From assembly GCF_009914755.1 (NCBI RefSeq), contig NC_060933.1: a DNA stretch of 64,000 bases. One strand, written 5' to 3'. Numbering within the stretch: the stretch's first letter is position 1; every line of letters starts with the position of its first letter. The notes beneath the pieces are model-generated. The model saw only the letters and a program-made list of their open reading frames with translations, was not told the origin of the DNA and made no database searches. Shown here piece by piece: positions 1 to 64,000 of the stretch. The position numbers were made by a program, and so were the translations under genes. The DNA comes from the human T2T-CHM13v2.0 reference genome, Homo sapiens.

Positions 1-375
1 GTGTGTTTAGCTAACCTTTTGTGGATGCTTAACCAGCCAGAGATGCCCCGCATTATTTCCACAGAAGTCTCCATGTGCTTCTTTATCTTCTAATTAATAC
101 TATTTTTAATTATTCCCAAGGCCCAGCACTTAAAGTCAATAATAGCAGAATATTAACTATTAACATTAGCTATATTTTCTTATATAAGCTTTATATACAT
201 GAACATAAATTTACTGAATTTAGATCATAATATGTGTGGATTTAAACATTTTTTTTCTCACTTTGTTTTTGTGAACTTTATTCTGGGTTATTAAATATTT
301 TTGAAAACATGATTTAATGACTTAATAGATTAATATTCTCTTATATAGGTATTTTATAATATTCCTCTTGTTTCT

Positions 376-672
<297 letters not shown>

Positions 673-804
673 CCTCTTGTTACTATTATGAATAACGCTG
701 TGATGAGCATCATTGTGCATACATCTGTTTTCATTTCTGATTATTTCTTTAACTTAAAATAGATTAAATTACTGAGTTGAAGGGTATAAGTTTTTAAATT
801 TAAA

Positions 805-955
805 TTTTATTTTTTATTTTTAATTTTATTTTTTAAAATAGAGACCAGGTCTCACTACATTGCCTAGGCTGGTCTTGAACTCTTAGCCTCAGGTGATCGT
901 CCTGTCTGGGCCTCCTGCAATGCCATGATTACTGGTATGAGCCATCACACTCGGC
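805..955 (-). mobile_element. Alu left monomer/FLAM, antisense
   Basis: tagagaccaggtctcactacattgcctaggctggtcttgaactc...gagccatcacactcggc; single arm only. Confidence 0.8.
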
Positions 956-3900
956 TTCAGGGGTATATATATATTTTAAGACTTCTGTCAAACTTCTTAA
1001 TTTATTTTCAGAAAAGCTTTTCCGGTTTGTACTTTCAGTATTTGAGTGTGCTGTACCAACATTAAGTATTCTTATTTTAGAAAATTTTTGCCAATTTGAC
1101 AGAAGAATGGTATACCATTGTTTAATTTGCATTTCTTTGATTATCTGTGATTTGAATATATCTCATAAGTTTATAGGTCACTTATACTTCTTCAGCTAAT
1201 ATTACATCAAAGAGACTTTGAGAATCATAGAAACCTAGTTACACTTATGCTATTCCTATAAGATTGTCAGTCACTTGAGGGAAGAGGTTATATAGAGTCA
1301 TCTCTGTGTCTTCTGGGCTGGCTGAGTACATGGCCATATGTACTTAATAAGTGTTTGATGACATTGCTATTGCTGATGAGGCAGTAATGTTGGTAGTGTG
1401 GGTGGGAGTGGATATGAATCTGTACCTTATTTGGCTTAGCTGCAGAAAAATCTGGGGGAGGAGGTGAGACTTTAGCTCTAGAAACGGAGATTGCGGTGGC
1501 AGCGGGTGGGTGGGTGTTCCAGGTGGAAGGGACAGTTCAGGAGAAGGCATGGAGATAGGCCAGGAAGAAGGCTTGACAGGAGCTCTTGGGTTGTTGAAGA
1601 AAGCTGAGGAAGGAGAGCCTTGGTAAGCAGAGACAGAACAGCAAATAGATGAGAAGGCCTGGGTTTAAATGGAGCAGTCTCAGGAGAGGTAGGATTACAG
1701 CTGCCAGCCTGAGAGGTAGATCAGCATTTTCTTAGGGGCGATCATTAAGACAGAGAACGAATCGAAACTCTTCTGCAAAGTTCCGTTCTCACTTGTTACT
1801 CCCTCCCAAGAAAAGTGACTTCCTTCTTGTTCTATAATTGAAGCCTCAAAAATGGGTCCCTAGGGGAAAAATAATGAGGCTTAAGGAGAGGGCTTTTGAG
1901 AACTGCACCATTCAGACTTTGCACCAGGGAAATACTCTTTCCATAATCTTAAACTCTGGAATTTTTTCTGATCATGTCTGCCTATCTTAACTTCTCAACT
2001 CTTTGCCCTCATGGAGACTACCAATTTCCGATCCCTCCTTTTTCTCACAACTTTTCATCCCTCTCCCTAACCATTGCCATTCTAACATTTCTAAAAAAAA
2101 CTGAAGAATGTTTTGAATAAGTAATAAATGTAAAATATAAAATTGAAAAGGATATTATATATAGATATATATTTATAAATATATAATGCACAGTTTTCCT
2201 ACTTCAGATTCCCAGGCCCCCTCATCTCCTTTTCCCCCATCTTATTATTTGTGTCTCATGGATCAGTCCAGAGTTAATCCATCCATTTATGAGCATGTGT
2301 GTGCCCCAAAACTTGTATGTGTGTATTACACACATTGTCCTACACCTTGCTTTTTTCATTTATTGCTCTATCTCGGAGATTTTTTTCCTTATTAGTATAA
2401 ATAGAGTTCATACTCTATTAACAGCTGCATAGTTTTTCTGTTAGTATAAATAGGGCTACTGCTTTGTAAATAGTTATATAGTATTTCTTTCTGTAGATGT
2501 GTTATAATTTATATACTCTGCCCCCATTGATGGATCTTTAGGTTGTTTCTAATGTAGTTGCAATGCAAATCCTGTACATAAGCCTGAATACTTCAAGACT
2601 TATCTTAGCCACAGCTTTTGAGACCCCTCTTCAAACTTCATGGTAAGCCCTACCCAAGAACAGGCCTTACTATTGCTTCACAAACCAGAGTGACCTTCCC
2701 TGGCCCTAGCTGCTCCTCTGAATGCTGTGAGACAACCCTTGTTCTCAACAGACTGTTTTCGCCTTCTGAGAAACTGCAGTGCCTTTACCTGATATCTGAG
2801 ACCAGAACCAACATATTCTCTACCTTCTGACCTTGACTGGACCTGGCTGTTCCTTGAAGCCCTCTTTGGTAGAGACTATGCCTTTTATATGCCCCATGCA
2901 TTACTGGGTCAGAAGTGAGGTTTGGTTTTCTCTGGCTTCCTCTGCCACTTCCAAGCCATTACTAGATCCTTGCCTAACCTGTTTCTACAGCCACCTTCCT
3001 TGTTGCAATTAGATTACAACTTTCCCATAATTCCCCATTTATTCATTGAAAATTTTAGTACCTGCATCACAGTTTTCCTTTTTAATCTCAACTCTTGCCA
3101 TAATAATAATATCATTATAGTAACCACATTTATTGAATACTACTATGTGTAGGCACTATATCTTTACATGCATTACCTAATGAATTCATAATAATAATTC
3201 TGTGAATTAGGCTTATGTTATTAGGCCCACTTTATTGATTAAGCAACTGAGTGTTTAGAAAGATAGAAACTTGTTCAGGATCACCCAGCTAGTAAGATTT
3301 AGGACCAGGATTCAAATCTAGATCTATTTAACTTCAGAGCTTGTCTTTTTAACACTAATCTTAGAACCCTACTTTCCAAAGCATGTTCCACAGGACTCCA
3401 GTTTCTAGAGTCATTAATAGGTATCATATTATACACGGTTCTATGTCAAAGAAATTTGGGAAACACAGAATTCAACAGAGCACAAAGCCAATAGATTGCC
3501 TTATATCTTAGGACTTCTCAGAAACTTCAGTATACTTAGGCTTATTGTGATTCTTTAAGAAGGGAATATAATATGCACAGCTTTATTGCAGACTTATTTG
3601 ACCATGAAACACTCTTTTAGAGACACATTCTGTGGGACTAGTTTTCCAAGGAATATACTTGAGAAAAGTCTGCGTCAGAGATCCCATTGTCATTTCATTA
3701 AAACTGTATTTGTGAAGGTCATCAGTGAGCTCCTAACTGATAACTTAGTGGTTGCTTTTCAGTGTTTATCTTATTGGACCTCTTTGCAGTATTTGACACT
3801 TCTGCACAGTCCCTCCTGTTTTGACATCTAAGAAACCATCTCCAACTCTCCTCTTTGATCTGTCTTCAGTCTCTTTTCTGATTTCTCTGTTTGCTCATTT

Positions 3901-5433
3901 CTTAAATGTTGTTCTTTCCAGAGTTCTTTCCTCAATGCTCTTTTCATATAAATCTATACATTTTTCTTTTGAAATATCATTTATTATGTCACCTATCACC
4001 TATATGTGGGTTGCTCTCTTATCCAGCCCAGACCCTAAACCCATATTTCTAACTACTTCTTGGACACTCACTTGTCCCATCAGCATCTCAAATTCAGCTT
4101 GTCCCAATCAAAAGACATCACCTCTCTAAAACCTGTTTTACGTCCTGCATTTTGTTCCCATGCTTCCCAAATCAACCCTGAACCCACTAGATGTGATTGG
4201 GCTCCTGAGAGATAAGAGAAAGCGAAGACATTCTTTTTAAGATGTAGAAGAATGAGGAGCTGGAGTTTCACTTATCCTCAGAGGGAGAGAAGGATGAGGT
4301 AACTATCTTATGCACATAAAAAGTACTCCATAAATATCTGTTGGCAGGATGAATGAACAGGATGTAGAGTAAGGAAGCTTGTCCTTTTGCATTCTGGGCA
4401 GTTGAGTTGTGAAGAGGAATGAGGGGGGTTTTCTTGCCTAAAAATCTCTAGAAAAGGAGAGGTCCATACCCATTCTCGCCTATTCTCACTTTTGGTTGAG
4501 AAAAAAAATTTTTTTTATTTCCAAATTTTATCTTTTACCAGCTACCCATGGCTCTTCCCTCTGCTTACACAGCTTGCCTCCACTTCCTTTTACTATTCTA
4601 AGTGACATAGAGACAAGGATACACTGCCGTTGTACTCTTGCAGCCTTCTCATTCAGCCCTACTTTCATACCATTTCCCCTCAGTGGCTTGACAACAAATT
4701 CTTGTTCCTTTGTTTTTAGTAACAAATATTTTTAAATTCAGATATAATTAATATAACATAAAGCCATCTTAAAGTATACAATTAAGTGGTATTTAATATA
4801 GTCACTAGATCACACAACCATCACCACTACCTAATTCCAGAACATTTTCATCACCTCAAAAGGAAATCCCATACCCATTAGGGATTACTCCCTATTCCCT
4901 TTTCCACCAGCCTGTAGCAACCATGAATTTACTTTCTGTAGATTTGTCTGGACATTTCATACCAATGGATTCCTATCATATGTGGCCTACTGTGTCTGGA
5001 TTCTTTTATTTAGCTTAATGTTCTTAAGGTTCATCCATGTTGTAGCATGGATCGTTACTTTTGGCTATTATGAATAATGCAGCTGTGAACATTCATGTAC
5101 AAGTTCTTGTGTGAACATAAGTTTTCAGCTTTTTTGGGTATGCACTTAGGAATGGAACCGCTAGGTCATATGGTAACGTTGTTTAACATTTTGAGAAACC
5201 GCCAGACTGTTTTTTAAAGTGGTTGTGCTATTTTACCTTCCCATCAGCAGTGTATGAGGGTTTCATTTTCCCCCCATCTTTGCCAACACTTATTGTCTGT
5301 CTTTTTTTATTATAGCCATCCTAGTGGGTGTGAAGTGCTAACTTGTGATTTTGATTTGCATTTCCTTAGTAACTAATGATGTTGAGTATCTTTTCATGTG
5401 CTTATTGGCCATTTTTATATCTTCTTTGGAGTT

Positions 5434-6025
5434 TAGTAGTCTCCTCTTAAACATAGGGGATACATTCCCAGACCCCAAATGGGTACCTGAAACCATGGAT
5501 AGTACCAAACTTCACATATACTATGTTTTTTCCTATACATACATATGATAAGGTTTAATTTGTTAATTTTAGAGACAGGATCTCACTCTGTCCTGCAGGC
5601 TGGAATGCAGTGGTTCACTGCAGCCTTGAATCCTGGGCTCAAGCAGTCCTTCTACCTCAGCTTCCTGAGTAGCTTGGACTATAGGCATGCACCACCACAC
5701 CTGGCTAAGTTTCTATTTTTTAGTTTTTTGTAGAGACAAGAGCTGTGTTGCCCAGGCTGGTCTTCAACTTCTGGGCTCAAGTGATCCTTATGCCTTGGTC
5801 TCCCGAGGCACTGGGATTGCAGGTGTGAACCACTGTGCCCAGCCAATGTTTAATTTATAAATTAGGCACAGTAAGAGATTAACAACATAATAAAATAAAA
5901 CAATTATAACCATATACTGTAATTAAAGATATGTAAATATGATCTCTCAAAATATTTTATTGTATTGTACAGCAGGTAACTGAAACCACAGAAAGCAAAA
6001 CAGTGGCTAAGGAGGGACTACCGTA
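5434..6025. mobile_element. MER2-like (Tigger/pogo-derived) DNA transposon, split by an Alu
   Basis: ggggatacattcccagacccc...cctgaaaccatggatagtacc...tttataaattaggcacagtaagagattaacaac; the ends agtagtctcc / gggactaccg resemble terminal inverted repeats. Confidence 0.7.
5565..5843 (-). mobile_element. Alu (AluJ-like), antisense, inserted in the MER2-like element
   Basis: agagacaggatctcactctg...gtgaaccactgtgcccagcc; flanked by a gtttaattt duplication. Confidence 0.85.
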
Positions 6026-6352
6026 ATATCTATTCAAATCCTCCGCTCATTTTTAAATTGGGTTATTTGTCTTTTTGTTGTTGAGTTGTAAGAGTTCTTC
6101 ACATATTTTGGATAGAAGTCCCTTATCAAACATATGATTTGCAAATATTTTCTCCTACTCCTGTTCCTTTTTAATTTTTTCAAACCTCTTTTGAATTTGC
6201 CATGTTTTGCCTTAATTATGCCCTAACTTGCAACCTTTCTTCTCTTTCTCTTGCCTATCTCTGGGGAAATTGGCCACAGCAGCCAAGCCTCTGAAGCAAT
6301 AAGGAGGAGCTGTTTTTTCTAGGGTGTGGAAGTAGCTTGCCTAGTTGGTCAG

Positions 6353-6914
6353 TGTATTATTAGGGTTCTCCAGTGGGAGAGAACCAATAGGATATATGTA
6401 TATATAAAAGGGACTTTATTAAGGAGAATTGGCTTACATGATTACAAGGTGAAGTCCCATGCATGATAGGCTGTCTGCAAGCTGGAGAAAGAGAGGAGCC
6501 AGTAGAGGCTCAGTCCAAGTCCAAAAGCCTCAAAACCAGGGAAGCTGACAGTACAGCCTTCAGTCTGCAGCTGAAGACCTAAGGGACCCCAGGAAGCCTC
6601 TTGGTGCAAGTCCCAAATAACCTGTTCAAGGGCCGGAGAAGAGGAAGCAAATGTCCACATGGGAAGAAAAAAGAGAGCCAGAAAACTCAGCAAGCAAATT
6701 TATTCCACCTTCTTCCACCTGCTTTGTTCTAGCTACACTGGCAGCCAATTAGATTGTGCCCACCCACATTGAGGGTGGGTCTTCCTCTCCCAGTCCACCA
6801 ACTCAAATTTCTATCTTCTGTGGCAACACCCTCACAACACCCAGAAACAATACTTCCCCAGCCATCTATCTAGGCATCCCTCCAGTCAGGTTGACACCTA
6901 ATATTAACCATTAC
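6353..6914 (-). mobile_element. MLT2-type (ERVL) solo LTR
   Basis: Begins tgtattattagggttctccag..gaaccaataggata and ends ttgacacctaatattaaccat, matching the reverse complement of MLT2 termini as recalled. Confidence 0.7.
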
Positions 6915-7143
6915 CGTCAATGAAAGCATGTTCTGGAGCATTGCAGCCATGAAAGCATGTTCTGGAGCTGCCAGCTCATGTAGCATCCTGATGGTCTCAG
7001 TCCCTCCTTTTCTGTTTCTCTAATATACGCATCTAGCTCCGTCCTTGGAATTCAACCATTTAGGTAAAAACTAAAGTTGTCAGTAGAAAGGAATTCAAAA
7101 GATGAAGCTAAGTAGATGACAACAGTGATTTCTTTAGGAATAA

Positions 7144-7672
<529 letters not shown>

Positions 7673-7756
7673 TGATCCTTCCACTGTATTCCAAAGTTTC
7701 CCTACAAAGGAAAGGAAAAAACCAGAGTGCCTGGCTTCTGGTTCTGAATTGTCCCC

Positions 7757-7921
7757 TTCCTTCCTTCCTTCCTTCCTTCCTTCCTTCCTTCCTTCCTTCC
7801 TTCCTTCCTCCCTCCCTTCCTTCCCTTCCCTTTCTTCCTCCCTTCCTTCCCTTTCTTCCCTTCCTTCTGTTCCTTCCTTTCCTTCTTTTCTTTTCCTTTC
7901 TTTTCCTTCCCTTTCCCTTTC

Positions 7922-7930
<9 letters not shown>
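7757..7930. repeat. (CCTT)n/(CTTT)n polypyrimidine microsatellite
   Basis: About 12 perfect CCTT units followed by a degenerate C/T tract. Confidence 0.95.
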
Positions 7931-8214
<284 letters not shown>

Positions 8215-8291
8215 CCGAATTGTCCCCTTTCTTCCCTTGCCTTTTAAATATCTGATACCACTGAGTTCCTGATTTCACCTTTTCCTCCTCT

Positions 8292-8993
<702 letters not shown>

Positions 8994-10368
8994 ACCTCCC
9001 ATGGCAGAAGAGGGAAGAGGGTGGCACAAGCCTCAGTATTTCTCGCCTGTCAATATTTGTTTCCTGAGGTCCACTTGGAGAGAAATAGGGTTTCCAGACT
9101 GGTAGACACAGAGCCCAAGAGCCCATTCACAATATTGTGTCTTTTGTATCCGTTTACTGTTAAATTGTTACTAACAAAATTTAGGGCTGGATAGAAATGC
9201 CGAGAACTGGGTTTTTGTATTAGCTCACCCTTAAAATCTGAAATAACTAACAAATTCATATTTGTTGTTCTTCTCAGTTATAAAATTAGGGATAGCGACT
9301 TGTTCTCTCTCACAGGATTTTGGTGAGATCACAGAAAAATGCATTTTTGAGTACAAAGCTCTACAAGCATTTGCTTAAAAGTCTCTAGCCAGCCTCCTAG
9401 TACTTTCCAGAACTGTTGGCTTTTAGGGATCTGTCATGACCTTTCTAGCCTAGACCTGAGGCAACTGAATGACCCATCAAAGGTCATTGCTGACCATGGC
9501 TGGAACCTTTGCTGCTAAGTGAGGATCCATTGACACTGCTGTTTTTTTGGCTGATGTGGCAATGAGCCAATGCCATAGGATTTCAGGCTGTTATAGGGAT
9601 CTAGGCCACCAGGTCTCCCCTGTGGTAACAGGGTTGCTAGGGTAACTTATCTATGGATGACTCCAATGAGGCTATTTGGTATGTTAGTGCTTCTCTGGGA
9701 CCACCAAAGAAGAGGAAGAAGTCAACGGAAGCCAAAGGCTGACCTGTGCAATGTGGGAACATTTTCAAAGAGCAGCTTTCATGCACTTGTCAGTAGCAAT
9801 ACGGATGTTTTTTGTTTGTTTTACCTCTGAAATATTCTGGACACATTTATGGCCTGGATCTGGATGTTCATCAATGGTGGATCTTCTATAAACCTTCTAG
9901 TTCTGGGCTGTGACTGAGCCTGGTGAATTATAGGATGTCACACCTGGACTGAGATTTGGGGCAGTGGATCATTTGGAAGGGTGGATTTGGCTCTGGTTTC
10001 CAAGGAGCACATAGAACATTTCCAAGGGATGCCATAATGTCATCAACCTGTCCAGAGTTAGAGAAAAGGGTATCAGATACTGGCTGCGGGCCTTAGCTCC
10101 AAATGGTAGGTATTTTCTGGGCATAGTATCAATAAAGGGAGGTACATAGTTAACTCTTATGGAATAAGTCAGATTCCTCTACAAAATTACTTGCTTCCAA
10201 GTAATAAGCAAAGCATCCTTTCTCACTCTTTACCACCACCTTCTCTGATTCCTGCTGCTTATTTGACCATCCAACCAATGAGAATATTCATTGCTGGCTG
10301 TTCCTCTGTGAAAAAACATCCTTTTGCCAAAGTTATCCAAAATGAAGCAACTTAAGTAATTATTCAGG

Positions 10369-10689
10369 GTTTTTTGTTTTGTTTTGTTTTTTCGTTTTCT
10401 TTTGTTTTTTGAGACAAGGTCTCGCTCTGTCACCCAGGCTGCAGTGTAGTGGCGTGATCTCGGCTGACTGCAACCTCTGCCTCCAGATTCAAGCGATTCT
10501 TGTGCCTTAGCCTCCCATGTAGCTGGGATTACAGGAGTGCATCACCACACCCGGCTAAATTTGTATTTTTAATAGAGATGGGGTTTCGCCATCTTGGCCA
10601 GGCTGGTCTTGAACTCCTGGCCTCAAGCGATCTGCCTGCCTTGGCCTCCTAAAGTGCTGGTATTACAGGCATGTGCCACTGTGCCCAGC
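10369..10689 (-). mobile_element. Alu, antisense
   Basis: (TTTTG)n tail + gagacaaggtctcgctctgtcacccaggctg...gtgccactgtgcccagc. Confidence 0.9.
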
Positions 10690-11113
10690 ACTTTTTCAGT
10701 TTTAAATCAAGCCCCTAATAAGTGGGTACTGCTGGGTACTGTTGGGACTATTTGTAAGACATTTTCCTATTCTCCAAGAGCTTATAGGCCAGAGGGGAGG
10801 TAGAAATAATTAACAGTTAAGTATTTAAATACTTTTTTCTCTCAGTCACTTTTTCCTCATTCTTACTTTCTGTGCAGCATTCCATAGTGTTTTTAAAACT
10901 CCCTTTTTTCGTTTCCTATTTTCTTCTATTATTCTTAGATTCTCCCAATTCTCTTCCTTCCTTAGCTCCTGCCTCATTTCTTTCTACAGTCTTCCCTCAA
11001 GCATCACTTTTAATCTCAAAACTGCATCTCTTCAGCCTCTAATCAAGAATCTTTAATTAAGCAACTACTCTATGGAAGGTAATGTGCTTGGTCCTACCTA
11101 CTGTGATAGGTAA

Positions 11114-11393
<280 letters not shown>

Positions 11394-13097
11394 TCCCAAC
11401 TAGCCTTTGTAAGCAGATGTTCCCAAATCTAAACCTTCCCTTTTTCCTTAGGCTCTATTCTTCCTGTCTAGTTATCTACTAGTTATTTTCACTATAATTT
11501 CCCAATGTTTAAAACTTCCCTCTTGAGCCTATTCCTTTTCCTTTGTTCTCTATTTATATTAAAGTTACCATCATTCTACTAGTCACCCACTCAAAATCAC
11601 GGTGTCACTTTTTATTCTTCCTTCTCTCTTGCCTCCCACTTAGATCATTTGCCAGCTCTTGCTCTTCTTTTCTTTGTGGTTTCTTTTACCAGTCTCTGTC
11701 TCTTCTCTGTTTCCCTTTGTGTTCGGGTTCTCTTTATTTGCTTAGACTATAGTATTAGTCTTCTAATGGTTTCCTTGCTTTTATTTTCTTAGAAGCCATT
11801 TTATGTATTACTGCCAGATTTATCTTTCTGAAATAGAGCTCGAGTCATGGCTACCATTTATACCAAGGGCTCAACTTGGATGTCACATTCTTTGAAGCCT
11901 TTCCCAAAGTGCCCAGGCCAAGTTAGAGTCTCATCTTTTATCTTTCTATAGCATTTCATATATAATCAACTTTGATGTTAATCACATTGTCCTGGAATTA
12001 TGTGAGCATTTGCCCTCAAGATTATATATTTCTTAAAATAATATATTTTGTATGATTCTTTTTGTATTAAGTTCAAAAACAGGAAAAAGTAACCTGTGGT
12101 GTCAGACATCAGGATAGTGATTACCTTTGGGGGATGGAATTTGTAGTGATTAGATATGAGCACAGGAGGCTTCTGGAGTTCTGGTTATATTGTTTTCTTG
12201 ATCTAGATTCTGTTTACATGGATGTAAAAGTACACTTTTGACTTGTTTATGTTATAATTATAATGTATATTATCATTCAATAAAAAGTTTAAATAAAAGC
12301 TAAATGAAAAATAGCATTAAAATACAGAGTAGAGAAAATGTCTGACTTTATATCCCTGATGCCTGGCACCCACTAAACTCTTTGCAGATGAGTGAGTGAG
12401 TGAGTGAATAGAGAAGTGAATGAAAGTTTATCCTCAAAAAAATTAATTTTTCTTTACATTGGTAATTAAATTATAGTCTCAACAGAGCCTGAGTTCTCCA
12501 CCACTTACGGCCTGTGTAACCTTAGGCTTAGGCAAGTTACCCAGCCCTTTGGAAACATAATTTTTTCATCTCTGAATATCATAGTTGCCTCAGTGGATGA
12601 ATAAGGGTTTAATAATATCATACATGTAGAGCAGGGCATGGTGTGTTGTTAGCATTCAGTAAATGTTAATATCCTTTTCTTTCCAACGCCTTCCTCCTTC
12701 TCCCTTTCATCTCTTTACCCATCCTCTATCCTCTGCCTTAAATATCCTTTCCTTTTAGTTTCCACATATCCAAATATTATCCATTCTTTGGATCAATCTC
12801 AGATATCATGCTCTTCACAGAGCCTTCTCTGACTCACATCCAAACCAGTGTTTCTAATGCTGGAAATATTTCCCTCTCTCAAATTCTTGTACATTTTATC
12901 TGTGTCCCTTATGATACATATTAGTCACTCACTCCAACCTTTAGGAGTTGCTGAAGGCTGCCGTCTGACTTCAGGCCCAAAGAAGAATAAGCACTGTAAT
13001 TGGGCTAATATGCTGGAGGCAGGAGCTCTGTCATTTGGAACAAACTTGGGAATGAAAAGTCAGGTTGAGAAAACTGCTTTGGGCTTTTCATATTCAT

Positions 13098-13409
<312 letters not shown>

Positions 13410-13898
13410 CTGATATTCATTTTTGTACCTCCCCTTACACTTGGAGAAATTCAGATGTCTATTAAAAAATATGGGCCCAGGGGCTAAAGTTTAAGTTGCA
13501 GACTGTTTGACCTGCCTTTTGAAATGGTTAAAAACCTCTTCTGCTAAAGACGTCTTTTGGCCCAGCTTGGCTTATCAAGGTAAAAGGCCATGCAGATGTT
13601 TGAGTCTCAAGTCTTAGGAATTAAGAGTAGACATTCACCTGGAGTATCTTCTCTGCCTAATATCCCTAGTGCATGTAGGTAGAAAAACAGTTCAGGGAAG
13701 ACCCCATTCCTGGCCACTTATTTTCTTATTATTTTGGCTTTCTACGTGTATTTTCCTTGCATACTTACAGGCTTTAAATCCTTTGCTAGATTGCTCTTGA
13801 GGTCAAGAACTGATCACCAATTCTTAGCATCAATTCCTCCTGATACTTAGTAAAAACTCAGCAAAGATTTATGGAATGAACACTTAAAAATATTAGGT

Positions 13899-14225
<327 letters not shown>

Positions 14226-14838
14226 CTAAGTAACTGATTGCAAAAGAAATAATTAAGTCTTTTAACTGAAAATAGTTGCCACAGGACTTTAAGGAACAAG
14301 CCCTTTGGATTAGGGTGATCAGAGAAGTCTTCTCAGAGGAATTCCCAGAGAATACTAAGTTAGCAGTTAAGTATCAGGAAATGGCCAAGAAATAAAATAA
14401 CATGAGCTTCTAAAGATGGAAATCAAGGGATAACTTGCTTCCTGTGTTTGCAAGCATATGCCATGGGGGAGATCCATGGCCTCTTGCAAGTGGCATGTTG
14501 CATTCTTCCTGTGGACAATGCAGCTGCTATTTACCACTATGCCCTGAAGTACAGTCATATTGTAAGACTTCAGTAAACTTCCTGAAGCCAAAGGGAAAGA
14601 GGTAAGTTGTAGCCCATTCTTTAAGCTGCTTCTTCTCTTTGCTGGTTGTCACCTTCAAGCATGCTAAGGAAATGTGTTTATTCAGTCCTCACCTGAGAAC
14701 ACTCAGACTTAAACAGCCAAAGAAGACAAGTTAGGAAGATCATTTTAGATGAAAACCAACCTCCTGGAGCATTTGTTAACGACAGATGAGATAAAACTGT
14801 TGACTGATTTCTCTCTAAAATATTCTTCCTTCTTGGCC

Positions 14839-15145
14839 TTTTTTTTTTTTTTTAAAGGGGTCTTGGTCTGTCACTCAAGCTGGAGTGCAGTGGCACAATC
14901 ACGGCTCACTGTAACCTCGAACTCCTGGGCTCAGGCAGACCTCCTGCTTCAGCCTCCAAGTAGCTGGGATTAGAATAGCTAGGACTACAAGGATGTGCCA
15001 CCAGACCTGGCTAATTTTTAAATTTTTCTTGTAGAGATGGGGGTCCCCCTATGTTGCCCAGGCTGGTCTTGAACTCCTGGCCTCAGTCCTTCTACTTCAG
15101 CCTCCATAAGTGGTGGGATTACAGGCCTGAGTCACTGCGCCTGGC
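14839..15145 (-). mobile_element. Alu (AluJ-like), antisense
   Basis: polyT + ggggtcttggtctgtcactcaagctggagtgcagtgg...gagtcactgcgcctggcc. Confidence 0.88.
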
Positions 15146-15624
15146 CCCATCTTTGATTTCTTCATAGCATTTCTCTTTCTCTGCTTGCCCCTTAAAACTT
15201 GATAATTCCCAGGCTTTGTTTTCTACCTCATTTTCTTTTCTAGTTAATCTCATCCATGTCCTAACCTGTAACTGATAAATCCCAAATTACTATCTCTACC
15301 TCAGTCCTCTTTCATGAGTTCCAGACTTTTTTATCCAGCTTCCTGTGGATATTGTCACCTGAATGTTCATAGCCACTTCATACAATGTGTTCAAACCGTA
15401 CTTACCATCTTTTTTTTCTCCTCCACTTCCTCTTCTATATATCCTTTCTTACTACCCCGTCAAACATAAAATCTAACACTCCTCTCCCTCAGAATATATA
15501 ACATGGGTATAACAATGCCTCTTGCTTTAACATTTCCCCCGTTAGGTTATGAACTTCTTAAGGGCAAGGATTGTATCTTTTCATTACGCCTGTTAACAAG
15601 ATGTTGTTACTTAATAGGTGTTCA

Positions 15625-15960
15625 TTTATTTTTTGTTTTTTATTTATTTTATTTTTTCGAGAAAGAGTCTCGCTCTGTCACCCAGGTTGAAGTGCAGTGG
15701 TGTGATCATGGCTCACTGCTGCCTTGACGCCCTGGGCTTAGGATATCTTAGGTTATCTTCCCACCTCAGCTTCCCAAGTAGCTGGTGGAAGGGGCAAAAG
15801 AACTCCTGTGGGCCTCTTTTATAAAGGCACTAATCCCATTCATTAGGGCTCTGCCTTCATGATCTGTTCACCTCCCCAAAGGCTCACCTCCTAATGTCAT
15901 CACCTTGAGGGTTAGGATTTTAACATATGAATTTTGGAGTGACACAGACGTTCAGGCAAT
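15625..15960 (-). mobile_element. Truncated Alu right arm abutting a MaLR (MST/MLT1-like) LTR fragment
   Basis: Alu text ends at cccaagtagctgg (~15785); then ttttataaaggcactaatcccatt...ggttaggattttaacatatgaatttt. Confidence 0.65.
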
Positions 15961-18900
15961 TCAACCCATTACAGGTACCAAAGTAGTTTTTCATGTTTAT
16001 TTACAAGTCTTATCTTCTGACAAAGCACTTGAAAAGGTTCCTACCTTCTCACCATCCTGATGTTTACTCTCTGATGGCACTCTACATAGGGCCATCTGGA
16101 AACAGAAAGGATGAGATGGCACATTAAGTGAGTGCAAGGGGTTTGCTTTGACTAAAGTTAGGGTGTTGGGAAGCCAAATTCCTCTAGACATGGGCAGGTC
16201 AAGAAAGAACTTTGATAACATGTAAAGAACTAGGACTTTTTTTTTTTTCACAGTCACTGACGGATTTTAAGAAAATGAGTGACAAAAACTTATGTACATC
16301 TTAGAAATATCCCCCTAGCAAATTGTGCATCACGGATCAAGGGTAAAGAGGAGTGAGTGGGAGGTGGTTCTGGAGGAATGGAGTCTAGGGAGAATGAATA
16401 TTTTGCAGTAGTTGAAGTGAGAAATAAGCCTGGACTAAAGATTGCAGAGGAGACACTGATAGATAAGAAGGTAAAATAGATTATGGCAGAGGCACAAAGG
16501 GCTTTGCAGGGGCTTCTCTCACTGGGTAAAGAATTAGAATATATGGATTCCAATGATCCAGTATCTGAGCAGAGAAGTCATCTCTGCATGGGTTGATATG
16601 GGTGAGCTGGCAGCCTAGTCCTCTAAACACGTAGTTCTCTCTTCAGACTTACCTAGTTGAGTGCTTCCCTTTCTTTCCACCATGCTTCCCTCTTACTGTC
16701 AGAGATCCCCAGTGAAGGATACGCCTTCATTAAGTCTTCTTTTCCCCTTTGTACATTAGCTACCTTCCTGTAATTCAGTACCTCATATCAGATACTTTTG
16801 AATATTTGGAGAATCCTGTAGGGAAAAACCCACCTCTTTGGGATCCCTTCATTGAATGTGAAGACACTTGAAACTCATCTGCTGGTTAGGGACATATTTC
16901 CACAAGACTATAGAAACAGGGGCCTAAGCCAGGAGAATTCTCCAGATTTGGGTTTGCCCTATATCTTATTCTTAGATGTATCTTAGAACAAGCCATAAAG
17001 AACTGAGGGGATATTTGATCAATATTAACCCAGTTAGTCTCCACTTAGTACAAGAGGTTCATTTCTCCCTGGGATGTCAAATTTTGGATTCCTTTTAGAG
17101 GATCCTCGGTATATGGCCTCTTTGTTTCCTTTGGGTATAGAGATTGAGGCAGGGCCAATGCACTCTGTGGCTTGGGCTGGGATATATATATAAACAAATA
17201 CTACTTTAGGACCGGCATTAGTCCTAAATCTGGGAGCTGTGACTTTTGATCGGGTTTATGTGAGAGGGCAGTAGACATATAGGTTTCTTATGATCATGAA
17301 TTGTTAATTATTTGGTCCTGAAATAGATAGGGGGCCACAGCCTTTGGAGGTACAGGCTGAAAACCTAACTGGTTAGCTGGCCAGTTCCAAGAAGTTTATC
17401 AGCTCCTTATGTTCAAGTTTCTGCTAATCAGGGATGGTCCTTGACCTGATTGTAGGACTAAGACTTGTCAGCAATTTATGACTCTTAGGGCCTGCCTTGC
17501 AGCTTGTCGGGTCTGTTTAGGTAACAAAGCAGCTATGTCTTAGTGCATCAGTAAAGTCAGCACATCTCTGCCAGGCTTGTCACTCCCCTAGGATGGCATG
17601 CTCCTCAGGGAAGGAGCAGGATTACCTCCTGCTGCCCGTCATTCTCTGCTGCATATGCTTTCTCCATGGTGTAGGGAGGGCATCATTCTACAGCGGGAAA
17701 AATGACTTTTCTTAGCCACCAGAAAAATCATCTTCCTCATGAAATAAATCCCAGCTGTGTGACTATATGTCAGCTTTTTCATGTTGCTTCTGGCTTTCCT
17801 CAGCAGTAGAGAAGGAAAACAGTCACAAGCTGACTCTTGCATGATATAGATATTGGCCGCACCCATCCTTTGTACTCTGCGTCTGTGTTGATATTGGACA
17901 ATAAGGTAAGCACCTGCTGGTCCTGACCCAGCCTGTCTCTGGCATTGACACCTGAAAAGGCAGGCCAGGTTTGGAGCAGGCATATTCTTTGCTTCTAGAC
18001 CAGTTGTATCTGACGTCAGGGAGACTTAGACTGGTTTGTATGAGTAGGGAGAATTGTGATTGGTGAGGCCCTCCTCCAGTATTTCTGTGACACCACTCAG
18101 TTGCTTTAGCTGAAGATGAATTTTGTATGCCAGGTGGTTTTCTGACTAACCCACCCATTCGGCTCCCCTTTAGAACTCCTGCAGGTCTGAACCTTCCCAC
18201 AACTCTGCGTGAGTGTCAGTGTATCATGTTGAGTTTCCATCTTGACTCATCTGTCTCTAGGCGAAGATCCCTGCAAGGATTTAAATTGGGAACCAGACCT
18301 TGAGAATGTCTGTTCAGAGCATTTCACAGCTTCTGGATAAATGCCTTTTCCTTCTTAACCCAATCTGTTTTTCCAGTTCTGCCCAGCTAGCTCCTGAGCA
18401 GCCTACTTTGAGGAAGCTTCCCAACTGAGGTGGGTGCTGTGCTATTTCTTACCTCTAAAAAGCACCCTATCCTTTCGGCCTACTCAGGCTTCCCCAGGGC
18501 CAGATCCACTGTGATGAGGGGGCTGCATTGTTGCCCATGTGGCTCACAAAACAAATTGCCTGCTTGTCCCAAAGAGCTAGTCCACTGAGGAGTCCTGATG
18601 TCCTTTGGCCATGTGGTGTCTGGCACTCTGTGGGCCCTGTAGAACAGTGGCAGAAGGGGCCATGCTCTTTTACAAGAGCTTCCACTGACTGTTTGCCACT
18701 TCCCCACTTACTCTGTTTCTTGCTTTTGCTGGAACATGGGAAGGTGGATAGATACAAAGGTAATTTGTGGTCAAAGCTGCATGAGCTCTCCTGTGAAGTT
18801 TGAAGATTGTAACTGGAGATGGCAGATTTGTTGTGCCTCATGTGCTAACCACGTCTTCTACTGCCTGAGCCTTTGTTTTTCTGGAAAGCCCAAGCTGCTT

Positions 18901-20779
18901 AGAAAAATGGGCTGGATGTGTTTGGGTGACAAGACAGGGTGGGTTCCATTAGCCTCAGAAATGCCATCTGGAGGCCTTAGCCAGGCCTTAGGGCCACTTT
19001 GTCAATTAGGCAGGAAGAAGTAGGTTCTTTTAGCAGGGTCCTACCTCTGGGGAATCTTTCCCACTCTTGAAAGTTTGAGCTTCTCCTTAGCCTAGGAAGC
19101 CTGACCAAACCTGATAGTGACAGCCACTGTTCTGGGCTCTTTATGAGTGGCTGCAGATTTGGGGGAGGGAATTCTAATTTAATCAATCTTCCCTATATTT
19201 CTTGTTTTAAACCTTTTACCTCCTTCTCCTGGCTGAAGGATGGGAAACTCCACAGTAAATTGGCTGTGACTTCCACAGAAACTTGACAGTTTTCAAGTTA
19301 TTTTTTTCCTCTGTGTTTAGATGCGGTTATAGTTGTGCTGTCAGGCCTTATCTCTTCTGTCATCTAGCCAGCTCCCAACTAGGTTAGGAGGTATGTGCTC
19401 TGCTGTTAGTGTTGGCTGTGTAATGAGGTGGATGGCTAAGAAATGGGTTGTTTAGCATCTCTTGGAATCTAAATTTTCTTCCTTGGTTGAGGGGGAAGCA
19501 ATGTTATTGGAAGAAGGCAGTAGGGAGGCACATGTTGGCTCTGAAATCAACCCTTTCTTCTCAGGATCTTGGATAAGCCAAACAAATCATTCTTAATTTA
19601 AATGCTTGTTTTATCTACCATAAAGGGCTGCCTGTTCTGCAATGGCAGATCCTAGGATGGTCCCCATAGACTGACTACCTGGTTTGTGGGCTAAAGAGGC
19701 CATACTCTGTTGTGGATTGCCATGAGGAATGTTGCAGGGCAGCAGAAGTCACAAGGTTTGAGAGCCTGGTTTGGGCATGCTGGGTAAATCAAACTTGCCC
19801 ACGTACTGTTGGCCTAAGGAGGAAGAGGGCCTTTTCTCTTAAGATCAAGCTCAGGGGAGTCAGAAGAGGAATGACTTCACTGGATTGTTACTGGCTGATC
19901 GAGCTCTATATTGAGAAGGATTCTGAGGTTATCTAGGTTCATTATGCGATGTTTTTCATGTCCTATGGTTGCAGAGTGGAAAGGGGATATCACATTTCAT
20001 GTATTTGGCATTTTATGCTACAGAGCTTCAAGGGGTCCTGGCTTGTGCTCGGACATTATGTTGCAGTGAACAACTTGAGTGTTCTTTGAAGATAAGGACA
20101 TTCAATTTCCCAGTGAGTCCTAACTAGAATTGTTGAATTATTAGGAATTAGGGTCACATGAGAGCCACCTGGCTAGTGAGTCTCCAGGGAGATAGGGCAT
20201 CCATTGGCAAAGAAGGGTTATGAAATTTGGGGTCATAAAAGGGGCCCTGAACCTTAGGCAGCTTTTTGGTCATGGTGATATCACTTTAGGTTACTTCGTT
20301 CCTAATTCTGGATTCTGAAACCATCTTTGGTCTAGACTTCTGCAATACAGAGTTCATCTCAGCTCACCTAACTTCCCCTCCTTCTCTCGGGTTGTTGCTT
20401 TGGCATAGCCTGAGGGAGCTCTTATTTTCCAGTTGATTCTCTTGTGGTGGTTGTTCAGTAAGAACTGGAATAGATGTCTACTCCAAGAACATGGCACTGT
20501 TTGATTTTAACTGCACTTGATCACTGTACCTATCCTTCAGCTTTGCCAAATGCTGACAACAGATTATATATACACGAAACCAACCAACCAACCAACTTAG
20601 AGCTTGTCTCAGTAGAAGGGAAGACTCCCTTTGTATTGTGCTCCAGCAGTTCCACGGCTGGCATGCTGTGTTCCGGCTTCCCTCTGAGACTAGGAGCTCC
20701 TGAAAGTATAGGTCTCCATCTGTGTCTGTTTATATCCTATAGCCCAGATGTGAGAGAGGTGGATAGGGGAAAAGAAAGC

Positions 20780-21488
20780 AGGGAGGAGAAGAACGAGGGA
20801 AGGAAATGGAGGAGGGGAGAGAGTAAGATCTATATTTAGCAAAAGGGAGAGACACTTACCAAGGGTGTGTGAGTGAGCTTGCTGGCAAGGGTTGTGTGTG
20901 CGTGAGTGTGCTGGGAAGGGGGTGTGTGCGCCAGGAACGTGTGAGGAGGGCTGGTGCCCTATGGGAGGTTGCAGGCAGGAAGCAGCTGGAGAGGAGGAGG
21001 AGCAGCAGCAGGAGCAGGAGCTGCCCTGCTTTCTGCCTCAGTCTCAAAGCCCAGAATCGATTGAGTTAGAATTCCACATCCAGTTGAAGTTTGGCTGCTG
21101 TTGCCTTCAGCAGGCTGATCTCAGAATCCCCCTTGCCAGAGAGGTGTGGACCAGGTTAGATTTCTACGTTTGCAGCCAGTGAGACTCCTGCCAAGCCCTT
21201 CACTGAGGGGTTTTTTTGCAGGGCATTGTTTCTGTCATCAACTTTGTGCCGTGGAGCCAGCCAGCTGGGTGCAACTGAGAATATTAGCTCCTTGGGTCTG
21301 TTTGTCGGTTGGGCAAGCAGTGGTGCTTTGGCTCAGAAAGTTCGTCCTGTGGCTTCTCTGTCAAACCAAGGAGTGCTCCTGGATGGATTTCCTCTTAAAG
21401 ACAGCATTTGCCTTCTAAAACTTGAGAATTCATGGTTTTAATTTTTTTTTTTAATTTCCTTAACCCTTATTTTGGTTGCAGCAGCAAG
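20780..21488 (+). promoter_or_regulatory. UNC13B: Candidate alternative promoter and non-coding first exon of the brain-type UNC13B transcript
   Basis: Repeat-free GGA/GT-rich stretch with a TATA-like tatattta (~20831), ending at a consensus donor AAG|GTAAGT (21488/21489); lies upstream of the brain-type ATG exon. The start coordinate is a guess. Confidence 0.5.
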
Positions 21489-22037
21489 GTAAGTGGTACC
21501 GAGTGTGTATGACTGACTGAACAACAAGCAGGGCAAAAGGAAAGCATTTGTGGGTGGAATATGGAGCAGCTACATTAATTACGTAATTGCTTGAGTCAAC
21601 TTGCTGGTGAGGGGGGTCATTATAATGAGTGAAAAGTAGCATATGCCGCACTGGGGTAGAATCTTCACATGCATGTATTTGTGTGCTGATAATCTGACCA
21701 TCCATTCCTCTGTGGTACTTTCCTGTATGTATATAGATAACCCAGCCACCCTCTGGATGTGTGCATATTCATATACAAATAATCTGTTTCTCCTTTTTCA
21801 TGTGTCCATATGTGTTTATGAATAAATGACCTGTCCATTCCTCTCCTGCATGTGCATATGTATAGACAACTCATTCATCCAGCTTGCATATATGAATATG
21901 CAAAATTCGTCTCTCCCTACTTGCACATACATATATAATCCATCCCTTCATCTCCTATGTGTATGCATGTACTCAAGTAACCTTTCTGTTCTTGAATATA
22001 TTCTGTATCATTTCCACCCTTCCTGTATGTGTATATG

Positions 22038-22080
22038 TGAGAGAGAGAGAAAGAGAGAGAGAGACAGAGAGAAAGAGAAA
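22038..22080. repeat. (GA)n microsatellite, imperfect
   Basis: gagagagagagaaagagagagagagacagagagaaagaga. Confidence 0.9.
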
Positions 22081-22897
22081 AAACCACCATCCTAATGTAT
22101 TAATTCATCCCTTTCATGTGTGTATATGCCATATAAACAGAAAAGTCATCTTGAGTTTTCTCAGTCTTGAATATATGCACACATGCGCAATAGACAGTCT
22201 GTCCACTTGTGTCTTGCATGTATGAAGAAAGAGCACTAACTTTGCAGATTGAAGACTCACTTTTAAATCCTAGCTATACTCAGTGACCTTGGTCAAGTCA
22301 TTTAGCCTCTCTGAGCTTCATTTTTCTCATCTATGAAATCAGTATAATCAGAACAGTAACAACAAACCTCCTGCCTCACAGGGTTGTTGTGATGATAAAA
22401 TAGGAATCATATAAACTGAAAATTCTAAACAAATATAATCTCTTACTACTGTGTGTCCCTCTAGTATGAGTTGGATAGGATAGCGTACTCTTGGTCCAGT
22501 TTTATTGAAATTATGTTCTTGTCTGTGAGAGGTTTCTAAGTTTTCCATGTGAAGGGGAAGCATCTATTGAGGTAACCAGGTTTATCCTGTGGTTTTCTGC
22601 AGAGTATTGGAAAGAAGCGGGGTACCGTGAAAGGGTCAGGTGGAGAGGGAGAAAAGCTCTCATCTTCTGTAGGCTGGGGCCTTGATACTTTGTTTTTTGT
22701 ACGTTGAGGAGGATTGAACCTCACACAAAATGGAAATGGGCTGCTTCCAGCCAGGATCAAAGTGAGCAGGTGAAAAGATGAGTGAAAGAACGTAACATTC
22801 GACTGCCTCTGGGATGACAGTGTGCCCTTTGCAGTGAGCTTCTACTGCCAGGTTTGGAAGGCTCTCCAGAGTATTTCCCACCCCAGAATTCTAGACC

Positions 22898-23203
22898 CAT
22901 GCTGTCCAATGTGGTAGCTACTGGCCACATGTGACTGCTGAGTACTTAAAATGTGGCTAGTCTAATTTGAGATGCATTCTAAACATAAGATACATACTAG
23001 ATTTCAAGAACTTAGTATAGGAAACAAATGCAAGTATATGATTAATAATTTTTTATATTGATTATATGTTGAAATAATACTTTGGCTATTGGGTTAGATA
23101 AAATATATTAAAATTAATTCTACCTGTTTCTTTTTTATGTGGCGATTAGAAATTTTAAAATGACACATGTGGTTCACATTATATTTCTGTTAGTCAGTGC
23201 TGC
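22898..23203 (-). mobile_element. MER33-like hAT-Charlie DNA transposon
   Basis: gctgtccaatgtggtagctactggccacatgtg...aaatgtggctagtc...gtggttcacattatatttctgttagtcagtgctg. Confidence 0.7.
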
Positions 23204-24331
23204 TCTAAACTCACCCATCACTAGCACAAGGATCAGGGCAGCTTTTCCAACTCGGGGTAGGGGATGGGAGCCCTGTCACAGCATCCCTGGGGTAACAGGA
23301 ACCACAGCAGGATCTCTCCCTGCCAGTCTCATACACTGGAGAGATACCAGCTAATTGATGGTCTGGCAGAGACCGGTGCTGCCATGCCCCCACACTCTTT
23401 TTTTGTTTTTCTTTTTTCTTTTTTTGTCCTGAGTGAGTTCCCAGATAATTTTAAGTACAACTGGGGAAAGATTTCCACCTTAGTTTTACAATGAAAGAGG
23501 ACTGTAAGCCATCAATCTAGAAGGAAACCTAGAACTTGAATGCAGCATGTTGTCATGGAAACAGAAATGGATGAGAAAATTAGGAGACCTGGATTCTAAT
23601 TCGGCTCTGCCATCAATTCATTTATGCTTTCCATGACAATGAATTCTCACTGTGTGTCAGGCATAGTAATGCCCTGTTCTAGGCACTGGAAATTCAGAAA
23701 CAAATAAGACACAGCTTCCAATGTAATGGAGTTCACACCCGCTGCGGATCTTTGAATAGGAGCCTCCCATCTAGTAGTCTGCCACAGCAAAACAGATTAA
23801 TGACAACAAGGGTCTCATTCTAGGTCAAGGGTAGTAGGGCTTTTGAGAAGCTAGAGCACCTGCCCTGCCTAAAGACTTTCAAATTCAAAGTATAGAAAAG
23901 CACTATGATGGTAAGACTACTCCATAACCTAGATCACAATGTAGTGTGAGATTCCAGGCCTAGACACCCTCTAAAGGGTTTGTCCAACTATGTTCTGGTT
24001 TCTTTTATTCAATGACAGGGTTGGTTTGTTTTGGGTTTTTGTTTGTTTGTTTGTTTGTTTTTAGCACAGGCACTGTTTTAGGTGCTGAAGATACAGTTAT
24101 GAACAAAACAAAGTCCCTGCTCATGTTTTGGGATACAGAGGTCAGGGAGGGAGACAGATAATGAACAAGCTATCAGATGGGAATGAGTTCTATGAAGGAA
24201 ATTCTAGAGGAAGAGGATAGAGATGGGTTTTTTTGTGGTGGGGTGTTCAGTGAGTAGATTCTCCTGCACTCGTATCTTTTTCAGTGTACTCACAAGAGCA
24301 GGAGGTAGTAAGGAAAAAGAGGGTATGTGAG

Positions 24332-24810
24332 TGTTAAACAAAAAATTATTTTGACACTTGTTAAAGATGATAAGACAGACTTTATGTGGGGGGACGACAA
24401 TACTGGGGTTTTGTAGTGAGGGTGAACAATTGAGCTCAACTCCAAATATAAGGAAAAGTGGGAATTTAGCCAAGGAGCAGGGTGGGGTATCAGTGGACGG
24501 AAATTACTAAGATGAAGTATCAAAGGGGATTTTGGCTAAACTTACTTGACAGGATTTTTGCTGAAGGCAGGCCAAGGTGGTAAGATATCAGGGGTAGGGG
24601 ATAAGAAATTTGGTCAGATACCAAGCATAGACAGATACTAAGGGTGAAAGATGAGGAATTTGATCAGAAATCAAGGGTGGGAATTTTCACTAAAATGACC
24701 TGGCTGGATTCTTGTTAAAACTGGACTAAATGAGCCAATGTCAAGGGCCTACTCAGAAAGAGGACTCAGAGGAGCCTGACTTATGTTTCGTCAAAGAAGA
24801 GTCTTTGTCA
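24332..24810. mobile_element. LTR-like element (ERV family uncertain)
   Basis: tgttaaacaaaaaattatt...gggaatttagccaaggagcaggg...ggattttggctaaact...ggattcttgttaaaactggact resembles old ERV1 LTRs. Confidence 0.45.
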
Positions 24811-26047
24811 TGGGTTAGATTCTGGGTGTGATTGTATTTGTTGTATGCTTTGTTATACTCCTTGGTATAAAAAACCTTGCTACTGCTGAAAGGGAGCCCT
24901 GGGCAGGGCACAGAATAGCCTGCTCTCATGCCTGGCATTCAGTCTCCATTATGAGGTATTGATATGCCCTCCCTCTGAAGGCTAGGTCCGCCCTCATGCC
25001 ACTGTCTTTTAACTGTATGTTACCTGAGATTGTCTCCCTTCTTGGATATAGAGGCTTGAAGTTTTCTTTCCCTTGTATATGTCTAGCTTCTGGCCTATAA
25101 ATGGGGCTGCTCTTAATGCTGATGAGGATGGATGGCAAGTCCTAGGAACTGCAATACTGGGACCTTGCTAAGCCTTTGATCTAGGGCATTTCTCATTCCC
25201 TTTGGCTAATCTCACTTGCCATATCTTGTGCCCTGATCATTTTGATGATTAACATCCTGAGAATCCCCATACCTGCTGTGGCCCTAGAAATCCATTCCTC
25301 TTAGCCCATATTAGCCATACAACATAATTGATATATGGCCCAGAAATGCTCTGTCCTCTGTTGGGGGCTCAGAGCTCTTGGATTTCTGCTTGCTGGGATT
25401 GTTTCACACAAACTGGGAAGCTGCTTGATATATGTACATCGAGTCCTGGCCTTTTCCCAGAGGTCCCCTGGTTGTTTCCTCTAAGCCAGATTTGGGTTAG
25501 AAGCAGTTTTTACAAGGAATAGTTACATTCCTAATCACATTTATTTGATAAGTCAGAGAGAAGGATAAAAGAATCAGCCATTTCAAAAAACTGAGGTGTT
25601 TTCCTTTCTCTTTTTCGTTGGTAGGCTGGTGGTGATGCAATGTGGTTTAAGGGATCTACTCCCTGCAGTAATTGTTAGCTTTCCATCATTAAAGCTTTAA
25701 TCTTTTTGATTAATTCATTTTGTTTTGATGTGCTCCCTTTTCAAATGCAGATAGTCCTTGAAAGGGGCTGCCTTATTTTTCCCAGCCTTAGGCAGTCCTG
25801 AGGAAAAGAGCACAGAAAGGTATGGTTTTTGTCGGAATGTGTGTGTATGAAATTTGGAGAGTTGTCCAGAGTCAATAGGCCAACAAAGTAGGGCAGACAG
25901 ATAACATTGGGTATCTTAAAGGAAACTCCAAGGCTAGGTGGACTCCAGAGCCTACTTACCCCATCCCAGCTCAAACATTACTTTTCTGTGGCCTTGTATG
26001 CCTCGTTTTGCTGGGCCTCTCACCTCCTTTCCATTCCCAACCCCTGA

Positions 26048-26335
<288 letters not shown>

Positions 26336-27098
26336 AAATGCTTACTTTTTATTATAACTTTTATTATAATATGTATCACTTTATATTGTGATCATCTATA
26401 TATATCTTTCTCTCCAAATCTTAATGTATTAGAGAGCAGGTACTGCATCTTATCTCCCTGGCACACACAGTAAGTACTCATGCAGTTCAACTGACTTGGA
26501 GATCAAATGGTCCTTCTTACAGTTTGCTCCCTGTCATTTCACTTCTGTGGACAGTAGTAGCAAAGAGAGGCTGGGAAGGAGGTGAATTGGGCCTCCTGTC
26601 CCTGAGGGTTGCCCTTTCAGCCCATTCTGGCTTCTGATATTCTACTGAGCTCAGCACAGTGACTGGTTGGTCCTCTGAGCATCACATCGAGCTCCATCCC
26701 CTGCTTCAAAGCCCAAAGACTGGATTACTAAGTGAGTTTGGTGCCCTTCCTATATCACCAGAAGAGATTCTTGAGTTCAAAGTTCATCCCAGGGCAGTGG
26801 CTACCAACTCATAAGAAGGTGTGGAGGCTTTTGTTTGTTTAATATGGAAGGAAGCATCTTTGTTTGAGGCTGGGAGAAGCTGCTATGGCAGCTCTAGTTG
26901 AAAATTTCCTATTTGTCAGTAACATGGGGAACCAGGCAGCTCTGCCTTCAGTCTTCAGGAGGCCACAGGAAAGGACTCTGAACCCAGTGGCTATGCCATT
27001 TGCCCCCTGTGTGGCTGGCCAGCCAGTGTCGTAAGCACTGTAGTTTGGAAGGGAATACCTTGTAAGGTGTCCGGGAAATGAGGCCAAGTATGTCTGGA

Positions 27099-27314
<216 letters not shown>

Positions 27315-28069
27315 CTACACTGAATCAGTAGCAGTAGCAGGGGAGTCAGCTTCATTAGTGTTCCCGACAAACTGCCTTATCTGGACCAAAGTGAGGCTGG
27401 CCTTAGAAGACCTGGCAATGAATTCTGGGCCTCACCAGCATTGGAAAAATAAAGCTTGGCTTCTATAGCCATTTATCTCTTCCTCAGCGTTCAGGCTGTC
27501 TGAGAGACGGCCGGCCTCCTGACACTTGAATGAGGTGTTGGGAACTGAATGATTTACTCCTCCTTCTCCTTACCTTAAAAAGAAAACTTCTAGGAGAAAG
27601 CAGGACTAACTTTAAGGGTGACAGTCTCCTCGTAGGATTCCAGGCACTGCTGCAGACCATTAGAAGGGAGTGGGAAAGGCAGGAGTCTGGGGCAGAAGTA
27701 GAAGTCATGGCTCACTCAAATTGTGCCAGTTAGGTGGTTGGATGCTTGCTTTAGATATGGGTTTCCCTACTTTGTTGACTCAGGGACTTGCCACATCAGT
27801 AGCAATAACAACAGGACAGTGCTTTACAGTTTAGTAAGTACAGTTCTCTCATTTTAGCTTTATATAATAACATTCCTGTAATTATCTCCCCCACTTTACA
27901 GATGAGGAAACTAATTCACATAGAGGTCAAGTGTTTAATCCAAGGTCACTGGTGGAACAAGACCCAAACTTAAGTCTCTTGATGCCAGTCCAGTAGCACT
28001 TGCTCATGGCTTCATGTAGTTGTACACAGAGCTTCCATCTTAGTTTACTAAGCTTACTAAGCAATTCTA

Positions 28070-28359
<290 letters not shown>

Positions 28360-30670
28360 GCAGTACTTCTTTTTTAAAGACAAATTTGAAAGGCCACTTG
28401 CCAGCTGCAGCCCTTGTAAAGCCAGGAACATTGTTCATGGCTAATACCAAGAGCAAATCAGGGATACCCAATCCCTACATGGTTGGGGAGGAAAAAAAAA
28501 AAAAAAAAAAGGAGTATCTTTGGAAATTCAGATTTTGTCCTTGTGGGAAGAGAGAAGGAAGAATTTGGCATCCTCTAGACTTTGGAGCGTGGTCTACCTA
28601 GGCAGCTGGGCACCAAGCCCAAGACCCAGAAATTCTGGTTGTGCAGGTAGTGCATCCTCGCAGGCTAGACTGAGTTGGCCAGATTAGGGGCATGGCTGTT
28701 CCTGGCCCCATGAGACCTTGAGGTGAAGCAGTAATGCCTCACAGGATGGATAGGGTTCTTAGATGAAGAATTCCTCAATGAATTAGAGTTGTTAGATAAG
28801 CTGGAAAGAAAAGGAGAGATGTGAAATGGGAATACATGCAGTTTCTGTCTCTTGGTTCTTGGCCTAGTTATTTCTAGTAAAAAGAATCAGCTTCATCTTT
28901 ATCCCAAGTCCTCTGACTCGTCCTTCTGGTTCCTCCTAGTCTGGGGAAGCACAATGCTTTTAAATTCCAGGCCCACAGACTAGATGTAGGTGGTGGCCTT
29001 TCCTGAAAATGGGTTGCCATGAGAGCAGTCTGCCTGTGTTCTTTAAGGCATTTTCCCACTTTTAGGATTAACTTGAGTACTGGGAAAATAAAAGGAGGCA
29101 GAGTTTAGAAGATTTAGAAATCTCCATCAAATCTAGAAAATGGGGAAAGCATCCCTGGTCAAAGAACATGAAGAGTAGCATGTCTCCCACCAATCCATCT
29201 TACCCCTCCCAGGAGACCTAGCAGGACTGGAATATTAGTTGTCCCATGTGCCTCCTAGATCTCTGCTTTCCTCCTTGTACTTTCCACTCTACTGCTTCCG
29301 TACACTCTCCACATTCTCAGTAAAAAGGGAATGTATTCTCACTCCACATGAGGTAATCATCGTCTCTGCCTCTGTAATGCAGTCACCAATAGCTTAGGGT
29401 GTAGGGACTAGACTGGTGGCAAGTCTGTCTTTACCTTATTGGAGAAGAGTAAAGCACCCTGGAGCCCTCTGTGAGGTAACCCTCCCCCACATGTCCCATG
29501 TGATATTCTCTCTGGGCCAGGCAGAGGATTAGAGCAACCCTTTGTTATTAATACTTGAGCAGTGGACAGTGTGCTGGACAATCACTTATTGTGGTGCTCT
29601 GAAAGATCCTCTGTGGGCCAGGAAAGCCAAACCCAGATATTGACTAGCTGCAGCAAGCCCTTAGAGAGTATTAAGTGGAGCTCAGGAGCACCAAGCTAAG
29701 CCTAAACCTCCTTCATCCCCAGTTGTGAGTTCATGATACCTGTCTCTTTGGCTACCTGCCTCTCTACCTGCCTCTCTCATGCTAAATGCCACCTACGTCT
29801 GGACAGTGTGTGCGTACTGTGCCACTTTATTCTAGAATTAGGTAAAGAAATATTTTTCCTGCTAAGTTTAAAATACGTAAACCATTGTCCTTTCTCCAAG
29901 TGAACGGTTGCCATCACTCAACAAAGGGAAAATACTTTGTGCTATAAGCACAGGCAGGGGTAAACTTTTGAGTAAGTGGAGTCTTCACCAGAACAACAAA
30001 CTGGAAAAGAAAGAAAGAAAGAAACATTCCATGTCTTGTCTTTCACTGTGTATGTGATTTGAGCCTTGGTGGTTAAGCATTTGTTTGTTTATTTCTGAGC
30101 CAGACTCCTAGTACTGAATTTTGTGAAAGTTCAAATAAGGACTTACTCATTGACCTTACTTCATCTACCTCCCAGCAGCTTGTCTCAATATCGTTGACTT
30201 TGGGTACTTGCCCAGAACACAAGGACTTTATTTTAATTTTACATTGATACTCTAAGGGGAAGCTAATGAGAAACAACTGACTGCCCATAGCCTTTAAGAC
30301 TGGGGTTGGGAGGCAGGTCAGGGTTGATTCCTATAATCTTAGGAGATAATGTTTTTATTCCTGCTTGACAACTTGATTCAAACTAAAATCATCCTGCTAC
30401 TTTCTGACCTGAGTGCACTATTTTCCTTTTTCACTAGCTACAGGATAAATCAAGCCAGGATCCAGGGGCATGTGCGAGGTTTGGAGGCCACACATGGGGC
30501 CATTCCAGGCAGCACTGTGGGCTAAGCCCAAAGCATCAGCCAGCAATAATTGCTAGAAACAAACTGAAAAGAGCAGGACAGGCTGTTGCCTTCCAAGGTA
30601 ATCTCTATTAAGCATCCTGACCAGAAATAAGAGGAAGAAGCAGAGAACCCCTCAAACCCTGAGGGAGAAA

Positions 30671-32954
30671 ATGAAGCGATTGTTGCAAGAGTCAGAGGAA
30701 GAAATCATGGTTACCTTGGGACCCTCCTCCAGGCTTTCCCCAGATAAGGCTAAGGCAGAGACCATGTGTGGCACCAAGAGCAAATCCTCTGGCCCTGCTG
30801 GATCCTTACCAGAGGACAACTCCCTGCCCCCTTGCTGTGGGTCAGCAGCCTTAGCCATTGGTGGAGATAGAGATGGGGACCTGGCCCAGCTTTGCAGCTT
30901 TGGGCAGCAGAACAACAGCCAGCTTCCTCTGGGCTCCACTGCCTATGTTTCAGGGTCTGGTTCTCAGGATCCCTCATCTGTCAGCATTACCACAAGCTGT
31001 CAGGAGCCCTCAGAGAGGAACCAAACCAAGACCCTTTTGTCCAGAGGCCATGGCCAAGGCTGTAGCCGTGAACAGCGGGAACCTTTGGGGGATGTAGTAG
31101 AATACATCATCAGAGAGCTGCAAGGCATCAGCCGTCTTCAGACTGAGATTGCTGAGCTGCAGCAGCACTTGAGCCAAGTCCAGGGTTCCGTGGATGAAGT
31201 CTCTAGCTGTGTAGACTCAGTACTGAGTGAAATAGAAGGCTTACAGGTGAGCACCTGTTCCCTGGCCAAGGTGTGTGAGGGTGAAAAGGCCCAGGAACCC
31301 CACGTGGACAGACCCAGTGAGGAAGCCATTCTGTATTTGTACGGACTTCCTGAACAAGATGGAGAAAATACTATGGAACTGGTGGAAAGCTTTCTAGCCA
31401 AGCACCTTTGTGTTAATGGCATGCAGTGCAACAGGTACATTAAAAAGGCTTACAGGGCAGGCACATCCCCTTCCCCTAGGCCCACTGTTGTGAAGCTTGC
31501 CCATCTAGAGCATAGAGACTTCATCTTGCAGAAATCCATCCTCTTGCAGAATGTGGGAGTCCGAATTGCCACCAGAGAAGAACCAAGCTGCCCACAGGGT
31601 AATAAGAATCCCCAGAAGGAGTCTATATCATTTTTTCAACAACAACATCAGGATTATAGTCAGACTTCTTTAAACCAGGATGAACCAGTTCTTCAGATGG
31701 AAACAGGGGACAGGGGACCCATAACAGGAACATATCAGATGAAGGCTCAGGATCAACAGAGAGAGCACCAGGCCCCTGAGCAGCAAGGCCCTTGCTTTCT
31801 ACTCAAGAACAATTTATCAAAGGAAAGTGATGTGCCCAAGCTAGGGGATGAAATAAAAGGAGCATCAAGAACATCTCAAGTTATCAGTGGCAGCTGTGAT
31901 GAACTGTCAGAGAAAAAGGCTTCTCTGTCTACCCCCCATCAGTTTGAGGAACCTGCCCTAGTATTAATCTCAAAAGAGGAGGCTTCTGGGAAGTCCCAGT
32001 TTTTCAAACAGTACAGCCAAAAACATGAAGCATGTAAAGTAGGAAAACCAGAAAATGACTGCCACGATAAAAGTGAGGCCAGCAGCTGCCTGTCATTGTC
32101 TGGGTTACTGAAGACAGAGAGAATAAACGCAGAGGACAAGCTCCTGGGCTGCGAAGCTGGGCTCGATATTCTGAGCTCAAAGGAACTAGAGGACCTTTTG
32201 GCAGACAAGTCCAGAAGGCTTGCAGCTCTGAGCTGTGACAGCATGATGGAGGAAATTATCATAGGGCCTGAGACTTTCAGTGACATGGTTCATATTGACC
32301 TGAATGAAGAGGAGGAATGTGCTGCTCACGTCCTCAAGGATGTCTTTGACAAGTCCTCTTGTGTTCTGGGTGGCTCTCAGGAGGATGAGGATGTGGAAAT
32401 CAAGTTTTATACAAGTAAACTGGGCCGAGCAATTCACCACTTTCGTTCTGCTCTGCAGGGTGTGTTTCAGAAGCTGGAGAACAGTGGGTCCATCAGTCCT
32501 GAGGACCTGGAAAGCAATGAGAGTGGTTCCCAGTCAGAGAACAGTGATCGACTTCTTGGGACAGTGAGTTCAGGGGGTGCCCAGGATTGCTCACTGGAGA
32601 GCCCTGGGAGTCAGGGGAGTGAAAGCTTGCTCAGTGTGGTCTCTGGTGGAGTTGGCGTCTCCACACAGGGAGAGCAAACCCCTCAGGATCCAAGCACCTT
32701 CTCTCTTGCTTCTAATAACTCCTTGCCAAGTGTTGCTCTGGCTCCATGTCTGGGAAGTGAGACTTGTTCCAGGCCTGGATCTCCCAAGCAGGGCAGACTG
32801 AGCCTAGAGCAAGTGTGTACAGAGACCGTTTACCTCAACAAGTGCATCAACAATTTTAAGAATGTTCTAAGAGAGAAAAGACTAAGGCAGAAAAAACTTC
32901 TGCATGAGCTAGTACAGAAGGCAAACCGTCTCTCAGTAGAAGACATACACTCAG
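30671..32954 (+). CDS. UNC13B: UNC13B brain-type (bMunc13-2) N-terminal coding exon: 761 codons + 1 nt; coiled coil, ORF1p-like domain, calmodulin-binding helices
   Basis: 776-aa ORF MKRLLQESEEEIM...LSVEDIHS matches the recalled bMunc13-2 N-terminus. Donor TCAG|GTATTC (phase 1) joins in frame through the 23-nt exon to the shared exons. Candidate acceptor AGs end at 30437 and 30443. Confidence 0.9.
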
Positions 32955-33119
32955 GTATTCTGAGTCACTATTTAACAGGGTCCCAGCTGGCTAAAGTATG
33001 ACCTCCATCTGGCCAGCATGAGACCTGGTGTGGTGGCCAGTTTAATAAGGTGTTGGTTGACGTCCATAGCTTGAATCAGGCTAAATTACTCAAGTAGAGA
33101 GCTTAAGCTAATCCTGTGG

Positions 33120-33197
33120 GAATTGGAGTGAAAGATGGTTCTCAAGCAAGAGGAAGCTTGAATTGGAGTTAAAGAGGGTTCTCAAGCAAGAGGAAGC
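33120..33197. repeat. 40-bp tandem duplication (2 copies)
   Basis: gaattggagt(g/t)aaaga(t/g)ggttctcaagcaagaggaagc occurs twice, 40 bp apart. Confidence 0.9.
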
Positions 33198-33869
33198 CGT
33201 CCTTATCTTCCAGTCTCTTGTTGTGGTGCTATACCTGTTCAAAAGAGGGAGGAGCATCTGGAGCAGAAGTAGTTTGCAGCTGCAGAGCTTTTAGGATATC
33301 AGATGTAAAGAAGGGGTGGGAGTGAGAGGCAGGAGTTGGGGATGACACATATTTGCTCACAGGCACTAGAAGGGCTGAGAAAGAATCCTGTGTTGCATTT
33401 AAAAATTCTTCTCTGTGGATTTGTTGCTGAGATAAGATTGCCATTTCCCCAGTAGCTGATGGGGCTTCTCTCATAGGCCCCTGTGGGAATTTCCCCTACC
33501 CCAGGTACCTGTCTCTTCCTAGTACCTGACTTGCTGACACAGAACCTTATTTCTGATTTGGGGCATCCAGGAGCTGCTTATAGTGCTGACCTAGCCCTAG
33601 AGCCCAACGTTGCCCTCCACAGGTCTTATTCCCTTTCTTCCATCTCCCCCTAAAAGCTGCTCACCTGCAAGCTGGCAAATGGAATGTTTTTTGACTACAG
33701 GAAGTAAGAGAACATTTTTCTAGGCAGTTTGGAGATATGTAGCTTTAAAATTACTCTTCCCAATCAAAATTAAATTTATCCAAAGAGCATATGCTATATT
33801 CATCCAGTTTTAAATTTAAATGGGGTTGTCCTCTTATGCATATAACCTGATTAATCTTCCTAAGGCAAC

Positions 33870-34530
33870 ATCTAAATTGTGAAGCATATTGTGTTGGCAA
33901 AGGTGTGAGGGAATATGCACTTGTACGTTGCTGGTGGGATGGGAGTATAAATTGGCATAATCTCTAAGGAAGGTAATTGGCAAAATTTATCAAAATTACA
34001 AATATATATATACCCTTTAAGTCCTCAACACCACTTACAGGAATGTATCCTGCAGACACATTTTCACATGTGGAAGTGACATATGGACAAGGCTATTTTT
34101 GAAGCATAGCTTTTAATAGCAAAGATTAAAAATAACCTAAAAATTCATCAGGAATTACTGGTTAAATAAATTATTGGCACGTCCAAACAATGGGATATAG
34201 TACTGTGTAGCTATAAAAAGAATGTGGTAGCTCTTTACTGAAATGGAAAGTTATCTAAGATATATTGACATACAAAAAAAAGCAAAGTGCAGAGCAGTAT
34301 GTATAAGATGCTTTCATTTGTATAAAAAGAGGGAAAGAATACAATACACACACTTATAATGTCTGCTTGTATATGTATAGATTATCTAATGAAAGATATG
34401 TAAGAAACGGATACATTGTTGCCCATGGGGAAATGTATTAGGTGAACAAATGGAATGGGAGGGAGATTTTTCTCTGTGTGCCTTCTTTTAATTTTTAGAA
34501 TTTGAATCATATGAATATAATACTAAGCCA
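33870..34530 (+). mobile_element. Old L1 (L1M) 3' fragment, sense
   Basis: gttggcaaaggtgtgaggg...gctggtgggat..gtataaattgg...gttaaataaattat. Confidence 0.6.
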
Positions 34531-36749
34531 TAAAGTTACATTTAAAAAATGAAAATTACGTCATTCTCTTTTCAAATTTCCCTAGAGCTCCTTCTTAGAA
34601 CTTATCAAAAAGAGTCTAAATTCCTTCACTTTGCATTCAAGGTCACTGCAATTGGTCTCTAGTTTATATTTCCAGGCTTATCTCCCATTGTCCCACCATA
34701 AGTCTTTCAAAAGGAAGCTTTGCTGTCATACAAATTTGCCTTGCACTTTCTATTCTTAATACATTCATATATACATGCTTCCTTCTAACATAAAATGCTA
34801 TGTTTGCCATTTCAACCTAGCAGAATTTACCTATTCTTCAACATATATCACCTCTTCCAGGAAGCTTTCTGAGGCAGTAATTTCTCAGCTGTGAGGGATT
34901 TCTCTGTCTTCATAACTTTGCAGCCTCTTTTTCTTCTTCCCAGGCAATGAGAAATTATTTCAGCACAGCAACAATAGAAACAACAAATATCAAAGCAATA
35001 CTTCTTACAAGCTCTTTAAATATTGGTGGGAGCTGATGTTAGCATGAGCACCAATGATGAGGACACTTGTGTCTAACTCTTCAGCTTGCAGAGTTTCCTT
35101 TCTGGGCTGCATCCTTCTAGGCAATGCAGAAACTTGTGGTGCCATGGTAGGCAGGTGGTAGTAGCAGCAGTCTTGATGAATAGAAGGAGGTTTTCTAAAG
35201 CACCAATAAGAAAGCAAGTCACAGTTCTGGGTCCTATCCAAGACTCAGTACTCAGTCTGGCCTGAGGGCTGCAGACAGAATCATGGACAGGGTGCTCCAG
35301 CACTCCCTTGCATAGAGCAGGACAAGCACACAGGCCAGACTCTCACCAACATAGACTTCACTGGAGCAGTCCCCTAACCTAGTAAACTGATTCAGTATCA
35401 CAGAGACTACCAGCATAACGAAGCTTTTGAAAACTCTGCTTTCTTTACTGTTCTGCTTGGGATCTTTTAGGCCCTAAGCTTACTAGTTGTAGCTTATGAT
35501 TAATTTGAGTTAGTTTTCATCTTTTTTTTCTTGGTATGTGCCAGGTACTGTTTTAAGTACTCTCATGTGCATTGTATAAAATTCAATTCTTTTATTCCTG
35601 TCACTCCACCAAAATAGCTTTGATCAGGGCCATTAGATGTCCACCATATTGCCAAACTAATGGTTCATTTTCAGTCTTCTTTTTATCAGTCAGCAATTTG
35701 ACACAGTTGATGATCACTTTCCTCTTTTTATTATAACAGCTTTATTGAGTTATAATTCATGTGCCATAAAATTCACCTTAAAGTCCCTTAAAAAGTATTG
35801 AATCGAATGGTTTTTAGTTTATTCATAGTTATGCAGACATCATCACCATCTAATTTCAGAACATTTCCATCACCCCATAAGAAACCTCTTACCCATTGGC
35901 AGTCACTCCCCACTTCTCTTTGCCCCCAGCCTCTGGCAACCATTAATTTACTTCCTGTTTCTATGAATTTGCCTATTATGTACATTTCATATAAATGGGT
36001 TTATAAAATATGTGCCCTTTTGTGTCTGGCATGATGTTTTTAAGGATGCTGTAGCATGTATCAGTACTTCATTTCTTTTTCTGGCTGAACAATATTTATT
36101 GATGGACATTTTTTAAATCCATCAGTTGGCGGACATTTGAGTTATTATTACCACTTCTTGCTTATTATGAATAATGCTGCTATGAACATTTGTATACAAG
36201 TTTTTCTATGGAACTATATTTTCAATTCTCTTGGGTATTTACCTAGAAGTAAAATTGCTGGGTCATATGGTAATTCTGTTTACCATTTGAGGAACTGCCA
36301 GACTGTTTTCCAAAGTCATTGCAGTATTTACATTCCCACCCGTAACATATGAAGGTTCTAATTTCTCTACATCCTTGGCAACACTTGTTATTATCTTTTT
36401 TATTATAGCCATCCTAGTGGATATGAAGTGGTGTCTCATTGTGGTTTTGATTTGTGTTTCTCTAGTGACTAATGATGTTGAGCATCTTTTCATGTGCTCA
36501 TCAGCCATTTTTCTATCTTCTTTGGAGTAATGTCTATTTAAGCCTTGGACCACTTTTAAATTGAGGTTTTTTTTCGTTTTGTTTTTGAGCTGTAAGAATT
36601 CTTTATATATTCTGGATATAAGTCCCTTATCAGATATATTATTTGTAAATATTTTCTCTCATTCTGTGGGTTGTCTTTTCACTTTCTTGACAGTGTCCTT
36701 TGAAGCATACATTTTTTTATTGTTTTTTTTTTTTTTTTTAAATTCTATT

Positions 36750-36882
36750 GGCCAGGTCTGTTGGCTCATGTCTGTAATCCCAGCACTTTGGGAGACCGAG
36801 GCGAGAGGATCACTTGAGCTCAGAAATTTGAGACCAGCCTGGCCAACATAGTGAGACCTTGTCTTTACTAAAAATCAAAAAA
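36750..36882 (+). mobile_element. FLAM/Alu left monomer, sense
   Basis: ggccaggtctgttggctcatgtctgtaatcccagcactttggg...gtgagaccttgtctttactaaaaa. Confidence 0.85.
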
Positions 36883-37833
36883 CAATTTTTTGTGGTAAAA
36901 TATACATAACATAAAATGTGTTATTTAAACCATGTTTTTTCTGAATATTATGTGGAACATTTTAACCATTTAAAAATATATAGTTCCATAACATCAAGTA
37001 CATTCGTATTGTTCTGCAACCACCGTTCATCTCCAGAATGCTTCTCATCTTGCAAAACTGAAACTCTATACCTATTAAATAGTAACTCCTCATCCCATCT
37101 CACCCCAGTCCCTGGCAACCACTACTCTACTTTCTGTCTCTATGAATTTGATTGATCTAAGTACCTCATGTAAGTGGAATCAAATAACATTTGTCCTTTT
37201 ATGACTGGCTTATTCCACTTAGCGTAATGTCCTCAAGGTTCATCTATGTTGTAATGTGTCAGAATTTCACTCTGAAATTTCACTCTGGAATTTTTAAGGC
37301 TGCATCGTATTCCATTGTACACATGTATCACATTTTATTTATCTGTTCACTCATCAGGACACACATTGCTTCCACCTTTTGGCTATTGTGAACAATGCTG
37401 CTATAAACAGTGGTATACAAATATTTTTTGAGTCCCTGCTTTCAGTCTTTTGGCTATGTACCCCAAAGTGGATTGATCAAATTTTATGGTAATTCTAATT
37501 TTTTGAAGAATCACCATACCATTTTCCATGGTGGCTGCACCGTTTTACGTTCCCACCATCAGGGCACAAGGGTTCCTTCCAATTTCTCTACATTTTCTTC
37601 AACACTTGTTATTTTCTGTTTTGTTTTTTTTAAGTAATAGCCATTGTAATGGGTATGAAGTAGAGCACAAAAGTTTTAAATTTTGGTGAAGTGCAATTTA
37701 TCCATTTTTTTCTTGTTTTGATTGTGCTTTTGGTGTCATAGCTGAGAAATCATTGGTTAATCTGAAGTCAGAAAGATTTGCTCCTATTTTTTTTATGAGT
37801 TTTATAGTTTTTACTCCTATATTTAGGTCTATG

Positions 37834-38143
37834 ATTTTTTTTTTTTTTTTTTTTTGAGACGGAGTTTTGCTCTGTTGCCCAGGCTGGAGTGCAGTGGCGT
37901 GATTTCGGCTCACAGCAACCTCCGCCTCCTGAGTTCGAGCAATTCTTCTGCCTCAGCCTTCTGAGTAGACTAGCTGGGATTACAGGCATCCACCACGAAG
38001 CCTGGTTAATTTTTTGTATTTTTAGTAGAGAGGAGGTTTCACCATGTTGGCCAGGCTGGTCTCGAACTCCTGACCTGAAGTGATCTTCCCACCTTGGCTT
38101 CCCAAAGTGCTGGGATTAGAGGCTTGAGCCACCACGCCCAGCC
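37834..38143 (-). mobile_element. Alu (AluS-like), antisense
   Basis: polyT + gagacggagttttgctctgttgcccagg...gagccaccacgcccagcc. Confidence 0.92.
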
Positions 38144-38344
38144 AGTTTTGAGTTAATTTTTGTGCATAGTATGAGGTAGGAGTCCAGCTTTATTCTTGTG
38201 CATATGGGTATCTAGTTGTCCCAGAATGATTTGTTGAAAAGATTATTCTTTTTTCATTGAATAGTCTTACCACTCTTGTCAAAAATCAATGACCATAAAT
38301 GTAAGAGTTTATGTCTGGACTCAATTCTATTCTATTGATATTCA

Positions 38345-39310
38345 GTCTGTTCTTGTGCTCAATTCCTTCTTTTTGAAACACTTTCTTCATTTGGCTTCCA
38401 GAACACCTCTCTGTCTTGGTTTCCTCCTCTCCCCCAACATTACTGGCCATTCCTTCTTAGTTATCTTTGCTCTTCCTCTCCCCAACCTTGTAGCATCCTG
38501 GGATTCAATCTTGACTTCCTATGCTCACTTCCTAGATGATAATCTTTCAATCCCGAGTTTCATAAGCATTCCCAGGTTTATATCTCCAACCCAAACATCT
38601 TCCATGAACACCAGACTCCAAATCCACGTAACACCTCCTTATGGATGTAAATAGGCATCTCATTTGACATATCCAAAGCCAAACTCCTGATCCTTCTTCT
38701 GAAGCCCCTGCCAAACCTGCCTTTCCTATTGTCTTTCTTACCCATGAGTGGCATCTTTATTCTTGCAGCTATTCAGGCCCAATCCATAGAGTCATTCTTG
38801 ACTCTCCCTTCTCTCTCACAACCTGTATTCAGTCCGTTAGTAAATTCCACTTCCTCCACTTTTAAAAAATATCTTGAATCTTGCCATTATCTCTACCTCC
38901 ACCACTGTCATCCTTGTTTAAGCCACCATTTTCTCTCATCTAGATTACTGCAGTGGTCTCACTGCTCTCCCTGCTTCTAGAACCTTGTCCCTCTACAGTC
39001 TGTTCTCCTCACAACAATCAGAGTAATCCCCATAGAGCATGAGTCAGGTTATATCACCTCTCTGCTCAATGATTTCCTGTCTCACTCAGAATGGACACCA
39101 GCATTCTTATAAAGGCCTGTAGAGCCCTATTTGAACTGGTACTTTATTGCAAATTTGCTGTTTCTCCACACCAATTATGCTCTCACCTCAGGCTTTGCAT
39201 TTGCTATATGTTCTTCCGAAAATACTTTTTCCCAGAACTCCAAATGGCTTCTTTACTCATTTCTTTCAAGTCTGCTTTGATATCACCTATCAGTGAGGCC
39301 GCCCTAACAA
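38345..39310 (+). mobile_element. L2 fragments
   Basis: atggatgtaaataggcatctc, ccaaactcctgatc, gagtcattcttgactctccc, ctagattactgcagt, typical of L2 3' regions. Confidence 0.55.
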
Positions 39311-39799
39311 CCATTTTTTGGATTTTTAATAACAACTCTACCTCCATCATCAGGGGGCATTATCTTTTTCCCTTATCTGAATTTTTCAGCCAAGTTCCTA
39401 TCACATGTGACATAGTATATTGTTATTTCTTATGGAAAGCAGACCCTGGAACAAGAATGTCTGTTAGGAATTTTGGCTTTGCCACTTGCTGGCATCTTGC
39501 TTAACCTCTCTGATCTTCAATTTAATTATCAAAGAAGTGGAGGTAATAATGGTATTTACCCAGTGTGGAGTTGTGAGAAATAAATGAGCTTACCCAAATA
39601 AAATGCCAGATACAAAATAAGTGTTTGATTAGTATCAGCTACTGTCATCATCTTCATCATTGTTTATTATCTGCTCCTCTTACTAAAATAAAAGCTTTTC
39701 AGGATCAGGGAGTTTGTGTCATTCACTGCCACATCACCAGCACTGATTGAGAACAGTGCCTAGTGTGCACATTAGGTTCTTTTAAAATTTTTTTAGTTA

Positions 39800-40122
<323 letters not shown>

Positions 40123-41670
40123 CTTAGTATAATAGGTTCTTAAGAAATGAATCCTTGCAATAACCCTGGGAGGTAGTTGTTCATATACCTATCTTTTTAT
40201 AGTTAAGGAAATGTAGGCTCAAATAAGTTGAACGTCTCAAGTCTTTTGACTCTCAATAATGGAGTTAAGATTGTATTATTGGGTATACTGAGGGGAGTGC
40301 TGATGAGGAGGTATGTCACTTCCTTATAAAATGGACTGTCTGGAACAGTGAGAGAGATCATTCTTAGGGGGTCAGGGATTTTCCTGCAAAGCAGTTGTTT
40401 TGTAGACATTTATAACTTAACCTGCAAACTAAATCTAAGTGGAAAAATCCTAAGGCATTTTAGGGAGTTGGGAAGCACAGAAAGTTTGATTCTTAAGAAA
40501 AAAAGTTGTTTTTTAATGTTTGTCCAACGGGTAGGACAAACTGAATAGCCAGTATAGCAGTTCCTCAGGGTCTGGAAAATGGTACAGACTACTGGTTAAG
40601 AGACTTATACCTTCTCTGGTTGGGCAAGAGACACTTCTTAGAATAGCTGTTGTTTTCTAAGTCCTGAAAGTTATAGTTTTCTTTTACTACATAGAAATGA
40701 TAGGCGATGTGCTAAGCCCTCAGGCTACAAAGGTGAAATAATATATAATCCTTTTTTCTGAAGAAGTAGTATAAAGTGAGAAATATTATAAAGGAAGATG
40801 TTTATACAGACAACTACAATATATGATACTACAAAACAGTATTAACAACATACTGTCTTAGAAGTGTGGACATAGAATGGTGGAGACCAGGGCAGCTAGT
40901 GGAGAGGCACTTAATCCTACCTTGGGAAGGAAAGCAGACAGAAATTTCACAGAGTCATTAGTATTTGAACTAAGTCTTAGGGAATATGCCTGAGTCCACC
41001 CAGTAGGCTGGGTGTGGGAGGGAGGTGTGAAAAGTCTCAGATGTGATGGAGAATGTTCAGTAAGACTTGAATACAGGACACGTGAGGAGCGGAAGGAAAG
41101 TAAGCTAGAACGGTAGGGGAAGTACAAATCTTGAAGCACTTTATGTGCTACAGTAAGCAACGGGGAGAATTGATGCAATTAAGCAAAGAAAAAAATGCGA
41201 TCAGAATTTCGAAATGGGAAATGTGGAGTATGGATTGGAGAGGAGCAAGTCTAGTGGCAGAGAGATCAGCTTGGAGTCTCCTGTTATAGTCCAGTTAAGA
41301 GATGATAGTGGCAGTGTGAAATGGAAAGGCAGCAGTGGATGCCAGAGATATTTAGGAGGTAAAAAGTACAGGGCTGAGTGATTGGATAGGGACAGAGTGC
41401 AGAGAGGGAGAGATCCATTGTCTGGCTGGGGACAGGAGGAGACGTTTAGAGATGGAAGATAGAAGTTTAGTGTTTGGATATGTTGAATTTGAACTAAGCA
41501 TGCGATATCTAGGTGATACACACTAAGCAGTGGTTAATGTGTTGTGATAAAGTAGGTATCTGAAGGTTAGGTATAACTCCTTTGAGAAGTGGAAGAGGGA
41601 GCTGACTAATGGAAGAAGAGACTTATCAAGTGACACAGAGGGCCCAGTTGAAGTTAAAAATCTGCATCTA

Positions 41671-42179
<509 letters not shown>

Positions 42180-43688
42180 TCAGGCTAATGGAACAGAATG
42201 AGTAAATAAAAATTTGGGGTTTTGAGTATGTGACGTCTTTGTGAAACAAGACAATTAGATTGTAGGAATGTATATGGGGTCAAGAAAGAGGGCAGAGGAG
42301 AGGAATTTGGGGATTTGGGCCAGATCATGGAGAGCCGTGACGGCTCTGTCAATGGATTGATTTGATTTTAATCTTTAGGCATTATGGGGAAACCTGTGGA
42401 GAACAGAAGGACACAATCAACTTTGACATGGTTGTAGAATATATTTAAGATAGTGAAGGGGGAGAGGTACATTTCCAGTTTGAGTCATGGGGTCAGTTAA
42501 AGGATTGTTTGCCTAATTTTCTTACTCAAAAGGAACACATTATCCTGGGGGGGTTGAGATGTAGATATGGAAGAGATATGTCCCCATTCCAGGGAGTGTC
42601 TTTCTCATCTTTCCCACCTTCCTGGAGCTGCACTGTTTTGGAGGATTCCTTGTCACCTAGTCCAGGACAGGTGACCCATTAAGTAAGCAGAAATAGCTTG
42701 AAAAATTGGGAACCTGTGAATTCGATTCTTGAATTCTCCCCTCTACTTGTGATGTGACATCAATGGGCCTTTAAAAGAGAAAAGAAAATGGAGGGGCACT
42801 AATGGACCAAGGTGGGTGGACTTTCCTTACAGAAGGAAGCCTGTGGGCCTATCCATGTATGGCCTAGAAGGCAATGTAGTCTCTGATGAATAGGAAAGGA
42901 GTAATCTCTGGGCTTTATTTTTATCCTGTTATGGCTTGATCGGGCCCTTCTGGAAGTGTCAGTTTCCTTTAGAGTATTGTCCTGGGTTTGATAAATAATC
43001 AGATTTGGGATTGCAGTCATGGTTTTATCATCTAGATCACTGTGATTTCTATTAGGAAAGCAGCCAGTCGATGCCCCCAGGCCTGTAGCCATTCAGCATC
43101 CTGGTCCTGGACTTAACTCCAGGCCCTACCCTGGTCCAACTTAATTTCAGGTCCGAGAAACGGGCCAGAGCTCATTGAGTGAATGCATGGCCAAGCCTGC
43201 ATTGCAAAATGGAAAAGGCTCAGTCACCAGGGCCTTTGGAGTTTGAGGACTTATACCAGATCTAGAATAAGCTCACGTGGCTTCTGAGGAAGGAAATCAC
43301 TCTGTGCTCAGCCAGCTTAGATAGTCTGTTGGAGTGGTCATTGGTAACAAATCTGGTCTTGCAACCTTGGCAGCCCTGACCCTTGATGCAGGCCACTTTG
43401 GAAATGGGAAAAGGATGACTGGAACCCCTGGGTAGATTTTGTCCCTTGATTTAGTTTGGAACATCTCCAGGGATGTTCCAAACTAAAAATCCTGGGCCAG
43501 CAAATACAGGCAGGAAGGATTCTGGAAGCCAGTCAGCTGGGCTCTATGAACTGCCTAGTTGTCCCGAGGACCTCTCCCTCTCTTCCATGTCCCTTGGAGT
43601 TTAGCTGGCATTTTCTTTGGGTTCCCTACTTATAGGACTGACTCTACTAACCTTTCTGCCCTTTTTTCTGCTCTTTCTCTCCTTGCAG

Positions 43689-43711
43689 AAGAAAAGCGAG
43701 GAGCCCTTCAG
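43689..43711 (+). CDS. UNC13B: UNC13B 23-nt microexon, (E)EKRGALQ; phase 1 to phase 0
   Basis: TACTAAC branch point at 43645-43651, long pyrimidine tract, ttgcAG|aagaaaagcgaggagcccttcag|GTtgtg; restores the frame between the brain-type exon and the IPDD exon. Confidence 0.85.
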
Positions 43712-43775
43712 GTTGTGCCTATGACCCTTTGGGTCGTCCTTTTTTGTCTATTTCCCTCCCCTCCTTCCCAAGCAC

Positions 43776-43810
43776 TGTATGTGTGTGTGTATGTGTGTGT
43801 GTGTGTGTAC
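43776..43810. repeat. (TG)n tract
   Basis: tgtatgtgtgtgtgtatgtgtgtgtgtgtgtgtac. Confidence 0.92.
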
Positions 43811-46090
43811 ATGCACATGTGCGTGCATGATCTGTGCCTCTGAGCTTTGGCTCATGCAGTCTATTTTTCTGAAAAGCAGTTTGTGTGCATGCTCCTTGCT
43901 TGTGTGTGCTCCTGCAGATATCCCTGGAGCACACTGCGAGAATGTGTGTGCACCAGCATGGGTGTGCATTCAATGTAGCATGTGTGTGCTTATACTCAGT
44001 TTGACTCCCCCAGACACTGATTACCCTCCTTTTCTCCTACTCAGCTCAGTGTGTGTCCATTTTCTACCTGTTGCTGCAAACTCTGGCATATGCTGTAAAA
44101 CCTTGGCTGAGCCCAGCACGCATGTGTACTTTGTATTTGAGAGCAGGCTTTGCTGCAGGCATTTCCTGCCTCTTGCCTGAGGCCCTAAGTGTGAAGGTAC
44201 TTGTGCTCTGAACAGGCTTCCTGACCTCTCTGTTGAGCACAGGCTTCTGTAGCCCTGTTACGTGGTTTCCCCAAACCATGTGAATGCATAGTATACTAAT
44301 GCCCTGTGCTTGCAAGCACTGGCTCTTGAAGACCATGAGGGTTTGCTTTGCCTGTGATTTGGGCCATAGTAAACACTGTGAATCCTCCTCAGATGAGTTT
44401 CTGCAGATCACTGAATACTCTGAAGCTTATGTTCTGAAGCCATAAGCCTAGGATCCATGCTCACCATGTGTTTCCTTCAGACACAAGTTGTGTGTACTAT
44501 GTGTGCAGGCTTTTGCAGACATGTTGTTATCCCTTCTGAGCACAGGAAATGTGCATGATCTGAGCCAGGTTCTCAGACTTTTTGTGACTTTGTTTCCTTA
44601 AGCCCAGTGGTTTCTGGCAAATATCTCACTCTGGATAGGAAATAAGAACCTGCTGAGTACGGTGGCTATTTCCAGAGGGAAAATAAGTTCTGGTTGGTAA
44701 GATCTGGGGATTTAGGGATTGGCTCCCCAACACTCAACCCTTACCCCTTCCATAAGCAACCTTAGAAGACTTGCAGCTTTTCTGTTATTTCCCACCTACT
44801 GTTGTTTCTTCCCACCTACTGTTGTTTCTTCTATACTATCCCCATTGTCTTTTGCTTCAGCCACTTCTGGCTGCCTTTTGGACCTGGCCCTCCCATTACC
44901 AATATCATCCTACCTATAGAAAGGATAGGAGGCAGATGGGGTGGAATGGGGGCTCTGGTCCGTAGGGAGATAGGCTTGATTAAAACATAGACAACCTAAG
45001 AGGAGTCTTAAATCCAAAATTCATGTGAGCCTATTGCTGACCCAGGTAATTCTCCCTCACTTTTCCATCACCATTAGCTCTGTCCTATCTGTCCCTATTC
45101 TCCTCTGTATTGCCTCATTGTTATCCATAACTTCTCCCCACTTTAGCTCTCCAAAACATCACTCACTGTTCAAAGCTAAGCACCTTAATTCTGCCTCCCT
45201 TCTGGAGCTCATTTGCTCCAGGATAGTTAGGAGGCAGGGAAGTTGTTGGGAGTGGAAGAAAACAAGGAGGGGCAGGAAGCCCCAGACCTGTTAGCCTGAA
45301 AAAAGCATGTGCTATTGGACCTCTGGAGCACTCTGGCAGCTTTGGACCTTTCTGCATGCTGCTTGAAGGATTTGCTTTTGTTTATTTTGTTTTCTTTTGG
45401 TACAGAAACCTTTAAAAGGTGATTTTTGAACTGTTCCCTTCCTTGAATTATTTGGTGTCTCAAGTTTCGACTTCTCATTCTAGGGCCTATAGAATTCACT
45501 AGAATGATAATCCAAGTGTCTAATCTACCCTGGGTTCTCTTGTTATGTAGAATTTATTAAATAGAGAGAATATACTTAGTGTCAGTGAGTCAGAGGTTCA
45601 AGGCACCCAAACTAAATCCAACCACAAAATGAGATAGGAATCCAGAGAGACCAGGTCTGACTCTGGGACATTAAGGGAGTTTAGGAATATAGCTGGAAGA
45701 AGACTGGACTCTATATGAAGGTGTCCTTTTGCTTTAGTGAGGCCTGGAAGCCTAAGTAGGCCCTTCTCCTGTGCTTGGTTTACTGCTGTCTACACTAATG
45801 GCTCATATAAGAGTGATATGAGTTCTGCCATTCCAGTAGACTTCAGCCCTGCAAACTCAGTGAGCTTTGCCCTATCTCCTATTCACCAAGGAGACAGGTA
45901 CCACTCATTTCAGCAGCCTGCTTGTTGCCCTGACTGATCAGGACATTGGTTTAGATGTCAGACAGGCTGTCACCACATGGTGAATGTGACTTACACTGCT
46001 CTGGGCTTGTACTCTACTGCTCGCTGCTCAGATTACAGGCAATCTCCCATCTTTCCCAGGATCTAACTTGTTTCCTATCTCTTTTTAAAG

Positions 46091-46137
46091 ATTCCAGATG
46101 ATGGTGACCCCTCTCTGCCTCAGTGGCTCCCGGAAGG
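46091..46137 (+). CDS. UNC13B: UNC13B first shared exon, IPDDGDPSLPQWLPE(G), 47 nt
   Basis: tttttaaAG|att...gaagg|GTAAGT; peptide matches recalled Munc13-2. Confidence 0.93.
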
Positions 46138-46497
46138 GTAAGTAATTCACTGCAAGGTTTCTGTGGATTTTATTCAGTATCTCTTGATGCTTTTAGCTTT
46201 TCCCCTGGGAAGCAGGGGAACCAGCTTCATAAGCTGCATCCTGGGGAAGGAAAAGGTTCCACTATAGGTTGGTTGGTTCTCTGAGGCAGAGGAGAGAACT
46301 CTGCTGATGGATTCCTTGGAGGCAGAAGAGGGAACTTTGCAGAATGGTTACCCTGGTGCAGGGGAGGGAGCTTTGGGGCCTTCTCATCCTTGCCTCTATA
46401 ATTTCTGGTCCATCTTTTCATAGTGGTGAAATACTCTTTAAGTAGAACAAAGAGGAAATTAGAAAAATATCTGCATTTGGAAACATTTTCTTTCCAT

Positions 46498-46750
46498 TTC
46501 ATTTGTTTTTAATTTTTGTAGGTACATACTAGGTGTGTCTATTTATGGGTTACATTAGATATTTTGATACAGGCATACAGTGTGTAATACTCACATCAGG
46601 GTAAATGGGGTATCCATCACTTCAAGCAGTTATCCTTTCTTTTTGTTACAATCCACTTACACTCTTTTCGTTATTTTAAAATGTGCAATAAATTGTTGTT
46701 GACTGTAGTCACCCTGCTGTGCTATCAATACTAGATCTTATTCATTCTAT
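46498..46750 (-). mobile_element. L1MA-type 3' end fragment
   Basis: tttatgggttacattagatattttgatacaggcat...gtaaatggggtatccatcac. Confidence 0.7.
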
Positions 46751-47207
46751 CCATTCCATTGTTGATGGTGTGGCTGATTAAGTTACTCCTAGGCTTGATC
46801 CTGCTCCAGCTGTTGTGAGTCATCTACTTATTCCATTCCACTGTAGTCAGGATATAAGTAACACCCCTTTCTGAGCTCTGTATGTTCTGTCCGTGCTTCT
46901 TGTTTGGGAGTTTCAGACCTGTGTGATTGTACCAGAGTCATTTTAAGCTGCTCAGTGTAGCCTGTAACTGACTGTTCTTAAAGAGAGAAGAGAGTTCAAG
47001 TACCTTCTCATTCCCCACTCCTTCCCACAAATACCACCAATTAGTTATCTAGACCTTCCTTTTCCCTTTTTCCTACAAAGGCTTCTGACATCAGAAGTCT
47101 CAGTAGTTGCTTCCTCTTGTGGCCAGGGAAGAAGAAAGATCAGGTAGATGATCTACTATATTTTTACATGCTCCTTTCCCTTGCAATTTGTCATCTTTAA
47201 AAAAAAA

Positions 47208-47870
47208 TTTTTTTTAACTTTTGTTTTAGGTTCAGGGGTACATGTGCAGGTTTGTTATATAGTTAAACTCGTGTCACAGGGATTTGTTGTACAGATTATT
47301 TCATCACCCAAGTACTATAACAATAGTTATTTTTTCTGCTCCTCTCCCTCCTCCTACCCTTCACCCTCAAGTAGGCCCGTGTCTGTTGTTACCCTCTTTG
47401 TGTCCATGTGTTCTCATCATTTAGCTCCCACTTATAAGAGAGAACATGCAGTGTTTGGTTTTCTGTTCCTGCATTAGTTTGCTAAGAATAGTGGCCTCCA
47501 GCTCCAGCCATGTTCCTGCAAAGGACATGATCTCGTTCTTTTTTATGGCCACATAGTATTCTGCGGTGTATATGTATCACATTTTCTTTATCCAGTGTGC
47601 CACTGATGGGCATTTAGCTTGATTCCATGTCTTTGCTATTGTGAATAATGCTGCAGCGAACATACTCATCCATCTGTCTTTATGGTAGAACACTGTATAT
47701 TCCTTTGGGTATATACCCAATAATGGGATTGTTGAGTCGAATGGTTGTTCTGTTTTTAGTTCTTTGAGGAATCACCACACTGCTTTCCACAACGGTTGAA
47801 CTAATTTACACTCCTGCCAACAGTGTATAAGTGTTCTCTTTTCCCTGCAGCTTTGTCAGTATCTGTTTTT
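47208..47870 (-). mobile_element. L1PA/PB-type 3' end, antisense
   Basis: ttttaggttcaggggtacatgtgcagg...ttagctcccacttataagagagaacatg...ctttgaggaatcaccacactg. Confidence 0.85.
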
Positions 47871-49461
47871 TTTTTTTTTAGTTTGTCTTCTTTTAATCAA
47901 GGGTGAATCATTGAATGAGCTACCCCCTTCTTCTTTTATTGAAAGATCATTTATGTTTAAAAAAAAAACTTCTTGCCTTAAGAGATACATATTGTAGTTT
48001 CTAGAATTAGCTACAAAGTTGTGGCATCAGTTGCTTCTTCAGTGATCTTTAGTTTTTTTCTTCTAATAATTGTAAAATACACACATGTCAATGGGACATA
48101 TCCAGACTACTTCTGAATGTAGCTATGTAGTAGTTTTCTAAATGATTCCCTATTGTCTTTCTTCCTTTTCTTTCACCTTCGTCCTTAGAAGCTGTCCTAA
48201 GTATAGAACTTCCCTCAGTCTGGTAGTCTCATTAAAAACAAAGCCTACTGCCTATGTTCAGGGAGCTGTTTCATTAGAAATCAGCATATTGAGTGGCCTG
48301 TTTCAACTCCTGGACTTGACCCAATTTGTGGTTCCATTCTTTGCCTAGATAGCTACAAGTACCTACTTTTTCTGTTGGGATATTTCTGTCTTTAGACCAG
48401 CCGTGGTATACAGCCCAGCTACCCAACTTTCCCAACGTCTTTGCTCTCATTAAAACCAAGTACATGAGTTCTTTGCATTAAGGCCAGAGAGTTTTTTGTT
48501 GCTTATCCATCTCATTTTATAGAAGCGTCACCAAGGCCCAAAGTGAAGAAGGAATTTTGGGAGAAGACATAGTACATTAATAGAAGAACTGGAGTTAAAA
48601 TCCAGGTTATTTCAGTGTAGTTTCTTTTGGGTACATTTTCTGTTTTTATTGCATATTGTTATAAAAGAACAATAAAATTAATCAGTATAGAAAAGGTGTA
48701 AAAGTTTTAGAAATGTCCAGCTGCTGTAGCTGTAATTTTTCTCCAGGCTCTGTTGATGTGTCCATAGGGCTAGGCCACACTCATACAGTCCCTTTGCTGT
48801 TTCCTTCCTAAATGGTGTTTTGTTTTGTTTTTTCTTCCCTTAGGTGGTCTTTTGGAAGTCTCTCATACCACCTCCCCTATTACACTTGATTATGAGGGCT
48901 CCTTTCTCCATGGAGAAGGCTTTTCTTCAGGAGGCCTAGGTAGACAGAACTGGTGACTCTTTTACTCTTGGATGGAGACGGTCTCCTTCTATGTGCCATT
49001 GTCTGGTATAGTCTTACTCACCTAGACTCTTGCCGTAGAGCCACCCTGTGGGTTCTGTTCTAGCACAGCCTTGGCAAGACTTATCTTTGGGGAGCAGTGT
49101 CTTTGCCCTGAATGTGGGGAGAAGCCCTCTTGAGTGCCAATTCCTACCTTGCCTTATGGAGCATAAAAGTGCCTTCAAATAAATAGAAATGCCTTGAACT
49201 ATCACTGGGATAAAAGAGCCTCAGTTCTCAGCTGAAACTGTAAGAGACACTGAGGGGTCCTGTGAGAACAGATTCTATTGCTCACTCTTCCATGACTTTA
49301 TTTCCCTGACTTTCTGTCTTTCCTTCCCGTCCTAAAAGCACATGGTAGAGGTCAGTTCATCTTCCTCTGGGGAGAGGGAGAGCAAGGTGAATGGAACACT
49401 GAACCCACCAGCTAACTCAAAGCAAGACTGACGGTCCTGACATATTTTCTTCTCTCCTCAG

Positions 49462-49540
49462 GCCAGCCGGAGGGCTCTATGGCATTGACAGCATGCCAGA
49501 TTTACGCAGAAAGAAGCCACTGCCACTTGTCAGTGATCTG
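49462..49540 (+). CDS. UNC13B: UNC13B exon, (G)[26 protein letters not shown], 79 nt
   Basis: ctcctcAG|g...gatctg|GTGAGT; conserved Munc13 [11 protein letters not shown] motif. Confidence 0.95.
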
Positions 49541-50489
49541 GTGAGTGAAGACTCTTGTGCAGGCATAGGCAGTAGCCTTGGGGTATCCCCCATTGGGCCT
49601 TGGCAAGCTGTCAGGATTGGAAGTCGTCCATTTAATGACTCAAATTGATCTGATGATCAATCATTTAAAGCCTTCGGAGACTTAGCAGTGGCTTCACAGG
49701 GACTGTGTTCTACCTCACTCCCTAGTCAGAGTCCTGAATTTATTAGCTCAAGCTCCTACCTGGAATATTTGTGACTTGGGCTCTCAAAGTTAGGATTTTG
49801 TGTCTTCCTATAGGCATCTAGCTCTTATAGGTATCTCTACAGCCTTCTTTGATGACCTGTAATGGAAATTGCCTCCAGCCCTTGACCTCTTGATCATTGA
49901 GCTTGGTATGGGATGAGCATGACTGGAGCTTGATGCCTTCTTGGAAGTCAAGCAAAAGTCTCTTCTCAAGACATAGGCTTTTGAGACTATCTCTGTAACC
50001 TAGTGTCAGGCACTGAGAGGCAATGATAAAAATTTGTGGAATTGAATTGAAACAGGCTTAAGAGTTAAAGCTGATCCCAGGGCCTCCATCCCATCCTCCC
50101 AGGATGACCAGAAGCCCCATTCTGGGTCATACCTTCTGAGGCACAAACAACCCAAGGAATTTTCTGTAGCCTTGTGGGTAGTTGGGGGTGAAGTGAGGTC
50201 CAGGTTCTCTCAGAGCTCTAAAGCTAGAAATCGGGTGTAAGGATTCAGTTAAATGTGAACCCTTTTCCCTTATTACCATTTTCTGTTTCTGTTTTCTTTT
50301 TTCTCTCTATTCTATCTATTGTTTTTCCTAACCACCCCTCTTCCCTCTTCCCCATTTCCTGCTCCACTAGTTTCTCCCTCCTTAGTTGACCGAATGAAAG
50401 TATCATCTGCCATTTTCTCTTCATCATTTTTCTTCCCTTCCATTATTTCTTACCATTTGTTCATCTTCTCCTTTCTCTCTCTTTCTTTC

Positions 50490-50621
50490 TTTCTTTTTTT
50501 TTTTTTTTATAGAGACGGAGTCCCTGTTACCCAGGCTGGTCTCAAACTCCCGGGCTCAAGTGATCCTCCTGCCTCAGCTTCCCAAAGTGCTGGGATTACA
50601 GGCGTGAGCCACCATGCCCGA
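50490..50621 (-). mobile_element. FLAM/Alu left monomer, antisense
   Basis: polyT + atagagacggagtccctgttacccaggctggtctcaaactcc...gagccaccatgcccga. Confidence 0.85.
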
Positions 50622-51077
50622 CTCCTCCTTTCTAATGTACCTCTTCTTCCACTAGCTCTTCATCTAGCTGGTTGAAGATAAATTCTGATGCCATGTCTTC
50701 TTCAATACCATTTTCCTTTCCTTAATGTCTCTCATCTCCTCTTTTTTTTCTTCCTCTTCTTCCTACTTTTTTTCCTCATCCTTTCTCACTGTTTGCCCAT
50801 GAGCAAGTATCTAGTTTATTTCTTGCTATCCCTCTCTGTCTTTTGCCCTATCTTTGGCTTTATGGCATAATACTCCTTAGAGTAGGTGCTCTAGGCTTTG
50901 GGTCCTGGCCAGTGGTCTGGGTTGAAGACAGTTTTTAGTGGACAGAAGCAGAGTGGATTGGGAAATGCTCCCTGCTTTGGACTATAGGGAAGAACCTCTC
51001 AGTTGCCTCTGAAAGTTTTCATGCCCTTTCGAGCCTTTAACATCATGTTGTTCTTTTCTCTGCTGTCCTCTACGCAG

Positions 51078-51083
51078 GCTATG
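51078..51083 (+). CDS. UNC13B: UNC13B 6-nt neural microexon GCTATG (Ala-Met)
   Basis: ttcttttctcTGCtgtcctctacgcAG|GCTATG|GTGAGT; phase 0-0; gives VSDL-AM-SLVQSRK, as recalled for Munc13-1. Confidence 0.85.
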
Positions 51084-51132
51084 GTGAGTGTCTCCAGAGC
51101 CCTTTCTCATCCTCTTTAAAAGTCTGCATCCC

Positions 51133-51453
<321 letters not shown>

Positions 51454-51570
51454 TCACTTGGGCCCTTCCCAGCTGTTCCTCCTGCTTAGGCTGATATTAT
51501 GACTTCTGCCTTCTCAGCGTCCTCTGCCTTTAGGAAACCATGTGCCTCTCCAGGGGCTGCCCCTAAAGCT

Positions 51571-53710
51571 TGGGCTTGGCAGATACATGGGCCCTGTGCA
51601 AGAGTGTGGCTAGCAAGGCAGCCCCAGCTCTCAGACTTAACTCTCTGGGCTTGGCAGATACATGGGGCCCCTGTGCAAGAGTGTGGCTAGCAAGGCAGCC
51701 CCAGCTCTCAGACTTAACTCTCTGGGCTTGGCAGATACATGGGGCCCCTGTGCAAGAGTGTGGCTAGCAAGGCAGCCCCAGCTCTCAGACTTAACTCTCT
51801 GGGCTTGGCAGATACATGGGGCCCCTGTGCAAGAGTGTGGCTAGCAAGGCAGCCCCAGCTCTCAGACTTAACTCTCTGGGCTTGGCAGATACATGGGCCC
51901 CTGTGCAAGAGTGTGGCTAGCAAGGCAGCCCCAGCTCTCAGACTTAACTCTCTGTGCTTGGCAGATACATGGGGCCCTGTGCAAGAGTGTGGCTAGCAAG
52001 GCAGCCCCAGCTCTCAGACTTAACTCTCTGGGCTTGGCAGATACATGGGGCCCCTGTGCAAGAGTGTGGCTAGCAAGGCAGCCCCAGCTCTCAGACTTAA
52101 CTCTCTGGGCTTGGCAGATACATGGGCCCTGTGCAAGAGTGTGGCTAGCAAGGCAGCCCCAGCTCTCAGACTTAACTCTCTGTGCTTGGCAGATACATGG
52201 GGCCCTGTGCAAGAGTGTGGCTAGCAAGGCAGCCCCAGCTCTCAGACTTAACTCTCTGGGCTTGGCAGATACATGGGGCCCCTGTGCAAGAGTGTGGCTA
52301 GCAAGGCAGCCCCAGCTCTCAGACTTAACTCTCTGGGCTTGGCAGATACATGGGGCCCTGTGCAAGAGTGTGGCTAGCAAGGCAGCCCCAGCTCTCAGAC
52401 TTAACTCTCTGTGCTTGGCAGATACATGGGGCCCTGTGCAAGAGTGTGGCTAGCAAGGCAGCCCCAGCTCTCAGACTTAACTCTCTGGGCTTGGCAGATA
52501 CATGGGCCCCTGTGCAAGAGTGTGGCTAGCAAGGCAGCCCCAGCTCTCAGACTTAACTCTCTGTGCTTGGCAGATACATGGGGCCCTGTGCAAGAGTGTG
52601 GCTAGCAAGGCAGCCCCAGCTCTCAGACTTAACTCTCTGGGCTTGGCAGATACATGGGGCCCTGTGCAAGAGTGTGGCTAGCAAGGCAGCCCCAGCTCTC
52701 AGACTTAACTCTCTGGGCTTGGCAGATACATGGGGCCCCTGTGCAAGAGTGTGGCTAGCAAGGCAGCCCCAGCTCTCAGACTTAACTCTCTGGGCTTGGC
52801 AGATACATGGGGCCCTGTGCAAGAGTGTGGCTAGCAAGGCAGCCCCAGCTCTCAGACTTAACTCTCTGGGCTTGGCAGATACATGGGGCCCCTGTGCAAG
52901 AGTGTGGCTAGCAAGGCAGCCCCAGCTCTCAGACTTAACTCTCTGGGCTTGGCAGATACATGGGGCCCCTGTGCAAGAGTGTGGCTAGCAAGGCAGCCCC
53001 AGCTCTCAGACTTAACTCTCTGGGCTTGGCAGATACATGGGGCCCCTGTGCAAGAGTGTGGCTAGCAAGGCAGCCCCAGCTCTCAGACTTAACTCTCTGG
53101 GCTTGGCAGATACATGGGGCCCTGTGCAAGAGTGTGGCTAGCAAGGCAGCCCCAGCTCTCAGACTTAACTCTCTGGGCTTGGCAGATACATGGGGCCCTG
53201 TGCAAGAGTGTGGCTAGCAAGGCAGCCCCAGCTCTCAGACTTAACTCTCTGGGCTTGGCAGATACATGGGGCCCCTGTGCAAGAGTGTGGCTAGCAAGGC
53301 AGCCCCAGCTCTCAGACTTAACTCTCTGGGCTTGGCAGATACATGGGGCCCCTGTGCAAGAGTGTGGCTAGCAAGGCAGCCCCAGCTCTCAGACTTAACT
53401 CTCTGTGCTTGGCAGATACATGGGCCCTGTGCAAGAGTGTGGCTAGCAAGGCAGCCCCAGCTCTCAGACTTAACTCTCTGGGCTTGGCATATACATCGGG
53501 CCCTGTGCAAGAGTGTGGCTAGCAAGGCAGCCCCAGCTCTCAGACTTAACTCTCTGGGCTTGGCAGATACATGGGGCCCCTGTGCAAGAGTGTGGCTAGC
53601 AAGGCAGCCCCAGCTCTCAGACTTAACTCTCTGGGCTTGGCAGATACATGGGGCCCCCTATGCAAGAGTGTGGCTAGCAAGGCAGCCCCAGCTCTCAGAC
53701 TTAACTCTCT
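51571..53710. repeat. Minisatellite/VNTR, 28 copies of a 75-78-bp unit
   Basis: Unit tg(g/t)gcttggcagatacatG3-4C3-5tgtgcaagagtgtggctagcaaggcagccccagctctcagacttaactctc; 28 units counted by hand. Confidence 0.97.
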
Positions 53711-54270
53711 GTCCTGCTTGATTTGACTGAGGCTTCAATGCCCTTTTCACTTGCCAAGTGCCCTACTTGTAGGCCTGCTGGCCTCTGCAGCCATCCAGGG
53801 ATTATGTGGGCTTGGGGAGGTGCCAAGGTATAGAGGTTAGCATGGAATCATTTTTCTCCATAATGGCTCTTGAATGTGACTCTGACAGAGTTGTGTGTCT
53901 CTATTATTCTTAATTACCTGTTTCCTACTATAGTTCTAAGCTTTTCATTTTCCTTTGCCTTCCCATAAACAAGGAGTTTCTGTGGGGTAGGACACTAAGA
54001 AGAGTGAAAGAAAAAGAAACTCTTTGGATGATAGATACCCTGAAGAAAGTGCTGTTCTAACATAGTTAGAGCAGCCCCCTGAGGGCCTTGGGTTTTGCAT
54101 CTTAACCTGGGACACTTGTCACCTGTTAGGGCGGTTGCTGTGAGTGACAATAAAAATAGAAAGTACTGTAGTAAGCTATAGTCAAGTGGCTTTGGTCACT
54201 GAAGCTCCCTCCCCCAGACTTTGCCAGCCCTTGGCAGTGGTCAGGGCTAACAGCAGATCTTCCCTGACAG

Positions 54271-54345
54271 TCACTGGTCCAGTCTCGGAAGGCAGGAATC
54301 ACTTCTGCAATGGCTACACGCACTTCTCTTAAGGACGAAGAGCTG
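54271..54345 (+). CDS. UNC13B: UNC13B exon, [25 protein letters not shown], 75 nt
   Basis: ccctgacAG|tca...gagctg|GTAAGT. Confidence 0.95.
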
Positions 54346-54842
54346 GTAAGTGTCCCAAGTGCTTTCGTAAGTCCACTGGCCTCAGGACTGGTGATCATCT
54401 CTGTAGCCATGCTATTAATAATTGGGAATTCTGGGAATTCAAGAGTGCTGGACACACATTGCTGATGAAAAAGATAGATAGCATCAGGTGTTAGTTTTCC
54501 ACACTGGGAAAGACTCTAAGCAAGTCTAGATCAGAGAGTAAGCCCAAGTCTCATGTTGAAGGGTGTGACCACTGAACTCAAGGTTTTATGATGGACCTAG
54601 TACCTTCTGTTTTCTTAGAAAGCGTGAATGCTGGAACAAGGCTCGGATCCAGCATCAGGTCCAACCTGTGTTGGACAACCAGAAGCACACTATATTGTGG
54701 GCCTCATTCTGCTATGCTGGGCTCTGGGCTGGGCCAGGATAGAGCATCTTCTTCATTGCCAGAGGAGACACGAAATCAAGGTCCTGATTGTCCCACAGGG
54801 TCTCAGTTCTGGTATCTCCCTGCAGAACCCAAAAGTCATGGG

Positions 54843-55408
<566 letters not shown>

Positions 55409-56611
55409 TGAGGGGCGGGGAGTGGGGCAGCAGGGGCTTTCCAAAATAGTCTGCAGCAAAGAGCTGGGATGGCTGAACCAATCATTCCCCCAGTCCACCT
55501 GATTCTGAAACCCTATCCATTTCAGAGAAGGTAGGATTCTGAATCAAGGGGCATTGCCTTTCCAAATAACAGGTCTTACACTACCTTCTTAAGCACCTTT
55601 AGGAAAAATTCTTTGAGCTTTCTGTGGTAGTGTAGCTAGAATCTTATAGGATTCAGTTGATCCCAGAGACTGAGCTTTGTAGTGTATACAGCACAGCGGC
55701 CTTATTGTCCAAATGACAAAAGCATCAGGATCTGAGGCTAATGAGAGGAAAGAAATAGAGTTTTGTGGGGTTCCAGGCCCCACAGAGGAACCTCCTAAAG
55801 CCTAGAATCTAGGACTCAGGGAAGGCAGCATTCATTACTTGTTTTTAGACAATAGTGCCAGAAATAGAAATGTCAAATGAATCTGGTAGAGGTCCAAGAG
55901 GAGAGTATACCAGACCCCCAGGGCCTTGGCTAAATATATGACTTGTCCTGCCATGATGGAGTGGGGACAATAGGAGCAGGAAAAGCAACAAGTTCTTGTT
56001 AGAGGAAATGGTAGCGCTCAAAGTTCATATCTCCTTGCTCCCCTCCTGCTGGCCTTGCACTCACTGTGGCTGGACCCCAGGAAAAGCAGGGGTGAAGGAA
56101 GTGGGAAACTATTTTCCTGCCCTCCAGACCTCCCAGGTATTACCCACAAGCCAAGCTGTAGCACTGAAAGCTTTAAAGATTGTGCTAGGAGAAGGGAAGG
56201 TCACCTCTAGACCCACAAGTACTTCATTATCCCAAGGACAGCTATGACATATAAAAGGGGACCAGGGAGAGGCCTTGAGCAATTATTCATGGAAAATGTC
56301 CTTTGAAGAGCCTCAAATTGGTGCCAATGGCAAGGCTAGGTTAGACGTGAAGAGACAGGTAGGACAGAGTCAGCGGAAGAGATGGGCTCTGAAAAGACTG
56401 CCTGAAGACAAATGCTAGTAATGACTTGGCCAAAATCCATCATGAAGGGGTGGCAAGTGCAGGTGCCAGAGGGCCCTTGCTTAATTGCTGAGAACTAGCA
56501 ACCAGGCTGGCTGCATAGTTTCTCCACTGCTCTGCAGCCTCTCCCAGGCCCCATTCCTCAGCTCAACCCTTGGTCTGGTAGGTGACCTGTTGTGTTCCTG
56601 GCCACCTTCAG

Positions 56612-56839
56612 GGGCTGCAGAAAAGAGCTGTAAACATGGAGCTGAGGACCGGACCCAGAACATTATCATGGCCATGAAGGACCGCATGAAGATCCGAGAG
56701 CGAAATAAGCCAGAGATCTTTGAAGTTATCCGGGACGTCTTCACAGTGAACAAAGCTGCCCATGTGCAGCAGATGAAAACAGTGAAGCAGAGTGTACTGG
56801 ATGGCACCTCCAAATGGTCAGCCAAGATCACCATTACTG
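56612..56839 (+). CDS. UNC13B: UNC13B exon, C1-C2B linker, 228 nt
   Basis: (R)[15 protein letters not shown]...[10 protein letters not shown]; cAG and GTGAGC boundaries; phase 1-1. Confidence 0.96.
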
Positions 56840-57438
56840 GTGAGCAGGCCACAGTTTGAGGGGACAGGAAGGCCTGGGCTATGGGGAGGAGACTGGGGAA
56901 GAAACATCCTGAGCGTGAGGGAGCAAGGGATTAGGGAGAAAGAAAAAGGAAATCACTGGGAAGGAAAGGCCTCTTTATTAATCACTTCTCCTTACCTAGA
57001 CCCTGGTGCCGGAGAGGCAAGATTGCTATCTGCAAACAACATGAACCATAATACAAGGATTTGCTAACAACCTAACGCTGTAGACTTGGCTAACAGTTTG
57101 ATATTATAAGAGGTGGGGGGAGGGGGAAGGGGAAGGGCAGGGGACCAGGGAGTAGCTAACCAGTGGTTTGCTAACTGGGTGGGGCTGAAGCATGTATATA
57201 TCAGAGGGTGTAAAGATCAATATAGAGATAAGTGGTCAGTTAGGGCTTGGGTAGGGAGATGGGATGCTTGGGCTTTAAGGGAAAGGCTGGTGGCCCAGGA
57301 CAAAGAATAAATATGGAGGAATGGGATTACGGTATCTGTGCAAGGAGCATAGACTGCTCTAAGATGGAAAGCATATGAGTAGTGTTGTGGGGGGCTTCTG
57401 AACGACTCTGAAGCCTCCTATACATGCTTGGGTTGCAG

Positions 57439-57580
57439 TGGTGTGTGCCCAGGGCCTACAAGCCAAGGACAAAACAGGATCCAGTGACCCTTACGTGACT
57501 GTGCAAGTCAGCAAAACTAAGAAGCGTACCAAGACCATTTTTGGAAACTTGAATCCTGTTTGGGAGGAGAAGTTCCATTT
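57439..57580 (+). CDS. UNC13B: UNC13B exon, C2B domain part 1, 142 nt
   Basis: (V)[23 protein letters not shown]...NPVWEEKFH(F); ttgcAG and GTAAGT boundaries. Confidence 0.96.
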
Positions 57581-58310
57581 GTAAGTCACAGAGAGCTTTG
57601 TCTTACCTGGGACTGTGTGTATTGGGGGAGCAGGATCACATCCTGCCATTCTGGGCTTGAGCTTGAAGATTGGGCAAAGGCAGGGGAGAAAACTCATTTC
57701 TCGCATGCTTCGTTCAGACATCAGCCATTCTTTCTCTGGTTTTCTTCTCATGAGCTGTTGTGTCAGGATTACTGTGCCCATGCCCTGTCTTCACCAGGGC
57801 TATTAAAGGGGCCCTAGGGCACCCCATCCTGCTTTTTCTAGCAGTAGAAAGATTTTACTACTTTACTGCTCAGTGACAGAACCAGGGACTGACTGCCTTA
57901 TTGTACCTCCTACCCTTGCCTAGGAAGGTACAGTAGGGTTAGGCTCTCATAAGGAAGGCTCTTATAAGGAGTGGGGAGGGAGTGTCCTTGTCCTAAAACT
58001 GGGTAATTCTGGCTTAAAAGTGGAAATCTGGGTTCTGAAGAAGATGCTGTTTCCCATAAAGATAGTGTTTCTTCCTGCCTCAGCTTCTACACTCACTCAT
58101 TTTTTTATTATCTCACTTTCTTACAAACTATTTCTTATGACAGTAAAGGATGGTTATTGAAAAATGGCAAACTAATGTCTGAGAATCCACATGCTTTGTC
58201 GCTCCCTAATAAGGCCTAGGGTCAGGATTTTGGATTTGAATCAGCCAAGCAGGCTGGCTATGTAGAGGCCTCCTTCTGTTGGCTCCTCAGAAGATTCAGA
58301 AAGGGATTAA

Positions 58311-58613
58311 GGCCAGCGTGGTGGCTCACACCTGTAATCCCAGCACTTTGGGAGGCTGAGGCAGGCAGATCACCTGAGGTCAGGAGTTCCAGACCAGACT
58401 GGCCAACATGGCAAAACCCCATCTCTATTAAGAATACAAAAATAAGCCAGGCATGGTGGCAGGTGCCTGTAGTCCCAGCTTACTCGGGAGGCTGAGGGAA
58501 GAGAATCCCCTGAACCTGGGAGGCAGACGTTGCAGTGCACCAAGATCATGCCACTGTACTCCAGCCTGGTGACAGAGTGAGACTCCGTCTAAAAAAAGAA
58601 AAGAAAAAAAAAA
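58311..58613 (+). mobile_element. Alu (AluS-like), sense
   Basis: Full dimer; TSD aaagggatta. Confidence 0.92.
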
Positions 58614-59613
58614 GGGATTAGGATATAGTAAAATTCATCTCTAATCCAGAGATAATATTAATAGCTACCAGGAGAAACACCTGTTTGAGAATCTGAATAG
58701 TTCCTGCTTGAATTCTTCTTATGACTAATTTAAAATGAACTAGCTCTTGGTCATTTTTGCCCACTTTTAGTAAACAGTTTATTAAGCTCATATTCTGTAC
58801 AAGACACTATACATAATACAGTGTATCCAAAAATGAATAGAACAATCCCTGGCTTCAAGAAGCTCCTTGTTGATTTGTCTATTATCTTCTCACAGAGCAG
58901 TGGTTATACTGTAATATTTTAATGGAATGTGGAAAGATAACATAAGAACATAGGGAAAGTAAGAGCACATTTTGCCAGTTACAACTTTTGGGTGAAACAA
59001 CAGATCCCAGAAAGCAACTGTTGGAGAGGAGAGCTTGAGACAAGACCTGGGAAAACTCCTTTCTCCAAAGCAAACCCGATAGACGAGATGACAATTCAAT
59101 GGGATATGATAGGCTAATATAGAAGTTCACCAAGCACATAGTTAGGCAGATGAGAGAGTTAGATAGAAAGCCAAACAGTTATAACCCTATGGGCCTACCA
59201 TGAACATGTCTAGCACCTTTACTGACTTCATGTCCTGGGCTCTGAGGATGGAGCTAGCAGTTGCTTCCTGGAGCTCCGTGGCATGTCTAGCTATTTTCCT
59301 CTTGGTGTTGCTGATACAGCTAGCTGTATAGGAAGTCAGAATTGACCTGAATTACTCTTCCCTCCACCCCTTGCCCTTTGTTCTAGGACAATAAGAACTG
59401 TACAGTGGTAGATAGAGCCACCCAGGCCGAGGAATGAAGAGTCATTTGCTAGGATAGCCCAACTTTCTTGGAACTTTTGTACTGCTGTCCTCTGACTTCT
59501 CCTCTTTCAGGGCCTCAAGTGCAGCTGTCGGAGCTTTTGGGAGGGAATAGGAAGTAACAGGATTTGGCGCTACTGGGTCTGCCCCTAACAGAGCCTGCCT
59601 AATTCTCTCACAG

Positions 59614-59783
59614 TGAGTGCCACAACTCCTCTGACCGCATTAAGGTGCGTGTATGGGATGAGGATGATGACATCAAGTCAAGAGTAAAGCAACGCCTAAA
59701 GCGAGAGTCTGATGATTTCCTTGGCCAAACCATCATTGAGGTTCGGACCCTAAGTGGCGAGATGGACGTCTGGTACAACTTGG
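59614..59783 (+). CDS. UNC13B: UNC13B exon, C2B domain part 2 (Ca2+-binding loop WDEDDD...DDFLG), 170 nt
   Basis: [56 protein letters not shown]; phase-consistent AG/GT. Confidence 0.96.
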
Positions 59784-60101
59784 GTGAGGAAACTGGACCC
59801 GAGAAAGTTGCTTGGAAGGGAAAGCATGAAGGGGACCTGGGAATAGTCCTTCTACCAAAACCACCATCTGTCCCCAAAGCATACCTCTATACAGAGCCTG
59901 TCTCACCTGCAAAGAACTGACTGTGGGGAGGGATGGGGGACAGAGGAGTGGCAGTGGCTGTGAGTCACTCTGGCTGAATGTTCTCTAGGTTTCAGAAGGC
60001 CCTTTAATCTTCATACTAGTGCTTTTGTCCCCCCTCCACACTCCTGTTCTCCTACCCAGCTAGTTCAAGGGTACTTGTGGAATATGTGGTCACTGGAGTG
60101 A

Positions 60102-60419
<318 letters not shown>

Positions 60420-60699
60420 TAAGTAGGATTGCTAGGTGGTTGGAATCCGAGGCCCATTTTAAATTTTATCCTTGATTCACTCTGTTACCCTGGAGAGTCC
60501 GAGTGACTGAACTCAGACTGCATTCTCTTCCACTAATGTGAGAACAGCCTACTGGGGCCACAGGAGGAACTGAGCAATGACTGGAAGGACAGAATTTCTG
60601 TGGGACCTTGTGCACATTCTTCTGGGCTTTACCACCAAGTTTGTTTTTGTCTTTCATATGTGTTTAACCCATTCCCTTTCTCTGCTCTGTCTCCTGCAG

Positions 60700-60863
60700 A
60701 ATCTTTTCCATTACCTCACAGACATTCAGGGCAGTGGAGGAGTCCGCATCCCTGAAGCTCGAGGAGACGATGCCTGGAAGGTGTACTTTGATGAGACAGC
60801 CCAAGAAATTGTGGATGAATTTGCCATGCGTTATGGCATTGAGTCCATATATCAGGCCATGAC
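60700..60863 (+). CDS. UNC13B: UNC13B exon, 164 nt
   Basis: [11 protein letters not shown]...[14 protein letters not shown](T); ctgcAG and GTGAGT boundaries. Confidence 0.96.
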
Positions 60864-61465
60864 GTGAGTCTCTGCTGCGGCACCGGGAAGTGGCTACTAA
60901 TCACTGGGGTGGCTAATTAAGGCACACTGACATGGTGGGCAGGTCCTTAGTGAGGTAGCATGCAGTGATTCCTTTACTTTCCTCTCTGAGCTGGGTGAGA
61001 TGGGTCTATGCCCCAAGACAAGAAGGGTATATGTAGAAAAAGAATGTTGTAACTCACAGAAAAGGTATTTCTGTCTGCCTCAGAGTTGAGGGAACTCTGC
61101 AGGGAAAGAGGCATGTGAGAGTATGCAAGGACAACCTGCCTAGACATCACAGGCCTGAGCAGACAGGGTATGTGTGCTCGTGTACATGTGTTTGTGACAA
61201 CCGGTCTGGCCTAGACTGGCCTGGGGGTTCAAAGAGAACACTAAACTGCAGGGAAAGCAGCTGTGTATGGAGTTGACCAGGACTCCTTGAATGGGAATTC
61301 CAGATTGCTATGAGAAGCAGGGTAGCCTTTCTGTCAGTGAGGCTGCCCCTAGAGCTGTGTGCAGAAAGTAGCCCTAGGCAAGAGAGGGCAGCAATTGCCC
61401 TGGCTGTGCTTCATTTATCCCATAAACTTTTAGAGTTCCTGCTTGGCTTTTGCTGCAAGCCCTGA

Positions 61466-61663
<198 letters not shown>

Positions 61664-61706
61664 TAAACACATATGTCTGCATTTGTTACCAATTAATAAA
61701 GTTTGA

Positions 61707-62007
<301 letters not shown>

Positions 62008-63389
62008 AAGTTTGATTTTTCTTGGCTGGTCCTATAGAGTTACTTGATGTGCTTAAAATTCAGATAGCTACCATTTTGATAGATGAATCTTGTTTCCTGT
62101 TTCCTTATGGGTATGCGGACTATACTAATAGCCTCTCCTCACACACAGATAAAGAAGAGAAGGTGGTTGGGGGTGGTACCACCTGGGCTTGGCCAGAACC
62201 CCTCTGGGCCAACAACTTGGTTGAATTACGATAGTCTTCCATATTCTTCAGTCTTGCAGGTCCACAAATGGATTTTTAAAAATCTTGTTCAGTCTGTCTG
62301 TGATGGATTCATATTACTTGAGTTGATATGAGACTGATGTCTAAGCAATGATGCCAGTGTGCACTTGAACCTGTTCCTTTTCTAGTGTCCAGACTGTTTT
62401 CCCTATCCAGGGTGTGCCCTTCCTGGGTTAAGGTACCTGAGAAGTTGAGTCATTACTCAGAATGTCACCTGACATTAATTCAGTATAAACTAGATAAAAT
62501 AATTCTGACCCAACACAAAAATTACCATTTTGGGCATAAAGTTACTGATATCACCCCAATTCACTGAGTCTATGAAATCTGACTTTTTTGTACTAATGAA
62601 TTTTTTGTTGTTGATAGAGCCTTTCTGTAGATGTGTAACTTATTAAGCCAGTCAAATATTTGTTCCATTTTGCCTCATCTCATTATGTATTGACTTAATC
62701 AACATCTACTCATATAATCAATATATGAGTTCTAGGAGTGGGATGCCAACATCCTGCAGGCATATGATTCCACGTTTAATTATACTTTTTCTATGAAAAT
62801 CAGCTATTAAAATAGTATATGTTAGATATTTTAACATTTAAAAAGTATACACTATGGGAAATGTGTGTGGAATGTGGTTTAAAGAGAGACCCCTTCCTGC
62901 CTGTCCTGTTATCTTTCATATGCATCAGATTCTCCCTCCTATCATCACTGCTAGGCTGTGGCTGTATAACTGTTATGCACTACCCCGAGATAAGTCAGGA
63001 GACCTCAGACTCAAGAGAGAATGTGTTTGGAGTTTCTTCTTATCTAACTAAGATAAGTTACAGTCCCAAAGGTATAGAGATGCACTGGTCATGCCCTATT
63101 GACTCTCATATAGAAGGAGCCATTTCTCCCCCCAGGGACTTGGCTTTTTCCTTGTCAGTGTGAGATTTCCCAGATTGGGACAGAGCTGCAAAGAGATAGA
63201 ACAGGGACTTTCTATCTCATTTTTTCCGTTACACTGTTTGTTGTTCTTCCCATGGGCAGGGATGTGTCTCCAACCCAATGCCTCCCGACTCTTTCTACTC
63301 ATCCAGGGGTGGTTCTGTTTCTGTTATAGTTTAGGGGACTCAGACACAGGTTCTCTTTTTCTTCCCCTTTATTTGTTTCTCACCCTCAG

Positions 63390-63458
63390 AAAGAGAGATT
63401 TGTAAAACTGCTGGACCAGCTACACAACTCACTGAGGATCGACCTCTCTACATACAGG
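63390..63458 (+). CDS. UNC13B: UNC13B exon, [23 protein letters not shown], 69 nt
   Basis: ccctcAG|aaa...tacagg|GTGAGT; the gene continues beyond the window. Confidence 0.95.
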
Positions 63459-64000
63459 GTGAGTGAAGACACGGCTGTGGGCAGGATAATAGATATCAAG
63501 CACGGTCCCAGAGAGACTGTAGGCCAATCTTGGCTATAAAGATTGAGGCCAGGGAAAACTGGTCTGTGTCATCACATCCACCCAAATGGCCAATGCTACT
63601 GACACCTGTGGTTCTTTTAACTCCAGGGACCATGTGGTGTATAAATAGCAGCAGGTATGGTTAGTTTTTATAGACAGTTGTCTTTCCAACCTCATTCTTA
63701 ACACTCTACTAAACTCTCTGGTGACATTCTCATTAGGGAGTTTCCTGAGGATAATCTCTTCCAGGAGTATCCTTTTAAAAAATTAGATACCTAATTACAT
63801 TTCTTTTTTGCATTTTTCCATACTCTCCTCGTTTTCCAGCGGAGGTGTGAGAATCTGGCTAGGGGACAGAGAGTAGCTTGGCTTTTGCAAGTAATCTGTA
63901 TCAGAGAGCATGTCCATTCCTAGTATAAAGGGAGGAAATAGGTATAGTAGGAGGATGGTTACTGGGACGGGACAGGATAAGGAAATGGGCAGTTTCTTAG

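What the first reader, a model, noticed from the sequence alone, without database searches (positions are those of the whole stretch)
31091..31582. Brain-type Munc13-2 exon appears to contain a domesticated LINE ORF1p module (coiled coil + RRM)
Seen: aa 141-191 of the ORF form a heptad coiled coil (DVVEYIIRELQGISRLQTEIAELQQHLSQVQGSVDEVSSCVDSVLSEIEGL). It is followed at aa ~219-304 by ILYLYGLPEQDGENTMELVESFLAKHL...IKKAYRAG...PRPTVVKLAHLEHRDFILQKSILLQNVGVRIA. Established (from memory): non-LTR retrotransposon ORF1p of the L1/Transposase_22 type has a coiled coil then an RRM with the motif order NLRLIGVPE.D.EN ... I..(AH)R ... PR(P/H)IIV(K/R)F ... K..IL ... I.(L/I)..D. All these motifs recur here in order and at similar spacing, within a single intronless exon. 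As I recall, UNC13C has a related segment (..KELQGISQIETEL..PRPILVYF..LKGTGIGIS..). Inference: an ancient LINE ORF1 was exonised into a vertebrate Munc13 ancestor, and its trimer-forming coiled coil may now oligomerise or anchor Munc13 at active zones (bMunc13-2 is recalled to bind ELKS through its N-terminal coiled coil). The basic residues before the first RRM strand are replaced by EEA and the ORF1 CTD looks truncated, so RNA binding may be lost.
Basis: partly seen in the sequence, partly recalled or inferred. Interest (0 to 1): 0.88.

Follow-up and report, generated by a model that had tools for sequence, protein, structure and literature searches.

The report
LINE ORF1p remnant inside brain Munc13-2
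The brain-specific first coding exon of human UNC13B carries a conserved coiled coil plus RNA-recognition-motif fold that descends from the ORF1 protein of a LINE-1-type retrotransposon, and its coiled coil is the piece already known to anchor this synaptic priming protein to ELKS1 at active zones.

Summary
Window 31091-31582 (+) encodes aa 141-304 of the bMunc13-2 N-terminal exon: a ~50-residue heptad helix, a 27-residue linker and a ~85-residue domain.

The ORF1p reading holds for the domain. A profile of that domain alone, from 9 Munc13-2/-3 sequences, hits only LINE-1 ORF1p in the PDB (4 of 4 hits at E<=10; 2.3e-5 to 1.1e-4). hhalign to a 7-member ORF1-like family gives 98.4 %. The AlphaFold2 model is beta-alpha-beta-beta-alpha-beta. 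Its best structural matches are all L1 ORF1p (Foldseek ranks 1-10; the only three Z>=8 of 48,161 chains).

The coiled coil cannot be shown homologous on its own; it is inferred from collinearity. The ORF1p C-terminal domain is absent and the basic charge is largely gone.

The module is a conservation island and occurs in a shark. It groups with the Munc13-3 copy.

An ORF1-like UNC13C exon was noted in passing by Kitao et al. 2025. My searches found nothing in print on UNC13B, or on a link to the ELKS1-binding coiled coil (Kawabe et al. 2017).

The parts
30586..32954 (+). Brain-type (bMunc13-2) alternative N-terminal exon of UNC13B. A variant starts at 30438. The coding frame is open from 30602, with an ATG at 30671.
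   Evidence: Hub annotation lists exons of other transcripts at 30438-32954 and 30586-32954. ORF. ATG. GT donor directly after 32954.
31091..31243 (+). Coiled coil, aa 141-191. It corresponds to the ELKS1-binding motif of rodent bMunc13-2 (residues 145-187 in Kawabe 2017). Inferred to be the remnant of the ORF1p coiled coil.
   Evidence: Single-sequence AF2 gives a helix over residues 3-55 of P0002 with pLDDT 75-92 over residues 1-50. The three-copy model shows parallel in-register heptad contacts over residues 4-67. 12 invariant columns across 12 Munc13-2/-3 rows. Paper passages. Homology of this part alone is not demonstrable.
31244..31324 (+). Linker, aa 192-218, low confidence and poorly conserved. 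It aligns to the C-terminal end of the coiled coil of ORF1-like proteins, so it is probably decayed coiled coil.
   Evidence: pLDDT <50 for P0002 residues 56-81. BLASTP and hhalign run through it with 0-3 gap positions. Lower conservation in window 201-225.
31325..31582 (+). ORF1p-type RRM, aa 219-304. Strand 1 at 31325-31342, helix 1 at 31370-31408, strand 2 at 31439-31456, strand 3 at 31484-31498, helix 2 at 31505-31552, strand 4 at 31562-31570.
   Evidence: AF2 on a 19-row alignment: pLDDT 78.4, pTM 0.68, elements E9-14 H24-36 E47-52 E62-66 H69-77 H79-84 E88-90. Profile against PDB. hhalign. Foldseek. VIA-align.
31583..32398 (+). Poorly conserved stretch where an ORF1p C-terminal domain would follow. 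No CTD was detected.
   Evidence: hhalign of the whole 775-aa exon product against the ORF1-like profile stops at P0001 residue 300, leaving the family's CTD columns unaligned. Identity to human falls to 0.50-0.63 in mammals and 0.10-0.20 in non-mammals.

Best explanation
Window 31091-31582 encodes a domesticated fragment of a LINE-1-type (coiled coil + RRM + CTD) ORF1 protein. It is now a fixed part of the brain-specific N-terminal exon of UNC13B. The RRM is retained complete. The CTD has been lost, and so has the basic patch before strand 1. The coiled coil that precedes the RRM, at the spacing seen in ORF1-like proteins, is the experimentally mapped ELKS1-binding site that anchors bMunc13-2 at a subset of active zones. 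The same module sits in Munc13-3 (UNC13C) and in a cartilaginous fish. The capture therefore most likely happened once, in an early vertebrate unc-13 gene, before the UNC13B/UNC13C split. Proposed mechanism: the ORF1p self-associating coiled coil was re-used as a protein-protein docking and clustering element (shown for ELKS1 by others; self-association only modelled here). The RRM persists as a folded, constrained partner or structural domain rather than as an ORF1p-style RNA packager (inferred).
For: Sequence, domain only, no coiled coil: the profile of 9 Munc13-2/-3 rows hits 4 distinct PDB sequences at E<=10, and all 4 are LINE-1 ORF1p. They are 2w7a at 2.3e-5, 2ykp at 4.3e-5, 2yko at 4.4e-5 and 2ldy at 1.1e-4.

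Bridge family: the human 175-aa stretch finds P0166, P0168 and P0170 (300-323 aa) at E 2e-5, 3e-4 and 4.9e-4 in 1.84 billion proteins. P0168 alone hits L1 ORF1p 2yko at 5.4e-5. The 7-row profile of that family hits 2ykp at 2.6e-12. One member is named 'L1 transposable element RRM domain-containing protein' by its source. hhalign of the Munc13 domain profile against that family gives Prob 98.4 %, E 7e-15, over 97 columns. The whole 775-aa exon product against that family gives one hit, residues 152-300, Prob 96.1 %, running collinearly through coiled coil and RRM.

The Munc13-3-like module alone has L1 ORF1p as its top PDB hit (1.3e-3). That alignment covers the end of the coiled coil plus the RRM.

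Structure: the AF2 model (pLDDT 78.4) has RRM topology. Foldseek ranks 1-10 are all human L1 ORF1p (E 2.1e-4 to 1.3e-2, TM 0.52-0.61), and canonical RRMs begin at rank 11. VIA-align over 48,161 chains gives only 3 with Z>=8, all L1 ORF1p (9.6, 8.6, 8.3); the next is a canonical RRM at 7.8.

Constraint: identity to human in aa 151-300 is 0.77-0.92 (14 mammals) and 0.55-0.71 (7 non-mammals). In the following 175 residues it is 0.50-0.63 and 0.10-0.20.

Age: P0127, with a full module, is from Cetorhinus maximus. Munc13-2 and Munc13-3 modules lie on one side of a branch against 6 ORF1-like rows, support 90/93.

Function of the coiled coil: Kawabe et al. 2017 (passages) mapped ELKS1 binding to residues 145-187. 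Deleting them impaired active-zone anchoring.

Self-association model, three copies: score 0.67, best of 3 controls 0.01. The runs agree in at least 79 % of contacts and partner pLDDT is at least 70. The mark was reached by 21 of 30 proteins solved as pairs of one chain and by 0 of 23 solved as single chains. On eukaryotes it was reached by 17 of 29, but by only 1 of 7 with no older solved relative. The job differs from the calibration in having three copies, and the L1 ORF1p trimer is solved, so the pass may be from memory.
Against: Pfam's Transposase_22 model does not recognise the region. There is no hit at E<=10 for the human exon product or the 175-aa stretch, and only 1 of 9 domain sequences hits, at E 0.065. 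The three bridge proteins are not recognised by Pfam either. The human stretch alone finds no ORF1p in the PDB at E<=10. Identity to ORF1p is only about 17-23 %.

The coiled coil alone scores no better against the ORF1-like profile (Prob 16.4) than against the reversed profile (18.1). Its ORF1p descent therefore rests on position and spacing only.

The ORF1-like comparators are few (7; 6 in the tree), mostly unnamed metagenome-derived records. The branch joining Munc13-2 and Munc13-3 is not starred. The margin of ORF1p over ordinary RRMs in the fold searches is modest: Z 9.6 against 7.8, and Foldseek E 2e-4 against 1e-2. No codon-level selection test and no LINE-library (Dfam/Repbase) search could be run.
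Confidence: 0.85

Rival explanations
1. Only the RRM comes from ORF1p. The coiled coil is a host (or independently evolved) coiled coil that happens to lie upstream in the same exon.
For: The coiled-coil part alone matches the ORF1-like profile no better than the reversed profile (Prob 16.4 against 18.1). In the Munc13 family the coiled coil persists without the RRM in 35 of the 50 representative hits, so the two parts can separate.
Against: Alignments to ORF1-like proteins run collinearly through coiled coil, linker and RRM with at most 3 gap positions. The Munc13-3-like module aligns to the solved L1 ORF1p trimer from the coiled-coil end into the RRM. A coiled coil directly before the RRM in one intronless exon is the ORF1p architecture.
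Confidence: 0.12
2. UNC13B and UNC13C acquired ORF1 exons independently, through two separate LINE insertions at similar positions.
For: The two RRMs are only 22-25 % identical. The joining branch has 90/93 support, not the starred level. Recurrent ORF1 exonisation in other genes is documented (Kitao 2025, section 11 read).
Against: The human module finds the Munc13-3-like proteins at E 3.3e-11 and 4.9e-11, against 2e-5 or worse for ORF1-like proteins. The coiled coils share 12 invariant columns and are reported 52 % identical (Kawabe 2017). Both copies lack the CTD and the basic motif before strand 1. The best tree joins them.
Confidence: 0.06
3. The domain is an ordinary host RRM, or a chance RRM-like fold, whose likeness to ORF1p is convergent.
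For: Pfam Transposase_22 is not reached. Identity is low. Canonical RRMs follow closely in the fold searches.
Against: No canonical RRM appears at E<=10 in the profile search, while all four hits are ORF1p. hhalign gives 98.4 % to an ORF1-like family that itself hits L1 ORF1p at 2.6e-12. ORF1p chains take all top ranks in two independent structure searches. An independent published screen picked up the UNC13C copy against Dfam ORF1ps at E<1e-10.
Confidence: 0.03

Closest known systems
Human LINE-1 ORF1p (solved: 2w7a RRM, 2ykp/2yko/2ykq trimer, 2ldy RRM-CTD)
   Same: Coiled coil followed by an RRM of the same topology. Shared motifs in the same order, as printed in the alignments: hydrophobic strand 1 ending in G/N-(V/L/I)-P-E, acidic E-N turn, R after strand 2, P-R-(P/H) before strand 3. 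Best sequence and structure match.
   Different: No CTD. The basic R..N motif before strand 1, invariant in the ORF1-like family, is replaced by SEEA, KEEP or SKAT. Net charge of the domain is 0 in human (range -9 to +5 in 19 Munc13 rows), against +1 to +11 in 7 ORF1-like rows. It is a spliced exon of a host gene, not part of a LINE. It is below Pfam's threshold.
ORF1p-like canonical exon of UNC13C (Kitao, Ichiyanagi and Nakagawa, Genome Res 2025, PMC12129022)
   Same: The paralogous copy of the same module. The authors' screen against 147 Dfam ORF1ps picked UNC13C. [quoted passage not shown] Best Dfam hits listed in their table: L1-11_DR_gag and HAL1ME_gag.
   Different: They did no further analysis. 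[quoted passage not shown] S8 could not be seen. The UNC13B copy is more diverged (stem length 1.22). It is an alternative, brain-type exon, and its coiled coil has a mapped partner (ELKS1), whereas Munc13-3 did not bind ELKS1.
Lyosin (L1 ORF1p-MYL4), L1-RFX5, NUP42-L1, USP4-L1 and L1TD1
   Same: Host proteins or isoforms built from L1 ORF1. Lyosin likewise keeps the coiled coil and RRM, lacks the CTD, and shows selective conservation of the RRM (sections 11 and 13 read).
   Different: Those are lineage-restricted (sauropsids, catfish, Afrotheria, Carnivora, eutherians), and the oldest is put at more than 280 million years. The Munc13 module is shared by shark and human and sits in a core synaptic gene.
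ELKS1-binding coiled-coil motif of bMunc13-2 (Kawabe et al., J Cell Biol 2017, PMC5379939)
   Same: It is the same stretch. Residues 145-187 of rodent bMunc13-2 correspond to aa 141-191 here. They are needed for ELKS1 binding and active-zone dwell time.
   Different: [quoted passage not shown] It mentions neither the folded domain behind the coiled coil nor a transposon origin (passages seen).

Membership tests
L1-type ORF1p (coiled coil + RRM + CTD; Pfam Transposase_22 and partners) | RRM with beta-alpha-beta-beta-alpha-beta topology, structurally closest to the ORF1p RRM | tested here: met
   Topology. Foldseek ranks 1-10 are all L1 ORF1p. The only three chains with Z>=8 among 48,161 are L1 ORF1p.
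L1-type ORF1p (coiled coil + RRM + CTD; Pfam Transposase_22 and partners) | Significant sequence similarity of the RRM to ORF1p | tested here: met
   Domain-only profile: 4 of 4 PDB hits at E<=10 are L1 ORF1p, 2.3e-5 to 1.1e-4. hhalign gives 98.4 % to the ORF1-like family.
L1-type ORF1p (coiled coil + RRM + CTD; Pfam Transposase_22 and partners) | Reaches Pfam PF02994 (Transposase_22) gathering score | tested here: not met
   No hit at E<=10 for P0001 or P0002. 1 of 9 domain sequences hits at E 0.065.
L1-type ORF1p (coiled coil + RRM + CTD; Pfam Transposase_22 and partners) | Coiled coil directly N-terminal to the RRM | tested here: met
   Helix over residues 3-55 of P0002, then the RRM from residue 84. 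Collinear alignment to ORF1-like proteins. Sequence homology of the coiled coil alone is not demonstrable.
L1-type ORF1p (coiled coil + RRM + CTD; Pfam Transposase_22 and partners) | C-terminal domain (CTD) following the RRM | tested here: not met
   hhalign stops at the RRM end and the family's CTD columns stay unaligned. Conservation collapses after aa 300.
L1-type ORF1p (coiled coil + RRM + CTD; Pfam Transposase_22 and partners) | Homotrimer through the coiled coil | tested here: inconclusive
   Three-copy model scores 0.67 against a best control of 0.01, with parallel in-register contacts. The model cannot fix the oligomer number and may recall the solved ORF1p trimer.
L1-type ORF1p (coiled coil + RRM + CTD; Pfam Transposase_22 and partners) | Basic RNA-binding surface and RNA binding | tested here: inconclusive
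   Net charge is 0 (Munc13 range -9 to +5) against +1 to +11 in ORF1-like rows, and the basic motif before strand 1 is lost. RNA binding itself is not testable here.
L1-type ORF1p (coiled coil + RRM + CTD; Pfam Transposase_22 and partners) | Encoded by a LINE, upstream of an ORF2 with endonuclease and reverse transcriptase | tested here: not met
   It is an internal part of a spliced UNC13B exon (hub annotation). Pfam finds nothing else in the 775-aa exon product. It is a derivative, not a transposon copy.
Domesticated L1 ORF1p exons of host genes (Kitao et al. 2025 sense) | ORF1p-like coding exon spliced to host exons and conserved across genera | tested here: met
   Full-length 'unc-13 homolog B' proteins with MUN, C1 and C2 domains carry the module in many mammalian orders. 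It is also present in birds, a marsupial and a shark. Conservation island.
Canonical RRM (Pfam RRM_1) | Sequence match to canonical RRM models or chains | tested here: inconclusive
   No RRM_1 hit in Pfam and no canonical RRM chain at E<=10. Canonical RRMs appear only as lower-ranked fold matches.

The most novel reading that the evidence does not exclude
The Munc13-2/Munc13-3 N-terminal module is the oldest known domestication of a LINE-1 ORF1 protein. It would predate the shark-human split, and probably the UNC13B/UNC13C duplication. It would still use ORF1p's native biophysics: coiled-coil-driven trimerisation or higher-order assembly, with the retained RRM acting as a ligand-binding or condensate-promoting domain, to cluster priming factors at ELKS-defined active zones. 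Isoform-specific synaptic release properties would then rest on retrotransposon-derived self-assembly machinery.
Probability: 0.25. Interest if true: 0.85.

Novelty: new member of a known kind. Interest (0 to 1): 0.62.

Why it matters
bMunc13-2 and Munc13-3 give synapses distinct short-term plasticity, and their N-termini have been treated as novel sequence with only a short shared coiled coil (Kawabe 2017). This analysis shows that the shared part is larger: a coiled coil plus a folded RRM of about 85 residues. That gives the N-terminus a domain map and points to a concrete, untested domain for mutagenesis. It also suggests testable properties taken from ORF1p, namely trimerisation, nucleic-acid binding and condensation.

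For transposon biology it adds a deeply conserved case, shared by shark and human, to a very short list of LINE ORF1 co-options. It also links one of them to a mapped molecular function, ELKS1 docking.

Tried and rejected
**Single-sequence searches that found nothing.** Pfam on the human exon product and on the 175-aa stretch gave only weak coiled-coil noise. Single-sequence PDB search gave no ORF1p.

**Pfam on the bridge proteins.** No Transposase_22 hit even at E<=10. Their ORF1p nature had to be shown through the PDB and through one named relative.

**Coiled coil alone against the ORF1-like profile.** No better than a reversed-profile control. I therefore make no claim of sequence homology for the coiled coil.

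**Single-sequence AF2 of the 175-aa stretch.** Low confidence (pLDDT 57.9). I used it only for secondary structure.

**dN/dS.** No vertebrate orthologue DNA is reachable with these tools, so I used protein conservation instead.

**Taxon of the coiled-coil-only proteins.** 35 of the 50 representatives carry the coiled coil without an RRM.

**Search for a CTD remnant after the RRM.** None found.

**Literature.** Munc13+ORF1p gave 0 papers. ORF1+LINE+Munc13-3 gave 0. Munc13+retrotransposon+ORF1 gave 1, judged irrelevant from its title and abstract. UNC13B+ORF1 gave 3, judged irrelevant from their titles and abstracts. Transposase_22+domesticated gave 2, judged irrelevant from their titles and abstracts.
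Full report
**1. The observation**

The window holds a single open frame, 30602..33001 (+), 799 aa stop to stop. It spans the alternative UNC13B exon that the hub annotation places at 30438/30586-32954. The exon ends at 32954, followed by a GT donor.

Both quoted strings are present in the translation. The heptad stretch DVVEYII...SEIEGL is at aa 141-191 (nt 31091-31243). ILYLYGLPEQDGEN...VGVRIA is at aa 219-304 (nt 31325-31582).

**2. Direct searches with the human sequence**

The human sequence alone is not recognised by curated models. Pfam gives only weak coiled-coil noise and no Transposase_22 hit at E<=10. A PDB sequence search gives no ORF1p.

A full HMMER pass of the 175-aa stretch (P0002) over 1.84 billion representatives gave 50 hits at E<=1e-3. 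Most are Munc13-2- or Munc13-3-like proteins. Three are proteins of 300-323 aa that match across both the helix and the domain: P0166 (2e-5), P0168 (3e-4) and P0170 (4.9e-4). Their own sequences show a coiled coil, then a hydrophobic strand ending in G-I-P-E, an E-R-x-H-R motif, R-P-I before the next strand, and a further C-terminal domain.

Pfam does not name these three proteins. However, P0168 alone hits human LINE-1 ORF1p (2yko 5.4e-5, 2ykp 1.2e-4, 2ldy 3.4e-3) over RRM and CTD. A 7-row profile of the family (A2) hits 2ykp at 2.6e-12 and 2yko at 4.4e-12. One relative is named 'L1 transposable element RRM domain-containing protein' by its source. These proteins are therefore ORF1p-type proteins.

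**3. The domain without the coiled coil**

Coiled coils inflate scores, so I aligned the domain alone from 9 Munc13-2/-3 sequences (A1). Twelve columns are invariant, including the P-E after strand 1, A..R after strand 2 and P-R-P before strand 3.

Its profile hits exactly four distinct PDB sequences at E<=10, and all four are LINE-1 ORF1p: 2w7a 2.3e-5, 2ykp 4.3e-5, 2yko 4.4e-5, 2ldy 1.1e-4. hhalign of A1 against the ORF1-like family gives Prob 98.4 %, E 7e-15, over 97 columns, on that family's RRM.

Scanning each of the 9 rows in Pfam gives Transposase_22 for only 1 of 9, at E 0.065. Pfam's own threshold is therefore not met.

The Munc13-3-like module is the less diverged copy. On its own it has L1 ORF1p as its top PDB hit (1.3e-3), aligned from the end of the coiled coil into the RRM.

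**4. Structure**

AlphaFold2 on a 19-row Munc13-only alignment (A3) gives pLDDT 78.4 and pTM 0.68. The elements are E9-14, H24-36, E47-52, E62-66, H69-84 (kinked) and E88-90, which is the RRM order.

Foldseek against the PDB puts human L1 ORF1p chains at ranks 1-10 (E 2.1e-4 to 1.3e-2, TM 0.52-0.61). Canonical RRMs begin at rank 11. VIA-align, which does not depend on Foldseek, aligned 48,161 representatives. Only three reach Z>=8 and all are L1 ORF1p: 2w7a_B Z 9.6 (rmsd 2.5 over 84), 2yko_A 8.6 and 2ldy 8.3. The next is a canonical RRM at 7.8. The margin is modest but consistent across methods.

The single-sequence model of the 175-aa stretch is poor (pLDDT 57.9). It shows one long helix (residues 3-55), a disordered linker, and the same strand/helix order.

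**5. What is kept and what is lost**

hhalign of the whole 775-aa exon product against the ORF1-like profile gives one hit: residues 152-300, Prob 96.1 %, E 3.4e-9. It is collinear through coiled coil, linker and RRM with a 3-residue gap, and it stops at the end of the RRM. No CTD is present.

The R..N motif before strand 1, invariant in the ORF1-like family, reads SEEA, KEEP or SKAT in the Munc13 rows. The net charge of the domain is 0 in human and ranges from -9 to +5 in 19 Munc13 rows. It is +1 to +11 in 7 ORF1-like rows.

[quoted passage not shown] Loss of ORF1p-style RNA binding is therefore a reasonable inference. It is not a result.

The coiled coil on its own matches the ORF1-like profile no better than a reversed control (Prob 16.4 against 18.1). 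Its descent from ORF1p rests on position, spacing and the single-exon arrangement.

**6. Constraint and age**

I measured identity to human along the exon product in 25-residue windows. In aa 151-300 it is 0.77-0.92 for 14 mammals and 0.55-0.71 for 7 non-mammals. In aa 301-475 it is 0.50-0.63 and 0.10-0.20. In aa 26-125 it is 0.64-0.69 and 0.11-0.26. Some non-mammal rows are partial proteins of about 500 aa, which lowers the later windows.

P0127, which carries a complete module and is 39 % identical to human, is an 'uncharacterized protein' of the basking shark Cetorhinus maximus.

In a maximum-likelihood tree of 16 domain sequences (105 columns), 8 Munc13-2 rows form a clade (99/98). Together with 2 Munc13-3 rows they lie on one side of a branch against 6 ORF1-like rows (90/93, below the starred level). 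One identical ORF1-like row (P0172) was left out. The tree is consistent with one capture before the UNC13B/UNC13C split.

That UNC13A, B and C are vertebrate paralogues, and that sharks and humans diverged well over 400 million years ago, is general knowledge and was not tested here.

Of the 50 representative hits, 13 carry an RRM-like part: 10 Munc13-like and 3 ORF1-like. Another 35 carry the coiled coil only, one of them a truncated fragment. The remaining 2 look like coiled-coil noise. The RRM has therefore been lost in some unnamed lineage while the coiled coil was kept.

**7. Function**

Kawabe et al. 2017 (PMC5379939; passages read) mapped ELKS1 binding to residues 145-187 of bMunc13-2, which is this coiled coil. 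They showed that deleting it impairs rescue and shortens active-zone dwell time. [quoted passage not shown] Munc13-3 did not bind ELKS1.

A three-copy model of the 175-aa stretch gave a score of 0.67, with the best of 3 controls at 0.01. The runs agree in at least 79 % of contacts and partner pLDDT is at least 70. Contacts are parallel, in register and heptad-spaced over residues 4-67.

The tool's calibration reads as follows. The mark was reached by 21 of 30 proteins solved as pairs of one chain and by 0 of 23 solved as single chains. On eukaryotes it was reached by 17 of 29, but by only 1 of 7 with no older solved relative. The job differs from the calibration in having three copies, and my alignment was not used. 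A like complex, the L1 ORF1p trimer, is solved, so the pass may be from memory. The model also cannot fix the oligomer number. It supports self-association of the coiled coil and no more.

**8. Prior knowledge**

Kitao, Ichiyanagi and Nakagawa (Genome Res 2025, PMC12129022) screened vertebrate RefSeq proteins against 147 Dfam ORF1ps. [quoted passage not shown] Their table lists bird and Xenopus UNC13C with best hits L1-11_DR_gag and HAL1ME_gag.

[quoted passage not shown] Their Supplemental Fig. S8 could not be seen. The oldest fusion they discuss is put at more than 280 million years.

Searches for Munc13+ORF1p, ORF1+LINE+Munc13-3, Munc13+retrotransposon+ORF1 and UNC13B+ORF1 found nothing relevant. 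Subscription-only papers and database annotations (InterPro, UniProt) were not searchable.

**9. Verdict**

It is probable for the coiled coil (about 0.7 to 0.8). The finding is a new member of a known kind, a domesticated L1 ORF1p exon, and its paralogue has already been flagged in print.

Three points appear to be new. The first is the UNC13B copy itself. The second is its depth, shared by shark and human. The third is the identification of the mapped ELKS1-docking motif as the ORF1p coiled coil, with a conserved, uncharacterised RRM behind it.

Noticed in passing
window 32399-32473 (+), aa 577-601 of the exon product: A basic amphipathic stretch (IKFYTSKLGRAIHHFRSALQGVFQK) is the most conserved window of the exon outside the ORF1p module: 0.93 identity in 14 mammals and 0.35 in 7 non-mammals. 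From memory, this is about where the calmodulin-binding site of bMunc13-2 was mapped. I did not check this in a paper.
   Followed up: no
window 32849-32923 (+), aa 727-751: A second conserved basic helix-like stretch at the end of the exon (NNFKNVLREKRLRQKKLLHELVQKA), with 0.82 identity in mammals. Function not examined.
   Followed up: no
P0129-P0165 (representative hits): 35 of 50 representative hits keep the coiled coil but give no match to the RRM-only profile. One of them, P0163, is a truncated fragment. P0129 retains a short helix-1-like remnant after the coiled coil. The records are unnamed. A lineage-specific loss of the RRM with retention of the coiled coil is likely.
   Followed up: partly
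P0128 (80 aa): A short public protein that copies the RRM part but differs from mammalian sequences almost only by A-to-V, P-to-L/F, H-to-Y, T-to-I and S-to-F changes. All of these are C-to-T at the DNA level. It looks like an assembly of bisulfite-converted or deaminated reads rather than a real variant.
   Followed up: no
PDB hit 8i3e_A: The Munc13-3-like module gave a non-significant coiled-coil match (E 0.22) to a solved fragment of ELKS1, the known partner of the bMunc13-2 coiled coil. This is probably compositional.
   Followed up: no

What the first reader, a model, noticed from the sequence alone, without database searches (positions are those of the whole stretch)
43645..43720. 23-nt microexon acts as a promoter-dependent reading-frame switch (essential vs poison)
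Seen: the brain-type exon ends in phase 1 and the shared exon at 46091 starts in phase 0. Skipping the 23-nt exon gives G|AT TCC AGA TGA, a stop at 46099-46101. If instead it is included after a phase-0 upstream exon, it shifts the frame and the first stop is a TGA formed across the 54345/55172 junction, upstream of many further junctions (NMD substrate). The ubiquitous isoform's upstream exon (...RLQLQE) is outside the window; its phase 0 is recalled. One splicing decision would therefore make one isoform productive and silence the other. From memory, a frameshifting UNC13B exon is reported to be included on TDP-43 depletion; this is probably that exon, which would make it the normal bMunc13-2 adaptor rather than an aberrant exon.
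Basis: partly seen in the sequence, partly recalled or inferred. Interest (0 to 1): 0.75.

Follow-up and report, generated by a model that had tools for sequence, protein, structure and literature searches.

The report
UNC13B 23-base frame-adaptor and poison exon
A conserved 23-base exon of the human synaptic gene UNC13B keeps the brain form of the protein in frame but breaks the frame of the ubiquitous form, and it is the same exon already published as the UNC13B "frameshift exon" that appears when TDP-43 is lost.

Summary
The 23-nt exon (43689-43711) has an acceptor and a donor. The brain-type ORF (ATG 30671) leaves exon 30438-32954 in phase 1. With the exon it stays open through all 11 shared exons; without it a TGA follows at 46099-46101. 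After phase-0 exon 10 (fetched from the genome, ends RLQLQE) inclusion gives a TGA across 54345/55172.

By coordinates it is the "UNC13B FSE" of Brown et al. 2022 (hg38 chr9:35364545-35364567; both junction spacings match the window exactly). That paper shows inclusion on TDP-43 knockdown (PSI 0.011 to 0.329) and NMD sensitivity. It also notes that a brain-expressed "shorter isoform" shares the exon.

New here:
- The explicit frame logic.
- An 8-residue linker of fixed length in 100 of 120 brain-type orthologues, from mammals to birds and turtles.
- The weakest donor of the 15 in the window, the strongest 3' region, and the window's only long (TG)n tract 65 nt downstream.
- A stop position that differs from the published text.

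Cis coupling between promoter and splicing is not shown. The feature is largely known; interest is modest.

The parts
30671..32954 (+). Coding part of the brain-specific (bMunc13-2-type) large exon 30438-32954. The ATG is at 30671 and the exon ends in phase 1 at a weak donor CAG|GTATTC.
   Evidence: the longest ORF starts at 30671 (2284 nt = 761 codons + 1); the donor matches 6 of 9 consensus positions; the 761-aa translation finds UNC13B proteins with this N-terminus from primates to birds.
43645..43651 (+). Branch-point consensus TACTAAC. The branch A is at 43650, 39 nt before the exon.
   Evidence: one of only 2 TACTAAC on the + strand of the 64-kb window. That this motif serves as the branch point is inferred.
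43652..43688 (+). Polypyrimidine tract with three TGC motifs, followed by the AG acceptor.
   Evidence: 32 of 37 pyrimidines at -4..-40 (second highest of 14 acceptors in the window). It has 3 TGC in the last 40 nt, the most of the 14 acceptors.
43689..43711 (+). The 23-nt exon. It is the frame adaptor for brain-type transcripts (encodes 7 2/3 codons, peptide EEKRGALQ with the carried-over G). It is a +2 frameshifting poison exon after exon 10. It equals the UNC13B FSE of Brown et al. 2022.
   Evidence: frames. (hg38 coordinates and junctions; PSI 0.011 to 0.329 on TDP-43 knockdown). (conserved linker).
43712..43720 (+). Weak 5' splice site, CAG|GTTGTG.
   Evidence: 5 of 9 matches to MAG|GURAGU, the lowest of the 15 annotated donors in the window.
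43776..43809 (+). (TG)n tract of about 16.5 copies starting at intron position +65. It is the likely TDP-43 binding silencer. Further TG-rich patches run to about 44060.
   Evidence: TRF: 43776-43808, period 2, 16.5 copies; 12 of the 14 matches to (TG)6 with at most 1 mismatch in the window lie here (shuffles: mean 0.2); highest TGTG/GTGT density of the whole window. Brown et al. report TDP-43 iCLIP peaks near the FSE; I saw the text and legends only, so base-level overlap is inferred.
46091..46137 (+). Shared exon 11 (47 nt, starts in phase 0, acceptor ...tttttaaag|). It holds the TGA at 46099-46101, which is read only when a brain-type transcript skips the 23-nt exon.
   Evidence: Exon numbering follows from Brown's exon 19-20 junction primer, whose letters I read by eye against the printed ends of exons 60700-60863 and 61501-61651; no search was run for it.
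54344..55172 (+). The premature TGA of exon 10 + 23-nt exon transcripts. It is formed by 54344-54345 and 55172 across the exon 13/14 junction.
   Evidence: The next junction is 219 nt downstream, so NMD is expected. Brown et al. found these transcripts to rise under cycloheximide and UPF1 knockdown.

Best explanation
The 23-nt exon is a conserved, annotated coding microexon of UNC13B with two opposite consequences. Which one applies depends only on the phase of the exon spliced in front of it.

Brain-type transcripts. These start at the internal promoter(s): first exons at 21040 or 30586, ATG at 30671. They leave the 2.5-kb brain-specific exon in phase 1. The 23 nt bring them to phase 0, so common exon 11 is read correctly. 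Skipping gives a stop 9 nt into exon 11, and NMD is expected.

Ubiquitous transcripts. These come from the upstream promoter and reach exon 11 from exon 10 in phase 0. There the same exon is a +2 frameshift with a stop at the exon 13/14 junction, and the mRNA is degraded by NMD.

Recognition and regulation. The exon is hard to define on its own: it is 23 nt long and has the weakest donor in the window. This is offset by a very strong branch site and pyrimidine tract that carries UGC motifs. TDP-43 represses it, most likely through the (UG)16 tract 65 nt downstream. Loss of TDP-43 therefore poisons ubMunc13-2 mRNA.

What is shown and what is inferred:
- Shown here: the frames, the stops, the splice signals, the UG tract, identity with the published FSE, and conservation of the linker.
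- Shown in print (Brown et al. 2022): inclusion on TDP-43 knockdown, TDP-43 crosslinks nearby, NMD sensitivity, and presence of the exon in a brain-expressed isoform.
- Inferred: that the UG tract is the silencer; that brain-type transcripts include the exon efficiently; that NMD removes the two out-of-frame combinations, so that steady-state RNA looks perfectly coupled; and that neuronal microexon activators help inclusion.
For: - Frames and stops.
- Exon 10 sequence and phase.
- Identity with the FSE: coordinates and both junctions; primers.
- Splice-signal ranking and UG density.
- Conservation: of the 120 listed proteins with the brain-type N-terminus (208 hits, best 120 listed), 95 have an 8-residue linker of the form E-G/E-x4-x-Q exactly between the large-exon end and the exon-11 peptide. 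Four chicken-type entries have it with one extra residue after it, and platypus P0098 also has it. The linker varies in sequence: EGKRGALQ in most placentals, EGRQQTLQ in marsupials, EGSRGELQ in turtles and crocodile, EGGRGELQ in birds. It does not vary in length.
- Two promoters giving ub and b variants spliced onto a common part: (passages of PMC5379939).
Against: - TDP-43 is present in neurons that make bMunc13-2, so repression by TDP-43 alone cannot explain why brain-type transcripts include the exon. This is unexplained.
- 20 of the 120 listed proteins lack the linker. Nine predicted isoforms (horse, camel, rhinoceros) join ...DRLLGT directly to exon 11 through an internal phase-0 donor. 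Human has ACA|GTGAGT there, at 32563|32564. So the microexon is not the only conceivable in-frame route.
- The orthologues are mostly automatic gene models and are not independent of each other.
- Exon boundaries in other species were not seen; only peptide length was.
- That Brown's 'UNC13B-210' is the bMunc13-2 transcript is my inference; the paper does not name it so in the passages I saw.
- Brown et al. place the stop 'at the beginning of exon 11', which my calculation does not reproduce for exon 10 + 23 nt.
- A 2025 preprint (10.1101/2025.06.28.661837, passages) calls the UNC13B cryptic exon 'in-frame and somewhat leaky'. I could not see its coordinates.
Confidence: 0.85

Rival explanations
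1. True cis coupling. The promoter or the upstream exon itself dictates the splicing choice, through elongation rate, co-transcriptional loading or splice-site pairing. Brain-promoter transcripts would then include the exon and upstream-promoter transcripts skip it within the same nucleus, independently of NMD.
For: The exon is at PSI 0.011 after exon 10 in control iPSC neurons, yet it is needed in every productive brain-type mRNA. bMunc13-2 is the dominant Munc13-2 variant in mouse hippocampus (passage). The two upstream donors differ: CAG|GTATTC sits 10.7 kb away, while GAG|GTAGGA of exon 10 sits 50.5 kb away.
Against: No data seen link first exon to inclusion on single molecules. The control neurons of Brown et al. 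hardly express the brain-type isoform, so the comparison is between cell types, not between promoters in one cell. NMD of both out-of-frame combinations would produce the same steady-state picture.
Confidence: 0.2
2. The exon is an aberrant or cryptic exon without normal function. It appears only as mis-splicing when TDP-43 is lost.
For: It is described under 'mis-splicing' and is listed among TDP-43 cryptic-exon genes in reviews. It has a UG repeat next to it, like cryptic exons (for the general rule).
Against: It is annotated in RefSeq (hub table) and in Ensembl. It is needed for the only open frame of the brain-type transcript. Its 8-residue product is kept in length from mammals to birds and turtles in 100 of 120 listed proteins. 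It is found in control brains.
Confidence: 0.03
3. Human brain-type transcripts mainly restore frame by another route, the internal phase-0 donor at 32563|32564 spliced straight to exon 11. The 23-nt exon would then be dispensable, and would be poison for that sub-isoform too.
For: The human sequence has ACA|GTGAGT there, matching 7 of 9 positions, which is stronger than the annotated donor at 32954. Nine predicted isoforms of horse, camel and rhinoceros use the equivalent join.
Against: No exon ending at 32563 is among the human RefSeq exons listed by the hub. In 100 of the 120 listed proteins, including the two primate clusters P0001 and P0002, the full exon plus the linker is used.
Confidence: 0.05

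Closest known systems
UNC13B frameshift exon (FSE) of Brown et al. 2022, Nature 603:131 (PMC8891020)
   Same: It is the same exon. The hg38 coordinates chr9:35364545-35364567 and both junctions map onto 43689-43711 with identical spacings. It is included on TDP-43 knockdown, is NMD-sensitive, has TDP-43 crosslinks nearby, and is shared with a brain-expressed isoform.
   Different: In the passages I saw, the paper treats it as mis-splicing. It does not name the sharing isoform as bMunc13-2 and does not state that the exon is that isoform's obligatory frame adaptor.

It places the stop at the beginning of exon 11. I find the stop at the exon 13/14 junction. The paper's table lists the exon as length 22, mod 3 = 1 (end minus start). 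A 22-nt shift would indeed give the exon-11 stop. That this is the origin of the discrepancy is my guess.
TDP-43-repressed cryptic exons (UNC13A CE, STMN2)
   Same: There is a UG repeat close to the 3' end of the exon. The exon is repressed by TDP-43, and inclusion leads to a premature stop and NMD.
   Different: Cryptic exons are unannotated, non-conserved and absent from normal tissue. This exon is annotated, its product is conserved across amniotes, and it is constitutive in one normal isoform.
Poison cassette exons / alternative splicing coupled to NMD
   Same: Inclusion gives a premature stop far upstream of the last junction. The transcripts rise when NMD is blocked.
   Different: Classical poison exons are non-coding in every isoform. 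This one is coding and essential in a second isoform of the same gene.
Neuronal microexons (3-27 nt; nSR100/SRRM4 programme), including the 6-nt Unc13b microexon of Quesnel-Vallieres et al. 2015 (PMC4387716)
   Same: It is 23 nt long, sits in a synaptic MUN-domain gene, has a strong pyrimidine tract with UGC motifs before the acceptor, and is found in brain transcripts.
   Different: It is not a multiple of three. Dependence on SRRM4 was not tested and was not found in the papers I read. The published Unc13b microexon is the 6-nt one (window 51078-51083), not this exon.
Recursive-splicing RS-exons (Sibley et al. 2015, recalled; competition model seen in passages of PMC8605326)
   Same: It works as a binary switch in a long intron of a neuronal gene, where the identity of the upstream exon decides whether a frame-breaking exon stays in the mRNA.
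   Different: An RS-exon needs a 5' splice site reconstituted at its first bases (AG|GT). This exon starts AAGAAA, so neither exon 10 nor the brain exon can rebuild a donor. It is not a member.

Membership tests
UNC13B FSE (Brown et al. 2022) | The exon lies at hg38 chr9:35364545-35364567, between exons 10 and 11, with junctions 35313989-35364545 and 35364567-35366947. | tested here: met
   the spacings 2402 and 2380 nt equal 46091-43689 and 46091-43711, and the length is 23 nt. Exon 10 is 91 nt in both. The primers map to exon 10 and to 49473-49492.
UNC13B FSE (Brown et al. 2022) | The exon is included on TDP-43 depletion and is NMD-sensitive. | not testable with these tools
   Taken from the paper: PSI 0.011 to 0.329, and rises under cycloheximide and UPF1 knockdown. 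The sequence agrees: a UG tract and a stop 219 nt before the next junction.
Poison exon (AS-NMD) | Inclusion creates a stop more than about 50 nt upstream of a downstream exon junction in the main coding transcript. | tested here: met
   TGA at 54344/54345/55172, with the next junction 219 nt on and 8 exon ends still inside the window.
Poison exon (AS-NMD) | The exon has no productive coding role in any isoform. | tested here: not met
   the exon is required for the only open frame of the brain-type transcript; its peptide is conserved in length.
TDP-43 cryptic exon | Unannotated, non-conserved intronic sequence that is absent from normal tissue. | tested here: not met
   It is annotated (hub table). 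The linker is conserved in 100 of 120 listed orthologues. It is present in control brains.
TDP-43 cryptic exon | A UG-repeat TDP-43 site lies next to the exon. | tested here: met
   a (TG)16.5 tract at +65..+98 of the downstream intron, the only long TG run in the 64 kb.
Neuronal microexon (SRRM4 programme) | Length is 3-27 nt. | tested here: met
   The exon is 23 nt.
Neuronal microexon (SRRM4 programme) | UGC-containing enhancer between the pyrimidine tract and the acceptor (the motif is recalled), and dependence on SRRM4/SRRM3. | tested here: inconclusive
   There are three TGC within 40 nt of the acceptor, the most of the 14 acceptors in the window. Dependence on SRRM4 cannot be tested here and was not found in print.
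Recursive-splicing RS-exon | A 5' splice site (GT...) lies directly at the first bases of the exon, so that a donor is rebuilt after the first splice. | tested here: not met
   The exon begins AAGAAA. The joins GAG|AAGAAA and CAG|AAGAAA hold no GT.

The most novel reading that the evidence does not exclude
The exon, with its UG tract, is a physiological selector between the two Munc13-2 proteins rather than only a disease lesion. Under this reading, the inclusion level set by TDP-43 and by neuronal activators decides, in any cell where both promoters fire, which promoter's output survives NMD. TDP-43 loss in mature neurons would then not simply lower UNC13B. It would shift it from the RIM-binding ubMunc13-2 towards the ELKS-bound bMunc13-2. 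A splice-switching oligonucleotide designed to 'rescue' UNC13B by blocking the exon would abolish bMunc13-2. A stronger version adds true cis coupling of promoter and splice choice.
Probability: 0.2. Interest if true: 0.6.

Novelty: already known. Interest (0 to 1): 0.35.

Why it matters
UNC13B is listed among the genes mis-spliced in TDP-43 disease (ALS/FTD). The reading has four practical consequences.
- Junction 43711-46091 cannot be used as a marker of TDP-43 loss in brain tissue, because normal bMunc13-2 mRNA carries it. Only the exon 10-43689 junction is specific.
- The same exon can be scored as 'frameshifting' or 'in-frame' depending on the reference transcript. This may explain conflicting statements in print.
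- Blocking the exon therapeutically would remove bMunc13-2.
- The predicted stop of the poisoned ubiquitous mRNA lies at the exon 13/14 junction, not in exon 11.

None of this changes the known biology fundamentally.

Tried and rejected
- Recursive-splicing exon: rejected. There is no GT at the exon start.
- Other in-frame combinations of annotated exons: I only checked that the 6-nt exon 51078-51083 leaves the premature stop of the poisoned ubiquitous transcript in place (which tried only 23 nt + 6 nt). From the exon lengths, by arithmetic and with no call run: 23 + 6 and 23 + 47 are not multiples of three, and skipping exon 11 gives phases that do not fit.
- RNA structure as an explanation: the fold of 43640-43830 is more stable than shuffles (z -4.5). 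The signal is the UG tract pairing with the CA/UG-rich stretch after it. I give it no weight.
- Conservation of the UG tract and of exon boundaries in other vertebrates: not possible. No vertebrate genome other than the window's own is held; only protein models could be compared.
- Search for a paper that names the FSE as the bMunc13-2 adaptor: none was found in eight full-text searches, nor in the passages read. Subscription papers and bioRxiv supplements were not searchable.
- Sibley et al. 2015 could not be opened and is cited from recall.
- The author correction to Brown et al. concerns a cell-line name only.
- Transcript identifiers in the reviewer file did not tell which Ensembl transcript is which.

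Full report
**What is in the sequence**

The exon at 43689-43711 is 23 nt long.
- Upstream lie a TACTAAC branch-point consensus (43645-51) and a tract with 32 of 37 pyrimidines that carries three TGC motifs.
- The acceptor is ...ttgcag|.
- The donor, CAG|GTTGTG, matches only 5 of 9 consensus positions. That is the lowest of the 15 annotated donors in the window. The acceptor region is among the two best of 14.
- From intron position +65 runs a (TG)16.5 tract, 43776-43808.
- Twelve of the 14 matches to (TG)6 with at most one mismatch in the whole window lie in this tract; shuffled sequence gives 0.2 on average.
- The 100-nt windows just after the exon have the highest TGTG/GTGT density of the 64 kb.

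**Frames**

The shared exons 46091...63458 are open in one frame only: 0 stops against 18 and 34 in the other two. Exon 11 therefore starts in phase 0.

Brain-type transcript:
- The ORF begins at ATG 30671, and exon 30438-32954 ends in phase 1.
- With the 23 nt the ORF runs open to the end of the window.
- Without them it stops at TGA 46099-46101.

Ubiquitous transcript:
- I fetched exon 10 from the same genome using the published forward primer.
- It is 91 nt, lies at window -6932..-6842, and ends ...RLQLQE in phase 0.
- Joined directly to exon 11, the frame stays open.
- With the 23-nt exon in between, the first stop is the TGA formed by 54344-54345 and 55172. It lies 219 nt before the next junction.

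**Identity with the published exon**

Brown et al. [quoted passage not shown]
- Their supplementary files give exon 10 as chr9:35313899-35313989 and the FSE as 35364545-35364567.
- The junctions are 35313989-35364545 and 35364567-35366947.
- PSI rises from 0.011 to 0.329 on TDP-43 knockdown.
- The distances 2402 and 2380 nt are exactly those between 43689 or 43711 and 46091.
- Their reverse primer lies at 49473-49492.
- The letters of their exon 19-20 junction primer, read by eye against the exon ends printed, fit the 60863/61501 junction. This fixes 46091 as exon 11.

It is the same exon.

The paper also reports TDP-43 iCLIP peaks near it and increased FSE transcripts under cycloheximide and UPF1 knockdown. 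Extended Data Fig. 6 and the reviewer file state that a 'shorter isoform UNC13B-210', expressed in human nervous tissue but hardly in the cell models, shares the exon and its downstream junction.

**Conservation**

The 761-aa translation of the brain exon found 208 longer proteins, of which the best 120 were listed. They are UNC13B models from primates to marsupials, platypus, turtles, crocodile and birds.

- 95 of the 120 have an 8-residue linker of the form E-G/E-xxxx-x-Q, placed exactly between the end of the large exon and the exon-11 peptide.
- Four chicken-type entries have the linker with one extra residue after it.
- Platypus P0098 has it as well.
- The sequence drifts (EGKRGALQ, EGRQQTLQ, EGSRGELQ, EGGRGELQ; human EEKRGALQ), but the length does not. 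This is what a 23-nt adaptor requires.

The other 20 proteins fall into these groups:
- Nine predicted isoforms of horse, camel and rhinoceros join ...DRLLGT straight to exon 11.
- One Tupaia model has another internal join.
- Six models read through intron-like sequence instead of the linker: P0058, P0065, P0087, P0088, P0100 and P0101.
- Four models lack the exon-11 peptide.

These are mostly automatic models and are not independent of each other. Exon boundaries outside human were not seen.

**Mechanism**

The consequence of the exon is fixed by the phase of the exon in front of it. It is essential after the brain exon and poisonous after exon 10. NMD should remove both wrong combinations.

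The exon's anatomy fits a regulated microexon: tiny size, the weakest donor, very strong 3' signals, UGC motifs and a flanking UG repeat. It would be held down by TDP-43 and possibly pushed up by neuronal activators. The TDP-43 effect and the NMD effect are published. That the UG tract is the binding site, and that SRRM4-type factors act here, are inferences.

One thing remains unexplained. Neurons that make bMunc13-2 contain TDP-43, so something must override repression in them or on those transcripts. I saw no data that distinguish three possibilities:
- cis coupling to the promoter (my odds about 0.2);
- differences in trans-acting factors between cell types;
- a plain NMD filter.

**Comparison with what is known, and discrepancies**

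The exon is not a cryptic exon in the strict sense, because it is annotated, conserved and present in controls. It is not a classical poison exon, because it is coding in one isoform. It is not a recursive-splice exon, because it has no GT at its start.

There are two discrepancies with print.
[quoted passage not shown] For exon 10 + 23 nt I find no stop in exons 11-13; the stop is at the exon 13/14 junction. The exon-11 TGA is what a brain-type transcript meets when it skips the exon. Their table lists the exon as length 22, mod 3 = 1, and a 22-nt shift would give the exon-11 stop. That this is the source of the statement is my guess. NMD is expected either way.
- A 2025 preprint calls the UNC13B cryptic exon 'in-frame and somewhat leaky'. 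If it means this exon, the dual frame status would explain the contradiction. Its coordinates were not visible to me.

**Novelty**

In print already are the exon, its TDP-43-dependent inclusion, its NMD effect, and its sharing with a brain isoform. The two-promoter origin of ubMunc13-2 and bMunc13-2 is also long known.

In eight full-text searches I found no explicit statement that the FSE is the obligatory frame adaptor of bMunc13-2. I also found nothing on the amniote-wide conservation of its length, or on the corrected stop position. I rate the feature as already known, with a useful clarification. Interest is 0.35.

Noticed in passing
window 51078-51083: A 6-nt microexon (GCTATG) with good splice sites and a TGC in its pyrimidine tract. 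It very likely corresponds to the nSR100-dependent 6-nt Unc13b microexon that rescues neurite growth in mouse (PMC4387716, passages; PMC12287369). It leaves the premature stop of the poisoned transcript in place.
   Followed up: partly
window 32558-32569 (donor after 32563): Inside the brain-specific exon there is a consensus-like phase-0 donor, ACA|GTGAGT (7 of 9 matches, stronger than the annotated donor at 32954). Nine predicted isoforms of horse, camel and rhinoceros use the equivalent site and join directly to exon 11, dropping the last 130 residues of the exon and the linker. It is not among the human RefSeq exons in the hub's table.
   Followed up: partly
proteins P0058, P0065, P0087, P0088, P0100, P0101: These public gene models of other species replace the linker by translated intron-like sequence in front of exon 11 (for example ...NFFLFLK). 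This looks like the usual annotation error when a microexon is missed and the predictor repairs the frame another way.
   Followed up: no
window 63459-64000 (runs on beyond the window): The intron after exon 63390-63458 is the UNC13B retained intron (exons 21-22) that Brown et al. report as increased on TDP-43 knockdown. Their source exon chr9:35384246-35384314 maps to 63390-63458 with the same offset as the FSE.
   Followed up: partly
window 43776-43830: The UG tract can pair with the CA/UG-rich stretch directly after it. The fold of 43640-43830 gives -53.3 kcal/mol, z -4.5 against shuffles. Whether this competes with TDP-43 binding is unknown.
   Followed up: no
window 20861-20904: The second most TG-rich spot of the window (17 TGTG/GTGT per 100 nt; TGTGTGTGCGTG at 20893) lies just upstream of the brain-type first exon at 21040.
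   Followed up: no
window 43692: The human linker reads EEKRGALQ, where the two other primate clusters and most placentals have EGKRGALQ. This is a G-to-A difference in the second codon that lengthens the purine run at the exon start. Pig, peccary and a desman model also have EE.
   Followed up: no
proteins P0114, P0115, P0117, P0120: Chicken-type isoforms carry one extra residue (V) between the linker and the exon-11 peptide, beside isoforms without it. This suggests a 3-nt alternative acceptor at exon 11 in birds.
   Followed up: no
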